This document shows positions 1 to 64,000 of a stretch of DNA of 64,000 nucleotides, in pieces. A program made the translations under genes and the position numbers. The notes beneath the pieces were generated by a model that worked only from the letters and a program-made list of their open reading frames with translations, had not been told where the DNA came from and searched no databases. The stretch comes from a virus. Numbering within the stretch: position 1 is the first letter of the stretch; each line of letters opens with the position of its first letter. The stretch lies in IMG/VR virus record IMGVR_UViG_3300021977_000001. One strand, given 5' to 3'.

Positions 1-804
1 AGACGACATCGTTCTTACTGCATTAATAGCAAGTGAGGTAGATGTATCTGATGTTAACGTAGAGTCGTTTTGTTCCGTAACGAACGCCACCTTAGATGGA
101 ATAGGCAGGTATTCGCTAAAGATACAATGACGATACTTGCGCATGGTCATTTTAAAATGCTGAATCTCTAAACGCTTGTGTATAGCAAAGATGTCATACA
201 AGGCATTCATGATGGTGTCGAAGTTTTCAATGAAGTAATTGTATCCGCGTTTAAACCCATAACGCTTAAGGCGATTTAATGACTCATTGTTAGGATTATC
301 GTAGTGTAAGTTAGGATTACACAACCATTCGACTAAGCAGAGCTTCTTACTTGAGAAATACTTTTCAAACATCAACCATACGTTAGGGTTAATGAACCCA
401 TAAACACCATCAGGTGCCTTCATCCAAAGCGTTGACTCGATGCGCTTCTCTGTAGACTGCTGTACCTCAGTATGACATACCCCACACACTTTACCCAGGT
501 TATAGCCGCCTGATAACACACCACAGTCGCATGACGGAATAACTGACAGCGAGTCACCTTCATATCGGGTTGAGACTAAGTCGTTAAACTTCTGTCTATC
601 TTCCTGCGATAGCGTATCAATGTCATTAACCAGAATAGGTGGGTTAGACAAGTTATTGAACAGTTTATCGTGATCCTCTAATGCAAGATGCACACCGCCT
701 TGTTTGTCGTTAAAGTACTGACTTATAGGACCTTGGATCTGATCTAGCGCCATGTTAGCAGGATGGTGACCTGACTCAGCGGCTACGCTGATTTCTGCTT
801 CCAT
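1..804 (-). CDS. Non-virion RNA polymerase beta' N-terminal subunit (phiKZ gp55-like), runs off the window's left edge
   Basis: Hand translation from ATG at 804 is open to position 1: MEAEISVAAE...VIPSCDCGVLSGGYNLGKVCGVCHTEV...YLPIPSK. It has the beta'-type CxC...CxxC zinc motif and lies just downstream of chimallin as in phiKZ (gp54-gp55). Not in the supplied ORF track. Confidence 0.88.
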   Translation of the reverse strand, partial: MEAEISVAAESGHHPANMALDQIQGPISQYFNDKQGGVHLALEDHDKLFNNLSNPPILVNDIDTLSQEDRQKFNDLVSTRYEGDSLSVIPSCDCGVLSGGYNLGKVCGVCHTEVQQSTEKRIESTLWMKAPDGVYGFINPNVWLMFEKYFSSKKLCLVEWLCNPNLHYDNPNNESLNRLKRYGFKRGYNYFIENFDTIMNALYDIFAIHKRLEIQHFKMTMRKYRHCIFSEYLPIPSKVAFVTEQNDSTLTSDTSTSLAINAVRTMSS

Positions 805-848
805 GATATCTCCTTAAAAGGGTTATTATTAAAGGTTGGGTCTTTAAA

Positions 849-856
849 GTAATATA
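849..856 (-). promoter_or_regulatory. phiKZ-type early promoter TATATTAC
   Basis: Exact TATATTAC on the minus strand, about 45 nt upstream of the beta' subunit ATG. Confidence 0.75.
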
Positions 857-914
857 GGTTTTCATCTTAAACGTTTGAATAAATAAACATAACGTTACTC
901 ACCTCTGTAAAAAC

Positions 915-1433
915 CTACCGTTTCTTCCTACTAAACGTAAAGGTTTTATTTACCCAGTCTTGAAAGTCTTTCTTAGTATCAAACTCCATGATTGAGCCTG
1001 TACGTGTATCTTTTACTTCGTAGTAATGTTTAGTGGTATGGGCTTTAAGTTTCCACTTTAAATTATCAGCGGCACAATTGCCTCTATCACCATCGATATT
1101 GATAAGATCAAAACGTGTTATATCTTCAGGGTTGTCTAAATATGCACGTGCTACTATTCCGGAGAGGGTACGCATGGTGTTGCCTTCTTTTCCCTTTAAC
1201 GTCACCATCGGACGCTGGTCGGCTCTACGCGGCGTAAGGGCGGCGTAATAATACCACGCATCCCCTGTTAACGGGTAGTGTAGCTTAATGATTTTACCGC
1301 AACGACTCACCCATGCGTCGGTAAAGCCAACAACAGGCTTTAAGGTAATACCTTGTTGTTTTTCTATTGTCTTGATATCAGCCGGGCGCGGGGTGGTTAC
1401 AGTTAGGATAGATTCTACTTTAGGAGTGGCCAT
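915..1433 (-). CDS. Degenerate HNH-like (NUMOD4/HNH_3-type) endonuclease homolog
   Basis: GIVARAYLDNPEDITRFDLINIDGDRGNCAADNLKW aligns with RLVAxAFIPNPxxxxxVNHIDGxKxNNxxxNLEW, but the catalytic His position is Asn. Confidence 0.65.
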   Translation of the reverse strand: MATPKVESILTVTTPRPADIKTIEKQQGITLKPVVGFTDAWVSRCGKIIKLHYPLTGDAWYYYAALTPRRADQRPMVTLKGKEGNTMRTLSGIVARAYLDNPEDITRFDLINIDGDRGNCAADNLKWKLKAHTTKHYYEVKDTRTGSIMEFDTKKDFQDWVNKTFTFSRKKR

Positions 1434-1457
1434 GGAAAGTCCTTCTCTTATTATAAT

Positions 1458-1498
1458 CGGGCATAAAAAAGAAAGAGGATCCTAAGACCCCCTTTCTA
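1458..1498 (-). terminator. Terminator after chimallin (hairpin + TTTTTATGCCCG)
   Basis: Minus strand AGAAAGGGGTC-TTAG-GATCCTCTTTCT followed by a T-tract and a TATGCC motif. Confidence 0.7.
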
Positions 1499-1517
1499 AC
1501 TACTTAGCTAATTTAAC

Positions 1518-3392
1518 TTAGCGGTTCCACAGGCTGCCTGCGTTACGTGCACCGTAACCCATGCCAGAACCACCCCAGTTAGAGCCGCCTTGCTGGAAGA
1601 CTGCACCACCGGCGTTTTGACCAATACCCATACCAACAGCAGACGTATTGCCACGAATGGCACCCATGTCGTTACCGTAGATACCCTCAGGGCGGATCTT
1701 AAGTCCAGCTTCTGCACATGCCGTCGCAAGCGCTTCAATGAACTTAGGATTAAACGTAACACGACGCGCGTAACCTGTAATAGATACAGTATCACCTAAT
1801 GTAGCTTCGATGATTTTAGCACGCTCTGCCAGACGTAGTTCTTGAGGACGGTCAGTCTGGTCGTAAGTGTTACCGAATGCTTCAACGATACCTAGATCTT
1901 TATCACCGTAGATGTTAAGCATCGCTAGGTAATCAAGGTCGCGGATATCACGAGGCGTGTTGTTCTCATCTAGGTAAGTACCTAGGTGGATACGAGTAAT
2001 TTCGCTAGATAGCGGTGCAGAGCCATCGTAGTGGCGGCTAAATGCACCACCGGTCAATGTATCTGCTGCTTGGAACAATACTTGGTTAGCCTTAGTGTTG
2101 CCAGTGGCAGCAGCAAGGAACGTTTCTTGTAACCAGCTAAGATCACCTGTTTCTGGGATATCCCAAGAGAACAATACTTCATTGTACATGCTGCGCTGTA
2201 CAAGCTCAAACAAGCTTTGGTCTGAGAACGAGTCGCTCTTAGTTGTAATACGACCGAACTCGCCGTTGCCCGCGAAGTCTACTTCAAAGCCTAGTGCACC
2301 GATGTCATGAAGATCACCTTTAGACGCACCATAAACTGGCTTGAAGCACTTAACCCATGCGTGGTGCTGAGTTGCTAGTACTGAAGTAGATAGACCTAAC
2401 AATTCAAGCTCAAGCGTGTTTACGCTAAGGCCTGATGTTACGCCAGTCATGACTAGACGCGGTACGTATTGACGATGATCAACAGGCTGGCCGTATGCCA
2501 TTTGCTGTTGCTGACGTGGTACGTACGTTAGGTCCATATAACCATCAACTGTAGTCAATGGAATAGTTTGCTTAGCAGATACTGCTTCACCTGTCTGCAT
2601 GATACCGCGCAGCGAGATAGATAGATCAGAACGTACGGTTTGACCTGCTGCAGTTTGCGTATCACCTGGATTGTAACGAAGCTGCGCAGCTAACACGTCA
2701 CCTGTGTTGATATCTGCTACAGTGATAGCGTTGCTGTTGTCACCGTTTAGCTTAAGGATAGTTGTGTAACATGCTGTGATACCGAAGTATAGCAGGCTAC
2801 GAATCTCTTTCTCGCTGTCAGCAGTAAGATGCTTAGGAATAACGTTAGCACCAACATCTACGTAAGTACGTTCAGTACCGTACTTGCTACGTAGGTGCAT
2901 GTTAACCTGCTCCCACATGTTGTCATCGTACACATCGCCAGCTACAGTTTTGATGTTAACTTGCTGACCTGCGATGTTAGGTACACGATCAGCCAGGCCG
3001 TCGCCAGAACCTTCTACGATGTACGTGTAGCATGCTACATATTCGTTAAATGGGAACTGTAATACAATTACAGATAGCGCTAATGAATGGCTGTCACCGT
3101 CCATTGGTTCAATGGTCACTTTCTCAAGTACACCGTTACGCTCTGAAGATAGGATCTTACGTAACGTTTGCGTTAGCTCACCAGTGATTTCGCCTGCAGT
3201 GCTACGCGTCATTGGGTTGCTAAAGATTGAGTTTAGACCGGCTAGGGTTTTTGGACCTTCCACTTTTCTTCCTCGAGTTTGTTGGTTTGTCGGTTGGGCT
3301 TGTGCCTGCGCACTTGCTGCGCCTGACTCTTTCATTGCATCTGCCATAGCAGGGTTAGAAGGAGTAGACTTGTTATCTTTATTTACAGCCAT
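1518..3392 (-). CDS. chmA: Chimallin, major phage nuclear shell protein
   Basis: 624 aa with a Q/A-rich disordered N-terminus. Motifs DLHDIGALG, RDIRDLDYLAMLN and TGYARRVTFNPKFIEALATACAEAGL match remembered chimallin motifs (DMKDIGALG, RDRRDLDNLAALN, TGKAERCTYNAKFIEAL). Synteny with the nvRNAP beta' gene. Confidence 0.92.
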   Translation of the reverse strand: MAVNKDNKSTPSNPAMADAMKESGAASAQAQAQPTNQQTRGRKVEGPKTLAGLNSIFSNPMTRSTAGEITGELTQTLRKILSSERNGVLEKVTIEPMDGDSHSLALSVIVLQFPFNEYVACYTYIVEGSGDGLADRVPNIAGQQVNIKTVAGDVYDDNMWEQVNMHLRSKYGTERTYVDVGANVIPKHLTADSEKEIRSLLYFGITACYTTILKLNGDNSNAITVADINTGDVLAAQLRYNPGDTQTAAGQTVRSDLSISLRGIMQTGEAVSAKQTIPLTTVDGYMDLTYVPRQQQQMAYGQPVDHRQYVPRLVMTGVTSGLSVNTLELELLGLSTSVLATQHHAWVKCFKPVYGASKGDLHDIGALGFEVDFAGNGEFGRITTKSDSFSDQSLFELVQRSMYNEVLFSWDIPETGDLSWLQETFLAAATGNTKANQVLFQAADTLTGGAFSRHYDGSAPLSSEITRIHLGTYLDENNTPRDIRDLDYLAMLNIYGDKDLGIVEAFGNTYDQTDRPQELRLAERAKIIEATLGDTVSITGYARRVTFNPKFIEALATACAEAGLKIRPEGIYGNDMGAIRGNTSAVGMGIGQNAGGAVFQQGGSNWGGSGMGYGARNAGSLWNR

Positions 3393-3622
3393 AATGGTAT
3401 ACCTTTAATTATGTTGTCAAACGTTTAAATTAGCTAATAGATCATCCATTCCCGGATTGATCACTAAAATGATATAGGTGTTTAATTCTGTTGAATCGCC
3501 TCACAGAGGGACACAGGTTAGGCACCTATACCAAGTATAGATACACTGACAGCTACCTGTCTCTATAGTATGACACGAAAACATTAAAACTTTACATCAC
3601 TTCATCCATCTACAGGTGACCC

Positions 3623-4711
3623 ATGCAACGGCTTTTTACTCAAGATTCACCCAACCGCAACCAACAGGTCTTTGCGGGTCTTTTCCAAGCCCAACGCGGA
3701 TTAGACAAAGCCTTAGAGCGGGTTAAAGCCAAGGCAATAAGTTCACCCAGACACTTAAAAGACACTCACCCTATTATTAGACTTCTAGATAGTCTACCGC
3801 CCATGAACGCTATGAACATGCTGCGCTATTACGACTATATAGAAGATGTTGTAACTGATATCGCCCATGGCCAACATATCAACACTGAGATAAATACTTT
3901 CCCACCTATGGACGGAGAGTTTTACGGTGGAGACGTTGTTGATATCTTAGTTGCAACGACACTGTCACGACCTAATTGGACAGGTGAGGGTCTATTAGCT
4001 GAGTGGTCATCGACATCAGCTGTACGTGTCTTATATCATCCTAGCAGTGACTTAAACTTGAACCTCCCTGACGGACAAAGACAGCACAATGAGACGGGCT
4101 ATTCTGTTATTGCTGTAGATATTCCATTACTTGCCATTCAGTATAGAACATGGGCTACGTTAGAAAATCGTAAACCATTAGAAGAACGCGAATCAACTAA
4201 TATGTTTGTCTACCAATATGTGTTAGGTAATATGTTAGACCATCAGTTGTCTATTAGTTTAATGAACCGCTACCTACGTGCTTATACTGAAGAGACACAA
4301 ACTAAGAGCCTAATCAAACCTATCCTAGCGTTACCTGACTATAGCGCAGCTGTAGATAAAGAATATCCAGAAGTAATAGATACGTTATTACGGATGAATG
4401 CTTCTATTGACGATGTGTTAGATAATGTCCCGCTTAGAATGGGTGAGACGCTTAGAAACGCACTACCCTTTAATAGACTAGTTAGCACTCGTCAGATAAG
4501 CTGGGTATTGTGGCTAACATGGCTGCCTTGGATTAAGCACGCGTTATCATGGTACCTGACAACTCATCAGGGGCAAGATAGAGACTTTGAGAACGTACTT
4601 AAGCGTGAACTAAGACGTGCACGTAGCGATAGAAGCGCCCAGACGGCTCCCCACGGACTTTTAAGGGATCTATTAGAGATTGAGTTGGAAGGATTAAAAC
4701 TGCTCTTATAA
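3623..4711 (+). CDS. Conserved virion structural protein (phiKZ gp52-like by position)
   Basis: 362-aa ORF divergent from chmA, between chimallin and the polymerase as in phiKZ-like genomes. Late-type TATG motif upstream. Confidence 0.55.
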   Translation: MQRLFTQDSPNRNQQVFAGLFQAQRGLDKALERVKAKAISSPRHLKDTHPIIRLLDSLPPMNAMNMLRYYDYIEDVVTDIAHGQHINTEINTFPPMDGEFYGGDVVDILVATTLSRPNWTGEGLLAEWSSTSAVRVLYHPSSDLNLNLPDGQRQHNETGYSVIAVDIPLLAIQYRTWATLENRKPLEERESTNMFVYQYVLGNMLDHQLSISLMNRYLRAYTEETQTKSLIKPILALPDYSAAVDKEYPEVIDTLLRMNASIDDVLDNVPLRMGETLRNALPFNRLVSTRQISWVLWLTWLPWIKHALSWYLTTHQGQDRDFENVLKRELRRARSDRSAQTAPHGLLRDLLEIELEGLKLLL

Positions 4712-4761
4712 CGGCATAGAGGTAGATCTAGCATTATGCTAGATCTACCTCGTTTATGCTG
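4711..4761. terminator. Bidirectional terminator hairpin with GCATA/TATGC flanks
   Basis: ACGGCATA-GAGGTAGATCTAGCA-tta-TGCTAGATCTACCTC-GTTTATGCTG between convergent genes; perfect 15-bp stem. Confidence 0.8.
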
Positions 4762-4763
4762 TT

Positions 4764-5153
4764 TTACTTACGATACTCTGGATTTACATACCTAGCGCCC
4801 TTAGGCGGCAGTCTATCCATATATGGATTAGTAACCGTAGAAGTAATCTCACGTTCGTTAACGAAGAAAGCACGGCTGGCCAGATCACCTATAAAATCAC
4901 TAGGCACCTCCATAGCTTTGTTATGTTCAACATAACCCAACTCGTGATGTACTTCTATCGGGTTAACCCTACCGTCGGTGTGAATATGTAATATACGCAA
5001 GACGTCATTAGCTTTTGCATAGGGCATATCAAACTCACCTTCGGTTATATCAACCGCAGCAATAACACGCTGACCTGCCTTAAACATCGACAGCACCTTG
5101 TCTATACTGCTTCCCTTTCTGTGTTTAGGATATTGCATAAACTTATCACTCAT
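4764..5153 (-). CDS. Hypothetical protein
   Basis: 129-aa ORF directly downstream of the polymerase on the same strand. Confidence 0.7.
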   Translation of the reverse strand: MSDKFMQYPKHRKGSSIDKVLSMFKAGQRVIAAVDITEGEFDMPYAKANDVLRILHIHTDGRVNPIEVHHELGYVEHNKAMEVPSDFIGDLASRAFFVNEREITSTVTNPYMDRLPPKGARYVNPEYRK

Positions 5154-5160
5154 ACCCCAC

Positions 5161-7296
5161 CTACATAAAGTCGCTAACCAGTTTGGTTATATTTTTATCT
5201 TTCATGTAAACACCATACGTTTCTAATACTAAGTAGAAGGGTGCCATTGTAGTAAATACAATCTTGCGAATATCCATGCACTGGATAATCTCTTTAGGCA
5301 TTCCTTTAGTGCTGATTACATCCATGGGAATTAGAAATTGCGTGATAGATGTTGTTTTGTTATGCTTAACAATCCAATCTTCTAGCCTACTTGCTAATTC
5401 CTTATCCTCTATACTCTCTATCCATGCTCTAACTTTAGATACAGACGTTGACGTTAACGATACTTTCACCGTACTATAGGGTGGTGGCGGTACCTCTCCG
5501 TACTTAGGACCAAATACGCTATTCCAGAAATCGTAGAATATGTAATTAGATCCTTGCGGATTAGCATAGGAATCTGCAGACTTGATACCAGCAGTAGTAA
5601 GGTAATCAATCCGACCCTCTTTAAGACTGTTAATGATGAGGTGCTCCTGATCGGCCACTTCCTGCATCATGGTCTTAATGGATATCTTCTTACCTTCCAA
5701 CGTCCAGTCCATGGGTTTCATGATAAACTTGTGCAGTTTTTCAATGATCTCTTTAGGCGCTTTCGTTGATTTAAGTTCGACCCCTTTGATATCGGTCACC
5801 ATTTCTTTATAAACGTTGCCTTCCTGAGCACTGATGTAATACGCATAGTGTTTAGCACGGCTGGTCAGAGACAGGGCTGGCATCATGTATTCGTTCTTCA
5901 TGGATAACTTATACAGATCCGGTTTTGCCACACCCATGTTAGACGATAGCGATGCAAGCAAATGCATAGTGGTCATCTGTGCTAGATATACTACAAATGC
6001 CCAAATACTGGTTGTCTTCTCATCAAAGTCAACGACACCGTCCTTATACCACATCGTCCAATCTTGAACGGTAAATATCGTTGAGTCAGTATCCGACACT
6101 AATACGCCACGGCGGATAGAGTCAGGTAGTACAGCTACGCTGGCAGGTGGGTTGAGCGTAACCCAAAACGCTTTAAATAACACCGTATATTCTTTAAGTA
6201 AAGAAAAGATGTTATTAACTGAACTTGCAATACGTGCGTAGGTCTCAGGTTCTGCATCTTTGATAGCAAATATTGGCTTATTCTTTAAGTCAGGTGCGTG
6301 GAGTATACCCACATATGCTTCAAGATCACCATCCATTTCTTCAATAATAGATTCAGGGTTATCAATGACGGTATCAGAACATGTTGTAAAGCGATCTAAG
6401 AAAGTACGAACAAACTGAGGATTAAACTCACGAAGGTGGTAGAAATTACCCGTGTATACATAGGCGACGCGTTCAAGGTCTGATAGTTTACTTACTAGAC
6501 TCTCTATACGTGCATTCCACTGTAGGTTGCGCCAATATAGATCCGTAGAATATTTAATTGACGCACATGTCTCTTCTACGGTAGGAATGTGTAGATTATA
6601 GGTTTTCACCGCCTCATCTATTAACGCATAATCGCTATTGTTAATAACTGAAATAATGTTTTGTATTACCACATCCACATCGTAATAATGTCTATTGCCA
6701 AATAAGAAACGTTCGTTGTTAGCATTGGCATAGCCGGTCGCAGAACGACAGGTTGATGTTAATGTAGAGTGTGTAGATTTGTTATACAGTGGAGTAAAAG
6801 CTGAGGCATGTCCACCACTCACTGAGTTGTTCTTAATCTTGAAGGTTGATTGCAGTATATCGTAAAACCCCGCAGCCGCGTTATCGCCCGCCATCTTTGC
6901 TTTGAATTTCTGCTTCTTTACCGCGTTGCGCTTATCGACGTTCTTACGCATGTATTTAGCCAGGAGTGACTCATGCTGGTCAGGATGTCTGTATGCTGCT
7001 AGAGTCGGACTTACAATTAATCCTTCAGTTTCTACTTTCTGCATGTAGCCTAAGAAAGTAGTACTCCACTTATCACGTGTACCAGGCTTATCGCGCTTCA
7101 TAGCTAATACTGCTGGGTCTTTAAGTGGTAGACGTCCTTCAGTAGGGTGGGTTGTCTTTCTAACCCACTGGTAGCATTCGTCATGGCTCTTACCTGTTTC
7201 AAGTGCCAGATAACGGGCTGTATCTTGATAGTACCGTTCTAAGACGTTAAGGTCTCTACCGTATTCTTCAGTAGGGAGAACAAAAGGATTATCCAT
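5161..7296 (-). CDS. Family B DNA polymerase, polymerase-domain subunit (phiKZ gp50-like, split PolB)
   Basis: 711 aa with motif C VLVSDTDSTIF, a motif B-like QSTFKIKNNSVSGG, and AKHYA...DIKGVELK. No N-terminal exonuclease motifs recognised, consistent with the split polymerase of this group. Confidence 0.9.
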   Translation of the reverse strand: MDNPFVLPTEEYGRDLNVLERYYQDTARYLALETGKSHDECYQWVRKTTHPTEGRLPLKDPAVLAMKRDKPGTRDKWSTTFLGYMQKVETEGLIVSPTLAAYRHPDQHESLLAKYMRKNVDKRNAVKKQKFKAKMAGDNAAAGFYDILQSTFKIKNNSVSGGHASAFTPLYNKSTHSTLTSTCRSATGYANANNERFLFGNRHYYDVDVVIQNIISVINNSDYALIDEAVKTYNLHIPTVEETCASIKYSTDLYWRNLQWNARIESLVSKLSDLERVAYVYTGNFYHLREFNPQFVRTFLDRFTTCSDTVIDNPESIIEEMDGDLEAYVGILHAPDLKNKPIFAIKDAEPETYARIASSVNNIFSLLKEYTVLFKAFWVTLNPPASVAVLPDSIRRGVLVSDTDSTIFTVQDWTMWYKDGVVDFDEKTTSIWAFVVYLAQMTTMHLLASLSSNMGVAKPDLYKLSMKNEYMMPALSLTSRAKHYAYYISAQEGNVYKEMVTDIKGVELKSTKAPKEIIEKLHKFIMKPMDWTLEGKKISIKTMMQEVADQEHLIINSLKEGRIDYLTTAGIKSADSYANPQGSNYIFYDFWNSVFGPKYGEVPPPPYSTVKVSLTSTSVSKVRAWIESIEDKELASRLEDWIVKHNKTTSITQFLIPMDVISTKGMPKEIIQCMDIRKIVFTTMAPFYLVLETYGVYMKDKNITKLVSDFM

Positions 7297-7375
7297 AGTA
7301 CGCTCGTCTTTAATTTAGTTAGTTTACACTTCATGTTATTGGACTTAGGTGTATTTTTCAAAGCAAAAAAGAAAG

Positions 7376-7424
7376 ACGGCATAAAACCTTCCTACACCCC
7401 AGAGGAAGGATGTAGGAAGGGTAA
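7376..7424 (-). terminator. Terminator (hairpin + TTTTATGCCG) upstream of the polymerase gene
   Basis: CCTTCCTACA...TGTAGGAAGG stem; the minus strand continues TTTTATGCCGTCTTTCTTTTTT. Confidence 0.75.
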
Positions 7425-7564
7425 ACACTACGTTTGACAAATATAAAGGTGCGTGACTACCTTTAGGGATCGATCTTCTGGCTCAAGATCATGAACACCG
7501 CGAGGGTCTCAAACTCAACAACGTTCATAATATATACAGTAAGGTAAGTAAAACTTTACTTAGT

Positions 7565-7990
7565 TTAAACAACCTTACTACTACTGACCGTATAACCGTT
7601 TGCTGTAAGTGCAGCAAGGATGTTAGGCACATCGTCAACGTTAACGTTATCAATGGTTAACGTAAGTTTATTACTGCCTACCTTTTCTAAGGTAGTGGTA
7701 TCGATCCAAGGCAAACCAACAAATGTCTGCTCGCCATTTTCTAGTTCTATTTTTAGATAACTATAAATAGTTGGATCATCCACACTACCTTCAGGCAGGT
7801 TAGTGATAATGTCTTCATGTAGTGCAACGGGGTCGATCTTTTGACTAGCGGTACTATAATCTACTACCCCGATAAGACGAACACGGGTAAATGTTGTCCC
7901 TATTGTTGTGTTTTCAAATAAAGAAAAACTAACAACATCACGCAATCCGATGTCTAACGCAGGAAAGATCTGCATGGGTATAATCTCCAA
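7565..7990 (-). CDS. Conserved hypothetical protein (phiKZ gp49-like by position)
   Basis: 141-aa beta-rich ORF immediately upstream of the polymerase gene. The true start may be the ATG at 7975. Confidence 0.65.
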   Translation of the reverse strand: MEIIPMQIFPALDIGLRDVVSFSLFENTTIGTTFTRVRLIGVVDYSTASQKIDPVALHEDIITNLPEGSVDDPTIYSYLKIELENGEQTFVGLPWIDTTTLEKVGSNKLTLTIDNVNVDDVPNILAALTANGYTVSSSKVV

Positions 7991-8279
7991 AATATAATAA
8001 TAAGGTTCCAGTATCGTCAGTGACTTCTAAGAAACGAAAATCATCAGTATTGATATTGTAGCGACTTAATGCTGCAGAGATGCACTCTACCATAGCCACT
8101 ACCTGACTATGCCCCTCGCTGGTTGAATCGATGTTCCAATCTAGTAGCTCTTCTAGATCAAGATTTAAACGTGCAAGGGTTCGGGTATCTAACTTAGGAC
8201 TGTCGGGATTAACAACGCCATTATAGCTGTTAATTAACTCACCTAGTTCCTCTAAGTGAAGGATCATAAATTTAAGCAC
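7938..8279 (-). CDS. Small protein 9 of the phuZ-pol tandem array
   Basis: 113 aa; N-terminal strand KFMILH, C-terminal hairpin DDTGTLLLYF. Confidence 0.75.
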   Translation of the reverse strand: MLKFMILHLEELGELINSYNGVVNPDSPKLDTRTLARLNLDLEELLDWNIDSTSEGHSQVVAMVECISAALSRYNINTDDFRFLEVTDDTGTLLLYFGDYTHADLSCVRHRIA

Positions 8280-8324
8280 CTAAGTACTCCTTAATACAGC
8301 ATCTCCTGTAGAGATTTATTATTG

Positions 8325-8687
8325 TTAATTGTCTATAGGATCAGGTACACTAACGACAATGTCCATCCCCGCCATAGCTTCAAAACGCACTCTACCTACA
8401 TCACGAATGCCTAATTGATGAAAACACGTAATTAGGGTCTGAATGAATTGATCGATATATGCTAGATAGTTTTCTCTTTCTCTAACCGTTAGATTTTGAG
8501 TATGTAGGAAATCATAAATAGCTTTATGTCTTTGATTTTCTACATCGTTAACACTCAATGACGCAGCGTGGACAGACATAGAGATAACGGCATTTAAATC
8601 TGTAACCACAGTATCTTCAGACGATATAGACTGATATAACGCGCGTACCGCTGACTCGGTAGCGACGATATAGTGTTTAATATTCAT
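8325..8687 (-). CDS. Small protein 8 of the phuZ-pol tandem array
   Basis: 120 aa; KHYIVA ... GMDIVVSV. Confidence 0.75.
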   Translation of the reverse strand: MNIKHYIVATESAVRALYQSISSEDTVVTDLNAVISMSVHAASLSVNDVENQRHKAIYDFLHTQNLTVRERENYLAYIDQFIQTLITCFHQLGIRDVGRVRFEAMAGMDIVVSVPDPIDN

Positions 8688-8690
8688 ACT

Positions 8691-9038
8691 CTACTCTAAT
8701 TCTAGAAATAACGTATCATTATGCGTACAGATATAATGATACGTTGGTTTAAATCTAAGGGCGTGATTATGGTAGGTTTTAAGTTCTTTACAGAATGCGT
8801 CAAAATAAGGCATTGCTGCTTGACTTATAACCGGGAACTCATATTCTGTTTCAAAGTATTTACTTAGCTCCGTTGAGTCGACGCTCGCGTCATGCTTATA
8901 CATAGTAAGCACTTCTGCGGTTAGGGTGTCTTGGGTTACCGTGATTTGTCTTTTTGCTTCATAACGCCATACTGCTATCATAACGTCATAAATGGACTGT
9001 AATTTACTACAGTCCAATAAAAGTATTTTACTCGTCAA
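8691..9038 (-). CDS. Small protein 7 of the phuZ-pol tandem array
   Basis: 115 aa; KILLLD ... HNDTLFLEL. Confidence 0.75.
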   Translation of the reverse strand: MTSKILLLDCSKLQSIYDVMIAVWRYEAKRQITVTQDTLTAEVLTMYKHDASVDSTELSKYFETEYEFPVISQAAMPYFDAFCKELKTYHNHALRFKPTYHYICTHNDTLFLELE

Positions 9039-9399
9039 GATGATGCACCTCGATGACTAACGTCGGGAAACTAACGCATACGTAATTTAACAGCGGGCGA
9101 TTAGCCAGGGCGTTTATAATACGTCCTAGGCTTACGTCCACAGCCTCATACGTCTCCATTATAATATCATTAACATAATGATACAACGTCTCCTGCACCT
9201 CACTCTTACCTACACTCAACCCCATCCTACTAGCTACATATTCCACTACCTGCTCAACAGTGTTAACATCTAATCTATCATTGTCGGTATACTGATCTAT
9301 CCATAGCGCTACAGCGGCCTCTATGATGTCTGCAGGCGTTAACGAAGCCTCGGGCGGATATGGTGGTTTGTCTAATGGTAAATCTACTAATAGCTTCAT
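9028..9399 (-). CDS. Small protein 6 of the phuZ-pol tandem array
   Basis: 123 aa; KLLVDL ... FPTLVIEV. Confidence 0.75.
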   Translation of the reverse strand: MKLLVDLPLDKPPYPPEASLTPADIIEAAVALWIDQYTDNDRLDVNTVEQVVEYVASRMGLSVGKSEVQETLYHYVNDIIMETYEAVDVSLGRIINALANRPLLNYVCVSFPTLVIEVHHLDE

Positions 9400-9412
9400 A
9401 CAGTGCCTTTTA

Positions 9413-9826
9413 CTATTGGTACTTGTATATTACAGTACCGTCATTCATAACTTCCACGTCTATCAACTCTACGTTAGGCATACGGCGTTGTAAGTTATCT
9501 ACGATGCGGGTAATAGGCCATGCTATAGCTAATGATAAATTAATCACGTGTGTTAATGCGTTATAATTCATCATACCTACACCGTCTTCATCGTAATTGT
9601 CAAAGATGGTATATAACTCCCCTTCTACATGATCCTTGACTTTAACCGCATCGAACTGCGTAGTTAGCGCTGAAGAAGCGGCAAGTAATACTAAATCATG
9701 TACATTAAGTTTAAAGGCTTCCATTGCCTTAATATCATCATGGGTGGTCTTTAACATATACTGTCCCGCATCTACGATGAAGTACTGTTCATCTGGACCA
9801 CTAGCTACATTCCACATAAAGGTCAT
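9413..9826 (-). CDS. Small protein 5 of the phuZ-pol tandem array
   Basis: 137 aa; QYFIVD ... NDGTVIYKY. Confidence 0.75.
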   Translation of the reverse strand: MTFMWNVASGPDEQYFIVDAGQYMLKTTHDDIKAMEAFKLNVHDLVLLAASSALTTQFDAVKVKDHVEGELYTIFDNYDEDGVGMMNYNALTHVINLSLAIAWPITRIVDNLQRRMPNVELIDVEVMNDGTVIYKYQ

Positions 9827-10184
9827 CTCCTATACATCTAGCTACTACTAGATGCGTAAAAGGATGTTGTTGATAAAATGAAAGTATAGTAGGATAGAGA
9901 CGTTTATAGATCTTTAACCCTATACTACATACGTCATCAACATCTTCCAAGGTATAGTCTTTTCTATGTTGTTCATTATAACTACTAAGCGCACGGTAAA
10001 GTAACCGTCTATCTAAATCGGTAGCTGACTGATCATGGTAGTATGTTTCAATGTTAGTCAATGCAGATATAGTCAGACTTAATAACTCATCTAACCTGAG
10101 GTTATACGTTTCTAACGACCCATTTAAGTGATTGTTATTACTTCGTATATCCCCAATGTCTAGAATTAAATAGCGTACTGCCAT
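9801..10184 (-). CDS. Small protein 4 of the phuZ-pol tandem array
   Basis: 127 aa; RYLILD ... GDDLYVEC. Confidence 0.75.
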   Translation of the reverse strand: MAVRYLILDIGDIRSNNNHLNGSLETYNLRLDELLSLTISALTNIETYYHDQSATDLDRRLLYRALSSYNEQHRKDYTLEDVDDVCSIGLKIYKRLYPTILSFYQQHPFTHLVVARCIGDDLYVECS

Positions 10185-10186
10185 GG

Positions 10187-10630
10187 TTAACTTTCCATTT
10201 GTTTGATTAACGCTTCAAGCTCTTGGTTACGCGCACGTAGCTGATTTAGCTCAACGTCACGACAATCACCATTATCTACGATACGATACTCCAACGGATC
10301 ATTCATCTTCTCATACTCGTAATGATGGCTAGCCATCTTGTCTGCACCAAGCAGCCGTGTTATGGTAGTATACATAGTACGGCGGATATCCTGCTTAAGT
10401 GCCTCTCTGATGTCAGCAATAGGACACAGACCCTCTAGCCACACCTCTGTGATATCCTCACCTACCATGTCTCGATGTTGTTCACCAAGTAGAAGTACTT
10501 CTAATTCGTAGTCGATTACTCTAGAATAATCTAAACACAGTAAATAAGCCCCGCCTACTACTGGTTCTAAATAATTAAAACATAGTGAATGTATAGCATC
10601 AAAGCTAACAAGAATAGATACTGGTTTCAC
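10187..10630 (-). CDS. Small protein 3 of the phuZ-pol tandem array
   Basis: 147 aa, GTG start; VSILVS ... NDPLEYRIV, plus a short coiled-coil tail. Confidence 0.72.
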   Translation of the reverse strand: MKPVSILVSFDAIHSLCFNYLEPVVGGAYLLCLDYSRVIDYELEVLLLGEQHRDMVGEDITEVWLEGLCPIADIREALKQDIRRTMYTTITRLLGADKMASHHYEYEKMNDPLEYRIVDNGDCRDVELNQLRARNQELEALIKQMES

Positions 10631-10634
10631 TGGT

Positions 10635-11228
10635 TCACCCTGTTAGATTAAGGTCTTTATCAATGATGAGTCTTAATACGTCATGCGTTAACTCGTCATG
10701 TCTTGCTGTTAGCTGCGCTTTTAGATCGTCACGCGTGGTCGCATTAGCTCGATGATTAGGGAGCTGCTGTTCTTGGTCTTTATATTGTTCCGATAACAAA
10801 GCCTGTAAACGTTCTTGGAAACTTAACGCGGTAGGATCTGAATGGTTGCCTAAGTTTTCTAAGACAATATCATCGTAGCTCTTGGTCACATTCCAAACAT
10901 CGTCAGTACGTAGAGGCACATAGCGTTGAAGTATATCGGTTAACCTTGCATCGATAGGGTCTATGCAGTTTTGATAGAACCTAGATGCAAAGACTGCATG
11001 CGTGGTCATCCAGGGATATAGCTGCTCTAATAGATCAGTCGTGGTGTCTACGCTGGGTGCCCAGTTAAAGGCATGACTCATCGCGTCATCGATTAGATGA
11101 TGTATAATCATCCTAGCGTCGTTACGCTTGACCGGGTTAGGGCGGTCAACGCTGTAAAAGAAAAGCGCTGATGTATTGACCAGGTTTTCTATAAACTCAT
11201 GTAAAGGGAGTATTATTTTTAGTGCCAT
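10635..11228 (-). CDS. Small protein 2 of the phuZ-pol tandem array
   Basis: 197 aa; KIILPL ... YDDIVLEN, plus a helical C-terminal extension. Confidence 0.75.
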   Translation of the reverse strand: MALKIILPLHEFIENLVNTSALFFYSVDRPNPVKRNDARMIIHHLIDDAMSHAFNWAPSVDTTTDLLEQLYPWMTTHAVFASRFYQNCIDPIDARLTDILQRYVPLRTDDVWNVTKSYDDIVLENLGNHSDPTALSFQERLQALLSEQYKDQEQQLPNHRANATTRDDLKAQLTARHDELTHDVLRLIIDKDLNLTG

Positions 11229-11242
11229 GGAGTTGGGTCCTT

Positions 11243-11599
11243 TTAGGCATTAACTATCAGTGTCTCATTTTTAATAATGGTTTTAACTGACGCATCGGGA
11301 TGCCATTGATTACTTACTGCACGGTATAGCTGTTTATCAACTAAACCTTTTATTACATCAGGTAAGCTGTTAAGGAAGATAACAGCACCTATAGGCATGT
11401 TGCCTTCTATCGGGTTGTCGTGATGAAGTACACCCATTGTTGCTAGTCTTTCGGAAAACCACTGATTTAACACAGCATCGATGTCGACGGTTGGATTACC
11501 TGCTAAGTGTTTAGATAGTTCTTCAATGAATGGTTTAGCGATATCGCGGGCGGTTGCGATATCAAATAGATAGTATTTAGGGGTTGTCATTATTACCAC
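11243..11599 (-). CDS. Small protein 1 of the phuZ-pol tandem array
   Basis: 118 aa; KYYLFD ... KNETLIVNA. Confidence 0.75.
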   Translation of the reverse strand: MVIMTTPKYYLFDIATARDIAKPFIEELSKHLAGNPTVDIDAVLNQWFSERLATMGVLHHDNPIEGNMPIGAVIFLNSLPDVIKGLVDKQLYRAVSNQWHPDASVKTIIKNETLIVNA

Positions 11600-11631
11600 C
11601 TTGTATACGAATTAGTGAGTAGTCTATACAG

Positions 11632-11639
11632 GTAATGTA
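11632..11639 (-). promoter_or_regulatory. Early-type promoter variant TACATTAC driving the small-gene array
   Basis: Minus strand CACACCTACATTAC, the same CACC-TAxATTAC context as the other early promoters in the window. Confidence 0.55.
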
Positions 11640-11659
11640 GGTGTGAAATATAATGATAA

Positions 11660-11691
11660 GCGGCATAGACGCCTCCCCTCAGGGAGGCGGT
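11660..11691 (-). terminator. Terminator after phuZ (hairpin + CTATGCCG)
   Basis: CGCCTCCC-loop-GGGAGGCG stem followed on the minus strand by TCTATGCCG; no long T-tract. Confidence 0.7.
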
Positions 11692-11710
11692 ATGGGTGCC
11701 GGGTGAGTAC

Positions 11711-12676
11711 TTATAGTACCATACCGTCTTTTGTTGTATTATCGCCACTACCGATATAGGTCTTACGATCAAGTGAACGCTTAGACGTAGACTTTTCGTA
11801 GGTACCGTGTGCTTTAGCAATACCTTCGTAAATACGTTCGATGCCAGTAGTTGAAATAACTAAATGCATGTCTGGTATCTCCCCTGTTTCATCGCGGTGA
11901 TAACCAATACATTGGTAATCTGGCGCTGCTTCAGGCATTGGCGTATCTGGGTCAGCAAGTAACGATGCGATAGAGATTGGCTCATTGATCCCTTCTACTG
12001 ACGTGTTATCACGTAGAATAGAAAGCTGACTTAACTGCGGCTCTACCTGAGATGCACGGTTGTAGTATAACCACGTCGATACATCTTTAGTATCTAGTTC
12101 TTTGTTATTACCAGACACAAGTGCCGAGATAGCACCAATCGCACCACGAATACGTTTATCAACTTCAGAACGTTTAACGTTGCTGCTGTTTTCTTCGTAA
12201 TAAAGCGTGATAGGTAGTTCGGCGCTTTGCGAGATGCTATCTAACGACTTAAGCGTATTAAGTGTGTTAGTACACGTAATGGCTGAATCTGTAGAACCTA
12301 CTACAATACAGATAAATGATTCTTCGCTATTTAGAAGATGGCGCGCAATAAGCGGACCAGCTACGCTACCGCTACCGCCTGCACCTGAAAACATTACAAT
12401 GTTAAAGTCACCCGGTGGGTGTAGTGAGACGATGTCTTTGATTGAATCAGAAATACGCTGATGGTTCTCACGACGAACTTTACCTGACCCATCTACATCA
12501 GGAAGAATATAGCACATGTCTTCAGTGATAGGATCTTCGATGTTAGACAGACTTGTGTCTACAAATGCAGTCTGGATGTCGGCGTAGATATCTGATGATT
12601 CAAGACCTACAAAAGGGGTTGCTAAGTTAACTGCACAGCCGCCAGCTGCGTAGATTCTTAAGGTATGTTTACTCAT
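11711..12676 (-). CDS. phuZ: PhuZ phage tubulin
   Basis: 321 aa: IYAAGGCAVN (T1), DGSGKVRREN (T3), SGAGGSGS (tubulin signature), ELDTKD (T7) and C-terminal DGMVL typical of PhuZ. Confidence 0.93.
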   Translation of the reverse strand: MSKHTLRIYAAGGCAVNLATPFVGLESSDIYADIQTAFVDTSLSNIEDPITEDMCYILPDVDGSGKVRRENHQRISDSIKDIVSLHPPGDFNIVMFSGAGGSGSVAGPLIARHLLNSEESFICIVVGSTDSAITCTNTLNTLKSLDSISQSAELPITLYYEENSSNVKRSEVDKRIRGAIGAISALVSGNNKELDTKDVSTWLYYNRASQVEPQLSQLSILRDNTSVEGINEPISIASLLADPDTPMPEAAPDYQCIGYHRDETGEIPDMHLVISTTGIERIYEGIAKAHGTYEKSTSKRSLDRKTYIGSGDNTTKDGMVL

Positions 12677-12857
12677 TAAATCGCCTCTTATTCCTAGATT
12701 GTTCGATAAAGTATGAAGTGAATATGAAATCTTTAACCTGACAATGAGTGTACATGTACGTTTAACTAATGCTGTCTACAGTGCTAGGTCTTCATAAATT
12801 AATGGAAAATGTATTAATTAACCTCATTATATCGTTTAATAGCTACGGGATATAGCC

Positions 12858-13643
12858 ATGAGCCCCATTCAAAAAGCCGTTCAGGATATTACGTTTAAAA
12901 TCCCACAAGAAATACTGAGGCAAGTCTTTATAGACAAACGGTTTAGCACTGTAAACTACCCTGTCTCTATTGAATCTCAAATTATCGCTAAAGTCGTACG
13001 GCCACGTGTATTAGTTGACTGTAACCTAGTAGGCGGGATGCAGGTCGAACTGTCTTTATCAAGTGCTAAGAAAACATACGATGATGGAAGCCATCAGATC
13101 TACGTTATACCTAAAACCGCCACCATGGGTCGAAGTATTATCTCCGTAATGAGTATTGGGTTTAATGAGAATGAGGCTAGTAGTACGTTCCAGACAACAT
13201 CTTCATTAATCCGTGAGTCAATGAACGTTATAGATGCGGTCAACGGATACGAGACAAACTCTACAGCTAGCGTGTCGCTAATTGAAGAAAACACCATACA
13301 CGTAGAATCTGAAAGTGTGCTTAGTAGTAACGCTACATTGCGTTGTATTGTAAGCAACGACCCGGACATGCAGAATCTAAACCCTAGAACCATTCCTGCA
13401 TTTACTAAACTGGTTGAGTATGCGGTTAAAAGCTACATATACAATCAGTCTATAATTAACATTGATACAGCACGTTTGCATGGTGGTCAGACGTTAGGTG
13501 TGTATCGTGACATGGTAGAAAGCTACGCCGACGCTGAAGAGCTTTATGTAGAATATAGAGATACGCGTTGGAAAAAGATAGCATTCTGCGACGATAAAGA
13601 ATCCTATTATCGCCACATTAAGTTAACATCATCAGGCGTTTAA
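12858..13643 (+). CDS. Conserved virion structural protein (phiKZ-like)
   Basis: 261 aa, divergent from phuZ. The MSPIQKAVQDITFKIPQEIL start resembles a family I recall from phiKZ-like phages. Its 3' end is duplicated at 14681-14733. Confidence 0.55.
   Translation: MSPIQKAVQDITFKIPQEILRQVFIDKRFSTVNYPVSIESQIIAKVVRPRVLVDCNLVGGMQVELSLSSAKKTYDDGSHQIYVIPKTATMGRSIISVMSIGFNENEASSTFQTTSSLIRESMNVIDAVNGYETNSTASVSLIEENTIHVESESVLSSNATLRCIVSNDPDMQNLNPRTIPAFTKLVEYAVKSYIYNQSIINIDTARLHGGQTLGVYRDMVESYADAEELYVEYRDTRWKKIAFCDDKESYYRHIKLTSSGV
13591..13643 (+). repeat. Copy 1 of a 53-bp recoded duplication (DKESYYRHIKLTSSGV*)
   Basis: 43/53 nt identical to 14681-14733; all differences within the coding frame are synonymous. 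Confidence 0.92.
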
Positions 13644-13646
13644 ACT

Positions 13647-13676
13647 AAGTAGGTCTTCGGACCTACTTTTTATACG
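13647..13676 (+). terminator. Intrinsic terminator with UUCG tetraloop
   Basis: AAGTAGGTC-TTCG-GACCTACTT-TTTATACG. Confidence 0.85.
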
Positions 13677-13724
13677 TTATCTATTTAATACTATGACTTT
13701 ATTTTTAACTAAAGAGTATTACTA

Positions 13725-14687
13725 ATGGGCGCGTATATAGATCTAGAGGGTAAGAGATTTGGTCGATGGCTAGTTGAAAGTAGGACTGATAATAATCGCT
13801 TCGGTCAGATACGATGGGCTTGTGTGTGCGATTGCGGTTCTGTAAAGAAAGTTATTGCAGGGAGTCTACTATCCGGTAAATCAACAAGTTGCGGATGTTA
13901 TCAAAAGGAAAAGATAAGGCATACTAGCCAGGTACACGGGATGTCGGCAGCAAAGGAATATAAATATTACCACGCTATGAAGGGTCGCTGTTACAATCCT
14001 AAAAATATTGACTATTACAATTATGGCGGACGTGGCATTAAAGTGTGTAAGCGGTGGCTTGATAGTTTTGAAAACTTCTTAGAAGATATGGGACCGTGTC
14101 CTAAAGGTTATACACTAGACCGTAAGGATAACGATAAAGATTACAGTCCAGAGAATTGTAGGTGGGCCAGTCGTAAAGAACAGGCTTTAAATAGAAGGAC
14201 TACAAGAACAGTCACCTATCATGGGGTAGAGACTACTTATGTAGAACTGTGTGAAAAGTTTAACATCAGTTTACCCGCTTTAAACTATCGCCTTTCGACA
14301 GGCATGTCTCTAGAAGAAGCATTAAATAAACCCATACAAGTAAGAAAACATACCATCCCAGTTATATGTTTAGATGTTAAAGAAGGGAAATATACAATAT
14401 TTAAAACATATAACGAAGCTGTAACGTTCTTTAATAATAAAGAATCTAGTTTAAGAAGAGCAATTGATTTAAAGAGAATATATCTATCAAAGTATCTAAT
14501 AAAGTATTCTGATGATAGTTCATCCTGGGATCGTTTTACCGGTAATTTCAAAATGACTGATGACGTTGTTATTGAATTAGAGGATGGGGTTTTAATAATC
14601 TTTAACAACATCTGCGAAGGTTTAGAGTATTTGGATAGAAATGATATTGACATAGATAGCTGTAAGATTAAATCACTGATACGATAA
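13725..14687 (+). CDS. HNH homing endonuclease
   Basis: GKRFGRWLV...WACVCDCG...GKSTSCGC, YHAMKGRCYNPKNIDYYNYGGRGIKVCKRWLDSFENFLEDMG and TLDRKDNDKDYSPENCRWA are the classic phage HNH pattern, followed by a probable DNA-binding C-terminus. Confidence 0.92.
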   Translation: MGAYIDLEGKRFGRWLVESRTDNNRFGQIRWACVCDCGSVKKVIAGSLLSGKSTSCGCYQKEKIRHTSQVHGMSAAKEYKYYHAMKGRCYNPKNIDYYNYGGRGIKVCKRWLDSFENFLEDMGPCPKGYTLDRKDNDKDYSPENCRWASRKEQALNRRTTRTVTYHGVETTYVELCEKFNISLPALNYRLSTGMSLEEALNKPIQVRKHTIPVICLDVKEGKYTIFKTYNEAVTFFNNKESSLRRAIDLKRIYLSKYLIKYSDDSSSWDRFTGNFKMTDDVVIELEDGVLIIFNNICEGLEYLDRNDIDIDSCKIKSLIR

Positions 14688-14733
14688 AGAAAGTTATTAC
14701 AGACATATCAAATTAACATCATCAGGCGTTTAG
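14681..14733 (+). repeat. Copy 2 (orphaned, untranslated) of the 53-bp recoded duplication
   Basis: GAT AAA GAA AGT TAT TAC AGA CAT ATC AAA TTA ACA TCA TCA GGC GTT TAG = DKESYYRHIKLTSSGV*. Confidence 0.92.
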
Positions 14734-14743
14734 TGGTTAAAAG

Positions 14744-14810
14744 AAGCAAGGCGGTACCGCCTTGCTTTATGCCGTTACGGCATAAAGCAGAGGCCAATGA
14801 CCTCTGCCTT
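14744..14810. terminator. Back-to-back terminators joined by the palindrome TATGCCGT-T-ACGGCATA
   Basis: AAGCAAGGCG-gtac-CGCCTTGCTT, then TATGCCGTTACGGCATA, then GCAGAGG-loop-CCTCTGC, between convergent genes. Confidence 0.8.
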
Positions 14811-14816
14811 TAAATA

Positions 14817-15419
14817 TCAATGTAGTTGTATCACGCCAGACAAAGGCTGGTTAATATTGCTTCGATGGTTTAGTCTTTCTTTAACATCAAAAGATAACAT
14901 ATCTAACATGGTTGTTAGGAATTGTTGACGTATATGGTCATCTAGCGAGCAGTTGTCAAAGAATAACTGAGCTAGATAGAAAACACCCTTGACATCGGGA
15001 ACCTTCACAGGTTGCTGACCCTGTACAGGTGATCTTGTAAATGTAGCAACGTTGACATCACCTGAGCGAATGTGTAGCTGTGCTCCTTCTGCCACCGCGT
15101 GTAGCGGTTCGGTGGTCGTCAACATTACTAATAAATCGTGACTTTGCTTAAATCCACTATTGATGTGTTCTACTAGATGACTGAACTGAAACTTCTCTTC
15201 AAACACATTGTGATTTGGATGATTAAACATGGTAACGTACATGGGGACTATTTCACCTTTGACATATACAAGTACCATAATGGCATGATTAACATAACTG
15301 TCTGTTTTGTTAAGATGCATTAAATGTTTAATACCCATCCCTTCACCCTGAAATACATCAACTGTATCTTGGGTGTGACATACTCTGACTTCCTGACTAA
15401 TTAATGAATCTAGTTGCAT
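14817..15419 (-). CDS. Hypothetical protein
   Basis: 200-aa ORF, no recognised motif. Confidence 0.7.
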   Translation of the reverse strand: MQLDSLISQEVRVCHTQDTVDVFQGEGMGIKHLMHLNKTDSYVNHAIMVLVYVKGEIVPMYVTMFNHPNHNVFEEKFQFSHLVEHINSGFKQSHDLLVMLTTTEPLHAVAEGAQLHIRSGDVNVATFTRSPVQGQQPVKVPDVKGVFYLAQLFFDNCSLDDHIRQQFLTTMLDMLSFDVKERLNHRSNINQPLSGVIQLH

Positions 15420-15460
15420 AATCGGCTACCGTTTATAGTTTTAATTAAAAGAATATGGAT

Positions 15461-15997
15461 CTACCAGGCGGTTGACGCCATCATCTCAAGCGCTGTATCC
15501 TGTGTGTAATGATGCAGGAGAGGCTCTCCGTCCTCTTTGACGCTTAAGCATACCACAGGTCCACTGCTATAGACATCGTGCTTTATAGCGTGTTTGACAG
15601 CCTCTGGCGCTGTCTTACCTAATGATAGGGCAGATGTTGCAAAATCGCAACCTGAGCCAACTGCTAAAGTATTTCTGACCGGTAGCGGGTCAGGACCGTA
15701 GCTAAAATGCCATACCGAATTACGGCATACGACAATTACAGAGGCTTCTTTAAGCGCTTCTGTAAAGTTCTCTCTAATACAACCAGATAAAAGCCAATCC
15801 CTGAACGGATAGAGCTGAGCAGCATCCCCTGAAAAGCCCATTCCAACTAAAGCATCTTCTTCTTTAGTTTCCGGATTAATAAACATCCCTTTTAGGAGTT
15901 GTAGCTTGATAAAAGGTTCTTGTGATATTACATTCCAATTCACAGTCAACTGACTATCACTAGCCAACTGCTGTCCATCCCAGACTATCGTCGTCAT
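15461..15997 (-). CDS. HslV/proteasome-beta-like Ntn-hydrolase protease
   Basis: Likely start MTTIVWDGQQLASDSQ (N-terminal Thr nucleophile, RBS GGAGAGG). Also GFSGD, AVGSGCDFATSAL, EAVKHAIKHDVYSSG. Confidence 0.8.
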   Translation of the reverse strand: MTTIVWDGQQLASDSQLTVNWNVISQEPFIKLQLLKGMFINPETKEEDALVGMGFSGDAAQLYPFRDWLLSGCIRENFTEALKEASVIVVCRNSVWHFSYGPDPLPVRNTLAVGSGCDFATSALSLGKTAPEAVKHAIKHDVYSSGPVVCLSVKEDGEPLLHHYTQDTALEMMASTAW

Positions 15998-16068
15998 GTG
16001 TCCTCTCCACATCAAAAACTACAGGGGGGTTGAAACCCCCGGGGTATAGTATTTGTCTAATCTGACCT

Positions 16069-16395
16069 CTAAATCTTTGTAAAGTCCACCTCTTTAGACT
16101 TCAATAACTTCTTGATTTCCTTACGGTTTTTACCCGCTAACCACCCTAGTCCGATGTGACCTTTAGTTGTTACAAGGTCATCTCCATCGCAGGACCAACC
16201 AGCGATACGAAGACGCTCTCGGTTCGCGTGATCAGTCGTTGTATTTGTACCTAACTCAGCAGCTATTACGTGATCATGGAATTTACCATCAACCGCATTG
16301 ATTACTTGTATTGTGATATTTTCTTGTGGAACAAACGCGCTGTTTTGTTCTACCTTCTTTAACGCTTTAATAATTCTTTCTATTGGATCTGACAT
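16069..16395 (-). CDS. Hypothetical protein
   Basis: 108-aa ORF with RBS AGGATGAG. Confidence 0.65.
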   Translation of the reverse strand: MSDPIERIIKALKKVEQNSAFVPQENITIQVINAVDGKFHDHVIAAELGTNTTTDHANRERLRIAGWSCDGDDLVTTKGHIGLGWLAGKNRKEIKKLLKSKEVDFTKI

Positions 16396-16511
16396 TGCTC
16401 ATCCTGTTATTGTTATTCCCCAGTTTAGGCTTATAACCGCCCTATAGATATACGTTAGGGGTGTATTTTTATGATTACCTATTATTATTTCTATTTATTA
16501 AGGATACCCGT

Positions 16512-17723
16512 ATGGCAGCTACCCTTAAAACCGTCTTTAATGACATCGGTCAAGACGTTGTCTTTAATCGCGGACTTGTTAGACGTATTATCAGCTATGT
16601 CAATGGGTTTGTCACTAAGACAGATGATTCTATAAACTTCTTCGGTGATGCGCTTATTGGCGTATACCCTATTCGTTATACCAATGATGATAAAATCATG
16701 TGGTTTGATGAAGTGCTACAGCTTGATGAGGTGGCACTAAAGGCAGATGTATATTCTCTAGAAAGTATTGACACCAGTTTTAAAGTCAGTAGCGATCTAG
16801 TTAACTTATCTATTATCTGGTGCTTGCATCGTTTTGAAGAAAGCGACATAAGTAGCAAGGAAAAAGAACAAGTACAGGTAGCATTACTAAGCATGTTACA
16901 CTACAAGTTTCTAAGCTCGTTAATGAGTCATTACTTTCGCTATCCTGCCGATAAAGGCGTTGCAATGATGACTTATGCGAGTTTATCTAAGAAGTTCTCT
17001 TTAAAGGTACATGGTTCGTGGGGTGCGTTGGTTAAGGACCGTTCTGAAAGTATATTAGCAAAGACGGGTATACATTACAACACGTATCGTCGATTTGGAC
17101 CTGACGGCGCGGTGGTGTACATGATCAACGATATCCAGTCACGTATTCGTGAGGTATTTAAAGCAGTGGTTGAAGTCTTTCATCGCGTAAGAGAAGATGA
17201 TGCAAAGATAACAACAGTTAGCGCGTCTGTAGACATTGACGGTGAAAGTATTGTTAAAGATAAACGCAACGACTATACGCGTTTTAGACAATACCTCCAC
17301 CGTGCCGTAGGTGATGAAAGTACCTTCATTAAACAAGAGCTTGTTGATATTATTGCAAAAGCAGTCCACACTATGCCACCTGATCAGCTTGTTAATAGTT
17401 TAAAGTACATGAGCGATAATGTAAGTGATAGTAAAGACAAGGTAATAACGCCTTTGTTAGACAAAACTATTGTTCATGCCTTTCACTACCTGCAGCAAAA
17501 CAAAGTAGATATTACTAACCTACCTTTAGTGCTGGTTAAGATGCGTGCTATATACATGTCGTCACGTAGTATACAAGACGATTTAGTAGAAGTACGTGAG
17601 TTAGCCAGCGAAATAACTGAAGACGCTGTAACGTCGCGTAATGCTTCGGTAAAGGCTAGTGTGCGGACTGGTTTGTTATTATATCTTGTATTGAGATCAT
17701 TAACAATGAAGCATTACGATTAA
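16512..17723 (+). CDS. Conserved virion structural protein (phiKZ gp32-like, tentative)
   Basis: About 403 aa from the ATG at 16512 (RBS AAGGA). Helical protein with HYKFLSSLMSHYFRYPAD, a motif I recall from phiKZ-like virion proteins. Confidence 0.6.
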   Translation: MAATLKTVFNDIGQDVVFNRGLVRRIISYVNGFVTKTDDSINFFGDALIGVYPIRYTNDDKIMWFDEVLQLDEVALKADVYSLESIDTSFKVSSDLVNLSIIWCLHRFEESDISSKEKEQVQVALLSMLHYKFLSSLMSHYFRYPADKGVAMMTYASLSKKFSLKVHGSWGALVKDRSESILAKTGIHYNTYRRFGPDGAVVYMINDIQSRIREVFKAVVEVFHRVREDDAKITTVSASVDIDGESIVKDKRNDYTRFRQYLHRAVGDESTFIKQELVDIIAKAVHTMPPDQLVNSLKYMSDNVSDSKDKVITPLLDKTIVHAFHYLQQNKVDITNLPLVLVKMRAIYMSSRSIQDDLVEVRELASEITEDAVTSRNASVKASVRTGLLLYLVLRSLTMKHYD

Positions 17724-17724
17724 T

Positions 17725-18225
17725 ATGTTCAACCCACCACCAAGGGTTGTTATGGAAAGTCTTCACATTCTTATCACCGTCTACATGAGCGATGTTTATC
17801 AAACCTATCGGTATAAAGTATTCAAACGCCTACCTACGGGGTATAGTGTTGGGATAGCTACGCTGCAGGATACCATTTATGATCATTATGGGGTGCAGGT
17901 CCCACTTGTAACATTGATCCAATGGTGTCATGAGGGTATTACAATACCTTATAAACAAATATCGTTACTTGACGATGCCACGTTGATGGAACTAGTAGGG
18001 TTTATTCACACTCTACCCATTAGCGATGCATTGCGTAAATCAATGGTAACGGTTTATCTACATCGACTTATAAATGACCATGATATAAAACAAGCCCTAA
18101 CCTACGGTACATTAACAACCCAACAACGTCAATACTACGAAAGGTTAGAACAGCAGATCACAGGAACACGTTACGATGCCGCTTATGTGGATAATTTTAA
18201 ACGTGCATTTGGATCTGACGCATAA
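17725..18225 (+). CDS. Hypothetical protein
   Basis: 166-aa ORF translationally coupled to the upstream gene. Confidence 0.65.
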   Translation: MFNPPPRVVMESLHILITVYMSDVYQTYRYKVFKRLPTGYSVGIATLQDTIYDHYGVQVPLVTLIQWCHEGITIPYKQISLLDDATLMELVGFIHTLPISDALRKSMVTVYLHRLINDHDIKQALTYGTLTTQQRQYYERLEQQITGTRYDAAYVDNFKRAFGSDA

Positions 18226-18267
18226 ACAAGGTAGATCTAGCGTCATGCTAGATCTACCTCTATGCCG
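18218..18267. terminator. Bidirectional terminator, same stem as 4720-4751
   Basis: ACGCATAAAC-AAGGTAGATCTAGC-gtcat-GCTAGATCTACCTC-TATGCCG. Confidence 0.8.
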
Positions 18268-19305
18268 TTAGGCTTGTTGACGTTCCAGCGCGCTACGTAG
18301 ATAGTCGTTTGTACGCTGGTATTCAAGCAGAGCTTCGTAGGGTTTTAGATGAAAACGCAAAGCATTAAACATCTCGTAATCCTGCGCGAATAGAGCCTTC
18401 TGATCGATGTCTTCTGCAAACGTGTAATGGCTACAAAGTTTCTTAATCGCATTCTTTATCTGACGTGATGTGAGGAATGTTTTCTCTTTAGCACGTGTCA
18501 TGATAGCGACTTTAGCATCCTTGTCCATACACTGGCTCTTATAGCTAATGAGCTGATATGGGTCCATGTCATCTAATGCTTTAAAACGGCGAAGGAAGAA
18601 ATATAACGACGCGGTGTATGGTGTCGCTGAGGTGGCTATAGTAGCAAGTTCACGCAGCACGCTAACGTTATCGGGGAGTTTACCTTCTTGAATAAAGTCA
18701 AGTTCTTCTTTTGCTAGACTAAGACCCTGCTTACCTATAGGTTCTTTAGTGTATTCACATTTAAGACTAGATACCGTGTGAAACATGGTCAGTATCTGAT
18801 TAAGGTCTAAAGCTGGCGTTACCTTAATAGTGGTCTCTACTTCACCGAATGGCGTAAGTATTTCGTCTGTAAAACGATTAGACGGCTGTACGTGTGAAAT
18901 GACTGTTGTAAGTGCAGGAATTTGGTCTAATTCAAAATAAGGGGTTTGAACATCCATACGTACCTGATCATTGTATTCTTTATCAGCAATGACAAGCATC
19001 TTGGGGATGTCTAACCAACTAGGTAGACGAAGATACCACTTAGTTTTATGGACTTCTGCAAGATGCGTTAAAATACGGTCTGAGTTAATTCTAAGGTCTT
19101 TTAGGTGACGGTCAAAGAACATCTTATCCATAACCAGACACTGGTCGATGTCGCTCATGCTAGGGTCTTCCATAATGCCCATCTCCTGGCGCATCAACAC
19201 TAGCAATCTAAGATGAGGTTTGTAAATGGCCTCACGCTTACAAATATCAATGGTGTCTTCACGGTTGCGATCAATAGTGACGCGTACTTCATTAAGTAAA
19301 CTCAT
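18268..19305 (-). CDS. Hypothetical protein downstream of terminase
   Basis: 345-aa ORF co-oriented with the terminase gene. Confidence 0.75.
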   Translation of the reverse strand: MSLLNEVRVTIDRNREDTIDICKREAIYKPHLRLLVLMRQEMGIMEDPSMSDIDQCLVMDKMFFDRHLKDLRINSDRILTHLAEVHKTKWYLRLPSWLDIPKMLVIADKEYNDQVRMDVQTPYFELDQIPALTTVISHVQPSNRFTDEILTPFGEVETTIKVTPALDLNQILTMFHTVSSLKCEYTKEPIGKQGLSLAKEELDFIQEGKLPDNVSVLRELATIATSATPYTASLYFFLRRFKALDDMDPYQLISYKSQCMDKDAKVAIMTRAKEKTFLTSRQIKNAIKKLCSHYTFAEDIDQKALFAQDYEMFNALRFHLKPYEALLEYQRTNDYLRSALERQQA

Positions 19306-19346
19306 GGTCTTCCTTATTGTTTAATTTGATAAAAGGTTGATAAGAC

Positions 19347-21491
19347 CTACCAAAATGATAGGTCTTGTGATAGTCGTGTATTCTTAGTTTGAGAACGTTT
19401 AGCTTTCTTACGGTCATTAGCTTGTTTAATTAACGCATCAAAACTCAATATATTACCCCCGTCAGATTTAGTCTTATACGTTAGTTGTTTAAGCTCTGCC
19501 TCTAACTTAGCTAACTTAAAACCTGACTGTGTTGTGGTGATCTCTTCAAGCACAGTGTCTATACGTTCTCTGGTCCGTGTATTCTTTTCCTTAATAGCCT
19601 GACTGTGGGATATGTTCTCTGTATCCTCACCTACCAACATCATGCATTGACCTGGGTCGATACCATAGAAGTCTAAATGATTCCCATAAGTAATAAACCA
19701 CGATGCTAACAGCCATGCTATCACCAAATCATCATTACCTGATGCTTCGTGATCAATGCGACCATTCTTTTCTACAAGCCCACGTAGCTGTGTAGACAGC
19801 GTGGTATCTTTAACCAGGTGGCCTGAGTTAGTAGCCGCGTTCTGTAGTACGTTACCGTAAAGCAGTGCGCGTGATTGAGCATTGGTAGCAAAGCCGAAAT
19901 CAGTCTTGTGACTTATGTAAAACGACTCATCACGATAACGAGCATCTTTTATAATGCGGTCGTAGTCTGTTTTACGCTCATGACGGTTTTGGACAATGGT
20001 GTTATAAAGACGCTTAAAGGGATCAATACCGACAGAGGGCAGTTCAATCATTAGCGCGTCTATAATCACCACCCCTGTACTCTTACGTTCTATGACCAAC
20101 GTTACATTTTCATAGGCGATAAGAAAAGAACCTACCCATTTACAAAAACGAATAATGTTAGCTTCATTAACATCCATGGCGGCAACAACTGATAAATCAC
20201 GTACGTCCATAAGTAACATGGTAATGGCATCTCGACCTACACCTTCTGATGTATCCATGCCAGCCACATACCGACCTGTCGCCATGCGTTGGTTAATCTG
20301 ATATTCAGGCACGTACCATCGTATCATGTACCCTTCATCAGTAACTTCAGTGTGGTCAGGTTCTCTTTCAGATTCAAATATGGTATTGTTCTGTTTAGTC
20401 GTAAGTGGTGAACGCTGCGTACCACTAGTCCAACGATTAAAGAAGTCACGATCAGCTTCTTCACCTTTAGCATTGGCGTTAGAGATAGCGCGATATAACC
20501 AATCGTCACTTTTACCTAACTGTCTGTGTGAGAACGTTCCGTTGACCAATATCTTGTGGTTAGTGCAGTTCATTCTCACTAAGCGGTGGAACTCTTTGAT
20601 GTTAACCGCATCTAAGAATACTTCATTCCACACCGCACCACCAGAAATCATGTCGTACATGTACTTGCCGTCACGGTCATCTTTCTTACCTGCAGTGGTT
20701 GTAAAGATGTTTCCATAAGGCTGGTTATTGCGTTCTGCTTCTTCCCGCGCTGCTGTACCGGCCGCTAGGGCAGCTGGAATTAGAGAGCCAATAAAACGAA
20801 TAAACGGACCCTCATCGATTTGGGTGATAGGTGCGGTAGTACCACGACCCACGTTGATAGCAGCGGCTTCAGAGGACTGGGCAACAGCGGTACTGTACGT
20901 GTTGTCTAATGTGTTATACGTTAAAAGATGTTGGTTATTAGCATCCGTCTTATCTTTTACAATCAAATAAGGTGGGAGCAGGTCACGTATACGTTTAAGA
21001 CGCTCAACGTTAGCTGAGCGTAAGTTAGCATCCTTAGTTATCATGTTGATACGCGATGATAACATAGCAAGATATATTAGGTTAGTCATCAAACAGTCAG
21101 TTGATACCGACTTACCCGTCTGACGAGGTTGAATCAGTGCAAAGTCGATATGATTAAAGAAGCACCACGTTAGCGCTATGTTACCTCGATTTGCAATATA
21201 GGGTACAGGGGTATTACCTGATTGAGGTGGTATGCGTACGACTTCTCTTAGAAAGTACCATGGGTTATATTTACACTCCATGGTAATCATGACTTTCTGT
21301 TCTTGCGTCAATTCGGTGGAGAAGGGGTCTACACCTTGTAACTCTGGTTGGAGTAACGTTAGATGGAATACATTGTTCTCAATGCCCATCTTTTTATAAA
21401 CAGATGCTAATCTTAAAAAAGACTCATTAGTCGTTTGAAGATCCACGATGCTGTTTTTATATTTCTTATAATCGGATATAAAGTTAATCAT
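19347..21491 (-). CDS. terL: Terminase large subunit
   Basis: Walker A QPRQTGKS, Walker B ITQIDEGPF, nuclease motifs YVAGMDTSEG and GNDDLVIAW; 714 aa. Confidence 0.95.
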   Translation of the reverse strand: MINFISDYKKYKNSIVDLQTTNESFLRLASVYKKMGIENNVFHLTLLQPELQGVDPFSTELTQEQKVMITMECKYNPWYFLREVVRIPPQSGNTPVPYIANRGNIALTWCFFNHIDFALIQPRQTGKSVSTDCLMTNLIYLAMLSSRINMITKDANLRSANVERLKRIRDLLPPYLIVKDKTDANNQHLLTYNTLDNTYSTAVAQSSEAAAINVGRGTTAPITQIDEGPFIRFIGSLIPAALAAGTAAREEAERNNQPYGNIFTTTAGKKDDRDGKYMYDMISGGAVWNEVFLDAVNIKEFHRLVRMNCTNHKILVNGTFSHRQLGKSDDWLYRAISNANAKGEEADRDFFNRWTSGTQRSPLTTKQNNTIFESEREPDHTEVTDEGYMIRWYVPEYQINQRMATGRYVAGMDTSEGVGRDAITMLLMDVRDLSVVAAMDVNEANIIRFCKWVGSFLIAYENVTLVIERKSTGVVIIDALMIELPSVGIDPFKRLYNTIVQNRHERKTDYDRIIKDARYRDESFYISHKTDFGFATNAQSRALLYGNVLQNAATNSGHLVKDTTLSTQLRGLVEKNGRIDHEASGNDDLVIAWLLASWFITYGNHLDFYGIDPGQCMMLVGEDTENISHSQAIKEKNTRTRERIDTVLEEITTTQSGFKLAKLEAELKQLTYKTKSDGGNILSFDALIKQANDRKKAKRSQTKNTRLSQDLSFW

Positions 21492-21608
21492 GGCTTTAGA
21501 TACATATTAAAAGGATTAGTCATATGGGTTACTGGTAAGTGTCTATTACAACATGTATAGGCGAATAATCTATGACCATAATACCACATACTTACGGAAG
21601 AAAGCATT

Positions 21609-22655
21609 ATGTTAGAGACTCAAGCTGCACGCGAGATGGTTCTATTAGACCTTACGTTAGAGGCGGTAGATAACGACCTTCAATCATTATTTAACATAGG
21701 TATTCAACTTGAGCAGATAGCGACATTATGCAGTGAGCATGATGATTGGGATTCGCCCGTTGCTAAGGTTGCCGTTGAACACCACATAGATACTTTAGGT
21801 ATTGCCGCGTATGGCGCGTCATTAGAAGATAAAGTCGAAGACACTGTGCTTCGTATCGTTAGAGCAATTAGAGCCGTATTTAAACGCGCTTACGAGATAT
21901 TGCTTCGCTGGGTAGATGTTGTTGTAGAACGTTTAAAAACTATACGTGATAGGATACGTGAAGATTTTAAAGACCTTAAGAATAAAGAGGTCGTTGAAGT
22001 CACTATCCCGCCAGGTACTCAACTTACCGCGCTAGCGATAGGCGACTCAGTAGATCTTGATAAAGTTGTCAAACGCTTACAGACACTAGTAGGCCCGCTA
22101 CCTACTATTAAAACATCAAGTGAAAAGATCATCTATAAGTTCAATAAAGTTAAACGCATGGGTGATGTTAATCAAGTCACTAAGTTATCTGATGAACTAA
22201 TGGATTACATCCTCAAGCATTATAAACTTGAAGGTAAGAAAGACGTTCATACTTCAAAAGACGTCTACCCCGGCAATCGACAAATCGTCATGGATCTTAC
22301 CCACCATGTCCCTAACTTTGCTATGTTGCAGACTGAAGGCGTTGAGGTTAAAGAGCAAGCATTTAAAGCAAAAGACATTGCAGACGCTTTAGATCTTCTA
22401 GATCTAGAGAATGTATTAAAGATGACTGAAGATGTTAAAAGCTTTGCAGGAGAGGTAGACAAAGTAATGAACACTGAGTTTGACCTGATGGGTGGCAATC
22501 GAGACGTAACTAACGAGATGTTAAAACTAGCAGCACCTATCTCAGCCATGCTTCAAAAGCCACCACGAACGATAATAAGTTATTTTACTACTACAGTAGC
22601 GCATTTAGAATCGTTACTAGAGACTGTAGTGAAGAACACACCCGATAAGCAGTAG
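21609..22655 (+). CDS. Internal head (ejection/inner-body) paralog-family protein with propeptide
   Basis: Acidic N-terminus ending at a protease-type site ASLE|D, then an amphipathic helix DTVLRIVRAIRAVFKR. Shares SKDVYPGN with its neighbour. Confidence 0.65.
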   Translation: MLETQAAREMVLLDLTLEAVDNDLQSLFNIGIQLEQIATLCSEHDDWDSPVAKVAVEHHIDTLGIAAYGASLEDKVEDTVLRIVRAIRAVFKRAYEILLRWVDVVVERLKTIRDRIREDFKDLKNKEVVEVTIPPGTQLTALAIGDSVDLDKVVKRLQTLVGPLPTIKTSSEKIIYKFNKVKRMGDVNQVTKLSDELMDYILKHYKLEGKKDVHTSKDVYPGNRQIVMDLTHHVPNFAMLQTEGVEVKEQAFKAKDIADALDLLDLENVLKMTEDVKSFAGEVDKVMNTEFDLMGGNRDVTNEMLKLAAPISAMLQKPPRTIISYFTTTVAHLESLLETVVKNTPDKQ

Positions 22656-22664
22656 GAGTAAAAC

Positions 22665-23798
22665 ATGTCTGCACGAATACATCGATTGTTAAATAACAAT
22701 CAAACCCCTGTTCCAAGTTTAGAAACATTAATGTCTCAAGATGAAATTGATGAGATTAATGACCAGATTACTAGCGTAGAGTTTGAACAGTATTTTGAAG
22801 ATGCTGATGCGTTAGTTAACATCGCTAAAGGACTAGAAGCTATACGTAATGCTTGCAATAGCGATGCAGATTATCAACAACCTATTACCAAGGCAGCGCT
22901 AGAAGGGTTTAGCACTACGCTAGGCATAGACCCACTCTACGTCTCTACAGAAGACGCTGTTGTAGACACCATTAAACGCATCTACCGGGCCGTTAAAGAA
23001 GCAATAGAAAAAGCACTGGCTATCGTGGTACTTTGGGTTCTTAAGTTTGCTTCACGTTCAGATAAAATTAAAGATCGTGTCCAAGCTCGTCTTAAACGTT
23101 TACGCGGCTTAACGGAAGATAAGACGGTTAAAGTTGAAGTGGAAGATAATCTAGATCAGTTAGCTGTTAAGAAACAGGTAGATCTAGCTATGGTTGTAGA
23201 TACTAGTGCTGTGATGGTAGGGTTATTAGATGCACTAAGTCATGAAGCTGAGCTGTTATCTAAGAAATTCATTGACGGTAGCGACGCTAAGAGTATCATT
23301 GAAATAGAAGAAGCGTTAGATAAAATAGGTGAAGATGTCATTTCAAAGTTTATCGACATCAAAGAGACCGATGACGGCTATGTATCAAAAGACGTACTTC
23401 CAGGTAACGTAAGGCTTGTTTTTAATTTTAAATCAACTTCACCTGTATTTATGTTTAGAAAAGAAGACAACTATGATGATATCTCTTTACTAACTACATT
23501 AGAAGAAGTCATTGAGGCAATGGAGATAGTGGGTAGTAAATCTACATTTGCTAATCTATCACGCCATTTAACCGATGCTAAAGAAAGCGGTGTGACTAAA
23601 GCATTAGATAATCGTGTAAGTAAATTTAAAACAGGTTCCAATGAATCTGCATACGTTAAAAGTTACCTAGCGTTAGCTGGACGTATTAATGCATTGTCTA
23701 CACTCCCACACATCCGTATATCGCAATACGTGTCTACCCTAGCAGACCATATAGAACGACTTGCTGGGACAGTAGAAACAGCAGTAAAACAGAAATAA
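22665..23798 (+). CDS. Internal head paralog-family protein with propeptide
   Basis: Sites PSLE, ALE and VSTE|D, then DTIKRIYRAVKEAIEK; SKDVLPGN motif. Confidence 0.65.
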   Translation: MSARIHRLLNNNQTPVPSLETLMSQDEIDEINDQITSVEFEQYFEDADALVNIAKGLEAIRNACNSDADYQQPITKAALEGFSTTLGIDPLYVSTEDAVVDTIKRIYRAVKEAIEKALAIVVLWVLKFASRSDKIKDRVQARLKRLRGLTEDKTVKVEVEDNLDQLAVKKQVDLAMVVDTSAVMVGLLDALSHEAELLSKKFIDGSDAKSIIEIEEALDKIGEDVISKFIDIKETDDGYVSKDVLPGNVRLVFNFKSTSPVFMFRKEDNYDDISLLTTLEEVIEAMEIVGSKSTFANLSRHLTDAKESGVTKALDNRVSKFKTGSNESAYVKSYLALAGRINALSTLPHIRISQYVSTLADHIERLAGTVETAVKQK

Positions 23799-23850
23799 CG
23801 GCATAAGCTAACCACCCGGCCTCGCGGCTAGGTGGTTAGGCTTTATGACG
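23798..23850. terminator. Bidirectional terminator with ACGGCATA / TTTATGACG flanks
   Basis: CTAACCACC...GGTGGTTAG stem between convergent genes. Confidence 0.75.
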
Positions 23851-25545
23851 TTAACCTACATCGTTGTCTTCGTCATTGACGATGTTTAAACTACTGATCC
23901 CTAGCTGCAGATCGTTAGTTGGTGTTTGTCTAATCCATTTAAGGGTTAGGACGCAGTTTTCATTAGGTTCAAAATCGACCTGAATAGGACTGCGGTAATC
24001 TTCAAGTGGAATGAGAAACTCCTCATCATCGATGGTAAACAAGAAATGATTAGGTGTAGGGGCTTCAGGCTCAGCGTCACGAATAACTAAAGGATCGATA
24101 TCACGGTACATCTTCTGTAGCCATTTGTGAGTATCTATCTCACCCTGAGAAATATCAATGTTCCATTTAGTTGGATCATCGCCATCTCGACACGTATGGG
24201 CAAATAAACCCACCCCGTATACCAAGTCGCCATCATTGTTATAATCGATGAGATAAGGCGCATCGGTAGTATGTGGTCGACCCAGTAGTGTAATGCTAAA
24301 GCTTTGTACGTGGCGGTAACTTTGATAAGTACTATCCACGTCTTTAAGCTGCAGGACAACCACTAGCTTTTGCTTGGTACCGTATAACGTTGGATTGAAT
24401 GACGATGTTTGTGTGGCATCCGATTCAACATACTGCGTGACATTAATAGCAATGTCGCGCTCCATCGAATACAGGTAATACTCTAAAGTATAACCCACTG
24501 AGTCACTAATCCACTTAGGTACGACAAAGAGTTTTACATTGTAACGTAAATCTTCATCTGTAGTAATAGCCTTATACGGTATCGAAATAGCACCATTTTT
24601 AAAAGACTGCGAGAAAGTGGTCTCGTTAACATCTAAACGGTACGATAACACTAAAGGTACCGACTGACCTACTACTGAAGGAACATAGTTCTCAATGCCA
24701 AACAAACGCATACGGGTTTGATTGTTAATCGGGTAACGTACCTTCTTACCGTTGTTATACTTTACCACCCCTATTAGGTTCATTGAGTTTAAGGGTAGAT
24801 TGTGTGGGTAATGGAGTACGTTATCTTGCGTTTTAGATAGGAATGGCGATTCAATGTAGACATCGACAATGTGCTCTGTAGCAGCGGCCGATGCTTTTAC
24901 AAACGAGGTATTCTTACCTAGTAGTCTAGACACCGCACCTACCGACCCGTTTTGATTATACGCTACCATGGTGAGCACTTCACCATCAGTAATTGGTAAT
25001 TTAGATGACGCAGTAACGGGCTGTTTAATAGCCGGGTTGTTGTCTTCTGACGGTACTACTTCAACGACATCTAAGTTATCGCTAATTAACACGCCATTTT
25101 GATCATAGCGTGCAGAGATAACAACACCTGTATCTTCATCGATGTCGTCGCCTTTAAAGATCTTGACATGAGAGATATTAGAACCGTAGATGTGAAGTCT
25201 TGTATCAAAAGACATCACGTGCGGACTAACTGAGCTATCCACATAAACACGATAATATTCTGTAATAGAGCCAGGCGCAAGCCCTAGAACAATATCTCTA
25301 TCCTGAATGCCGGTTTCTGTAGGTACTCGCCAAATCTCAAGACGACTTTCACCCGTCTCTAGATTGATGTAAGTAACACGCATAATACCGCGCGTCCAAT
25401 CCACTACCATATCGTCTACATTAGGGACATGGTTATTAACACCGTCGGTGTCTTCTTGGCCAACTTGATAGATCTCATTGATGTTCCATATGCGGAAACC
25501 TCTATTAAGATCTACATTGAAGACCGGGGCTGATTCATTTAACAT
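23851..25545 (-). CDS. Virion structural/baseplate protein (phiKZ gp26-like)
   Basis: 564 aa, beta-rich, in the conserved terminase-to-sheath block. Confidence 0.6.
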   Translation of the reverse strand: MLNESAPVFNVDLNRGFRIWNINEIYQVGQEDTDGVNNHVPNVDDMVVDWTRGIMRVTYINLETGESRLEIWRVPTETGIQDRDIVLGLAPGSITEYYRVYVDSSVSPHVMSFDTRLHIYGSNISHVKIFKGDDIDEDTGVVISARYDQNGVLISDNLDVVEVVPSEDNNPAIKQPVTASSKLPITDGEVLTMVAYNQNGSVGAVSRLLGKNTSFVKASAAATEHIVDVYIESPFLSKTQDNVLHYPHNLPLNSMNLIGVVKYNNGKKVRYPINNQTRMRLFGIENYVPSVVGQSVPLVLSYRLDVNETTFSQSFKNGAISIPYKAITTDEDLRYNVKLFVVPKWISDSVGYTLEYYLYSMERDIAINVTQYVESDATQTSSFNPTLYGTKQKLVVVLQLKDVDSTYQSYRHVQSFSITLLGRPHTTDAPYLIDYNNDGDLVYGVGLFAHTCRDGDDPTKWNIDISQGEIDTHKWLQKMYRDIDPLVIRDAEPEAPTPNHFLFTIDDEEFLIPLEDYRSPIQVDFEPNENCVLTLKWIRQTPTNDLQLGISSLNIVNDEDNDVG

Positions 25546-25549
25546 TTCG

Positions 25550-28147
25550 TTAAGCTCCTACACAGACAAATTGCGTTAAATCAACTCGTCCATTTAAATA
25601 TTTGCGAGAAATACGATCAAGTACCGAATACTCTGCAATTGACAACGATACTGTTTCACGGTAACAATGTGGATGGATACTGACTAGGTCTTTAGCAAGA
25701 TTCAGTTGCGTTGGATCATACGGTAGATAAACAAGATACGGATGAACAATACCTTCAATATCTTTGTCTGTCATGCGTCCATCTAACGCTGTCAGACGCT
25801 TCTCAACCATGTCCATTATCATCGCGCTTAGAAGCGGACTATAGAGCACGTAGCGTTCAGAAACGGCAATAGGTGCAGATAACTGTGCCTCCGGTAACAG
25901 ATCAGATAACAAGTTAGACATCTGCGTATCGATGTCCTTAGCCGTCTGACGATTCACGTAGTCCTTATGGCCATACAACTCCCAGAGCGGTGGGTGTAGG
26001 TACTCTAGAATGTAGGGTGCACCTTCTCTAACGTTACTTATATCTACCGAATCATCGTCTTCAGCAAAACTTAATTCTTCTGGTAACTTTAAAGCACCGT
26101 TAGCAATAACACGATAAGTACGATCATCACGAATATCAAAACGATTGTTTCGTGATAGCTTACCATGTCTAACGTGACCTATTTCGTAATCCACATCTTC
26201 TTGCATTTGGTCATTTAAATGACCAGCAGCACGAACAGTGACCGTCTGCATACGACCTTCAATTACCCATGATTTGTTAGTAATAACGATAACATTATCA
26301 TCAGTAACGTGATAGTCAATTTTACGTATTAACGGATAACCGTTTAGCCACACGTCAACCTTACCCAAAGGCAATATAATAGGCTGATTCGATGTTAACT
26401 CGTCCTTAACATAATAAGTAGCCGTTAAAGGCACTGTAATCACACCGGCCGACACATTAAGCGGTAGTGTAAACCCAAGCCCTGCCGCGTCACTACGCAC
26501 TAGCGGGGTGGTCAGACGTGTATCGACTTTCCAGATAATTCTATTATCTTCGATAGCATAATACTCATCATCTCCAGTCACCTCAATCCACTCCCCATCA
26601 ACTTCAGACTCTTCCACGGCTGTTAATAGGTAGAAGCGGTAGTCTTTGTTTGGGTCGTAATCTACATACGTGTAGTTGACCGTTTGATCGATATACCGTG
26701 TCATGGTTCCTCTAACCGCTTCAACACGACGTGTCTCTTCGTGTCTTGGATAATACTCATTACCCTGAGCATGGTAGTAGAAACCTAACAACCTGCCATC
26801 TTCTGTGTATTCATATACGGTTGCATTTTCACGATAAAGAGGCGGCAAGTGGACCTCGGCGCTCCCGCCATCATCTACAGTGGCAAGTGGCGTGTTACCT
26901 AATGTTTTAACCAGCGCATTGTAGCCTAGTGTATCAATAACTAGATCAGTAAATACGCTAGAATCGACAACGCGCGGTACCTCACCAGGTACTTCTTTAT
27001 ACCGCATGATAGCAGGGTAAGATGACGCTTCTAAGTGCGCCGCGTCCCACACCCCTACGCTAGAGTTAACACCCGTTAGCACGTTAACAATAGCGTCATC
27101 ATCTAACTTGTACATCTCGTGAATGCGATTGTCTTCTAACACTAAAGGTCTATTGTATCCCGACTCTTTAATATAAAGACGAAGAATAGCGTTGTTTGTA
27201 TTTAACCACTCGCCGTGTTCGTTTAAGAACGCATCAACCAATGCGGTAGGGACACTATAATCATGGTGAGTTACCATGCGTATTGCTTGTTCAGTATTAA
27301 AGTGATAATAAACACCTTTAAATTTATCATCACGTACGTCACTTGGTACTAAGAGCACGATATCGATATCATCATGATAATCGATGCGGTTGTTATCGTT
27401 TTTAGGCGGGTGCAATAGATACTTGATGCTATTATCTAGCGTAGAGTTAAACGTAGGTAGATCTTTTATAACAAAATCTACAGTACGTGACACAGTGCTT
27501 TGATATGTCATCTCTAACACATCGCCTATCTCAACATCCGCTGGAGTAAGGTAGCCGTGCTCGTATCCGTTTTTCATTAAACGAACATGACCCACTTCTT
27601 GCTGATAGTTGTAAAAAGTATTAAGTATGTCTAAACGGATAGCAGGCGTATCAACGCTCCCACCCTTAGTTACAATAAAGGGCTGAGAATGGTTAGCGCT
27701 TCTATCAGAACTAATGTAGCTGTTATGATAAAAACGCATATAAAGGCACTGTTCCCCAAGCGGGGGTAGCTTTGCATGGGTTTTAATTGCCACAATAACA
27801 GTACGGTTAGCACTGACCATCATATAGGCAAGTGACTTTGCTAGCACGCGGCCATTTTGCGTATACAGTTCAATAAGTAAATTGTTATCGTTACTAACTG
27901 TTGCTAAATCCACCCACGATCGTAACGAAGTCTCTATACCAAACGTAGAAGGCGGTAGTTGACCTAGTTTGTATACGTGGTATGTATCGCTATCCGTGGG
28001 GAGTCGTTGGCTATCCCACGGTAGTTTTACTGTTTCTTTAACACCACGTTTATTAGTTAAACGGTGGGGTTGGAAGACAGATGGTGTATCCATATAAGGA
28101 TTGCACCACATGTGCTTGTATCCATAATCGGCTAAATAGGTTAACAC
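25550..28147 (-). CDS. Virion structural/baseplate protein (phiKZ gp27-like)
   Basis: 865 aa starting YGYKHMWCNP; conserved block position. Confidence 0.6.
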   Translation of the reverse strand: MLTYLADYGYKHMWCNPYMDTPSVFQPHRLTNKRGVKETVKLPWDSQRLPTDSDTYHVYKLGQLPPSTFGIETSLRSWVDLATVSNDNNLLIELYTQNGRVLAKSLAYMMVSANRTVIVAIKTHAKLPPLGEQCLYMRFYHNSYISSDRSANHSQPFIVTKGGSVDTPAIRLDILNTFYNYQQEVGHVRLMKNGYEHGYLTPADVEIGDVLEMTYQSTVSRTVDFVIKDLPTFNSTLDNSIKYLLHPPKNDNNRIDYHDDIDIVLLVPSDVRDDKFKGVYYHFNTEQAIRMVTHHDYSVPTALVDAFLNEHGEWLNTNNAILRLYIKESGYNRPLVLEDNRIHEMYKLDDDAIVNVLTGVNSSVGVWDAAHLEASSYPAIMRYKEVPGEVPRVVDSSVFTDLVIDTLGYNALVKTLGNTPLATVDDGGSAEVHLPPLYRENATVYEYTEDGRLLGFYYHAQGNEYYPRHEETRRVEAVRGTMTRYIDQTVNYTYVDYDPNKDYRFYLLTAVEESEVDGEWIEVTGDDEYYAIEDNRIIWKVDTRLTTPLVRSDAAGLGFTLPLNVSAGVITVPLTATYYVKDELTSNQPIILPLGKVDVWLNGYPLIRKIDYHVTDDNVIVITNKSWVIEGRMQTVTVRAAGHLNDQMQEDVDYEIGHVRHGKLSRNNRFDIRDDRTYRVIANGALKLPEELSFAEDDDSVDISNVREGAPYILEYLHPPLWELYGHKDYVNRQTAKDIDTQMSNLLSDLLPEAQLSAPIAVSERYVLYSPLLSAMIMDMVEKRLTALDGRMTDKDIEGIVHPYLVYLPYDPTQLNLAKDLVSIHPHCYRETVSLSIAEYSVLDRISRKYLNGRVDLTQFVCVGA

Positions 28148-28188
28148 GTGAGGTCGCTCCTGTTAATTTATAGATACAGGAACGCCAA

Positions 28189-29109
28189 TTAACGCGTTCC
28201 TTGAACCAATAGACTGATAGACTTAGTGTACGACTTAAGCCCGTCTTTGTCTTTGTATTGTTTATATAGCAGGTCTGCTAAAGTAGAACGTTTATAGGCA
28301 CTACTAAACGATGCAGCAAATACCATGAAATGCCATGTTGGTGCATGTTCTAGAGCTATGCCTACAACCTCTCTACTATGCGCTCCACGCCAGCCTGACG
28401 TGCCGGTAGCGAGTTGCAATATCATTGCCGGTGTTAGCAATTTAATACGAGATGAAGAGATACGTTCATGGGCTAGGTTTACAGTCTGTGCTAACGACCC
28501 TGTCATCATCCACTCGCCCCAAATTTCAAGTACTTTATCTACCGGAAGTCTTAATACTCGACCGATACGTGTTGCAACACGTCCTCGTTCTGAATCTGAA
28601 AGCTCATCGCCAATGAACCCATGCATCCCTACGTAGTGTAGTGCGAAAATGATTTGAAGTTCGATTTGTGAGGCTGGGTCTAAACCGATGTTAGCAGCAA
28701 TGCGGTTAGCTAGCCAGTTAACAAACACCCACATAGGCGCATCGCCAGCTAGATAAAGTTCTCGTGCATCACCATCTTCAAACATGGAGATCTCTAACAA
28801 CGCCCTGCCTAACAACGCCTCGTAGTCCATGGTATCTTTAATACCATAGTTATCTTTAGTGCCTTTTAGGAAAGGGCGGGTATCTACAGCAAATACAGTC
28901 TCATCGTCACGTGTAGATAACGTTACTGACATTGGGTGAGCAAATGCATCTACTTCTTTCACATCAGGAGTGAGTAGAAACAGTTTTGTATTGGGGTTAA
29001 TAAAGGAACGTGGAAGTTCATTTTTAACGATGGCTTCTTCTAACTGACGCTGTAGTTTATCGCGGCGATAGTTTCTAGTTACCATGGTATTATAACTTGA
29101 TCTGTACAT
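28189..29109 (-). CDS. Head structural protein (phiKZ gp28-like)
   Basis: 306 aa, divergent from the tail sheath gene; W-x-GAHSREVVGIALEHAPTW motif. Confidence 0.55.
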   Translation of the reverse strand: MYRSSYNTMVTRNYRRDKLQRQLEEAIVKNELPRSFINPNTKLFLLTPDVKEVDAFAHPMSVTLSTRDDETVFAVDTRPFLKGTKDNYGIKDTMDYEALLGRALLEISMFEDGDARELYLAGDAPMWVFVNWLANRIAANIGLDPASQIELQIIFALHYVGMHGFIGDELSDSERGRVATRIGRVLRLPVDKVLEIWGEWMMTGSLAQTVNLAHERISSSRIKLLTPAMILQLATGTSGWRGAHSREVVGIALEHAPTWHFMVFAASFSSAYKRSTLADLLYKQYKDKDGLKSYTKSISLLVQGTR

Positions 29110-29326
29110 GGACTTTCCTTATAGTTTGCAAGCTAGTCGCCTTATGCTATGGCGTTAATTATTTACATATGTCTATGATGCGTGATAGACGTTGACCGAT
29201 ACATAGAATTGGCATAGGTCTGATACTTGACATCGTACATGGCGTACTTAAACGCACACGAATTAATTTAGCTAAATTAGTTTTGAAATTTCATGCCTTA
29301 TAGTAAGGCGATTTAAGGAGTCGGAA

Positions 29327-31369
29327 ATGACAATTACGAGCGCAGCTCCATTTGCTAATTTGCGCGGCATTAATGACCAGTCTCGTGGTCAATTAGAGCC
29401 GGTTGCAGAAGCATTGCCGATGCACTTACCGATGGTCCATCTTTTGTGTGAACGTGGTCCCACCACCCCTGTACTTGGCATAGGCACTGCCCTTACTAGT
29501 ACGTTTGGTGAGAAGACGTTTGATTACACAGAAGCGTATGCTAACCAGGCAACTGTAATGGCTAACACCATTATGGGTCAGGGTAACAGCATCATGGTTC
29601 AACGTGTAGTTGCTGATGACGCGAAACAAGCACGCCTACGTCTTTGCGTAGAAGTAGTTCAAGCAGAAGTTCCTCAGTACCAAGTAACTGATGACGGTGC
29701 TTTTGTTTTTGATGACGAAGGGCAGAAGATCCCAACAGGCGACGTGATCTCAGGTCACAAGCTACGTTGGTTTACTGAAGAGATGGCTGAAGGTGAGCTT
29801 CTAGGTCAAGCGTCACAACGCGCTGGTGATCTTGCTGGTGTACCTGAAGCAGTATCTACGGTTTATCCAGTAATGGAAATCCCGGCACATCACGTAGGTA
29901 AGTACGGTAACAACCTTGGTTTCCGTCTCTATGCTCCTACTACTAGCTCTTCAGTAGAAGTTGATGGTGACATCATCGATGACCAAGACGCATACTTGTA
30001 TCGTCTACAGATCGTTGAGCGTGCAAGCGCAACATCATCTCCAGTAGTACAGCAAACGTTGACCAGTGGTCAGTTTGTTGAGTTCTCTTTGAAAGATGGC
30101 GTGATTAATCCTAAATTGGACACGCAGCTTTCTTTTGATCGTGTTGTTGATCAGGCTTATACCGACATGGATACTAGCAATGGTTTCCCTGCTGTGTATG
30201 GTCCGTTTGGCCAAATCGAAGTGTACAAGAACAACATTCAAAACGTACTTGATTTACTTTGGTCTGCTGAAGAATCTTTCGTTACATCTGGCGAAGACGC
30301 ACACCGTCTTAACTTCATGTCTGGTGTTGATTATGATAATGCCGCTTATAAGACGTTTGAAGTGGTAGGTCCTGCTGAAGGTGGTATTTTGCTATCTGAA
30401 ACCGCTACGCATTACCTTAAAGGTGGTGATGACGGTGATCTTAGCTGGGCTACGTTCGACCGCCTAGTAGGTGAAGATGTTGCTAACTTTGAAAACAGTG
30501 AACATAACCTGATGGATGATGCAACTTATCCTATCAGTGCTTACTGGGATCCAGGTTATAGCCTAGACACCAAGCGTAAGCTACTTACGCCAATTGGTCT
30601 TCGTAAAGACATCTATGTAGTGCTATCTACACAAGACGTTAGTGAAGATCAGAACACTGTTGCTGAAGATTCATCTATTGGTGTAGCGCTTCGTACAGCA
30701 GCACGTCTGTATCCTGAATCAGCTTTCTACGGCACGGCAACTTGTCGTTGTATCGTTGTTGAGCAAGCAGGTACATTAAACGGCGGTAACTTTAACGGCC
30801 TTGTACCGCAGACAGTTGACCTTGCACAGAAAGTTGCTACTTTCATGGGTGCGGCGTCAGGCGTTGCGACCGCAGGTCGTGGTTTTGATCAGTCACCGAC
30901 TAATCAGATCTCTCTACTACGTGGTCTTAACAACACGTATAAGACTGCACGCGTGCGCAATGCAGATTGGAATAACGGCATGGTTTGGTCACAAGCCTAC
31001 GATCGTCGTTCATTCTTCTACCCTGCAATTCAAACCGTCTACGATGATGATACATCGGTACTTAACTCGGCGATTAACATGATGTTCTTCACTGAGCTTG
31101 AGAAAGTGTGTCAACGCGTATGGCGTGATCTATCTGGTAACTCTAAGTTGACTAACGCACAGTTCATTGAACGTTCTAACGCGTTAATCGCTCAGCGTAC
31201 CGTAGGTCGTTTTGACGGGCGTTTAACGGTAGTGCCAGAAACCTTCTTAACGGAAGATGACACTAACCGTGGTTATAGCTGGAGCTGTAACATCAACGCC
31301 TATGGTAATAACATGAAGACTGTAGGTACCTTTACGGTAAATGCATTCAGAAGTGAGGACCTAGTATAA
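29327..31369 (+). CDS. Tail sheath protein (phiKZ gp29-like)
   Basis: 680 aa: GINDQS...LPMHLP, YLKGGDDG, WDPGYSLDTK, and a C-terminal sheath domain YSWSCNINAYGNNMKTV. Confidence 0.9.
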   Translation: MTITSAAPFANLRGINDQSRGQLEPVAEALPMHLPMVHLLCERGPTTPVLGIGTALTSTFGEKTFDYTEAYANQATVMANTIMGQGNSIMVQRVVADDAKQARLRLCVEVVQAEVPQYQVTDDGAFVFDDEGQKIPTGDVISGHKLRWFTEEMAEGELLGQASQRAGDLAGVPEAVSTVYPVMEIPAHHVGKYGNNLGFRLYAPTTSSSVEVDGDIIDDQDAYLYRLQIVERASATSSPVVQQTLTSGQFVEFSLKDGVINPKLDTQLSFDRVVDQAYTDMDTSNGFPAVYGPFGQIEVYKNNIQNVLDLLWSAEESFVTSGEDAHRLNFMSGVDYDNAAYKTFEVVGPAEGGILLSETATHYLKGGDDGDLSWATFDRLVGEDVANFENSEHNLMDDATYPISAYWDPGYSLDTKRKLLTPIGLRKDIYVVLSTQDVSEDQNTVAEDSSIGVALRTAARLYPESAFYGTATCRCIVVEQAGTLNGGNFNGLVPQTVDLAQKVATFMGAASGVATAGRGFDQSPTNQISLLRGLNNTYKTARVRNADWNNGMVWSQAYDRRSFFYPAIQTVYDDDTSVLNSAINMMFFTELEKVCQRVWRDLSGNSKLTNAQFIERSNALIAQRTVGRFDGRLTVVPETFLTEDDTNRGYSWSCNINAYGNNMKTVGTFTVNAFRSEDLV

Positions 31370-32229
31370 TGGCTCGTGTAACTGAAGCAGTACTAAAGGC
31401 AGGGGTTGGCCATCTAGCGACCTCATCTGACACTGGTGTGGATTTAACTAAGAATGGTCAAAATGGCTTCTTAGTAGATTACAACAGCGTTCACTCTAAT
31501 GCCGCTTACGTGAAACGTAACATTATCCCGGTACTACTTGAAGCCCCTCGTGGCTTCAGTGATCTACCTGATAGTGAAGTGTGGATCGCAACGCTTAAGA
31601 ACCTGGTTGAACTTCATGCGCAGACTATTGAAGGTCTGACTTCAACCCTTACCGCTGAATACGTTGAAAACGCAGTTGGTGGTGGCGGTGAGATGCAAGA
31701 AGACATCGCTAACGTTACACGTGAACGTTCAGTGCCAGTATTTGGTTTCCCTGAGAAGTATGGTCGTGTGATCAACAAGTTCTTCGACGGATGGATCCTT
31801 AACTTGTTAATGGACCCAGAAACTAAAGTACCACGCGTTGTTAACCTAGCGGATAACGTTCCTGCGGATCTTCTGCCTGACTACGTCAGCATGACCATGA
31901 TCTTCATCGAACCTGATCCAACACATGCGCGTGTAAACAACGCATGGTTAGTAACCAACATGATGCCTAAGACTGGCGGTGAAAACATTGGTCGTCGTGA
32001 TCTAACTGCTCCTGGTGAGTCAGTACTTCACTCGATCGAATTCACTGGCCTAACTCAGGTTGGTACTACGGTTGATGCAGTGGCACAGTCTATCTTAGAC
32101 ACCATGTCACTATCTGGCGTTAACCCGAACAACCGTGCGGCGTTTGTTGAGAAACTAACAGCTGATCTTGAAGCGGTGGACAATGGCTTTGCTGAATTAG
32201 TAGAGCGCGCGTCTACACCTGCTGCATAA
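31369..32229 (+). CDS. Tail tube protein (phiKZ gp30-like)
   Basis: 286 aa overlapping the sheath stop; YVKRNIIPVLLEAPRGF, EKYGRVINKF, EPDPT motifs. Confidence 0.88.
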   Translation: MARVTEAVLKAGVGHLATSSDTGVDLTKNGQNGFLVDYNSVHSNAAYVKRNIIPVLLEAPRGFSDLPDSEVWIATLKNLVELHAQTIEGLTSTLTAEYVENAVGGGGEMQEDIANVTRERSVPVFGFPEKYGRVINKFFDGWILNLLMDPETKVPRVVNLADNVPADLLPDYVSMTMIFIEPDPTHARVNNAWLVTNMMPKTGGENIGRRDLTAPGESVLHSIEFTGLTQVGTTVDAVAQSILDTMSLSGVNPNNRAAFVEKLTADLEAVDNGFAELVERASTPAA

Positions 32230-32240
32230 CAAAAAAGAAA

Positions 32241-32286
32241 CAGCATAAGTAAAAGAGCACGAGGAAACTCGTGCTCTTCTATGCCG
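32241..32286. terminator. Bidirectional terminator (GAAA loop) with CAGCATA / TATGCCG flanks
   Basis: AAGAGCACGAG-gaaa-CTCGTGCTCTT-CTATGCCG. Confidence 0.8.
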
Positions 32287-32892
32287 TCATGGTTGAATAG
32301 GGGTAAATACAAGATGAGTGATGACTCGGTTAACGAAATCCACAGGGTCTATATCTAACAATCCTATTTGATATAATGCAGCTTCAGCTATAGCTGGTGA
32401 GGTTAATATTAGATCAGAATCCACTATCATCTTGTTCATCTCCATATATATCCCCATAATACGCTCTGTGAGCTCCTGTATGTTGATTTTAGGCATGAGG
32501 TTATGAAGTAGATCAGTTTGTTCGTATATGAGCTCTGAGACGTCTACAGACTGCAATTCGCTTAGATACAATAGAGTAGAGTCTATTAACGTTTCACGAC
32601 TATCTATAGTGTCCAATAAAGTAAAACGACGTGAGGTCTCTAGCCAGCTTAATTTAAGATGGGTAGGTAGTGCAATAAAGTCTTCTGGCGCAGCATTGGC
32701 TAATGTACTTCTAAGGGCAATGATAAGTTCTTCTGATAATGTATTTACATATACAGGCGTGTCGCTTACATCACTACAAGGTATCCCTAGTGTTTGTACG
32801 CGTTCTAAATTCACCCACCTTTGATGTTTAAGCGGGATGTATGTTTTAAAGGCTGGTAGATGTTCCGCTAGTGTAAGTAGAGGGGTGGTCAT
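32287..32892 (-). CDS. Hypothetical protein
   Basis: 201-aa ORF with RBS AAGGA. Confidence 0.7.
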   Translation of the reverse strand: MTTPLLTLAEHLPAFKTYIPLKHQRWVNLERVQTLGIPCSDVSDTPVYVNTLSEELIIALRSTLANAAPEDFIALPTHLKLSWLETSRRFTLLDTIDSRETLIDSTLLYLSELQSVDVSELIYEQTDLLHNLMPKINIQELTERIMGIYMEMNKMIVDSDLILTSPAIAEAALYQIGLLDIDPVDFVNRVITHLVFTPIQP

Positions 32893-32963
32893 AGGACGTT
32901 CCTTATAGTAGGGATACGGTCATAACGCAGAAGGTTTTACCCTTCTGCGCGATGATAAAGCTA

Positions 32964-33272
32964 TTACGCTTCTTTGGCTTGGAGGGTTGCGAATTGCTGC
33001 AACGCTTCGTTTTGATATTGGACTGTTAACTGACGAAAAGTTACAGGATCCCATTTATCATCTTCATCCATGAGGCGGTTGGCAGTAGCCATTACCGTTG
33101 TAACGTAATGTTTAAAACGGCTAGCTAGCTGTTGATCTGTTTCAGTTTGGAAACCGGCATTATCAGCAGCGGTGGTAACAAATGCTTTCTCTTTGTCTAA
33201 CTGCTCTTTAGGCAATGGGATCTTGCCTAGAAAACTGTTAGCCACGGTGAGGAAGTTATCTTTTCTTGACAT
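32964..33272 (-). CDS. Hypothetical protein
   Basis: 102-aa ORF with strong RBS AAGGAG. Confidence 0.7.
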   Translation of the reverse strand: MSRKDNFLTVANSFLGKIPLPKEQLDKEKAFVTTAADNAGFQTETDQQLASRFKHYVTTVMATANRLMDEDDKWDPVTFRQLTVQYQNEALQQFATLQAKEA

Positions 33273-33319
33273 TAGTAATGCTCCTTAATTAAGCGCGTGA
33301 TACAAGCTTGTCATAGTTA

Positions 33320-33754
33320 TTACGCGCTAGATGAAAGGTTATCTAATGCCTGTAAGGTTTGGTGGTATAACTCAGCTACACGGTCTGTGTCGAAGAAGTA
33401 CGCTTCGTTTAAGAAGAGATAAGCGGCATGATCGTTGATTATGTTGTCAATCAGATTGTTTATCATGGTTGTCTCATCCCAGCCCGAGTACTGGTTTCGG
33501 TATATCCAGTAATGAACATAAGCATACTGGTCGAATGTGCAACTCGCTGCTTGTGTACTTACTGCATTGTAAAGTGCGCGTGCGCGCATGTGATCTTGAC
33601 TAGTGATCCTTTCACCAATCGCCAAACACTGTTGATTGAACATGGACGCCAACGCATGGGTGTCGCTGTTTAATGCAGCGTGAATGAATGGCGAGCTGAT
33701 CACCAGACGTAACTTTTCAGTATGCATGATACGTCTCCTCGTAGTTAGATTCAT
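33320..33754 (-). CDS. Hypothetical protein
   Basis: Helical ORF; the true start may be 33727 (RBS GAGGAG). Confidence 0.65.
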   Translation of the reverse strand: MNLTTRRRIMHTEKLRLVISSPFIHAALNSDTHALASMFNQQCLAIGERITSQDHMRARALYNAVSTQAASCTFDQYAYVHYWIYRNQYSGWDETTMINNLIDNIINDHAAYLFLNEAYFFDTDRVAELYHQTLQALDNLSSSA

Positions 33755-33825
33755 AACACCTGAATATGAATATAGCCCTCCTTAGCAGGGTTCATAAGAT
33801 CTACTATTACATGTAAAAAAAGAAT

Positions 33826-33863
33826 ACGGCATAGATGGTAGAGACCTTATAGTCTCTACCATC
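33826..33863 (-). terminator. Terminator (hairpin + TATGCCG)
   Basis: GATGGTAGAGAC-loop-GTCTCTACCATC, then on the minus strand TATGCCGTATTCTTTTTTT. Confidence 0.8.
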
Positions 33864-33886
33864 CTTGGCTTACGTATAGGCTTTCC

Positions 33887-34438
33887 CTACTTAGACAATA
33901 GCTGCTTAGCTAGTGCTGCCGCGTGCGTACGTACCGCTGTTACGTGGCTAGACGAGCTCTTACCGTAGCTCGATGTTGCTTTAAGGTCTACGTGACCTGG
34001 ACGTGCTTCAGTAACACGCTGTCCATCTTTCGGATAGCTGATATCTTTAGAGCGATGCACGGTAGCTTCTAGTTTAGTATACTTACCTACAGGCATGGTG
34101 CCGGTTACTGTTGCAATCTCGCTATCTTGCACCATCGCATCAATACCTACTTCTGATACACTTTGTGCAAGTGCAGTTGCGCACTTCTTATGGAACTCGC
34201 CAACTTTATCAACAGTTGCCATATCTAGGCCTTCAGGTAATAAACCTTCTGCTAGGCTCTTAGGTTGGTTGTATGTGATAACACCATTAGATACAGATTC
34301 AACCTGACCGGTGATTACGTTAGCGGCTTCAATCTTAGGTGCATCAACACCGATTGTTGATACCTTGTCTAGTGCTTCGGTGGTTTTCTTAGACAGAACG
34401 AATTGTTGGAATGGGCTATTCTTTTGGGCTTCAGCCAT
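33887..34438 (-). CDS. Early, probably abundant protein of unknown function
   Basis: 183 aa with its own early promoter (34537) and terminator (33826). Confidence 0.75.
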   Translation of the reverse strand: MAEAQKNSPFQQFVLSKKTTEALDKVSTIGVDAPKIEAANVITGQVESVSNGVITYNQPKSLAEGLLPEGLDMATVDKVGEFHKKCATALAQSVSEVGIDAMVQDSEIATVTGTMPVGKYTKLEATVHRSKDISYPKDGQRVTEARPGHVDLKATSSYGKSSSSHVTAVRTHAAALAKQLLSK

Positions 34439-34536
34439 TGGAGATCTTCCTATTTGTTAATTGATTGATCGGATCAATGTTTTAATTAAAAGTACTTTAT
34501 TACACATAGGCGATGATTCACTCTACGCTCACAATA

Positions 34537-34544
34537 GTAATATA
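34537..34544 (-). promoter_or_regulatory. Early promoter TATATTAC
   Basis: Minus strand AAAAACACACCTATATTAC. Confidence 0.75.
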
Positions 34545-34567
34545 GGTGTGTTTTTTAATACAGTCGT

Positions 34568-35083
34568 TTATTCATCCATAGGCCATGTGGGGACATGCCA
34601 TGCCTCTATGCCTGTATTAGACATGAGGTCGTTATTGATGATGTCAAAGCGTGTTATTGCGATGTCATCTTGTTCTATGTTAGAACTTTCTGTTAATAAT
34701 TCTAACATAGCGATTATTCCAGCTACGTACGCATTATAGCAGTCTAACGTCGCCTTCCCTTTAGGTAGGGGTGGTGTAACATCTTTAGCGAGAAACGTTT
34801 TAAAGGTATCACCTAACTTACCTTTGATGGGCGGATGAGCTGTACGATTTAACTGTCTGGAGTAACGACGAAGATGCACTTGGATGTCTGCAAGGGCTTT
34901 AACATTCTGCTCTAGCGACGCATCGTCGTTACCGCCATCTACGGCGCTATTTTTAAATAGCAACCCACCGACGTAAAAGAACGTCTTAACCAAACTCCGT
35001 TGAGAGGGTGAGATGTTCATGTACTCTGGATAGACTTTCATGAAGAATGTATCAAATGTTTCTTTAAAGGGCTGTGGATGCAT
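34568..35083 (-). CDS. Hypothetical early protein
   Basis: 171 aa downstream of the TATATTAC at 35148. Confidence 0.7.
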   Translation of the reverse strand: MHPQPFKETFDTFFMKVYPEYMNISPSQRSLVKTFFYVGGLLFKNSAVDGGNDDASLEQNVKALADIQVHLRRYSRQLNRTAHPPIKGKLGDTFKTFLAKDVTPPLPKGKATLDCYNAYVAGIIAMLELLTESSNIEQDDIAITRFDIINNDLMSNTGIEAWHVPTWPMDE

Positions 35084-35147
35084 TAATGTTTATCCTTGTT
35101 GTTTTGTGTAAATAGTTAACTAACGTCCCGCAGGATTGCACATAAGT

Positions 35148-35155
35148 GTAATATA
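35148..35155 (-). promoter_or_regulatory. Early promoter TATATTAC
   Basis: Minus strand AAATACACCCCTATATTAC. Confidence 0.75.
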
Positions 35156-35173
35156 GGGGTGTATTTAATTCCA

Positions 35174-35205
35174 ACGGCATAAAGCCTTACCCGAAGGCAA
35201 GGCTT
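35174..35205 (-). terminator. Terminator after prohead protease (hairpin + TATGCCG)
   Basis: Minus strand AAGCCTTGCC-TTCG-GGTAAGGCTT-TATGCCGT. Confidence 0.8.
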
Positions 35206-35213
35206 CGTTTAAC

Positions 35214-35972
35214 CTACCAGCCTTTAGATGCAAAGCTTAGATCCTGCACCTTAGACCATCCTAGCTCAGTACGTACCATAGTTGAACTAATTGCGTTCTC
35301 CATAGATACACCTGCACTATGCTGATGACGTTCAGCCACGTCTAACATAGAAGGTACAATTTCAATATCTTCACTAATACCTTCAAGTGCTGGTGCTTGG
35401 TATTTATTTGCTACCGAGATACCTGGCTCGTTAACATAATCCCAACAGACTAACACTTTCATGTGCTTGTGCAGCTTACCGGCAACCATACGGTCGTTAG
35501 TCAATGAACGAACAGAAAAAGCAACGTTCTCTTCAGTGTTGTTTAACTGTTCTTCTAATGCTGGGCCGTGTGGTCCGCATGGTTTCACTTTACCCATCAC
35601 TGCAATAACCGGCTTACCGTGCTCATCTTTAACGTTATCTTTATCAATCCAGACTTCTTTAAAATGTACACAGATTGCTGACTCTTCAATACGTAGAATG
35701 CGTTCTAGGTACTGTTGATTGGACATGCCTGGCAAAGGCTTAGGGTGCCCATACTCGCCACGACATTGCCCATTGGCTATGCGGCGCATTAAGCTACTTG
35801 AGCTTTTAAATAAAGCCTGAGCAGATTCAAACGGATAAACAGCTCCTGCAGAATTATCAAAATCATAAGCACCTAAGACCATCTCACGATAACCATGCTC
35901 GTCCGCTTTTAACTTACCTGCTTTATTCGTACCTGCCAAGGCCGTACAGCTATACTTTGCAATGTTTGACAT
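35214..35972 (-). CDS. Prohead protease (phiKZ gp175-like)
   Basis: GEYGHP (His), AFSVRS (Ser), WDYVNEPGI; C-terminal self-cleavage-type sites ALE and SME. Confidence 0.9.
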   Translation of the reverse strand: MSNIAKYSCTALAGTNKAGKLKADEHGYREMVLGAYDFDNSAGAVYPFESAQALFKSSSSLMRRIANGQCRGEYGHPKPLPGMSNQQYLERILRIEESAICVHFKEVWIDKDNVKDEHGKPVIAVMGKVKPCGPHGPALEEQLNNTEENVAFSVRSLTNDRMVAGKLHKHMKVLVCWDYVNEPGISVANKYQAPALEGISEDIEIVPSMLDVAERHQHSAGVSMENAISSTMVRTELGWSKVQDLSFASKGW

Positions 35973-35973
35973 C

Positions 35974-36696
35974 TTATCTCCTTAACAGGTCTTCAACCCG
36001 TTCTAGACGCTCTGCAGGATCAACCAAAGCAGAATTAATCCCTTCATCTAAATAAGCGCCCATTAATTTCGCAGTGGTGTTAGATGCACCATCCTGCACG
36101 CTTCGCAGTGCTATTATCTCAGGCGGCTTATCTTCTAACTGTTTAGTATCTTTAAACTGATGACGATAAAAGACCGTACGGTCACGCGGTGATCTTGCGC
36201 GTGCGGCAGTAATCATCTCTAAGATAGCATGATTGGTATTTAAGTTAGCACCACCGTGATATAACGCAGTATCAAACAACTGTCCTAAATCACGATAGCC
36301 TAGATACCATGGCGTGTTGCCCTTTGCTACTATTTCATCAAAGATCTGATAAACCAAAGTACCTTCTTTAACCAAGTTAACGTTAGGCATAAACGTATCG
36401 CCTGGTTGAAACTCTAATGAGTAATATTCAACATCATCAACAATGATTGTATTGATATTAGAAGGCGTTAATACCATCATCGCATTAACTAGGGATACGC
36501 CATAGTACCTATCATCGACAACGATACCAAATATACCCACAATGGATACAGTAGATCCAACATTAGCAAGTTCTTTAACCGCATAGCGTTTTGGAATATG
36601 CACCGCCAAGGGCGAGACAACCTTAAGGCTGTCTTTTACCCGACGTAAAGCCTGTTGGACGCGTTTAGCATCCCGTTGATACTTAGACGCTTCCAT
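35974..36696 (-). CDS. Probable virion RNAP beta' C-terminal subunit (phiKZ gp176-like)
   Basis: 240 aa next to the protease. The C-terminal ASNTTAKLMGAYLDEGI resembles the beta' terminal region. Mostly synteny-based. Confidence 0.6.
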   Translation of the reverse strand: MEASKYQRDAKRVQQALRRVKDSLKVVSPLAVHIPKRYAVKELANVGSTVSIVGIFGIVVDDRYYGVSLVNAMMVLTPSNINTIIVDDVEYYSLEFQPGDTFMPNVNLVKEGTLVYQIFDEIVAKGNTPWYLGYRDLGQLFDTALYHGGANLNTNHAILEMITAARARSPRDRTVFYRHQFKDTKQLEDKPPEIIALRSVQDGASNTTAKLMGAYLDEGINSALVDPAERLERVEDLLRR

Positions 36697-36705
36697 ACAA
36701 GCTCC

Positions 36706-38136
36706 TTAGCGTGCGTTACGTGTGACATCGATCTGAGAAGCAGCCCATTCACATACTAGATCAATAGTAGCCAACGTTGCTGCCTCACGAGGTGATAAAG
36801 ATGGATTGTTCTGCGCATGGGCATCAATATCGCTTAAGATACGCAATGCTTGGGTGTGTGGGAAGAATACTTTACACACAACCGTACGCACGTATTGATA
36901 CGTTGTTAACGAGGCACTGATTGGCGTCGCCGCTACCACGTCTAACGCACGAGCACGTAACGTGTCTTTTGGATCAATGACAATTGATTTATCATCTTCA
37001 TCCACTGCGCTGATATAAGCAAGTAGCTGTTTACGCATACCGACCGCCATAGCGCTATTACGTTTAGCGGTATTTTGCGCTTTATGTAAACGCTCAGCAC
37101 GATCATACATGCGTTGGAACGTTTCAGCTTCGCTGTTAAGTGTATTAGGTGACGGCATGCGCTCGCCTGCAAGACATGCACCCATCAACCACTCAGGTTT
37201 GCCGCCATCTTTTAAATACTGATTATAAACTTCACCTACTACTAGAATAGGCTTTTCAGTATTGCTTGCTTGAGGCATGTCTAGAATCAAACGCTGCTGA
37301 CGTACAAACGCTTCACGCTGAGCAATAACACGGTATACGCGTCGACCCGCCTGAGATAAATGCATCGATACTGCTTCTTTAAACTCAGGTAGTGAAACGC
37401 TCACGCCTTCAGGCGTATCTTCGTAGAAACGTTTAGCAATGAAAAAGCTCAGGATAGCGCTGGCTCTATCTAAGCGGGCTTTTGCTTGCTCATCTAGACC
37501 AACACGTGAAGGTGCTAGTTGGGCACGGAACGTACCTTGATAGAGTTCAAATAAGAACTCAGGTGCGAGATCCGTAAGTAACGTATCAATGTCATTATCG
37601 ATACGTGTAATGCCTGTTTTAATAAGCTCACGTAACTGACCGCCATCGTAGTCTGGGAAGATAGCAGAAGACATAGGCGGTGTTGCCACTGCTGTTTCTG
37701 CATACTTCTCAACTAATGCAATAATGGAGGCATTAGAAAATGCATCTTCAAGGAACACCGGCAGAATCTCATGACGATGACCGTGGTTAAGTTCTTCATC
37801 TAAATACGCATCAAGCATTTCAACTTGATCTAAGATGATAGGTCTAACCACGTTACGCGTTACATTAAGCATTCCTGATACCGTGTCTGCTGCTAACGCT
37901 ACGATCTCTTCCATGGCTAGATCATGCGGTATAGTACCGCCTGCGTCTTTAAGCATGGAGTTAGCACTAATGGTCTCAGATAGCGACATGCTATCGTCAC
38001 TAGGTGAAACTAATGACGTTCCAGCTTGAATAAGTTCAACAAGCGGAGTAGCGGGTTTAGGGGTGAATGTCACGTTTGCATCGGCATTTAACGTGGCGGT
38101 AGTAATACTGGCATCAAGCACATGACGGTGTAACAT
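36706..38136 (-). CDS. Virion head protein (phiKZ gp177-like)
   Basis: 476 aa helical protein in the conserved protease-to-vRNAP block. Confidence 0.5.
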   Translation of the reverse strand: MLHRHVLDASITTATLNADANVTFTPKPATPLVELIQAGTSLVSPSDDSMSLSETISANSMLKDAGGTIPHDLAMEEIVALAADTVSGMLNVTRNVVRPIILDQVEMLDAYLDEELNHGHRHEILPVFLEDAFSNASIIALVEKYAETAVATPPMSSAIFPDYDGGQLRELIKTGITRIDNDIDTLLTDLAPEFLFELYQGTFRAQLAPSRVGLDEQAKARLDRASAILSFFIAKRFYEDTPEGVSVSLPEFKEAVSMHLSQAGRRVYRVIAQREAFVRQQRLILDMPQASNTEKPILVVGEVYNQYLKDGGKPEWLMGACLAGERMPSPNTLNSEAETFQRMYDRAERLHKAQNTAKRNSAMAVGMRKQLLAYISAVDEDDKSIVIDPKDTLRARALDVVAATPISASLTTYQYVRTVVCKVFFPHTQALRILSDIDAHAQNNPSLSPREAATLATIDLVCEWAASQIDVTRNAR

Positions 38137-38330
38137 TACACGGCTCCCTTCTTAGACAATTGGCTATTAATACTAGCAACGCACGTATCTGCTAGCATAA
38201 CAGAGAGAGGTTGCTTTTCTACGGTATCGGCAATCTCGTTACCTGCTACCTCTTTAATGACGTTCACGGCTAACTGAACAGCGCTACCTAGCACTACTGT
38301 GTTATCGTGAAGTTTATCGGTTATTTTCAT
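38136..38330 (-). CDS. Small conserved hypothetical protein
   Basis: 64 aa; its stop overlaps the next start. Confidence 0.6.
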   Translation of the reverse strand: MKITDKLHDNTVVLGSAVQLAVNVIKEVAGNEIADTVEKQPLSVMLADTCVASINSQLSKKGAV

Positions 38331-38377
38331 GTTACACCTAATTCATGTTATTAATACGTGAGATCTACAAGGGAGGA

Positions 38378-41300
38378 TTACTCCTCCCCCTCATACAGTG
38401 CGAGTGCTCGCTTAGATCCAACTTCTAAAAGTGTGTTAGTCGTGCCTATGATCTCAGTAGCAAGCGCGATACGGTTAGAGATACTCTGATAGGCAAAGAT
38501 CATATCTATCGGAGTACCGCTTTTGGTCTCATGCTTGCCTTGTAGGACACGAGATACAACAGACTTCAGGTTATTACCTAACACTAACTTATCACCTGCT
38601 TCTTGAGAGGTAAGTGATGATAATGTCACGATAATCAACGCATGATCTAACTCTATACGTTGTTTCTCTATAATAACCGGCTCTGTCACACGACCTGTGG
38701 TAGCACGACCATCTTTATACTGCTTTGCTAACTGACTGCGTTGACGGTCAGCACGATTAGCAATGGCTTGTAACGTAGGACTCATATCAGACTTATCACC
38801 ATGATAAAGTACATCAATGCGTTCAACGTTACCCTTAAGTTTAGCCTTAGGGTTATTATTAGCCAATGTTTGTAAACTTGCTAACGTTTCTTCATCAAAT
38901 AACGCCCCATCATCAGTCAGGCCGTCTTCAATGGTACATAAAATACCATCAGCCTCAAGGGTCTCACCGACTTTAACAAGGTTAATTACTTGCTGGTCAA
39001 AGCGTACTAAAATAGCACGTGTCTTAACCGTTGGGGTACTTAATGCCTGTGACAATCTTGGTGATATTGCGGACCCATCCTCTAATGTATCTGATGTTTC
39101 CATCAAAACGACTTTTGCCATAGCTCCTGCTTTATAGCTTACCTGCTTAGGATCAAAGAAGTCAGGCTCAAAGAACGCTTCATTATAAGTAATCACGTCA
39201 CCTTGTTTAACTGTCTTCCCTACCGCTATATCGCATTTAAGCACATGCTTAGCACTACCGTCGGCTACTTTAGCATACTGCGTACCTATAGGCTTAGTTA
39301 CCTCAGTACCGTCTTTATAAGTAATGGTTACGGTAGCGTCATCTTTAGCAGTAATCTTGCCATCCTGTTTAGCTGTATAGGCGAAAAGATCATCAACACG
39401 GTGTGCCATGACTTTCTCATAGCCCGTACGTACCGGGGTACTTTTATAGCCCACTGCTTGAATACCTGAAGAGTGCTGAACCGAGGTCATGTTAGTACGT
39501 TTAGAACTATCTCTATCTGCACCCGGTGACAACAGCGAGACACTACTTACATATTTAGCAGGACCATCACCAGGCGTATAGTGGTCCGTCATACCACGCA
39601 GGTTACGTATTTTGGCATCCGGCGTTAGGTAAGTGGTGATGGCTACCTTAGCACTATCTGGTGTTGACTCTGAAATAACCCCTAGATCATTCTTATGGAA
39701 CATCCGTGAACGGCGTACCATGGTCTTAGTTGAACGACCTCCTTGACCGGCGAACGTTAACGTTTCATGCTCTTTAAGGTTGTGTACTGGGTTAGAGGTT
39801 TCAACCAATTCTGTTGATTCATCTTGGAGTACATTCAACCAGACGGCCTTAGGGTTAAGGTCAATAGATGCTTTAGATAACATGGGCTTGGCACGGTATT
39901 CACGAAGCGCTTCTACCATCTGCTTGTAAACCATCCCTGAGAAACGCTCATAGCCTCGAAGTCGCATAAAGGCACTATCCATTTCCTTAGGATGTTGGTC
40001 GGTTGCGACTAGCTCCACACTTCTAAATAACAACCCTTCAAAGGTAGTAGGTTCACCCATCTCCTGTAAGATTTCTTCAGTGATAGGATCAATGAACATT
40101 GTATCCATCAACTCCATCTCTTGGATGAAGCGGGCAGATAAACCTTGTTCGTTAATGATGTTAAAATACACATCAGGCTGATTGAAGTCATCTACGTTGT
40201 ACTGCTTGATGGCGTTCTTGTAGCTAGTAAATCCACCTAGGATTAAACTGGCTTCACGATCAGCACGTGATACGATCAACGACTCATCAGCAAAGACAAT
40301 GCGGTATTCTTGAGGTGCTAATTGCACGCGTGTGCCGACAGGAACACGTTTAACTTCTACGCCAAGTCGTTTAATCAGGTTATCTAGCCCTAACTTAAAG
40401 CCTAGTACCACACCCACCGGTATAGCCTTACTAAATACTTTAACCGTGGCCAACTCAATAGGAGGCTGACCGTCAGTAATGTCAATGACCTCGTAAAGTT
40501 CACCAATAGGCTCCATAGTCTCGCCTTTATGACGATAGACCATCTCGCTACGATCTAACGTATAGACATACTGACCATGTTTACCAATAACTACTTGTCC
40601 ATCAGTTTCAAACGCCGACACATCATCGATATTTAATACGCTAGCACGATTAGGATAATCCCACGTAAACAACACGTTATTATAGGTAAAAGTACGTATC
40701 TCTTTAGCGATGGCCGTATAGCCTCTGGGTAATACAACATCCGTAACCATAACATCGGCAAATGCAACGTCAGATAGTGGGCTGTTGTCTTCAAGCGTCT
40801 TTAATGTAAGGTGTTTAACTAACCACTTACCGTAGTCATTGACTACTTTGCCTGAACGCTCTACAAACGTCTTACCATAATAACTGGTTAACGCTACCGT
40901 AGAAGCTGATGTTTTCCTCAACGGCACGTCCGCCCTTTGTGTACGATATCTGACCTTGACTCCTCCTGCTAGAAACGTACCGTCCTCCTCTACTACAGGA
41001 AGTTTAAAACGAACGGTTGAAGGCTGACCTTTAACAGGGGTAAGTTTAACCGTATACATGTCGTACTTATCAACGGCATCGACAACGCGTTTAACCTGGT
41101 AGTCCGTTACCGCCACACCCGCCTGCTGTATGCCTAACGTCATAGCAGCAATGTCTTTTGGCATAACGTTTTTCACGTATTCTCGATGAAAAGCATTAAC
41201 GGATGTTGACAGCATGCTTTTATCTGTCACCCCTTTGATCTCAGGTAACGTGTCTTTAGGCGGCGTCAGTGTGATTGATGCGCTACCTGATGCAAGATCT

Positions 41301-42352
41301 TCTAACGAACCTTCACCATGCGGGTTAGGGATACGTGTGAATTGATCGGCAAGTTTAACCATGCGGCGATATTCGGCACCTGACAACACCCCAGCATCCG
41401 CTAGCTCGTTAGCCTGGCTAACAATAGCATCAGTACGTCGCTCGGCTAACGGTTTAATAGTAGGCGTGCCTGCGATAGCATCGTCTACTTCCTGCTCATG
41501 ATCGTTAGCAGTTATAACGGTACGGCGTTCAAACATCGCCATATAGAAACGGCGTAGCTTATCGTTAAGGTCGGTATCTGTCTCTTTCCATTCAACGAGG
41601 TTAGCTAGCGATAAAACCACCCATTGACCTGACTCAATAAAGACTAGGTTAATGCGGGATAGTACCTCTGATGGTACTTTACCTAACATGGTTACGCCCA
41701 TCTCGCCACTTAACCACAAATAAAGGTCTAGATAAGTTAATGATGCGTTTTCTTTAAATAGCGTCACTAACGTACGCGGCATCTCGCCCGGTGTCACCTT
41801 ACCCACAGCGCGTACAAGATCATCACGTTCAGGTAGGACTTTAGGTAAGCTAACTGGAATGTAATGTTGACGGTCTGTTTCTTTAGCTAGGTTAATGATT
41901 TCGCTATATAACGTAGTATGTAAGTTATAGTAGCGGTAATATGCAGCTAAAGCATGTTGACGATACTGATACACGCCTGTGAGTGAGGCATAGTTGCTAA
42001 CGATTAAGCTACGTGGATCACGTAGACCGCTTGCAAGACGGCGCAGTAAACGGTGCTTTCTAAACCGCTTGTGATAAGTCTGAACGCGCTGCTTATATAC
42101 ACCTCGATTAAGACGCGGTGCGCCTAACTCACTACTTAACGTCTCAATGTGGTGAATAAATACATCGCTGTCATGATTAAGGAGCAGTGGATCACGCGGA
42201 TCGATACCTATATCCGTAGACGCGGTAGGGAGGTAGTGAATAATACTATCGCGTGGTAGTTCGAGTTCTGATAGGGGAAAGGTCTTAGGGTTGACGAGGT
42301 GTTGAGGAGTTCTTACTCCATGTTCTCGGTAAAACGCGTCGTATAAAGACAT
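38378..42352 (-). CDS. Virion RNA polymerase beta subunit, N-terminal part (phiKZ gp178-like)
   Basis: Beta motifs NPVHNLKEH...GQGGRS, DLGVISESTPDS, DSSKRTNMTSVQ, DTLEDGSAIS, GDKLVLGNNLKSVVS and GTPIDMIF; 1324 aa. Confidence 0.92.
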   Translation of the reverse strand: MSLYDAFYREHGVRTPQHLVNPKTFPLSELELPRDSIIHYLPTASTDIGIDPRDPLLLNHDSDVFIHHIETLSSELGAPRLNRGVYKQRVQTYHKRFRKHRLLRRLASGLRDPRSLIVSNYASLTGVYQYRQHALAAYYRYYNLHTTLYSEIINLAKETDRQHYIPVSLPKVLPERDDLVRAVGKVTPGEMPRTLVTLFKENASLTYLDLYLWLSGEMGVTMLGKVPSEVLSRINLVFIESGQWVVLSLANLVEWKETDTDLNDKLRRFYMAMFERRTVITANDHEQEVDDAIAGTPTIKPLAERRTDAIVSQANELADAGVLSGAEYRRMVKLADQFTRIPNPHGEGSLEDLASGSASITLTPPKDTLPEIKGVTDKSMLSTSVNAFHREYVKNVMPKDIAAMTLGIQQAGVAVTDYQVKRVVDAVDKYDMYTVKLTPVKGQPSTVRFKLPVVEEDGTFLAGGVKVRYRTQRADVPLRKTSASTVALTSYYGKTFVERSGKVVNDYGKWLVKHLTLKTLEDNSPLSDVAFADVMVTDVVLPRGYTAIAKEIRTFTYNNVLFTWDYPNRASVLNIDDVSAFETDGQVVIGKHGQYVYTLDRSEMVYRHKGETMEPIGELYEVIDITDGQPPIELATVKVFSKAIPVGVVLGFKLGLDNLIKRLGVEVKRVPVGTRVQLAPQEYRIVFADESLIVSRADREASLILGGFTSYKNAIKQYNVDDFNQPDVYFNIINEQGLSARFIQEMELMDTMFIDPITEEILQEMGEPTTFEGLLFRSVELVATDQHPKEMDSAFMRLRGYERFSGMVYKQMVEALREYRAKPMLSKASIDLNPKAVWLNVLQDESTELVETSNPVHNLKEHETLTFAGQGGRSTKTMVRRSRMFHKNDLGVISESTPDSAKVAITTYLTPDAKIRNLRGMTDHYTPGDGPAKYVSSVSLLSPGADRDSSKRTNMTSVQHSSGIQAVGYKSTPVRTGYEKVMAHRVDDLFAYTAKQDGKITAKDDATVTITYKDGTEVTKPIGTQYAKVADGSAKHVLKCDIAVGKTVKQGDVITYNEAFFEPDFFDPKQVSYKAGAMAKVVLMETSDTLEDGSAISPRLSQALSTPTVKTRAILVRFDQQVINLVKVGETLEADGILCTIEDGLTDDGALFDEETLASLQTLANNNPKAKLKGNVERIDVLYHGDKSDMSPTLQAIANRADRQRSQLAKQYKDGRATTGRVTEPVIIEKQRIELDHALIIVTLSSLTSQEAGDKLVLGNNLKSVVSRVLQGKHETKSGTPIDMIFAYQSISNRIALATEIIGTTNTLLEVGSKRALALYEGEE

Positions 42353-42368
42353 ACGCTTGCCTCTTTAG

Positions 42369-42833
42369 TTACTGCAATGGATCAAAGCGACGAAGCTGAG
42401 CCTCGACCATTGCAAGGGTAATCGGATGTGTCGTTGTATCGTTAATTAACTGTTGCCAGCGATACAAGCGTTCGTAATTGAAACGCAGTTTAAGGTAATC
42501 GATGGGGTTATGTCGTGTCTGTGTAAGGGTTAGGTTATAGTACAGATCTATTTCACCTTCCCCAATATCCACTGATGTAAGTTGAACCCAGAGCGCGTTA
42601 CCTGGAGCGGGTAGGTGATCTTTAAACGCATAAAGGTCCTTATCCGCCTCTACCAACCCTCGAAACTGATGAAGGGTGATAGAGGTTAATAAGGGAGCGA
42701 GGTATTGCATTTGACCTAAATGACTAATCAGACGTTGTTTAAAGGAAGACTGCTGGCTAGCATGTTTAAGCACACGGTGGCTCATCTCCCTGTGGTAACG
42801 CATAATTAATGCCTGGTGTCGATCATGATTCAT
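42369..42833 (-). CDS. Hypothetical protein (accessory island)
   Basis: 154-aa ORF. Confidence 0.65.
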   Translation of the reverse strand: MNHDRHQALIMRYHREMSHRVLKHASQQSSFKQRLISHLGQMQYLAPLLTSITLHQFRGLVEADKDLYAFKDHLPAPGNALWVQLTSVDIGEGEIDLYYNLTLTQTRHNPIDYLKLRFNYERLYRWQQLINDTTTHPITLAMVEAQLRRFDPLQ

Positions 42834-43413
42834 AGCGCGGTTTCAACAAAGCAAAATATCCTTTGTCCTCTACAACGTTCATACACGCCCGGTACGCTTT
42901 AAAATCCGTTTCAGTGATCGTGATGGATGACGGACCAGGTACGCCTTGTTCAGGCGTTACCATGGGACTAAAAGTATTAATCAAGGCCAAGCTTCGACGG
43001 TACGCTAACGCTAGGCTCATGATCTTTTCTTTTACTAACGCCCCTGCCACATACATCGTAGGGTAGGGAACCATCAGATAAACCCATTGACGTTTACCGC
43101 CTGCAATGACGGTATTAACGGTAAGAGGGTACATGTCTTTATTATCAGTGACTGGAAACGGACTAGCCTGGAGTATGTAGGGCGTGTCTTCTACACAACT
43201 TAACATGTCGTTAATCACCACATCAACATCAGTATCGTTATCCATATTCATCAACGTAGAGGTATAGGTTTCTAGATCGCTATAGAAGTGCGTCAATATA
43301 GGTAACATGACTTTATGTAGGTCGGTTATATGGTCAACGATGGCGTCCATGCCTTTATGCAGGTGTCTGTTGAAGTTCACCGCATCGGCGTGCTGGTAGG
43401 TATAATGATTCAT
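42823..43413 (-). CDS. Hypothetical protein (accessory island)
   Basis: 196-aa ORF overlapping its neighbour. Confidence 0.65.
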   Translation of the reverse strand: MNHYTYQHADAVNFNRHLHKGMDAIVDHITDLHKVMLPILTHFYSDLETYTSTLMNMDNDTDVDVVINDMLSCVEDTPYILQASPFPVTDNKDMYPLTVNTVIAGGKRQWVYLMVPYPTMYVAGALVKEKIMSLALAYRRSLALINTFSPMVTPEQGVPGPSSITITETDFKAYRACMNVVEDKGYFALLKPRYES

Positions 43414-43416
43414 GCG

Positions 43417-43752
43417 CTAAGGGTCCTTTCTCGGAGGGACTAAGTGAATTAGTTTAAGGTCACGCGCCTTATGTAACACACTTAACATTAACCCTAGATA
43501 GACCGTCTCAATAGGCGTGTCGTCACTAAGGTCATACTTCTTTTGCCGTGCCTTTAAAATGTTACGTAACCTCTCTGCATGATTATAGCAGGTATGATAC
43601 TCATGTAAAGGACTTGCACCGATAAAGTTAAAGACTTTAACGCGTTTACTGGCGGTGAGGGTTTTGAGGGCTTCAATTAAATAATTTAAATGTTCGATGG
43701 CATCACCGATCCCAAGCGGTGTTTGGTCATCGCAGGCGATGGTGCGTCGCAT
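43417..43752 (-). CDS. Hypothetical protein (accessory island)
   Basis: 111-aa ORF with RBS AAGGA. Confidence 0.65.
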   Translation of the reverse strand: MRRTIACDDQTPLGIGDAIEHLNYLIEALKTLTASKRVKVFNFIGASPLHEYHTCYNHAERLRNILKARQKKYDLSDDTPIETVYLGLMLSVLHKARDLKLIHLVPPRKDP

Positions 43753-44453
43753 AGTGTCATCCTTACGTGTTATGGGACGGGTTCATAACGATGCACTTTT
43801 CCTGAGGTTTTTTCTCGTTTAGTTAACATGGGCTAGGTTTACGTTTGGGTTTCCCTCTCTTCCCCCCGCGACCCCCCATCTCCACCCTTCCTCTCCTGGG
43901 GGGATTCTAATAATCCCCCCTTTGGGGGAATGGGGTTGTCGCTACGCTCCGCTCATACCTTATAAACGAGTATGTTACAAAATAATGACATAGCTAATAT
44001 TTAGTATATATTTAAAAATAACAAGTAATAATTATTTTAGAAATAGACGAAATTACAAGTAACCTATATTTAGGAATAAATACAAGTAACTAATCATTTA
44101 AAATTAAGAAATATAAACAAATTAATGAAATACAATCAACCAGACAAACAAATAGTTTTATAAATTAAAAATCAAATTTATTAAAACAGAAATTAGAAAC
44201 ACACAACAAGTAGGCAAATTTTGGACATCGCGTGAGCGGGCCGTGGCGGGGTTTTCCACCCAACCCTGTAGGTTGGTATAGGTTAGCCATTATACTATCT
44301 TTAAATAGAAATATAGACACACGTTAAGGCAAAAAAGAAAGAGAGGCAAGAAGGGCGTGACTGCCCCTTCCTGAACTCCCCTCTTCCTTTTACTATTACA
44401 AGACAAGAGTGCGTGACAAGTCTTGTAAATCGGCTAGCGTACTACCTTGTACT
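43753..44453. other. Long structured non-coding region, candidate origin or regulatory locus
   Basis: Largest ORF-free stretch in the window: C-run/G-run block, hairpins, an extremely AT-rich tract and ACAAGTA repeats. Confidence 0.5.
44021..44212 (+). repeat. ACAAGTA direct repeats in an AT-rich tract
   Basis: Copies at 44021, 44055, 44082 and 44206. Confidence 0.7.
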
Positions 44454-45482
44454 TCATTTAGACATAGGGAACGTATAGCAGATTCTAGCATCACCTACTA
44501 CGGTTTCTATCTCTAAATTATCTAAAGCATCAACAATGATAGCAAGTGCACTTTCACGTTGTTTCTTATTACCCTTTAAAACGATGTCTTTATTCACCTT
44601 GTTGTTAAAGGTAAACGTGGTGATACTATCTTTGATATACATTGGAAGATAACTATTGATCAGACCAGAAGCCGTGTTTAGAAGGCTCCATTCAACTACT
44701 GTACGGATTATCTGAATGCAGAAGTACACGATAAGGTGCGCTGTCCTAGGTGCATTAGGGTCACATACTGCTTCGTAGTCAAACTGTTTAAGAGCGTAAA
44801 AGGTATCTATACTTTCTGAATATACATTCTTACCACGCAATGCGATGACGCGCTTAGTTAGTTCAATCAATGTATTCAAATCACTAGTAACCGCCTCTGA
44901 CTCATCTTTATCGTTAGAAGATGTGGATGTATTGTCGTTATCAGTATAACGAACGGCAGTAGTACCATAGAGACCATATAGATACAATGTGTCACCACGG
45001 AAGGTCGTTCCCATCCCTATTGCGTTGAACATGTCAATGATCAGCGACATTTCATCCGGTACGGATTTACCATAATGTCTGATAGTGTCTATGGCAGTGG
45101 TTTCATCGATGCTTTCTTTAGTACAAAACCACACATGTAGCATGGATGATAAGATATCGGATTCTTGATGCCACATGTTCTGCAGTTGTTTACCAAAACA
45201 GTCCCAGATATCTACTTCGGTAAGCGTAGATAGTTTAGACAATAACGCTGTTGCTAATTGCGCCCATAGCGCAGCATGGCGATTGCCCGACATGCTTTGA
45301 CAATAAATAACGTCTTGATTCAGACGTGTTGCGTATTTAATAATGGTTTCAATGCTCGCTGTCTCGGGATTACAGATAGTAGCAACGATGTGGTGATAGT
45401 GGTTAAGCGCAGTACGGACAATTAACTGCTGGTTAGACTTACTGCCATTTTGAGCAGGTGTAAATGGATAATGTTGTCTCAT
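44454..45482 (-). CDS. Hypothetical protein (accessory island)
   Basis: 342-aa helical ORF. Confidence 0.7.
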   Translation of the reverse strand: MRQHYPFTPAQNGSKSNQQLIVRTALNHYHHIVATICNPETASIETIIKYATRLNQDVIYCQSMSGNRHAALWAQLATALLSKLSTLTEVDIWDCFGKQLQNMWHQESDILSSMLHVWFCTKESIDETTAIDTIRHYGKSVPDEMSLIIDMFNAIGMGTTFRGDTLYLYGLYGTTAVRYTDNDNTSTSSNDKDESEAVTSDLNTLIELTKRVIALRGKNVYSESIDTFYALKQFDYEAVCDPNAPRTAHLIVYFCIQIIRTVVEWSLLNTASGLINSYLPMYIKDSITTFTFNNKVNKDIVLKGNKKQRESALAIIVDALDNLEIETVVGDARICYTFPMSK

Positions 45483-45518
45483 TGGTTTGTTTCCTTGTTA
45501 TATTACATTAAGGGCTTT

Positions 45519-45550
45519 ACGGCATAGAGCAGGGACTACCGTCCCTGCTG
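45519..45550 (-). terminator. Terminator (hairpin + TATGCCG)
   Basis: GCAGGGAC-loop-GTCCCTGC followed on the minus strand by TCTATGCCGT. Confidence 0.7.
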
Positions 45551-46066
45551 TTTAAATATAGTTAAATACTCATTTACAATATCATAACCATACCCTACTC
45601 GCGGTAGAATATACTTTAAGATAGGATAGATCTTGTACCGACTAGCGTTAGCAATAGTCATTGTACTTCGATACTTGTCAATATCTACGATACTGTGGTC
45701 TTTGCTAATTGCATTGTTAATGAATGTGACATCAGGTATGGTACTTAACGTCTTAATAGCATCTACACGTTTTATTAGTAACTTAGGATTATGGTTACCT
45801 ATACCTTTATCGCGACAGGCCTGCAGTGTCCAAAATAGAATCAATGCTTTACCTTTGTGATAATTAGGTACACCTAAATTAGCAGTGAAATTAGTATACA
45901 ACGTATTAACTTCGTCATATAACGTTTCAATAATAAACGTAGCTTGTTTAGTGTGGGTGTATTCCCAACGGGTTATTGCGGTGATGATTTCTAAGAACCG
46001 ATCACGAAAACGCTGCTCTTCTTGATTTAACTTCACTGGCAGCTTATAACGACTTGACGTTACCAT
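45536..46066 (-). CDS. Hypothetical protein (accessory island)
   Basis: 176-aa ORF. Confidence 0.7.
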   Translation of the reverse strand: MVTSSRYKLPVKLNQEEQRFRDRFLEIITAITRWEYTHTKQATFIIETLYDEVNTLYTNFTANLGVPNYHKGKALILFWTLQACRDKGIGNHNPKLLIKRVDAIKTLSTIPDVTFINNAISKDHSIVDIDKYRSTMTIANASRYKIYPILKYILPRVGYGYDIVNEYLTIFKQQGR

Positions 46067-46180
46067 GTACTACATGTCCTTGCTTTACGGGGTAGTGAAT
46101 CTATTACAGTCTATGGCATGTAGACTATACACTTCAAGACTAAAGCGTCTCACATCATACCCTGTTTCATACGTACTTGG

Positions 46181-46480
46181 CTAAAAGACAATAATGCCTT
46201 TCTTAGTACACACCCCTCCTGTTACCCATCCAAACGCATCTGATTCTAACGGTTTAACTTTAATACCATTATCTTCAAAGATATTAATAGCATGGTAGTT
46301 AGGGTTGCCCTTTTCAGTAATGAATACAGAATCAATCAACGATCTAACTAACGGATAGTATCGATCTACAATATCACCTTGTAAATACTCTTCCTGTTGA
46401 ATACGATCATCATTGCCTAAAGAATTAACTTGATTAAAAAGATCATTGAGTTGAGCAGTGTAAGTGCTGTTAGCGTCCAT
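46181..46480 (-). CDS. Hypothetical early protein
   Basis: Start moved to the ATG at 46480 because a TATATTAT promoter (46522-46529) lies inside the longer predicted ORF. Ends with FGWVTGGVCTKKGIIVF. Confidence 0.7.
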   Translation of the reverse strand: MDANSTYTAQLNDLFNQVNSLGNDDRIQQEEYLQGDIVDRYYPLVRSLIDSVFITEKGNPNYHAINIFEDNGIKVKPLESDAFGWVTGGVCTKKGIIVF

Positions 46481-46547
46481 AGTAACTATTCCTAATAGAG
46501 TAAAAAGGTTATTGCCTAAAGATAATATAGGTCTCAAAAATACTACA

Positions 46548-46585
46548 ACGGCATAGATAGGATGGCTGCCATCACCATCCTACTA
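46548..46585 (-). terminator. Terminator (hairpin + TATGCCG)
   Basis: TAGGATGG...CCATCCTA stem followed on the minus strand by TCTATGCCGT. Confidence 0.7.
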
Positions 46586-46586
46586 C

Positions 46587-46838
46587 TTATGCACTTACTA
46601 CAGCAAACTTCCAACCAGACATATCATCATCACGGTGATCACAATCAGGATCGTTGATGTGAAGATTACATGCACGGTTAGTTTCGATCTTACCTGTAGG
46701 CATGATCCAGGTGGTACCGACGTCATGCGTCAAACCCTGCTTAACCAAAGCGCCACACTCACAGGTGTAAATTGCGATCTTTGGCATATGCGGGCCGGAC
46801 GTAAGCGTCATGGTCGATGAACACGATTTACATTTCAT
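46587..46838 (-). CDS. Small Cys-rich (zinc-ribbon-like) protein
   Basis: CKSC...CEC plus C/H-rich C-terminus; 83 aa; RBS AAGGAG. Confidence 0.65.
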   Translation of the reverse strand: MKCKSCSSTMTLTSGPHMPKIAIYTCECGALVKQGLTHDVGTTWIMPTGKIETNRACNLHINDPDCDHRDDDMSGWKFAVVSA

Positions 46839-46901
46839 GGCGCACTCCTTGGTTAATTTAATGAATAGAGACTCATGTAATAGGTAAACGCGTGTAAAAC
46901 C

Positions 46902-48524
46902 TTAAGCACGCGTAAGATTATACAAGGCCCAGTCTATTAGGTCGGTGCTTGCCTGTTGGAGACCTCCACGTGGATCGAGATAAGCCTCCTTACTATTCAA
47001 ATACTGCTCTACTTCATCTTTGGCTTTCTTATCGTAAAGATAGTTAACTGAGATCATATCACCGTCATAGTCCCCACCGAGCCCAATCAACCTAGAGCCA
47101 TGAACCATGGCACTGTCCATGTAACTATCACTGTGGTCGGTATTTGGCATCTCTTTAGCTAGTAAACGTTCTTCATCACGTTCCCATACGTCATTAAGTA
47201 CATGACGTACAAGACCGGTAGTCGTCGTTCTAAGGTATACTCTACTATAATAAGTAGAACCGATACCTGTTACCGGATAACGTGTTACCACGCATTTAAC
47301 ATCATTAAAACGTTCATAACAGCTTAGGTAAAACAACTCAGCCCAAGTAACAGGCCTAACATGACTTAAGTCACGATCATCCGGCATTTGATTGATGTCG
47401 TTAAAGATGCGTACTTCTTGACCATTATCGTAAATAAGACCAATATAATGACCGTTTACGGTAGCGTGTCTATTTCTAAAATGGCGGTCTTGGAATTGAT
47501 TAATTAATTGCTCAATACCTTCAGCACTACTCATTTTATCAATGGTAGCAGGATCCACATCAACAGTAACTAACTTAAGCGTTTTAGGATCGACTAGCCT
47601 AACACCGCTATCGCTTTGGCTGAACACCTCACCGATGAGTCCGTCTCGTATACAAAAGATAGAAAGAGGCAAACATCCTTTTAGGGTTTGAAATAGACCT
47701 ACCATGGTATCGTGTACGTCAGGCATCTTAGGATCGTCACTACTTACTGCAGAGGTTGTCATGGCTGAGATAACGTTACGTGTTCCATTGAAGATCTTAC
47801 GACGGCCCCATTTGCTTTGAATGAAACCACGCTTACCTTCGATCATGGTTCTAAGCGTTTCGTATATCTGATTAAACGCTAGTTGCATACTCCATCGTAC
47901 AGAGTTAAATAACTCACCGTCTAAATTACCCTGGGTGACGCTAATAGTTTTAGCAATACTCAGACATCTACGGTATAAATCGTTGATCTCGTCTTCTTTA
48001 ACCCGCCCACCGTCTGTATTTTCTAAATCACGTAACCCAGCAGGAATTACAATGAGATGCTTTACTGTTGCTACATCTTTGTACTTTTCAATAAGATCGA
48101 TTTTAAGATCACGTTTCTTAGACCGATTACGCTTTAACGTTAACGCTTTAAAATGTGACATAAAGAACGCATAGCCGGTTTTACCGTCTTGAGCATTCGA
48201 GGCTTCAAAGTCATTAATCTTATCATTCCATACGGCGTACGTTTTACCGCTTAGTATATTCTTATACAAAGCACGCATAGTTGTTAATGTTTTAAAGATT
48301 ACCGGATGCAAGACAGCAACCTTCATGTCTATAAACGCAAATTGATTATCACGACGCACCTCACCCATACGTCCAAAGATATCAGTAGAGTATAAACCTT
48401 CGGGGTGAAAGTTAAGATGGTCCTGACGCTCGTATATATCTAGCGAACGTATTTCAGGTAGAGATCGGGTAAAATTAACACTGGATAACAAATCAATGTT
48501 AAAGGGAAGTTTATCGACTGACAC
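46902..48524 (-). CDS. Virion RNA polymerase beta' subunit with catalytic motif (phiKZ gp180-like)
   Basis: GLYSTDIFG, FNGTRNVIS, VTRYPV and catalytic GGDYDGD; 540 aa. Confidence 0.93.
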   Translation of the reverse strand: MSVDKLPFNIDLLSSVNFTRSLPEIRSLDIYERQDHLNFHPEGLYSTDIFGRMGEVRRDNQFAFIDMKVAVLHPVIFKTLTTMRALYKNILSGKTYAVWNDKINDFEASNAQDGKTGYAFFMSHFKALTLKRNRSKKRDLKIDLIEKYKDVATVKHLIVIPAGLRDLENTDGGRVKEDEINDLYRRCLSIAKTISVTQGNLDGELFNSVRWSMQLAFNQIYETLRTMIEGKRGFIQSKWGRRKIFNGTRNVISAMTTSAVSSDDPKMPDVHDTMVGLFQTLKGCLPLSIFCIRDGLIGEVFSQSDSGVRLVDPKTLKLVTVDVDPATIDKMSSAEGIEQLINQFQDRHFRNRHATVNGHYIGLIYDNGQEVRIFNDINQMPDDRDLSHVRPVTWAELFYLSCYERFNDVKCVVTRYPVTGIGSTYYSRVYLRTTTTGLVRHVLNDVWERDEERLLAKEMPNTDHSDSYMDSAMVHGSRLIGLGGDYDGDMISVNYLYDKKAKDEVEQYLNSKEAYLDPRGGLQQASTDLIDWALYNLTRA

Positions 48525-48615
48525 AGGTAACCTCCTTAAGGGGTGATATGTCGTTAAATCTATGATACGTCACTATATAACGTAGACTTTTATTTTATTA
48601 CACTAGGGGTAGGCT

Positions 48616-51600
48616 ATGGCCGATGATATTAAATTCGATGACGACCTAGATGATGATCTAGGTGGCGACATGATGGACTTCGATCTTGAAGCCCAGAACG
48701 ATGATCGCAACCCCGCTACTATATTTAGACAAAGCGCGCTAGCTAGCGTAAAGACAACAGTTAGCGATCCTAGCTTTGTCGGTGATGTGGTAAAGAAATC
48801 ACTTCCCACTGGCTATAAATCTGCTTTGGATGTGGCTGATAATCTTGCAGGAGGGATCAAGACCACCTACAACGAATCAGTACAAGCCCTCAAACCATCT
48901 ATCGACGAATTCAAACGTAATGCTCAGGTCCATATACCTAAGCTTAAGAAAATCCTACCTGATAGCGTAGGTAATCGCGTCGAAGAGATGTTGAAGATCA
49001 AGCCTAAAATGGAAGATAGCGTACCGTCTAAAGAACAGATGGAAAACGCCGCTATGTCTTCTGATTTAGATAAGATATTCCAAGTTCAGGCTGCGTCTGT
49101 TCAAAGCCAACAAGACCAACAAGCCCAAGAACTACTTCAAAATACTATCTCTGAAGAACGTACTGCAGCGCGTCATGATGCTAACATGACTGCTAATGAG
49201 AGAATGATTAATGCGTTTAATCGTTTAGTTAGCTATCAAGATAGCATAACCTCTCAGTTCCAACGTCGTTTATTAGAATTAAACTATCGTCAGTATTTTG
49301 CTCAACGTGACTTAGTAGATATTGCACGAGCAGGCTTTACTGATCTTGCTAACGCGTTATCAGCGATCGTTAAAAACACAGCCTTGCCTGATGAAGCCAA
49401 AGTCAATTTATCTGAGACCTATGCGGATGAGGCACGATCGCGTCTTGCCGGACAGGCACTAGACCACGTTAGTACCCGTATTGCAGGCATTAGTCAGCGC
49501 GTACGTAGTACGTTGGGTCAGAAGGTTAAACAGCACGTTGATAACTTTAAAGAGGGGTTAAATCAAGGCTCTGCATTAATGGCTACGGCCGAGTCGATGC
49601 AGGGACTAGAAGGATTTGGTCCTAAGCAGACAGGCAATCAGAAAGCGGCGGACCTAGCAGGTAGTTTAGTTGGCGATACCATAGGTGAACGTATTGGTGC
49701 TAAGGTGAGTGATCTTGCAGGTCGTACGTTAGGACGTAATGAACGCGTTATGGCAATGTCTAATCGACTCCAAATGAACGCGGATAATATACCCGAACTA
49801 CTTAACCAGTACGCCAGAAGCGCAACCACATCTGACGGTGTTAGAGGCGGTATTGAGGATTTCTTAAAGAGCATCATAGGTACTGTTGGTGGCAACGATG
49901 GTGAAGTCTTACATAATCTCAAGCAAGAAGCCTTAACGGCTACCAGTTTCGATATCATGACCCGCCGTTCGATAGTCGAAATTATACCAGGTTACCTTTC
50001 ACGCATGCTTCAACAGTTAGAGATCTTTAACAATCAAGATCCTAACACTGAACGTTTACAATATAGCGTCGATGGTGAAGACTTTGTTAGAGCCTCTACA
50101 CAAGCTGATCGTGTTCGTGAAGCGGTATTCTCTACTAGAGATAGAGAACGTCTTAGCGAGTCCACAGTTGATGTTATTAACAGCATCGACCCAGAAGACG
50201 TATTAAGTGCAGATGCTAAAGAAGCATTCTCTATTCAGATCTTAACTGATCTTAGAAACGGACGTGGGTATTTCCCTGAACGCTATTATAAAGATAGCAC
50301 ATTTACAGAAGTAAGTGACAGTAACGTTATTGATGAAATTAGAGATTTCGTTAAAGAACGCTATACGATCAATAGCGAGGGTAAGGTAGGGTCTAATCTA
50401 ACCGCTACTCAAAACGCGTTGAAAGATAACCAAGCTGTTAAACGTCTACAAGACCATTTACCTAACTTACAAGAATCGGTAAATGAAGCTGTATCGGTAG
50501 GTGATAAAGACGCGTTACGCGAATCTGGGCTAATTACTAAGGCAGAAGACGGTGTTACCGATACAGTCGATAGCGGTGCGTTGTGGTCTATGATCCGTAA
50601 CGATATCTCTACAGTCGTAGATGGTAAGTCAGTGATGAGTCAGGAAAACACGTTTACTGAGACCCAGGTAGACGATACCCAGGTTATTCAGACCACGTTG
50701 AATGACTCTATACGTGACCTTGATCCTGAATCACAACAAGCCGTACGTGAATCGGTACAAGCGTTTACACAGGAAGTTGATCCAACGGACACATCAATAC
50801 CTACGTTAGATGTATGGTCTGCTATTCACGAGACCCTAATCCAGGGTAACGGTTTAACTACTGCATTAATCGCTCGTATTGATACGTGGATGAACCGCGA
50901 TCAAACAGTAGACGATATACAATCTACAGGCGGGGATGATCCATACATTCCATACCTAATGGCGCTTCAAGATAAAAGCGTAACCTCAGATACTACGTTA
51001 ACGGATATTAAACTTATCCTGACTGACCTATCTGCTAAGATCACCACATTAGGTGAAGGCGGTACCGGGGACGGTTCGACAGTAAAAGTAGGTCTGGGCG
51101 GTGTTCTAGGTAAAGGCCTAGATCTTGGTAAATCAGCAGTCACCAACACCATGGGTGCAGTTAAGTCGTACTATGGTGGATTGTTCAATCTAGGTGGTTC
51201 AGCACTATCTACCGCTAAAAATACCGTCATGGGTGGTGTCAACTTTGTTAGTAATAAACTAGGCAATATGCCTGGTGACCTTTATATAGCAGGACAGCAG
51301 ATCCCAACGCTTCTAGGGAGTAAGCTTAAACAAGGTAAATATATTGATGAAGCAACCGGCAAGGTGATTCAAAGTGCCAAAGATATAACGGGTGCTGTTA
51401 GAGATATAGATACTGGGGAGATTGTACTGTCAGTTGAAGACTACGCTAAAGGTCTATTCAACCGAGATGGTGTAAGTAAACTTACTGGTGCTGCTAAATC
51501 CATTATAAAAGCCCCTGTTGACTTTATACAAGGCTACTATCGTGGGCTATACGGCATAGGTGAGATGGCGGTTAAAGGCGTAGCTAACGTCTCCTCTGGC

Positions 51601-54600
51601 ATTGAAAATATGCTTAACCGCCATGGTGATGTTTACGTCAAAGGTGAAGATGGACCGCGCTTACTTAAGATATTACTAGACAAAGGGATGTACTATTCGT
51701 CTAGAACCGGTGAGGTAATACGCTCGCTAAAAGACATCGATGGTGATGTAGTCGATGCAGATGGTAACGTTGTATTATCGGTTGAAGATATCAAGAAAGG
51801 TTTAGTTGATGAATCAGGTCGTCGTATTGAAGTTAAGTCTTTATTAAACCGCGCATTAGAGTTTGGTAGAGATACGTTACAGGCGGGCGTAGGGATGGTA
51901 ACCGGTACGGTTAAACGTACAGGTAAATTCTTATTCGGCAGTAACGATGACGGCACGCCTCAAGGCGGGTTATTCTCACGTATAGGTGGGATGTTTAGCA
52001 CCATCACTGACAACGTAAAGGGACTGTTTACACGTAGTCATGAGATGCAGGCTAAAGAAGTCATTATCAACTCCGACCTAACTAAGGTATTTGGCCCCTG
52101 GATGGATGGTGATCCTAACGACCCTGACCACCCAACCACTCCACCAGATGGTGATAGCTTTGATCCAAGTACAGTAGCTAGTAATAGCGCGCAGCACTTT
52201 GAAAAGATCAAAAACACATCAACCTATCAGGGCGATAGCAAAATAACATCAGTACGCGCTGATACGCTAGCAGCTAACGATAGTGTGTTTAGATCGGACA
52301 ATAGATACGCGTCATCGGTAAATCAGCAGAGTAAGGAACAATCTTACTTTAGCGACCTTGTACAACGCGGCCAAAGTAAAGCAACAGATCTGGCTGAGCA
52401 AACCATGCTACGTGTCAATGAAATGACAACAGGGTTATATTCTCAAATTAGCGAGAATGATACCTTAAACCAAAACGTGGTAAGCTTAGTTGATACTACC
52501 AAGGACGCATACACCACGGTTTCAGATAAAGCAACCGACGCATCTTTACAAGTTAAAGATTCAGTCGAAAGCTTAAAAGAAACTATACTTGATACCTTTA
52601 AGAAAGAGAAGGTGTTAGGCGATTCAGACGGTGATGGTATCCGTGATGGTAGCTATTTAGATCAACGTAATAAGGAAACGTTAGCTGAGAAAGCAAAAGC
52701 ATCAATTGCTAAGTCAGCACCTGGCGCAGCGGTGTTAGGTGGAGTGGCTGGATTCTTAGGCGGTCTTAAAGATAAGATTAAAGGATTTAGCTTATTTGGA
52801 GATGACGAAGAGGACGGTAGTTTCTTTGGTGATGTAGCTGGTGATGCGGCTAGTGAGATAGCAGGCGATGCCATTGGAGACCAGTTCGATAGGGATAGTC
52901 GTGAAGGTCGTAAGGCGCGCCGACAGGCTGCTAGAGAAGCTAGGCAAAGTGCTAAACCAGGCAAGCGTGGTATCTTTAGCAAGATTAAATCATTAGGCGG
53001 TCGTGCCATGAGTGGTTTAGGTAGTCTTGTTAAAACACCAGGCCGTGCTATACTTGGTGCTGGTACAGCCTTAGCGGGTATGGCAGGCGGTGCTATTAAA
53101 GGTGTTGGTGGTCTTGCTGTTAAAGGCGCTAGTGCTTTAGGCGGTGCGGGTAGTGCGTTAGCTACATTAGGTCGTGTCGGTCTAGCGGTGGCACGTGTAG
53201 CTTCAGGTCCGGTAGGATGGGCTGCTACTGCGCTATGGGGTGCTTATAAAGGCGCTCAATACCTTAACAGTAGAAGCGATGCTGATCCAATAGAAGATAT
53301 GCGTTTTAAACAAATGGGTATCAATACGGATGAAGGTGCACAACTACGTGCTATTCGTTTACTAGAGGAAGAGTCGTTAGATAATATTGAATTTAACGAC
53401 CGTGGCGAGGCTTTTCTACCTAAGGTGGATTATAACGATCTTATTGAAGAGCATGGAGAACGCTTCAATGTAGATAAGAACAATCCACGAAACCTTGAAG
53501 CCTTTGTACGTTGGTATGAAGGAACCTTTAAACCTACTCTACTCACCTATGCTACGTTAGCTAATCGTGTGGAAGAGGATATGGATGTTGATGATCTGGA
53601 TGATGATTTACCAGAAGATCAGCTGGTACCTTTCACCAAGAAGGCATATGAGCTTTTAGAGAGTTCACCTGCTATAGGTAATACTTCACCTTACTTTGAT
53701 CAGACCGTTACCCGTTCATCGGTTGATGAGCAGTATAGACGCGTTATGCAGGAGTATGGTGGAGAAGTAGATCTACCCAAGGGCGAAGCTGAGGTCGATA
53801 CGACCACACCAACCTATACACCACCTCCGGTTAAAGAAGTAGCGGTTCCTGAAACGGTAGTTAAAGAGCCTGACGATCAACTTACTCGCAAGTTGAAAGC
53901 GGCTGCTGTTGTTACCGGTGCAGGTGTGGTAGGCGCAGGTATGATAGGAGGTGGTTCAACTAACACGTCTTATCAAAGACTTGGTAATCGGTCTAACTAC
54001 CGCACTGTAAATACAACGGCACTCGGTGTAACGATGGGTGGTGCGATGGCGGTTAATACAGACAGCTATAGCACCATTAATACATCCGATGTGAAAACGG
54101 TTAACCCAATTGTTCAGCGAGAAGTCAAAACGACACCTAATGTTTATAATCTAGACGGTAGTCTACGCCTGACACCTGAGGAGATAGAAACAAGAAAACA
54201 TACCTACAATGACAATGTTGATACAAGGAATTTAACTTCTATCAACAATTTATCATCACAAGACTTTACCGGTAAGGCAATGTATCGTGATGATAACGCG
54301 ACCGTAGATACGTCTAATATCTATCGTGTTAATTTAGACGAGGTTATTAATCAACAACGTCTACGTAACCAGCAAGCAGTGCTGCGTGAAGAAGAACACG
54401 AGCGAGTGGTACTGGACGATCACATTGGTATGGTAAATCAAATTGCCGACAAGCGTATAAGCGCAGTTGATGCTCATCAGCAAATGTACTCTGAATTAGC
54501 CACGGAACAATTAGGACATATAGGTGCTATCCTAAATGAATCGCTCTATGTACAACAGTCCATGGATGATACGTTAAGACGCATCTATAAACACCTAAAA

Positions 54601-54756
54601 GGTGATGAAGAGTTACCAGTGGGTCAAAAGCCAACTAGCGGTGGTGAAGCAGCAGCCGAGCGTGCTAAGGAGCGTCAAGCTGCGGCTAGACGTAAACAGT
54701 TAGCCACCCAACGTCAACGTTCAGCCCCACCAGTAGGTATGGGTAAAACAGGTTAG
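48616..54756 (+). CDS. Tail tape-measure-like protein (phiKZ gp181-like)
   Basis: 2046 aa, divergent from vRNAP beta'. Has EIIPGYLSRML, repeated Y-x-G-x-x-x-P-x-L / G-x-Y-x-D modules, a DSDGDG motif and Gly/Ala hydrophobic stretches. Confidence 0.85.
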   Translation: MADDIKFDDDLDDDLGGDMMDFDLEAQNDDRNPATIFRQSALASVKTTVSDPSFVGDVVKKSLPTGYKSALDVADNLAGGIKTTYNESVQALKPSIDEFKRNAQVHIPKLKKILPDSVGNRVEEMLKIKPKMEDSVPSKEQMENAAMSSDLDKIFQVQAASVQSQQDQQAQELLQNTISEERTAARHDANMTANERMINAFNRLVSYQDSITSQFQRRLLELNYRQYFAQRDLVDIARAGFTDLANALSAIVKNTALPDEAKVNLSETYADEARSRLAGQALDHVSTRIAGISQRVRSTLGQKVKQHVDNFKEGLNQGSALMATAESMQGLEGFGPKQTGNQKAADLAGSLVGDTIGERIGAKVSDLAGRTLGRNERVMAMSNRLQMNADNIPELLNQYARSATTSDGVRGGIEDFLKSIIGTVGGNDGEVLHNLKQEALTATSFDIMTRRSIVEIIPGYLSRMLQQLEIFNNQDPNTERLQYSVDGEDFVRASTQADRVREAVFSTRDRERLSESTVDVINSIDPEDVLSADAKEAFSIQILTDLRNGRGYFPERYYKDSTFTEVSDSNVIDEIRDFVKERYTINSEGKVGSNLTATQNALKDNQAVKRLQDHLPNLQESVNEAVSVGDKDALRESGLITKAEDGVTDTVDSGALWSMIRNDISTVVDGKSVMSQENTFTETQVDDTQVIQTTLNDSIRDLDPESQQAVRESVQAFTQEVDPTDTSIPTLDVWSAIHETLIQGNGLTTALIARIDTWMNRDQTVDDIQSTGGDDPYIPYLMALQDKSVTSDTTLTDIKLILTDLSAKITTLGEGGTGDGSTVKVGLGGVLGKGLDLGKSAVTNTMGAVKSYYGGLFNLGGSALSTAKNTVMGGVNFVSNKLGNMPGDLYIAGQQIPTLLGSKLKQGKYIDEATGKVIQSAKDITGAVRDIDTGEIVLSVEDYAKGLFNRDGVSKLTGAAKSIIKAPVDFIQGYYRGLYGIGEMAVKGVANVSSGIENMLNRHGDVYVKGEDGPRLLKILLDKGMYYSSRTGEVIRSLKDIDGDVVDADGNVVLSVEDIKKGLVDESGRRIEVKSLLNRALEFGRDTLQAGVGMVTGTVKRTGKFLFGSNDDGTPQGGLFSRIGGMFSTITDNVKGLFTRSHEMQAKEVIINSDLTKVFGPWMDGDPNDPDHPTTPPDGDSFDPSTVASNSAQHFEKIKNTSTYQGDSKITSVRADTLAANDSVFRSDNRYASSVNQQSKEQSYFSDLVQRGQSKATDLAEQTMLRVNEMTTGLYSQISENDTLNQNVVSLVDTTKDAYTTVSDKATDASLQVKDSVESLKETILDTFKKEKVLGDSDGDGIRDGSYLDQRNKETLAEKAKASIAKSAPGAAVLGGVAGFLGGLKDKIKGFSLFGDDEEDGSFFGDVAGDAASEIAGDAIGDQFDRDSREGRKARRQAAREARQSAKPGKRGIFSKIKSLGGRAMSGLGSLVKTPGRAILGAGTALAGMAGGAIKGVGGLAVKGASALGGAGSALATLGRVGLAVARVASGPVGWAATALWGAYKGAQYLNSRSDADPIEDMRFKQMGINTDEGAQLRAIRLLEEESLDNIEFNDRGEAFLPKVDYNDLIEEHGERFNVDKNNPRNLEAFVRWYEGTFKPTLLTYATLANRVEEDMDVDDLDDDLPEDQLVPFTKKAYELLESSPAIGNTSPYFDQTVTRSSVDEQYRRVMQEYGGEVDLPKGEAEVDTTTPTYTPPPVKEVAVPETVVKEPDDQLTRKLKAAAVVTGAGVVGAGMIGGGSTNTSYQRLGNRSNYRTVNTTALGVTMGGAMAVNTDSYSTINTSDVKTVNPIVQREVKTTPNVYNLDGSLRLTPEEIETRKHTYNDNVDTRNLTSINNLSSQDFTGKAMYRDDNATVDTSNIYRVNLDEVINQQRLRNQQAVLREEEHERVVLDDHIGMVNQIADKRISAVDAHQQMYSELATEQLGHIGAILNESLYVQQSMDDTLRRIYKHLKGDEELPVGQKPTSGGEAAAERAKERQAAARRKQLATQRQRSAPPVGMGKTG

Positions 54757-54822
54757 GAGTAGCCAGACAAGGACGTCACCTCTTAATACCTATAATCAAA
54801 CTAATTCTTTAAGGAAACCGTT

Positions 54823-56697
54823 ATGGCTATTCTTTCAGATATCTTGGAAGACACGGCATGGTTAAGGCAGGCGTTTTTATTACGTCGGTCAGACATTGAT
54901 GATGTCGATAAGAAACGTCGCGTGTTTTCAATGGCATCCACTAAATACACGGATACCACGTTAGGTGGTAATTATACCATCAACAACCCGCCTCAATTTA
55001 CTCGCCATGCTGATATTAAAGCAAAGGCACCCTTTAGCCCGTCTAAGGGCATGGGGCGTTATTATAGTGAAGCAATAGACGATAACTCTATCACTCTACA
55101 TATGCGTTTTGGCGTAGCTGAGTATAACTCATTAACTACGTTTTTCACTAACTTCTTTGATAGCTCTATGGGGACGTTAGCGCGTACCGGTGAATCTACA
55201 GGAGTATTGTACAACATTGGTAAAGTAGCGGGATTCCTATTTGCTATCCCTTTACTTCCTTTTGTAGTAGCAGGGCGTATTTATCGATTCTTAGATGATA
55301 AACCGTACAGTAAATACTACTACCTTAAACCCACCATGCCTCTTTACTGGGGTGCGGTTAACACCATTGTTAATAACCTAGCGGTTAATATGGGTCTGAT
55401 AGGGGCAGCCGATATCGATTCCTACACCGTCAATGCTGAGGGTAAGGCAGAGCCTAATTACGAGGCAGGGTTAACGTCTAAAGAAATAGAAGCGTTTAAT
55501 AAACTCTTACCTGATGTCTTTCGAGGGGATGGAGGGGTTGATATCTACGCTATCGCTAACCGTGCTCAGCGTATTCGTAATCGACAGATTGTCTTACAGC
55601 AGGCTGCTTTACAAAATGCCACAACCAGCGATGGTCTAGCCAGCGCTGCTACTAGGCTAACTGAGCAGGATATTGGACCAGTGCCAGCAGGTTCGTCACT
55701 TAAAGCCTATATGGCGCGCTATCATTCGACGTCGATGGCGCGCGGTGCTGATGCCGATAAGGAGAAACAAGACCCCATTGGTTCTTGGGAATCTGGGTTC
55801 TTTGAGCATTTATCCAGTGAATTATCAGATGGTTCACATTGGGTAAGTTTCAAAGTTAATCCTGACCGTTCTATTAACGAATCGTTTAGTAACACAACTG
55901 GCGAGTCTGATATAGCTAGTAAGATTAACGGTATGTCGTCCTCAGCACGCTCTGCAAGGTTTTCTACCTTAGATGGTAATATCGGTGACGGTGTTATCTC
56001 GGGCGCTATAGAGGGGATTATAGGTGGCGCTAAGGATGTATTAGCAGGTGTAGCCGATGGTGTAGGCTTATCTGGATTAGCAGCATTAGGTGGTAGTGCG
56101 TTTGTTGATATCCCTGAACACTGGCAGGATTCAGTTGCTGAGCTCCCTAGTGAATCTTACACGCTTGAATTAAGAGCACCGTACGGTAACAAGATGAGTA
56201 TATTTACAAACATCTATGTTCCACTAGCGATGATCCTAGCAGGTGCTTTGCCTCTATCTACCGGTGCGCAGTCGTATACAAGTCCTTTCCTTTGCGACTT
56301 GTTTGTTAAAGGACGTCAACAGTCTAGACTATCTATTATTGACAGCGTGTCTATTACTCGTGGCGTGGGTAATATAGGCTGGTCTGTAGATCATCTACCC
56401 ACCGGTATTGATGTTACTATTTCTATCAAGGATCTATCTACGGTCATGCACATGCCATTAAACGATAGTCCTGGGCTGTTTGATGATGATTCTGCGTTTA
56501 GTGATTACATGGGTATATTAGGTGGTCTTGGTCTAACTGAACAGTTTTATCCTGTTCAGAAACTCAAACGTCGCTTTGTACAAGCAGCGCAAGAGTTTGA
56601 CAAATGGACATCACCTGCGTTCTATGCGCAGCATGTCTCAGCGTCTATTCCTGGACGTATATTAGCAGCAGTAGCACGTAACACCGGACGTGGTTAA
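54823..56697 (+). CDS. Baseplate/tail protein (phiKZ gp182-like)
   Basis: 624 aa after the tape measure; DTTLGGNYTINNPPQFTRHAD, GMGRYYSEAIDDN. Confidence 0.75.
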   Translation: MAILSDILEDTAWLRQAFLLRRSDIDDVDKKRRVFSMASTKYTDTTLGGNYTINNPPQFTRHADIKAKAPFSPSKGMGRYYSEAIDDNSITLHMRFGVAEYNSLTTFFTNFFDSSMGTLARTGESTGVLYNIGKVAGFLFAIPLLPFVVAGRIYRFLDDKPYSKYYYLKPTMPLYWGAVNTIVNNLAVNMGLIGAADIDSYTVNAEGKAEPNYEAGLTSKEIEAFNKLLPDVFRGDGGVDIYAIANRAQRIRNRQIVLQQAALQNATTSDGLASAATRLTEQDIGPVPAGSSLKAYMARYHSTSMARGADADKEKQDPIGSWESGFFEHLSSELSDGSHWVSFKVNPDRSINESFSNTTGESDIASKINGMSSSARSARFSTLDGNIGDGVISGAIEGIIGGAKDVLAGVADGVGLSGLAALGGSAFVDIPEHWQDSVAELPSESYTLELRAPYGNKMSIFTNIYVPLAMILAGALPLSTGAQSYTSPFLCDLFVKGRQQSRLSIIDSVSITRGVGNIGWSVDHLPTGIDVTISIKDLSTVMHMPLNDSPGLFDDDSAFSDYMGILGGLGLTEQFYPVQKLKRRFVQAAQEFDKWTSPAFYAQHVSASIPGRILAAVARNTGRG

Positions 56698-56698
56698 T

Positions 56699-56749
56699 AC
56701 GGCATAACCTACCTCTACCCATATTAGGTAGAGGTAAGGTTTTATGCGG
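56699..56749. terminator. Bidirectional terminator with ACGGCATA / TTTATGCGG flanks
   Basis: ACCTCTACC-loop-GGTAGAGGT stem between convergent genes. Confidence 0.75.
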
Positions 56750-57707
56750 TTAGACCGTTAGCGTAGTTTGTTTTATTAAAACGTTGAAGCAGTGTTGACT
56801 GACTTTCGCTAGGCGTTGACTCTGCAATCATTATAGCAGTAGAGGTTTCTTGTTGCGTAGATAATACTTTCTTAGCATCATCAGACATACCACGAAGACT
56901 ACTCACATCCTGCACGCTATCACCTAGTGTATCGCTTTTCATCCAAGAAGGATCTATTGTTTTAATCTGACCAATTAACGTCGCGCCTGCAGCAGCATAA
57001 GCGTTGGGATTACTCTCATTAGCAAGGCTGTAGTTCTTTAATAACGTATTAACAATATTAGGACTTTGTGCTTTAAGCTTCTCAGATCCTACCAGACGAG
57101 ATAAAGAAGCTAAGCTAGCCGCGTCACCTTTTTTAGCCGCAACAATACCCTGCTTAGCAATACGGGTAGCGTTAAAATCTAAACCTGCTACGTCGGCAAG
57201 ACAGTCTATTAGACCAGCTAGGCCTAGTAGCAACGCTTCAAGTAATAATGTATCGTTAACCGCTCTTGCAGTAGTTCTATCTTCAATACCCAACCCACTA
57301 CAAACTCCATGGATCTGCTCAACCATGGCTTGAAACTTCTTAGACTCATTAAGTTCAGTAGTGATACCTTTTACAATAGTACCGTCTAATAGTTTAACCG
57401 TTTTCTGCCCTACTGTGCTATCTTCCTTTAAGAAGGTATTAAGGTTCTTAACGGCGGTCGCACTTAAGTTACTAATGGAAAAGGTAGAGCCCGTTGCTGA
57501 CGATATATCACTACTTGATGCAGTAGTAGCAGCTTTGCTCTTTACTTCCGTCACCGCCCGTTCTATAGCGCTACCGCTCTTATTAGCGGGTTTGCTAATG
57601 CTATCGACTAGCGACGATGAACTAGGAGCATTGCTCGCTCCGTCGCCAGGTGTGAATAAGTCCACTACCTTAGGAAGTGATTTCGTTGCCGTGGTAAATA
57701 AACTCAT
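56742..57707 (-). CDS. Probable virion structural protein
   Basis: Start moved to the ATG at 57707 (RBS AAGGAG); Ser/Ala-rich N-terminus. Confidence 0.6.
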   Translation of the reverse strand: MSLFTTATKSLPKVVDLFTPGDGASNAPSSSSLVDSISKPANKSGSAIERAVTEVKSKAATTASSSDISSATGSTFSISNLSATAVKNLNTFLKEDSTVGQKTVKLLDGTIVKGITTELNESKKFQAMVEQIHGVCSGLGIEDRTTARAVNDTLLLEALLLGLAGLIDCLADVAGLDFNATRIAKQGIVAAKKGDAASLASLSRLVGSEKLKAQSPNIVNTLLKNYSLANESNPNAYAAAGATLIGQIKTIDPSWMKSDTLGDSVQDVSSLRGMSDDAKKVLSTQQETSTAIMIAESTPSESQSTLLQRFNKTNYANGLTA

Positions 57708-57816
57708 TAAAGGACTCCTTGCGGACAAAAAAGAAACAATACAATGGTCGGACCTGCCTGGGTTAGAGACAGGTCGACGCATCGTTAATTTTAGTAAAGG
57801 GCTTTACTTTTGTATT

Positions 57817-58212
57817 TTAATCTTCACCTGAGTCAGGTTCATGATGTTCTGAGAATTGAAGTTCTACACTATGTTCGGTTACTTTCTTACGAATCGTTAA
57901 CTGAACGCTAAAACGTATCCGTGTTGCACCTAAAAAGCGCATCATCTTTAGAAACGTTTTAATCGTCATTGGGTCAGAGGCCATTTGTTTATTAATATTG
58001 CCTCTTGCCGTATGACGGGGTTTACCTGTACGTGGAAGTTCGTTGATAGGATCGTTGAGATACGTATCCATGCGACGGTTCCATCCCATAGGTGTGATAT
58101 TAAAATCATCTAATATAACACGGAACAAGCGACTTAACGCACCTCTTGCTGCTAGTGTTTTCTTATTAGGGTCTTGTAATATCTCATGCACGCGAAATTT
58201 GTCATCAACCAT
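57817..58212 (-). CDS. Conserved hypothetical protein
   Basis: 131 aa, basic; RGNINKQMASDPMTIKTFLKMMRFLG. Confidence 0.7.
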   Translation of the reverse strand: MVDDKFRVHEILQDPNKKTLAARGALSRLFRVILDDFNITPMGWNRRMDTYLNDPINELPRTGKPRHTARGNINKQMASDPMTIKTFLKMMRFLGATRIRFSVQLTIRKKVTEHSVELQFSEHHEPDSGED

Positions 58213-58735
58213 AGTCGTTTAAAATCACTTTTTCAAGTGCCTCCAGCATTTGTCCTATATCTTGAAATAAACGCATCATCCGTCGGGAGTAATAACTGTA
58301 CCGCGCAGTATCTTCTTTCTCCATGATTAACATACTATCATGAATAGGTCTAACTGCTTCAGTTATAGCGTCCCAAAACCGTTGGATATCGATGTCGTAT
58401 TGCTCGTCATCTACCAGCCAGGCGTCCAAGGTTAAGGTGGTGCGTTTGGTGCTAACAGGTATTGCTTCCACAGGAATCTCTTCCTTGTTTTCAATAGCCT
58501 GCTTTACAATGTTTATGAATGCCATCATTTGCCCTGCATTAGCATGCCAGACAATTAACGTGATAGCTTTACCGTCCTTAGGTCGGTAAAAAGCAAAGTC
58601 TTGAGCGGTATAAAGAGAGACCAAACCACCAAGGATCTTTGCATTCATATTATTACGCATGGTTTTAAACTGGGTGCGAAATAACACAATACGCAACCAT
58701 AGTTTAATGCGATACCAGCGAGAGGGTAATGTCAT
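58205..58735 (-). CDS. Conserved hypothetical protein
   Basis: 176 aa downstream of the early promoter at 58772. Confidence 0.7.
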   Translation of the reverse strand: MTLPSRWYRIKLWLRIVLFRTQFKTMRNNMNAKILGGLVSLYTAQDFAFYRPKDGKAITLIVWHANAGQMMAFINIVKQAIENKEEIPVEAIPVSTKRTTLTLDAWLVDDEQYDIDIQRFWDAITEAVRPIHDSMLIMEKEDTARYSYYSRRMMRLFQDIGQMLEALEKVILNDYG

Positions 58736-58771
58736 AGTTACCTCATTACTATATTATCATCACTCACCACA

Positions 58772-58779
58772 GTAATATA
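58772..58779 (-). promoter_or_regulatory. Early promoter TATATTAC (divergent TATATTAT on + at about 58751)
   Basis: Minus strand TTCACCTATATTAC. Confidence 0.7.
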
Positions 58780-58814
58780 GGTGAATAATTTATACGAATC
58801 TTAGGGAGGCGAAT

Positions 58815-59231
58815 ATGTCTTTACTTGATACATTAAAAACCCCATCTGAAGACGAGGTCCTTACCGCAACCCAAAAGGCCCGTATGGCGCTACTAGAAAA
58901 CATGACCAAAGACGGTATACCGGAGTGTAACCGTGATCGACGCGTCATGTTAGAGTTATTAAACGGTGCTGATACTACAGCACTAGCCATGAAACGTATG
59001 GAGCAAGACTCTAAGCAAAGCGAGCAAGATAACGCTGCTGCTATCATGGCCGCTAAGATCATGGCTAAGACTGGCGGTAATAATCCGTTTGCAGGCGGTG
59101 CAGGTAACGGTGAGAAAGTTATTAACACGCTACCTGAAGGCGCTTTACCTGAACCTGAACTTGTTGACGGCGAGTTAGACGTAGGTGTTAGCGACCTTAA
59201 CTACGAAGACTTTATGAAGAAATACGATTAG
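58815..59231 (+). CDS. Conserved hypothetical helical protein
   Basis: 138 aa, RBS GGGAGG, acidic C-terminus. Confidence 0.75.
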   Translation: MSLLDTLKTPSEDEVLTATQKARMALLENMTKDGIPECNRDRRVMLELLNGADTTALAMKRMEQDSKQSEQDNAAAIMAAKIMAKTGGNNPFAGGAGNGEKVINTLPEGALPEPELVDGELDVGVSDLNYEDFMKKYD

Positions 59232-59950
59232 GCGTAGATGTTAAACGCATCTACATCTAAGAATTGTAAATTCATATAGCCAGTTAACGCTATTGTTGCT
59301 GCATCCCATACATTCATTTTCTTATAAAACATGGAGGCTGTCTCATCAAGGGACGCTTCCATGAGTTGTGCCGCCTCGCCAAACGCTTTTAATTTAGGGA
59401 CGTACCAGACCATCTCAGACATGACCTGACTATGTATAGATTTATGATGCATGGTAAACCACGTAATAAAGTCATACATAAAGACCGTCTTATAACTGCC
59501 CTGAAAGAAAGCAGGTGTAGTGAGGTGTCGCGGTACGTTTATGGTCTTAACGTCAGTAATGCCTAAATGGTGAGCAATGCTATTTGCTATCACCTGACAG
59601 TGTTGCTCGGGAAGGCGATAGGGCGCAGTGTTGATATGTACTGCAACCGGGTCTACCATGGGTATGCCCGCAGAACCTTTATTGGCCTCTCTAACAAAGT
59701 CTTTTAGTACCCGTACTAAATTACTCATCATGGACTTAGCGAGTAACGTGAGATCATGACTTGTATAAAGACTATTAACCTCATGCGTGTTGATTAGCGT
59801 ATCTAACACACCCCAATCATCAGTCTCTCTCGTTTCATAACCGTTAGCTAAAACGCGTTTAGCGGTAGAGACACCATATATCTCTTCAATACAGGCTATT
59901 CGCGTATCCATTAACGCGTTAAGTTCAACGTATACGGTTTGATTGCTCAT
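59228..59950 (-). CDS. Conserved hypothetical protein
   Basis: 240 aa; VYVELNALMDTR start weakly recalls HAD-like folds. Confidence 0.7.
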   Translation of the reverse strand: MSNQTVYVELNALMDTRIACIEEIYGVSTAKRVLANGYETRETDDWGVLDTLINTHEVNSLYTSHDLTLLAKSMMSNLVRVLKDFVREANKGSAGIPMVDPVAVHINTAPYRLPEQHCQVIANSIAHHLGITDVKTINVPRHLTTPAFFQGSYKTVFMYDFITWFTMHHKSIHSQVMSEMVWYVPKLKAFGEAAQLMEASLDETASMFYKKMNVWDAATIALTGYMNLQFLDVDAFNIYA

Positions 59951-60426
59951 TTCGCCGCCTTACTGATCTCCGCCATCAGACGTTTAAAGTTAGGACACAT
60001 TGCACTGACATAAAGCATCACGTACCAGAAATTGGCACGATATAAGGTTTCAAGATCACCATGGCTAGGAATGCTTTCTAAATAAGCACTATCTATCACT
60101 GTACCTTCGCGTTTGTTTTCTGTCAGACTTGTTGCAATCAATGCCACTAAACGATCGACATCTTTATCTTCATCAAAAGCACTCAGACGCCACTGCATGG
60201 TGATGCGTTCAATAAGCACTAACGTGTTTTTATTCTGACGTAACTCAGTCCATATCTTCTCAAGATCAGACTCATCGTAAACCCGAGCCATGTTAAAGCG
60301 TGCTAGAATAGCAAATAACGTTGCAAGGAATTGACGCTGCTTAGTTTCAGACTGCTCATCAATCACACCTATCAGGATAGAATCTAACTCCCCTATCACA
60401 TCTTTAACTAATGTTTTATCACTCAC
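59947..60426 (-). CDS. Conserved hypothetical protein
   Basis: 159 aa, coupled to both neighbours. Confidence 0.7.
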   Translation of the reverse strand: MSDKTLVKDVIGELDSILIGVIDEQSETKQRQFLATLFAILARFNMARVYDESDLEKIWTELRQNKNTLVLIERITMQWRLSAFDEDKDVDRLVALIATSLTENKREGTVIDSAYLESIPSHGDLETLYRANFWYVMLYVSAMCPNFKRLMAEISKAAK

Positions 60427-61087
60427 TGAGATTATTCCTTAAATGCATGCCGGTTAAAATAGCACTAAGCGTTTCGGTTGATTTAACTTTAGACCCTAGA
60501 GCTTTAATACTGTCTATATCAGATTCACCGGTTTCTAATATCTGTCGGTTCATGGCGTTAAATGCTACCTCATCCCCACCACGTAATTTGATAAGCTCTT
60601 CAATAGGCCCATCTAAGCCTAAAGAAAGCAATACACCTAGCTCAGGAAACGACAAAGCGGAGCCCTTAGAGATACCAGTAGCCTGGCCTGTAAGTTCATC
60701 TACGACGTTGTTGTTAGACGGTGTAGACATCTTCTTATCAAGTAACTGCGACTGTCGTCTCACCGGCATGTCGACGACCATGTATTTATGGGGTGTGGTG
60801 TAGGTTTCACCTGTATCGCTATCGGTGAGTACAATGTTCTCAAAGAAACTATGCCCGAGTTCTTTAGCTAGTTTAACATTGCGCGTGGTATCTAACTTAG
60901 CATCGTTTAAATTAGGCGCAATAATGGGCAATACAAAACCATTTTTAATGTCCTGCATTAGCTTATCAAAATCACGATCACTCATGTCTTTAAACAATGC
61001 TTCATAAAGGGCACGGTTCTCACCACCAGGTAAGATCTTATCCATGAAATCTAGGATAAATGTTTCTGCTGCTTTACGGTTAGCCAT
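60419..61087 (-). CDS. Virion RNA polymerase beta C-terminal subunit (phiKZ gp149-like)
   Basis: HKYMVVDMPVRRQSQLLDKK...DELTGQ...SFPELGVL...ELIKLRGGD parallels bacterial beta YMYMLKL...LVTQQP...GEMEVWAL...EMLTVKSDD. Confidence 0.88.
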   Translation of the reverse strand: MANRKAAETFILDFMDKILPGGENRALYEALFKDMSDRDFDKLMQDIKNGFVLPIIAPNLNDAKLDTTRNVKLAKELGHSFFENIVLTDSDTGETYTTPHKYMVVDMPVRRQSQLLDKKMSTPSNNNVVDELTGQATGISKGSALSFPELGVLLSLGLDGPIEELIKLRGGDEVAFNAMNRQILETGESDIDSIKALGSKVKSTETLSAILTGMHLRNNLSE

Positions 61088-61119
61088 AAACTTATTCTCT
61101 CATTTAATTAATACAGGTC

Positions 61120-61575
61120 TCATACCGATGCTGTAGATAACGGCAAGTTTTGACCCAAGAACTCACTTAAACTTCGAGACCAGCGACTGCGCTTAACCAC
61201 ACCAGGTAACTGCTGGTACATGCATTGTTCTTCACTGTTCAGCGTTTCAAACAACATAGCACATTCATCATGACCCATTTCTACTGCCACAGCACAGCAA
61301 AGACAAGCGCTATCTTCGCGTGTGTTCTTATCAAAAGCATTAAAGAACCCTTGTAAACTTAGAGGGTCTAAATGATGCTGCTTTCGTTGCTCAACTAACA
61401 AACAAGCTTCTCTAGTAGACAACTTATCAAAATCAATATCACCATTGCCCATCAGGTGCTTAATAAGTGCTATTCTGCACTCATCTTCTAATACGCTACG
61501 ATACGTCGCGTCGCAACAGTGATCAATTAAGAATTGTTTAATCTTTACATGGTGTTTACAGTAGAGTGATCGCAT
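61120..61575 (-). CDS. Cys-rich hypothetical protein
   Basis: 151-aa ORF. Confidence 0.6.
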   Translation of the reverse strand: MRSLYCKHHVKIKQFLIDHCCDATYRSVLEDECRIALIKHLMGNGDIDFDKLSTREACLLVEQRKQHHLDPLSLQGFFNAFDKNTREDSACLCCAVAVEMGHDECAMLFETLNSEEQCMYQQLPGVVKRSRWSRSLSEFLGQNLPLSTASV

Positions 61576-61586
61576 AATAGAATATC

Positions 61587-61916
61587 CTATTCATACCACG
61601 GCGGTAGTTCGTCGTAGATGTGGTGATCTAAAAGTAGTCGATGTTCTATGACAAAAGGTACTACGTATTGAACAAAGTCAATAATCCATTGGTCTTGACT
61701 AACGTGATTGTTAAGGTATCCACGTACTTCTACGGTGTCGACACCTCTAACGGTCCCAACATGCATATGCCAGAACCGGTTCAACCGTTCCATGTGGATA
61801 CGGTTTCTTGGATGTGCGTCAGCGGGGCGGTATTGTTGCCTGAACGCTTCTGCAATAGATTTGTTTTTACGTGATAAATAATAATGGACATCATCGTGCA
61901 GGGCCATAAAAGACAC
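61587..61916 (-). CDS. Conserved hypothetical protein
   Basis: 109-aa ORF. Confidence 0.65.
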   Translation of the reverse strand: MSFMALHDDVHYYLSRKNKSIAEAFRQQYRPADAHPRNRIHMERLNRFWHMHVGTVRGVDTVEVRGYLNNHVSQDQWIIDFVQYVVPFVIEHRLLLDHHIYDELPPWYE

Positions 61917-61924
61917 TCCAACAG

Positions 61925-62341
61925 TTAGTCATGCATTTGTTCATCCACATGTTCTATTTCCTTATCATACATCACGTGTCCAATTAGCGAATCTAACGTG
62001 ATGACCTCATAACTACCCGGTTTAAATATGTGCTTCATAAACCCAGCTGGCTCCCATCCATAATACGGACACTCGTGAATATCAGTGTCTGGTTCTTTAT
62101 AACCCTTGTGCCACGGCCATGCAGGTGCACCGGCACGATGAAATAACGCCTTAACCAACATATAGTCTAAAACGCTATCACACTTAACTGATTTACCTTG
62201 TAGTGTTGGCTTAGATGCTTCGTTAGCCATAGAGACAACATTTTCAACACCTTGATCGAATGGGGTTATCCCCAGCCGATTTAAGTACTCAACTGCTGCA
62301 GTATAACTTTCAGGGTTGTTTTTGTTAAATACAAGTTCCAT
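61925..62341 (-). CDS. Hypothetical protein
   Basis: 138-aa ORF with RBS AAGGA. Confidence 0.65.
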   Translation of the reverse strand: MELVFNKNNPESYTAAVEYLNRLGITPFDQGVENVVSMANEASKPTLQGKSVKCDSVLDYMLVKALFHRAGAPAWPWHKGYKEPDTDIHECPYYGWEPAGFMKHIFKPGSYEVITLDSLIGHVMYDKEIEHVDEQMHD

Positions 62342-62350
62342 AGTTTATCC

Positions 62351-62728
62351 TTAGTAGAGTACGACGAATACTGAATCTGGATTTTGCTTATAGGCAAGGT
62401 CGATGGCGTGTTTGGTTCCCCTACTCTTACCGTCCCAGAAAAACAATTGAATATCGGACATTACAACCAGCGTCTTATTACGCTTAAACCCAGCCGACTT
62501 ACCATATAAATGCCATTTAGCTTCATAGAGCGTAAAGGAAAGATTATTAGCTTTTGCGTATGCCTCAGCCATACTATCAGCGCCAAACGCTCCGCCGCTT
62601 ATTATAGAAAAGGAGGTTAATATCCCTTTCTCAATAAGCATGCGGATAGCCTTGCACATGAGATGATAACTGGTAAATCCCCTAGAACCGCCTATGAAGA
62701 GGGTTTGTTCTTCTTGAGTTTTATCCAT
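62351..62728 (-). CDS. SLOG-family (DUF2493/YspA-like) protein
   Basis: FIGGSRGF...IISGGAFGADSMAEAYA...WHLYGKSAGFKRN...FWDGKSRGTKHAI. Confidence 0.85.
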   Translation of the reverse strand: MDKTQEEQTLFIGGSRGFTSYHLMCKAIRMLIEKGILTSFSIISGGAFGADSMAEAYAKANNLSFTLYEAKWHLYGKSAGFKRNKTLVVMSDIQLFFWDGKSRGTKHAIDLAYKQNPDSVFVVLY

Positions 62729-62997
62729 TTACCTTTACCTTCATCAAACGTGTAATAGTTAATGGTAGGATCTGAAATAGAAACAGGGGTAAATGCACGG
62801 TCACCCTTTACTTTAACAAGACTAGTATTAACATCCACTATCTCAAACCACGTAAAAGGTATCCCTTTAAGTGTCTCATTGGTGATGTTTTTGTTCAACC
62901 AGTCTAAAAGCAATTTAACTTGTTGACTGCCTGTTTGAAAATCACCCATCCCACCGTAAGGTTGACCCGTACCTGCAAATAACCAATATCGTTTCAC
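62692..62997 (-). CDS. Hypothetical protein
   Basis: 101 aa; KRYWLFAGTGQPYGGMGDF. Confidence 0.65.
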   Translation of the reverse strand: MKRYWLFAGTGQPYGGMGDFQTGSQQVKLLLDWLNKNITNETLKGIPFTWFEIVDVNTSLVKVKGDRAFTPVSISDPTINYYTFDEGKGKWIKLKKNKPSS

Positions 62998-62998
62998 A

Positions 62999-64000
62999 TT
63001 ACACTCCTTTAGAGAACATGTCTTTTAATTTATTCTCAATGCCCTTCTCTTTACAGTACGCATCCCACCAATACGGGTAGTATTCTTTACGCGCCAGACG
63101 ACAAAGATCAATGGTTGATAAGAAGCGCTTTTCTTCAACGGCTTCTAATTCTTTAGGTAGCCAGTAGCCACGTGTGTCGTTTAAGATAGTATCCCAACTA
63201 ATACCCAGGTCGTTAATGGCCTTATAGAGATATTCAGGTGATAGTACGACATCACCCATGCTCTTCCACAACGTACTAATCATGCAAAGCTCGCATGTAA
63301 TCTCTAAGGCACGTTTAAGCTTAGGATCTTGGTCAATAAGTCCACGTACTGTAGTTCGACCCAGCGTTCTATCCGGATAGATGCTTAGCGCGTAGTTTCT
63401 ATCATTACCTTCTAAGCCAAACTTCTTCTCTTTAATGTAATGGAATTCACTTAAACCCATCAACATACCGTCACGCTGTGAGGCAATGATCTCAAACGGT
63501 AAACCGGTTGCACCGCTCTTAGAACGTAGTACCTGAATAGTAATAAGTTGTAAGTCCATATCGCCTGGTGTGCGATCATCGCCATCGCGTGGGTATAGAG
63601 GTGTTTTATCCGCTTTGTTAAATAAAGGCGATGCGCTTAAACAGTTAAAGAGAATATTAGTTAAGAACGTAAAGTTCTCAGGACAGCGTTTTAACTTAGT
63701 GCCCTGTTTAAGGAACTGAAGTTTCTTCTTAGATGGCGCGTATGGATCATCTAAGATCTCATCGCCCAAGTGAGCCGTAACCGTTAAAAAGATACCGTGG
63801 TTAGAAACCAGTTTAGGTATTTGTATAACCATCTGACTCTTTGCTGCACCGATACGGGCTGCTTCCATGTTCATCTTAGAGTCACCCACCTGGTTCTTAT
63901 CGTAGATAAGGTCGACAGAGTCGATGCTCATGTTAGAGATAGAATCAATACCTGCCATAGTAGGTCTTAACATAGGTAGATTTTTACCTGATGCGTTGAT
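62999..64000 (-). CDS. uvsX: UvsX/RecA-like recombinase (phiKZ gp152-like), N-terminus outside the window
   Basis: The frame stays open to the window end (INASGKNLPMLRPT...). Walker-B-like AGIDSIS, FLTVTAHLG, and KLKR...F. Confidence 0.8.
   Translation of the reverse strand: MNASGKNLPMLRPTMAGIDSISNMSIDSVDLIYDKNQVGDSKMNMEAARIGAAKSQMVIQIPKLVSNHGIFLTVTAHLGDEILDDPYAPSKKKLQFLKQGTKLKRCPENFTFLTNILFNCLSASPLFNKADKTPLYPRDGDDRTPGDMDLQLITIQVLRSKSGATGLPFEIIASQRDGMLMGLSEFHYIKEKKFGLEGNDRNYALSIYPDRTLGRTTVRGLIDQDPKLKRALEITCELCMISTLWKSMGDVVLSPEYLYKAINDLGISWDTILNDTRGYWLPKELEAVEEKRFLSTIDLCRLARKEYYPYWWDAYCKEKGIENKLKDMFSKGV

Follow-up and report, generated by a model that had tools for sequence, protein, structure and literature searches.

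The duplicated end of the adaptor gene

Why should the end of a virion gene be written twice, once in its proper place and once more behind a neighboring endonuclease gene? The question is raised by a locus of the window, i.e. the whole stretch of 64,000 nucleotides of IMG/VR virus record IMGVR_UViG_3300021977_000001 that was analyzed here. The answer we propose, and consider quite probable, is that a mobile endonuclease cassette sits inside the 3′ end of the gene and keeps the gene whole with an end that the element itself brings. The features of the locus are collected in Table 1.

Table 1. Features of the adaptor locus (window coordinates)
Feature	Position	Strand	Remarks
Head-to-tail adaptor gene, 261 aa	12858..13643	+	DUF7484; homolog of phiKZ gp42
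Element-borne replacement 3′ end, codons 238–261 and TAA	13569..13643	+	Includes copy 1 (13591–13643)
UUCG-loop terminator hairpin, 9 bp, followed by a U run	13647..13668	+	Fold −12.8 kcal/mol, z −4.4
Spacer between terminator and endonuclease gene	13669..13724	+	Purine-rich ribosome-binding stretch 13711–13716
HNH-family endonuclease ORF, 320 aa	13725..14687	+	phrog_374
Copy 2, the native adaptor gene end, displaced downstream	14681..14733	+	Matches the gene end of empty alleles
Native adaptor terminator, 11-bp hairpin and TATGCCG palindrome hairpin	14743..14783	+	Fold z −4.3

The 261-aa virion gene of the initial annotation proved to encode the head-to-tail adaptor: its product matches Pfam family PF24302 (E 5e-74), and PHIKZ042 of phiKZ is 38% identical to it (tblastn). 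The adaptor of phiKZ is a dodecamer of gp42, which holds the stopper gp99 by its C-terminal domain (PMC13250141). The adaptor is complete, with 261 aa and the same last 16 residues, both in filled genomes, which carry the endonuclease gene, and in empty, HNH-less ones. The two copies of the gene end align without gaps, and each encodes these last 16 residues and a stop, as had been claimed. In the frame of the 261-aa gene they differ at 10 of 53 nt, and all 10 differences are silent (copy 1/copy 2: TCC/AGT, 3 nt; TAT/TAC; CGC/AGA, 2 nt; CAC/CAT; ATT/ATC; AAG/AAA; TAA/TAG), which is far beyond chance expectation. Divergence between the copies was seen in all 10 filled contigs compared, at 10–16 of 52 nt, and uninterrupted identity extended over 7–20 nt at most. 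Copy 2 has no start codon and is preceded immediately by an in-frame stop, so it lies outside the reading frame of the adaptor gene.

The hairpins that the initial annotation had placed behind the two copies were both recovered by folding: the UUCG hairpin behind copy 1, and a hairpin followed by the TATGCCG hairpin behind copy 2. The TATGCCG motif occurs 15 times in the window (6.85 expected), a count that none of 100 shuffles reached, so its earlier description as genome-typical is fair. The native terminator is located directly 3′ of the adaptor stop in empty alleles and is common to the adaptor gene and a convergent 200-aa gene on the minus strand (14817–15419). A scan for consensus promoters and terminators missed both hairpins, evident as they are from folding, and returned no credible promoter for the endonuclease ORF; in a motif search, the motif of the ORF start region did not recur in the window beyond chance. 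The spacer is a putative promoter site. The adaptor gene is uninterrupted and whole at the DNA level, and the region 13300–15000 has no match to an Rfam family at E ≤ 1, which argues against a group I intron; the gene closes with TAA and a terminator ahead of an ORF that has its own start and ribosome-binding site, which argues against an intein.

Comparison of filled and empty alleles

Cluster members and look-ups of exact proteins yielded the useful haplotypes; a protein-pattern scan of metagenomes added few loci. The window haplotype is also that of G001, the nearest record; DNA and protein searches of a phage collection found only distant relatives (39% aa identity or less). The initial annotation had predicted that the gene end of HNH-less relatives should match copy 2. 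This is what was found in L108–L113, which carry the copy-2 spelling, the TAG stop, and the copy-2 hairpin, and whose flanks are ∼99% identical to those of the window, L005, and L120. No difference separates these empty gene ends from copy 2 of L005, L006, L119, and L120; copy 2 of the window, taken together with the base after the stop, is 3 nt off. In the alignment of the window with L108, the differences begin at position 13569, 22 nt upstream of copy 1. The insert thus delimited corresponds to window positions 13569–14680 (∼1.1 kb) and is composed of a replacement gene end, the UUCG terminator, and the endonuclease gene. Its right edge falls within codon 245, so that the recipient's native last 17 codons have been pushed behind the endonuclease gene, where they supply the stop of the ORF. 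Since the element brings a tail and a terminator with which the adaptor gene is completed, the adaptor is full length with neither intron nor intein.

Compared with empty alleles, the first 22 nt of the replacement end introduce four residue changes (L238W, L242A, M243F, and M244C), of which the last two, MM to FC, adjoin the junction; beyond this stretch, all changes are silent. Of the model first put forward, the insertion within the gene and the displacement of the native end are borne out by the filled/empty pairs. The purely synonymous recoding is not, because of the four altered residues just upstream. In nucleotides, the replacement end differs from its target at 12 of 22 positions beside the junction and at about 10–16 of 52 in the next stretch. 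It appears to be a diverged natural allele that the element carries. The stop, spacer, and UUCG hairpin after copy 1 are letter for letter the native terminator of an HNH-less lineage (L114, L116–L118).

The same arrangement was observed on other backgrounds. The flanks of L017 (filled) and L018 (empty) are 99–100% identical, and their adaptor gene body is only 73% identical in nucleotides to that of the window (∼27% diverged). From the junction on, the L017 copy behind the endonuclease gene is 100% identical to the native tail of L018, and the in-gene copy of L017 is foreign. In a third lineage, represented by L008 (filled) and the empty alleles L127–L132, the native tail is 7 nt from copy 2 and 15 nt from copy 1. 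Relative to the empty tails of the first two lineages, copy 1 differs at 10–14 of 52 nt. The junction within codon 245 is shared even by cassettes whose endonucleases are only 65% identical, and several blocks of the spacer reappear in the L017 cassette (65% identical). Between the window and L008, the terminator, spacer, and ORF are 91–96% identical (96–97% between lineages for the spacer and UUCG terminator), in contrast to 69–78% for phuZ, the adaptor gene body, and the downstream gene. Such a pattern points to horizontal spread of the cassette between lineages. Filled and empty forms also coexist in one metagenome: in the marine DNA run X7, the filled form is present at a depth of about 7–11, and one contig at a depth of 2.8 skips positions 13569–14680 and has 22 empty-type letters instead.

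The endonuclease and its overlap with copy 2

The ORF matches phrog_374 'HNH endonuclease' (E 1e-72) and belongs to a phage family with 262 relatives in viral contigs. It reached no Pfam or NCBIfam threshold, and a default Pfam scan and a sequence search of the PDB gave nothing usable; the sub-threshold matches were to HNH_3 (Pfam, E 0.032, below the cut-off), the C-terminus of TIGR01453 (E 4e-4), and HTH_24, and the L017 ORF gave a weak match to NUMOD1 (0.023). Its predicted layout comprises an N-terminal Cys4 zinc module, a nuclease core, and HTH/NUMOD-like DNA-binding modules. The AlphaFold model has a pLDDT of 86, and its best Foldseek match is I-HmuI (1u3e; E 1e-3, with a low TM-score). 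Residues 205–265 align to the C-terminal DNA-binding domain of I-HmuI (Z 6.5, rmsd 3.2 over 58 residues) and to the DNA-binding domain of I-TevI (Z 5.5), both middling scores. In the family alignment, Asn144 and Asn156 are invariant and His71 is nearly so; comparison with the HNH_3 motif puts Arg133 at what we take to be the position of the motif's usual first catalytic His.

A canonical first His that is not evident and the lack of a match above the threshold of a curated family are what could be expected if homing played no part here and an inactive or domesticated HNH-like gene, together with a partial tandem duplication of the tail, had been shuffled by ordinary phage recombination and deletion. 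Repeats do recombine at this locus, as seen from the chimeric tails of L009, L104, and L126. Against this account, which we regard as unlikely, lineages with flanks 22–31% diverged share one and the same junction, their cassettes are 91–96% identical, and the sequence differences cluster exactly at the junction. Furthermore, the ORF is intact in every filled contig that was translated or listed with called genes, and it is under purifying selection, with 23 non-synonymous and 52 synonymous codon differences between the window and L008. An identical junction, a similar cassette, an intact selected ORF, and differences clustered at the junction are together the classical marks of an active homing element. 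Contigs from RNA runs, the form in which these runs are represented, also cover the locus: one, of the L007 type described below, extends from the adaptor gene through the terminator to the start of the ORF, and the other lies inside the ORF (14160–14354); DNA carry-over is possible in both.

The earlier observation that the ORF has no stop of its own holds, as copy 2 contains both its last codon, CGA (14682–14684), and the TAA (14685–14687), in a frame shifted by one base from that of the tail. Because the tail frame is +1 relative to that of the endonuclease, copy 2 might be imagined to be functional, either as a peptide appended to the endonuclease when ribosomes shift by +1 at CGA-TAA or as RNA with a regulatory role. 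Nearly all differences among copy-2 variants fall at sites that are silent in the tail frame (10 silent differences and 1 replacement for L008), as such a function would have it. This pattern is, however, explained by fresh inheritance from the working tails of empty genomes, which are identical to copy 2. The endonuclease–tail fusion was dropped on the grounds of the tail-frame stop directly upstream of copy 2, the different stop on which the L017 ORF ends (TGA, one codon earlier), and the lack of a slippery site; with no Rfam family matched either, a function for copy 2 is hardly credible.

Proposed mechanism of invasion

Under the homing reading, a mixed infection would bring the endonuclease together with an empty allele, which it would break within roughly 8–22 nt just 5′ of codon 245. 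This placement of the cut is derived from where recipient and donor sequence meet, i.e. from a replaced interval of 8–22 nt. The break would then be repaired from the cassette-bearing genome, with the gene body serving as the left homology arm and the native tail and downstream DNA as the right arm. The tail carried by the element would derive from a diverged phage lineage, and its divergence would have two consequences. It would leave the filled genome without the cleavage site, so that the replacement end would be expected to resist cleavage, and it would make the two tail copies too unlike for the easy recombination that would delete the element. Because both broken ends share homology to the tail, repair could also finish without the endonuclease gene. 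Repair that ended before the endonuclease was copied would leave empty alleles with the replacement spelling; alleles of this sequence are present among the contigs.

Replacement-end-only and swapped alleles

The initial annotation had named an HNH-less allele with the copy-1 spelling as the case that would speak against insertion. L126 has this spelling, together with the FC patch, but both are joined to the TAG stop and hairpin of copy 2, and its left flank is of the empty type (1 difference in 2511 nt). L126 is therefore better read as something that homing or loss of the element left behind, and not as a refutation. Among other HNH-less alleles, L009 keeps the replacement end in a chimeric tail and L104 retains a small patch of it; L126 and L009 look like natural resistant alleles. 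FC is also found in the HNH-less L127–L132 and L009, and more distant homologs have IAFM, so FC may be an old natural variant rather than a trace of invasion. The pentamer CTGAT upstream of copy 2, an apparent match to the MM allele, was put down to coincidence, as it encodes the conserved C-terminus of the endonuclease (L017).

In a common sister haplotype (L007, L102, L103, and L105–L107; here the L007 type), the two tail spellings occur in the opposite order: the working gene has the empty-type tail, including the MM site, and the other spelling stands behind the endonuclease gene. Two limits on the mechanism follow from this haplotype. Since its tail order is reversed, silent differences alone cannot protect a genome, and since it keeps MM together with the endonuclease, one enzyme specificity for the MM site cannot explain all filled genomes. 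The L007-type and window enzymes differ at 32 residues, all of them within the N-terminal 152 residues, the part that holds the zinc module and nuclease core; in the C-terminal half the enzymes are identical.

The L007 type could be taken to mean that the order of events was the reverse, with copy 1 native and the terminator, endonuclease gene, and a trailing copy of the tail inserted just after the stop. The comparison of the window with L008 fits this order as well, in that both tail copies are at background divergence and only the terminator, spacer, and ORF are highly similar. Still, the empty relatives of the window haplotype and of L017 match copy 2 and its hairpin, not copy 1, and the sampled alleles suggest that the copy-2-type empty allele is ancestral in the window and L017/L018 lineages. 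The stop codons keep their positions despite the swapped interiors, TAA before the UUCG hairpin and TAG before the native one, and an empty allele with the copy-1 spelling, such as L126, could be the recipient that yields the L007 arrangement by insertion within the gene. We therefore consider the reversed order very improbable.

Insertion within the gene leaves room for a further step, offered here tentatively: two variants of the element may circulate in one phage population, each aimed at the allele that protects the other. The window type would carry an FC-type tail and displace MM-type ends, and the L007 type would do the converse. If both variants spread by homing, each enzyme would have to spare its own in-gene allele and cut the other, so that their specificities would have diverged reciprocally. 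Should this doubtful step prove true, the locus would be a natural record of drive, resistance, and counter-drive.

Comparison with known mobile elements

The fungal mitochondrial precedent cited in the initial annotation for intron-free invasion of a gene is a good match in architecture. Mobile endonuclease ORFs (mORFs) make 'gene hybrids' of atp6 in Allomyces macrogynus and of atp6, atp9, cox2, and nad3 in Glomus (PMC3630166), and partial C-terminal duplications of atp6 and cob lie beside endonuclease ORFs in Endoconidiophora (PMC6279837). In both the mORFs and the phage cassette, a conserved gene harbors the endonuclease ORF close to its 3′ end and receives from the element a foreign C-terminus in the same reading frame. 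The native C-terminus has been shifted downstream, and of the two it is by far the better match to relatives that lack the element; most of the differences are synonymous, and the data point to horizontal transfer. The mORFs encode LAGLIDADG or GIY-YIG enzymes and are fused in phase to the host gene, whereas the phage enzyme is of the HNH family and its ORF stands alone, preceded by a terminator and equipped with a ribosome-binding site. The host of the cassette is a marine jumbo phage that forms a nucleus, and the phage population data additionally reveal empty alleles that retain the replacement end as well as a haplotype whose tails are swapped. In the searchable literature, the spare-gene-end route was found described only for fungal mitochondria, and a search of phage papers, of incomplete coverage and thus no proof of absence, returned no case of a gene end duplicated or replaced at an endonuclease insertion. 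A spare gene end would be a third route, besides intron and intein, by which a homing endonuclease could occupy an essential structural gene of a phage within its coding region.

Among phage elements, SegF, SegG, and MobE of T-even phages are free-standing endonucleases that carry out intronless homing. The cassette resembles them in being a free-standing endonuclease gene of a lytic phage whose presence varies among close relatives, and, as we infer for the cassette, in cleavage of the endonuclease-less allele of a neighboring conserved gene with co-conversion of flanking markers. However, the T-even genes occupy intergenic positions, their products cleave at a distance, and no part of their targets is duplicated or replaced. 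Closer in host is gp210 of the chimallivirus PhiPA3, an intron-encoded HNH endonuclease (PMC11620839; reviewed in PMC12908238). Both are HNH-family enzymes in nucleus-forming phages, that of the cassette a putative homing endonuclease, directed at an essential conserved gene and acting, presumably in the case of the cassette, between co-infecting relatives. The host gene of gp210 is saved by a group I intron that splices itself out, that of the cassette by the spare end it receives.

Engineered 'rescue' homing gene drives carry a recoded gene end. The logic is that of the cassette: a needed gene is targeted, and a recoded functional part is supplied that the nuclease should not cut. These drives are synthetic, Cas9-based, and made for diploid animals, in contrast to a natural, protein-guided, viral element. 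Engineered self-eliminating drives are flanked by direct repeats (PMC7776940), and loss through flanking repeats, leaving a drive-free resistant allele, would be possible for the cassette as well. Public metagenome contigs cover filled, empty, replacement-end-only, and tail-swapped alleles and thereby form a natural data set, in which the rise, resistance, and loss of a drive, modelled so far for synthetic rescue drives, are open to study in nature. For annotation, cassettes of this kind leave unannotated pseudo-tails and hybrid genes. They also create sharp local mosaic boundaries in conserved genes, and phylogenies built from those genes can mislead. The layout is probably widespread and overlooked rather than unique; it was also seen at 2–3 of 76 unrelated loci of this endonuclease family.

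A repeated gene end on both sides of the endonuclease ORF

The 261-aa gene interrupted at this locus encodes a DUF7484 protein (E = 5e-74) and is a homolog of phiKZ gp42; the label of virion gene in the initial annotation was right. In phiKZ particles, gp42 forms the dodecameric head-to-tail adaptor and uses its C-terminal domain to bind the stopper gp99 (PMC13250141). The opposite strand carries a phage tubulin gene immediately upstream, which fits a nucleus-forming jumbo phage.

The end of the adaptor gene (copy 1) recurs behind an endonuclease ORF (copy 2). The two copies differ at 10 of 53 nt, and all 10 differences are silent in the frame of the 261-aa gene, including six-fold-codon switches (Ser TCC/AGT and Arg CGC/AGA) and a change of stop (TAA/TAG). 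Read one base off the tail frame, copy 2 also supplies the last codon and TAA of the ORF. On folding, copy 1 is followed by a UUCG hairpin and U run, and copy 2 by two terminator hairpins that include the TATGCCG palindrome, which is over-represented in the window (15 matches versus 6.85 expected). Coordinates, alignment and folding therefore bear out what had been proposed for the silent repeat, the ORF without its own stop, the two terminators and TATGCCG as a genome-typical motif.

Features of the interrupted adaptor locus in the window
Feature	Coordinates	Strand	Remark
Interrupted 261-aa gene	12858-13643	+	DUF7484 match
Copy 1, last 53 nt of the 261-aa gene	13591-13643	+	
Copy 2, 53-nt repeat of the gene end	14681-14733	+	10 differences versus copy 1
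320-aa endonuclease ORF	13725-14687	+	3' end inside copy 2

On one NCBI contig, the adaptor is called as 186-aa and 51-aa pieces (proteins P0026 and P0027), which may reflect a frameshift or a sequencing error. Another contig (L134:1-2419) repeats the tubulin gene and the start of the adaptor gene in inverted orientation, probably an assembly artefact with a palindromic join.

The cassette is present in some genomes and absent from others

Viral and metagenome scans, protein cluster members and exact-protein look-ups provided dozens of marine-sample contigs, with the endonuclease ORF (filled) or without it (empty). They fall into four lineages of this phage, with the window lineage delimited at 98% aa identity or more. 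Within this lineage, empty contigs L108-L113 have flanks that are ~99% identical to the window, and their adaptor gene ends in the copy-2 spelling with TAG, followed directly by the hairpin found after copy 2. This is the gene end that the initial annotation had predicted for HNH-less relatives, and its model is supported by this test of its own. Copy 2 of L005, L006, L119 and L120 is identical to the empty allele; in the window, L123 and L124, it is 3 nt off when the base following the stop is counted in. Relative to the empty allele, the window is foreign over 13569-14680, which comprises, in order, 22 nt, the silently differing copy 1 with TAA, the UUCG terminator, a spacer and the ORF. The supposed synonymous recoding of the supplied gene end holds for copy 1, but the preceding 22 nt change four residues (L238W, L242A, M243F and M244C), of which the last two turn the empty-type MM beside the junction into the replacement-type FC.

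In another lineage, with an adaptor gene body 73% identical to that of the window at the nt level, L017 is filled (its endonuclease is 65% identical to that of the window) and L018 is empty, and the two are 99-100% identical across ~2.5 kb of left and 1.9 kb of right flank. From the junction on, the copy behind the L017 ORF is 100% native tail, as in L018, in agreement with an insertion that displaced the native 3' end, and the in-gene copy is foreign starting 8 nt ahead of the junction. Both cassettes have this junction inside codon 245, and the native stop borrowed by the ORF is TAA in the window and TGA in L017. In the L008 lineage, empty contigs L127-L132 show 7 differences to copy 2 and 15 to copy 1. 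At the level of sequence, these comparisons establish where the insert sits and what it contains, that copy 2 is native and copy 1 foreign, and that the element is polymorphic for presence and absence.

The putative 320-aa endonuclease

Among PHROG families, the ORF matches 'HNH endonuclease' (phrog_374, E = 1e-72). No cut-off was reached against Pfam and NCBIfam, where weak matches were to HNH_3, TIGR01453 (C-terminal DNA-binding part, group I intron endonucleases) and HTH, with NUMOD1 matching weakly in the L017 copy. In an AlphaFold model from an alignment of 40 relatives (mean pLDDT 86), the predicted fold of residues 205-265 can be superposed, with middling scores, on the DNA-binding domain of I-HmuI (Z 6.5) and that of I-TevI (Z 5.5). 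In the family alignment, residues 33-58 form a Cys4 zinc module; Asn144 and Asn156 are invariant, and His71 and Arg133 nearly so, the last located at what we take to be the usual first His position of the HNH motif. Membership of the ORF in the HNH family is likely, and its nuclease chemistry is putative. Every filled contig that was translated or listed with called genes has an intact ORF, and its window and L008 copies differ by 23 non-synonymous and 52 synonymous codons. Intron models gave no match at the locus. The spacer (13669-13724) shares several blocks, including TATGAC, with L017:2612-2673 in cassettes that are ~65% identical overall, and it may hold the promoter or translational control of the element.

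A paralog elsewhere in the same phage has a weak match to the CapR zinc finger (E = 4e-4, below cut-off), which has been described as a module with which phage homing endonucleases bind DNA (PMC10448857). This 376-aa endonuclease-like gene (L002:985-2115, in G001, the nearest record with the same haplotype, ~77 kb away) contains two Cys4 zinc modules and a related C-terminal domain, and adjoins tail-fibre-like genes.

Spread and proposed homing of the cassette

Comparison of the window with L008 gives 69-78% nt identity for the tubulin gene, adaptor gene body and downstream gene, 91-96% for the terminator, spacer and ORF, and background-level values (75-80%) for both tail copies. These nucleotide identities establish horizontal spread of the cassette. 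Its stop, spacer and UUCG hairpin match at every nucleotide the native terminator of a further HNH-less lineage (L114, L116-L118), which points to the type of genome where the endonuclease gene once stood behind an intact gene. One marine DNA run contains the filled form (depth ~7-11), a contig that skips 13569-14680 and has exactly the 22 empty-type letters (depth 2.8), and a small contig with swapped tails of the type described below. DNA near-identical to window 13300-14900 was found in marine metagenomes of 12 studies, with sample types that include seawater, oyster, invertebrate gut and hydrothermal vent, the last of which is a possible source, and the phage appears to be widespread in the sea.

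The encoded protein would cut empty genomes in the 8-22 nt directly 5' of codon 245; nowhere else is recipient sequence replaced in every case. Homing would occur during co-infection, and the MM-to-FC patch, perhaps together with the silent changes, would protect the filled allele.

Recombinant and swapped-tail alleles

Chimeric empty alleles also exist, as judged from their spelling. L126, which lacks the ORF, joins the FC patch and copy-1 spelling to the TAG stop and hairpin of copy 2, and its left flank differs from that of empty L108 at 1 of 2511 nt. An HNH-less relative with copy-1 spelling had been named beforehand as evidence against insertion; L126 carries that spelling, but with the stop and hairpin of copy 2 and an empty-type flank. 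It is most simply explained by repair that took over the replacement end but annealed to the recipient tail before the endonuclease gene was reached; such an outcome is possible because both sides share the tail. L009, of the L017/L018 lineage, has a chimeric tail, and L104 has a small patch of replacement spelling. All three resemble natural products of homing that lack the element and would be expected to resist it; a modelling study of self-eliminating gene drives predicts the same for drives lost via flanking repeats (PMC7776940).

The two tail spellings are swapped in a sister haplotype that is common (L007, L102, L103, L105-L107): its working gene has the empty-type sequence, including the MM site, and the copy behind the ORF has the copy-1 spelling of the window, with the stop codons still tied to position. 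Its endonuclease differs from that of the window at 61 codons, 60 of them within residues 2-152; 32 of the 61 are non-synonymous (all within residues 3-150), the sole codon outside (318) is silent, and nt identity over the 3' half of the ORF is 99.8%. This haplotype, an interesting question raised by the locus, does not fit simply with a homing cassette that brings its own gene end. On that model, it would arise when an element with an MM-type tail enters an L126-type genome, which suggests that the two enzyme variants spare different alleles; we regard such reciprocal specificity as rather unlikely. Alternatively, the same swap could result from successive recombination events with unchanged specificity, or the diverged N-terminal half could belong to an inactive enzyme variant. 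Upstream of the tubulin gene, a small-gene array (window 8800-11600) is ~10% different between the window and L007, and the next 2 kb are ~99% identical, with a sharp mosaic boundary near 11600.

Among ten filled contigs compared, which represent four haplotype types, the two copies in a genome are always of opposite type, with 10-16 differences in 52 nt and a longest identical run of 7-20 nt. This fits selection against repeats similar enough to delete the element.

Relation to known systems and further loci

A literature search found no phage description of this layout. The Seg and Mob endonucleases of T-even phages are free-standing and replace no part of a gene, whereas the cassette replaces a gene end. 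It also differs from the HNH of PhiPA3, which is intron-borne (PMC11620839). The closest architectural match is with mobile endonuclease ORFs of fungal mitochondria, whose foreign C-terminus displaces the native one (Allomyces atp6; Glomus atp6, atp9, cox2 and nad3; PMC3630166; also PMC6279837). Unlike these, the cassette has another enzyme family, a viral host, and an ORF that stands apart, with a terminator and ribosome-binding site of its own. It adds unusually rich natural allele data for a known type of mobile element.

In a screen of 76 further loci of the endonuclease family, the layout recurred in L076 and L077 and perhaps, in mirror image, in L081. In the first two, unrelated viral contigs (L076:2257-3350), a 40%-identical family member overlaps the 3' end of an 88-aa gene and is followed by a second, ~55%-identical copy of the last ~30 residues of that gene. 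In L081:690-1300, a possible mirror-image case, a 171-aa family member lies directly before a helicase gene, and a 12-residue copy of the helicase N-terminal motif is located upstream of the endonuclease, a short match (score 62 versus 43 for the best shuffle).
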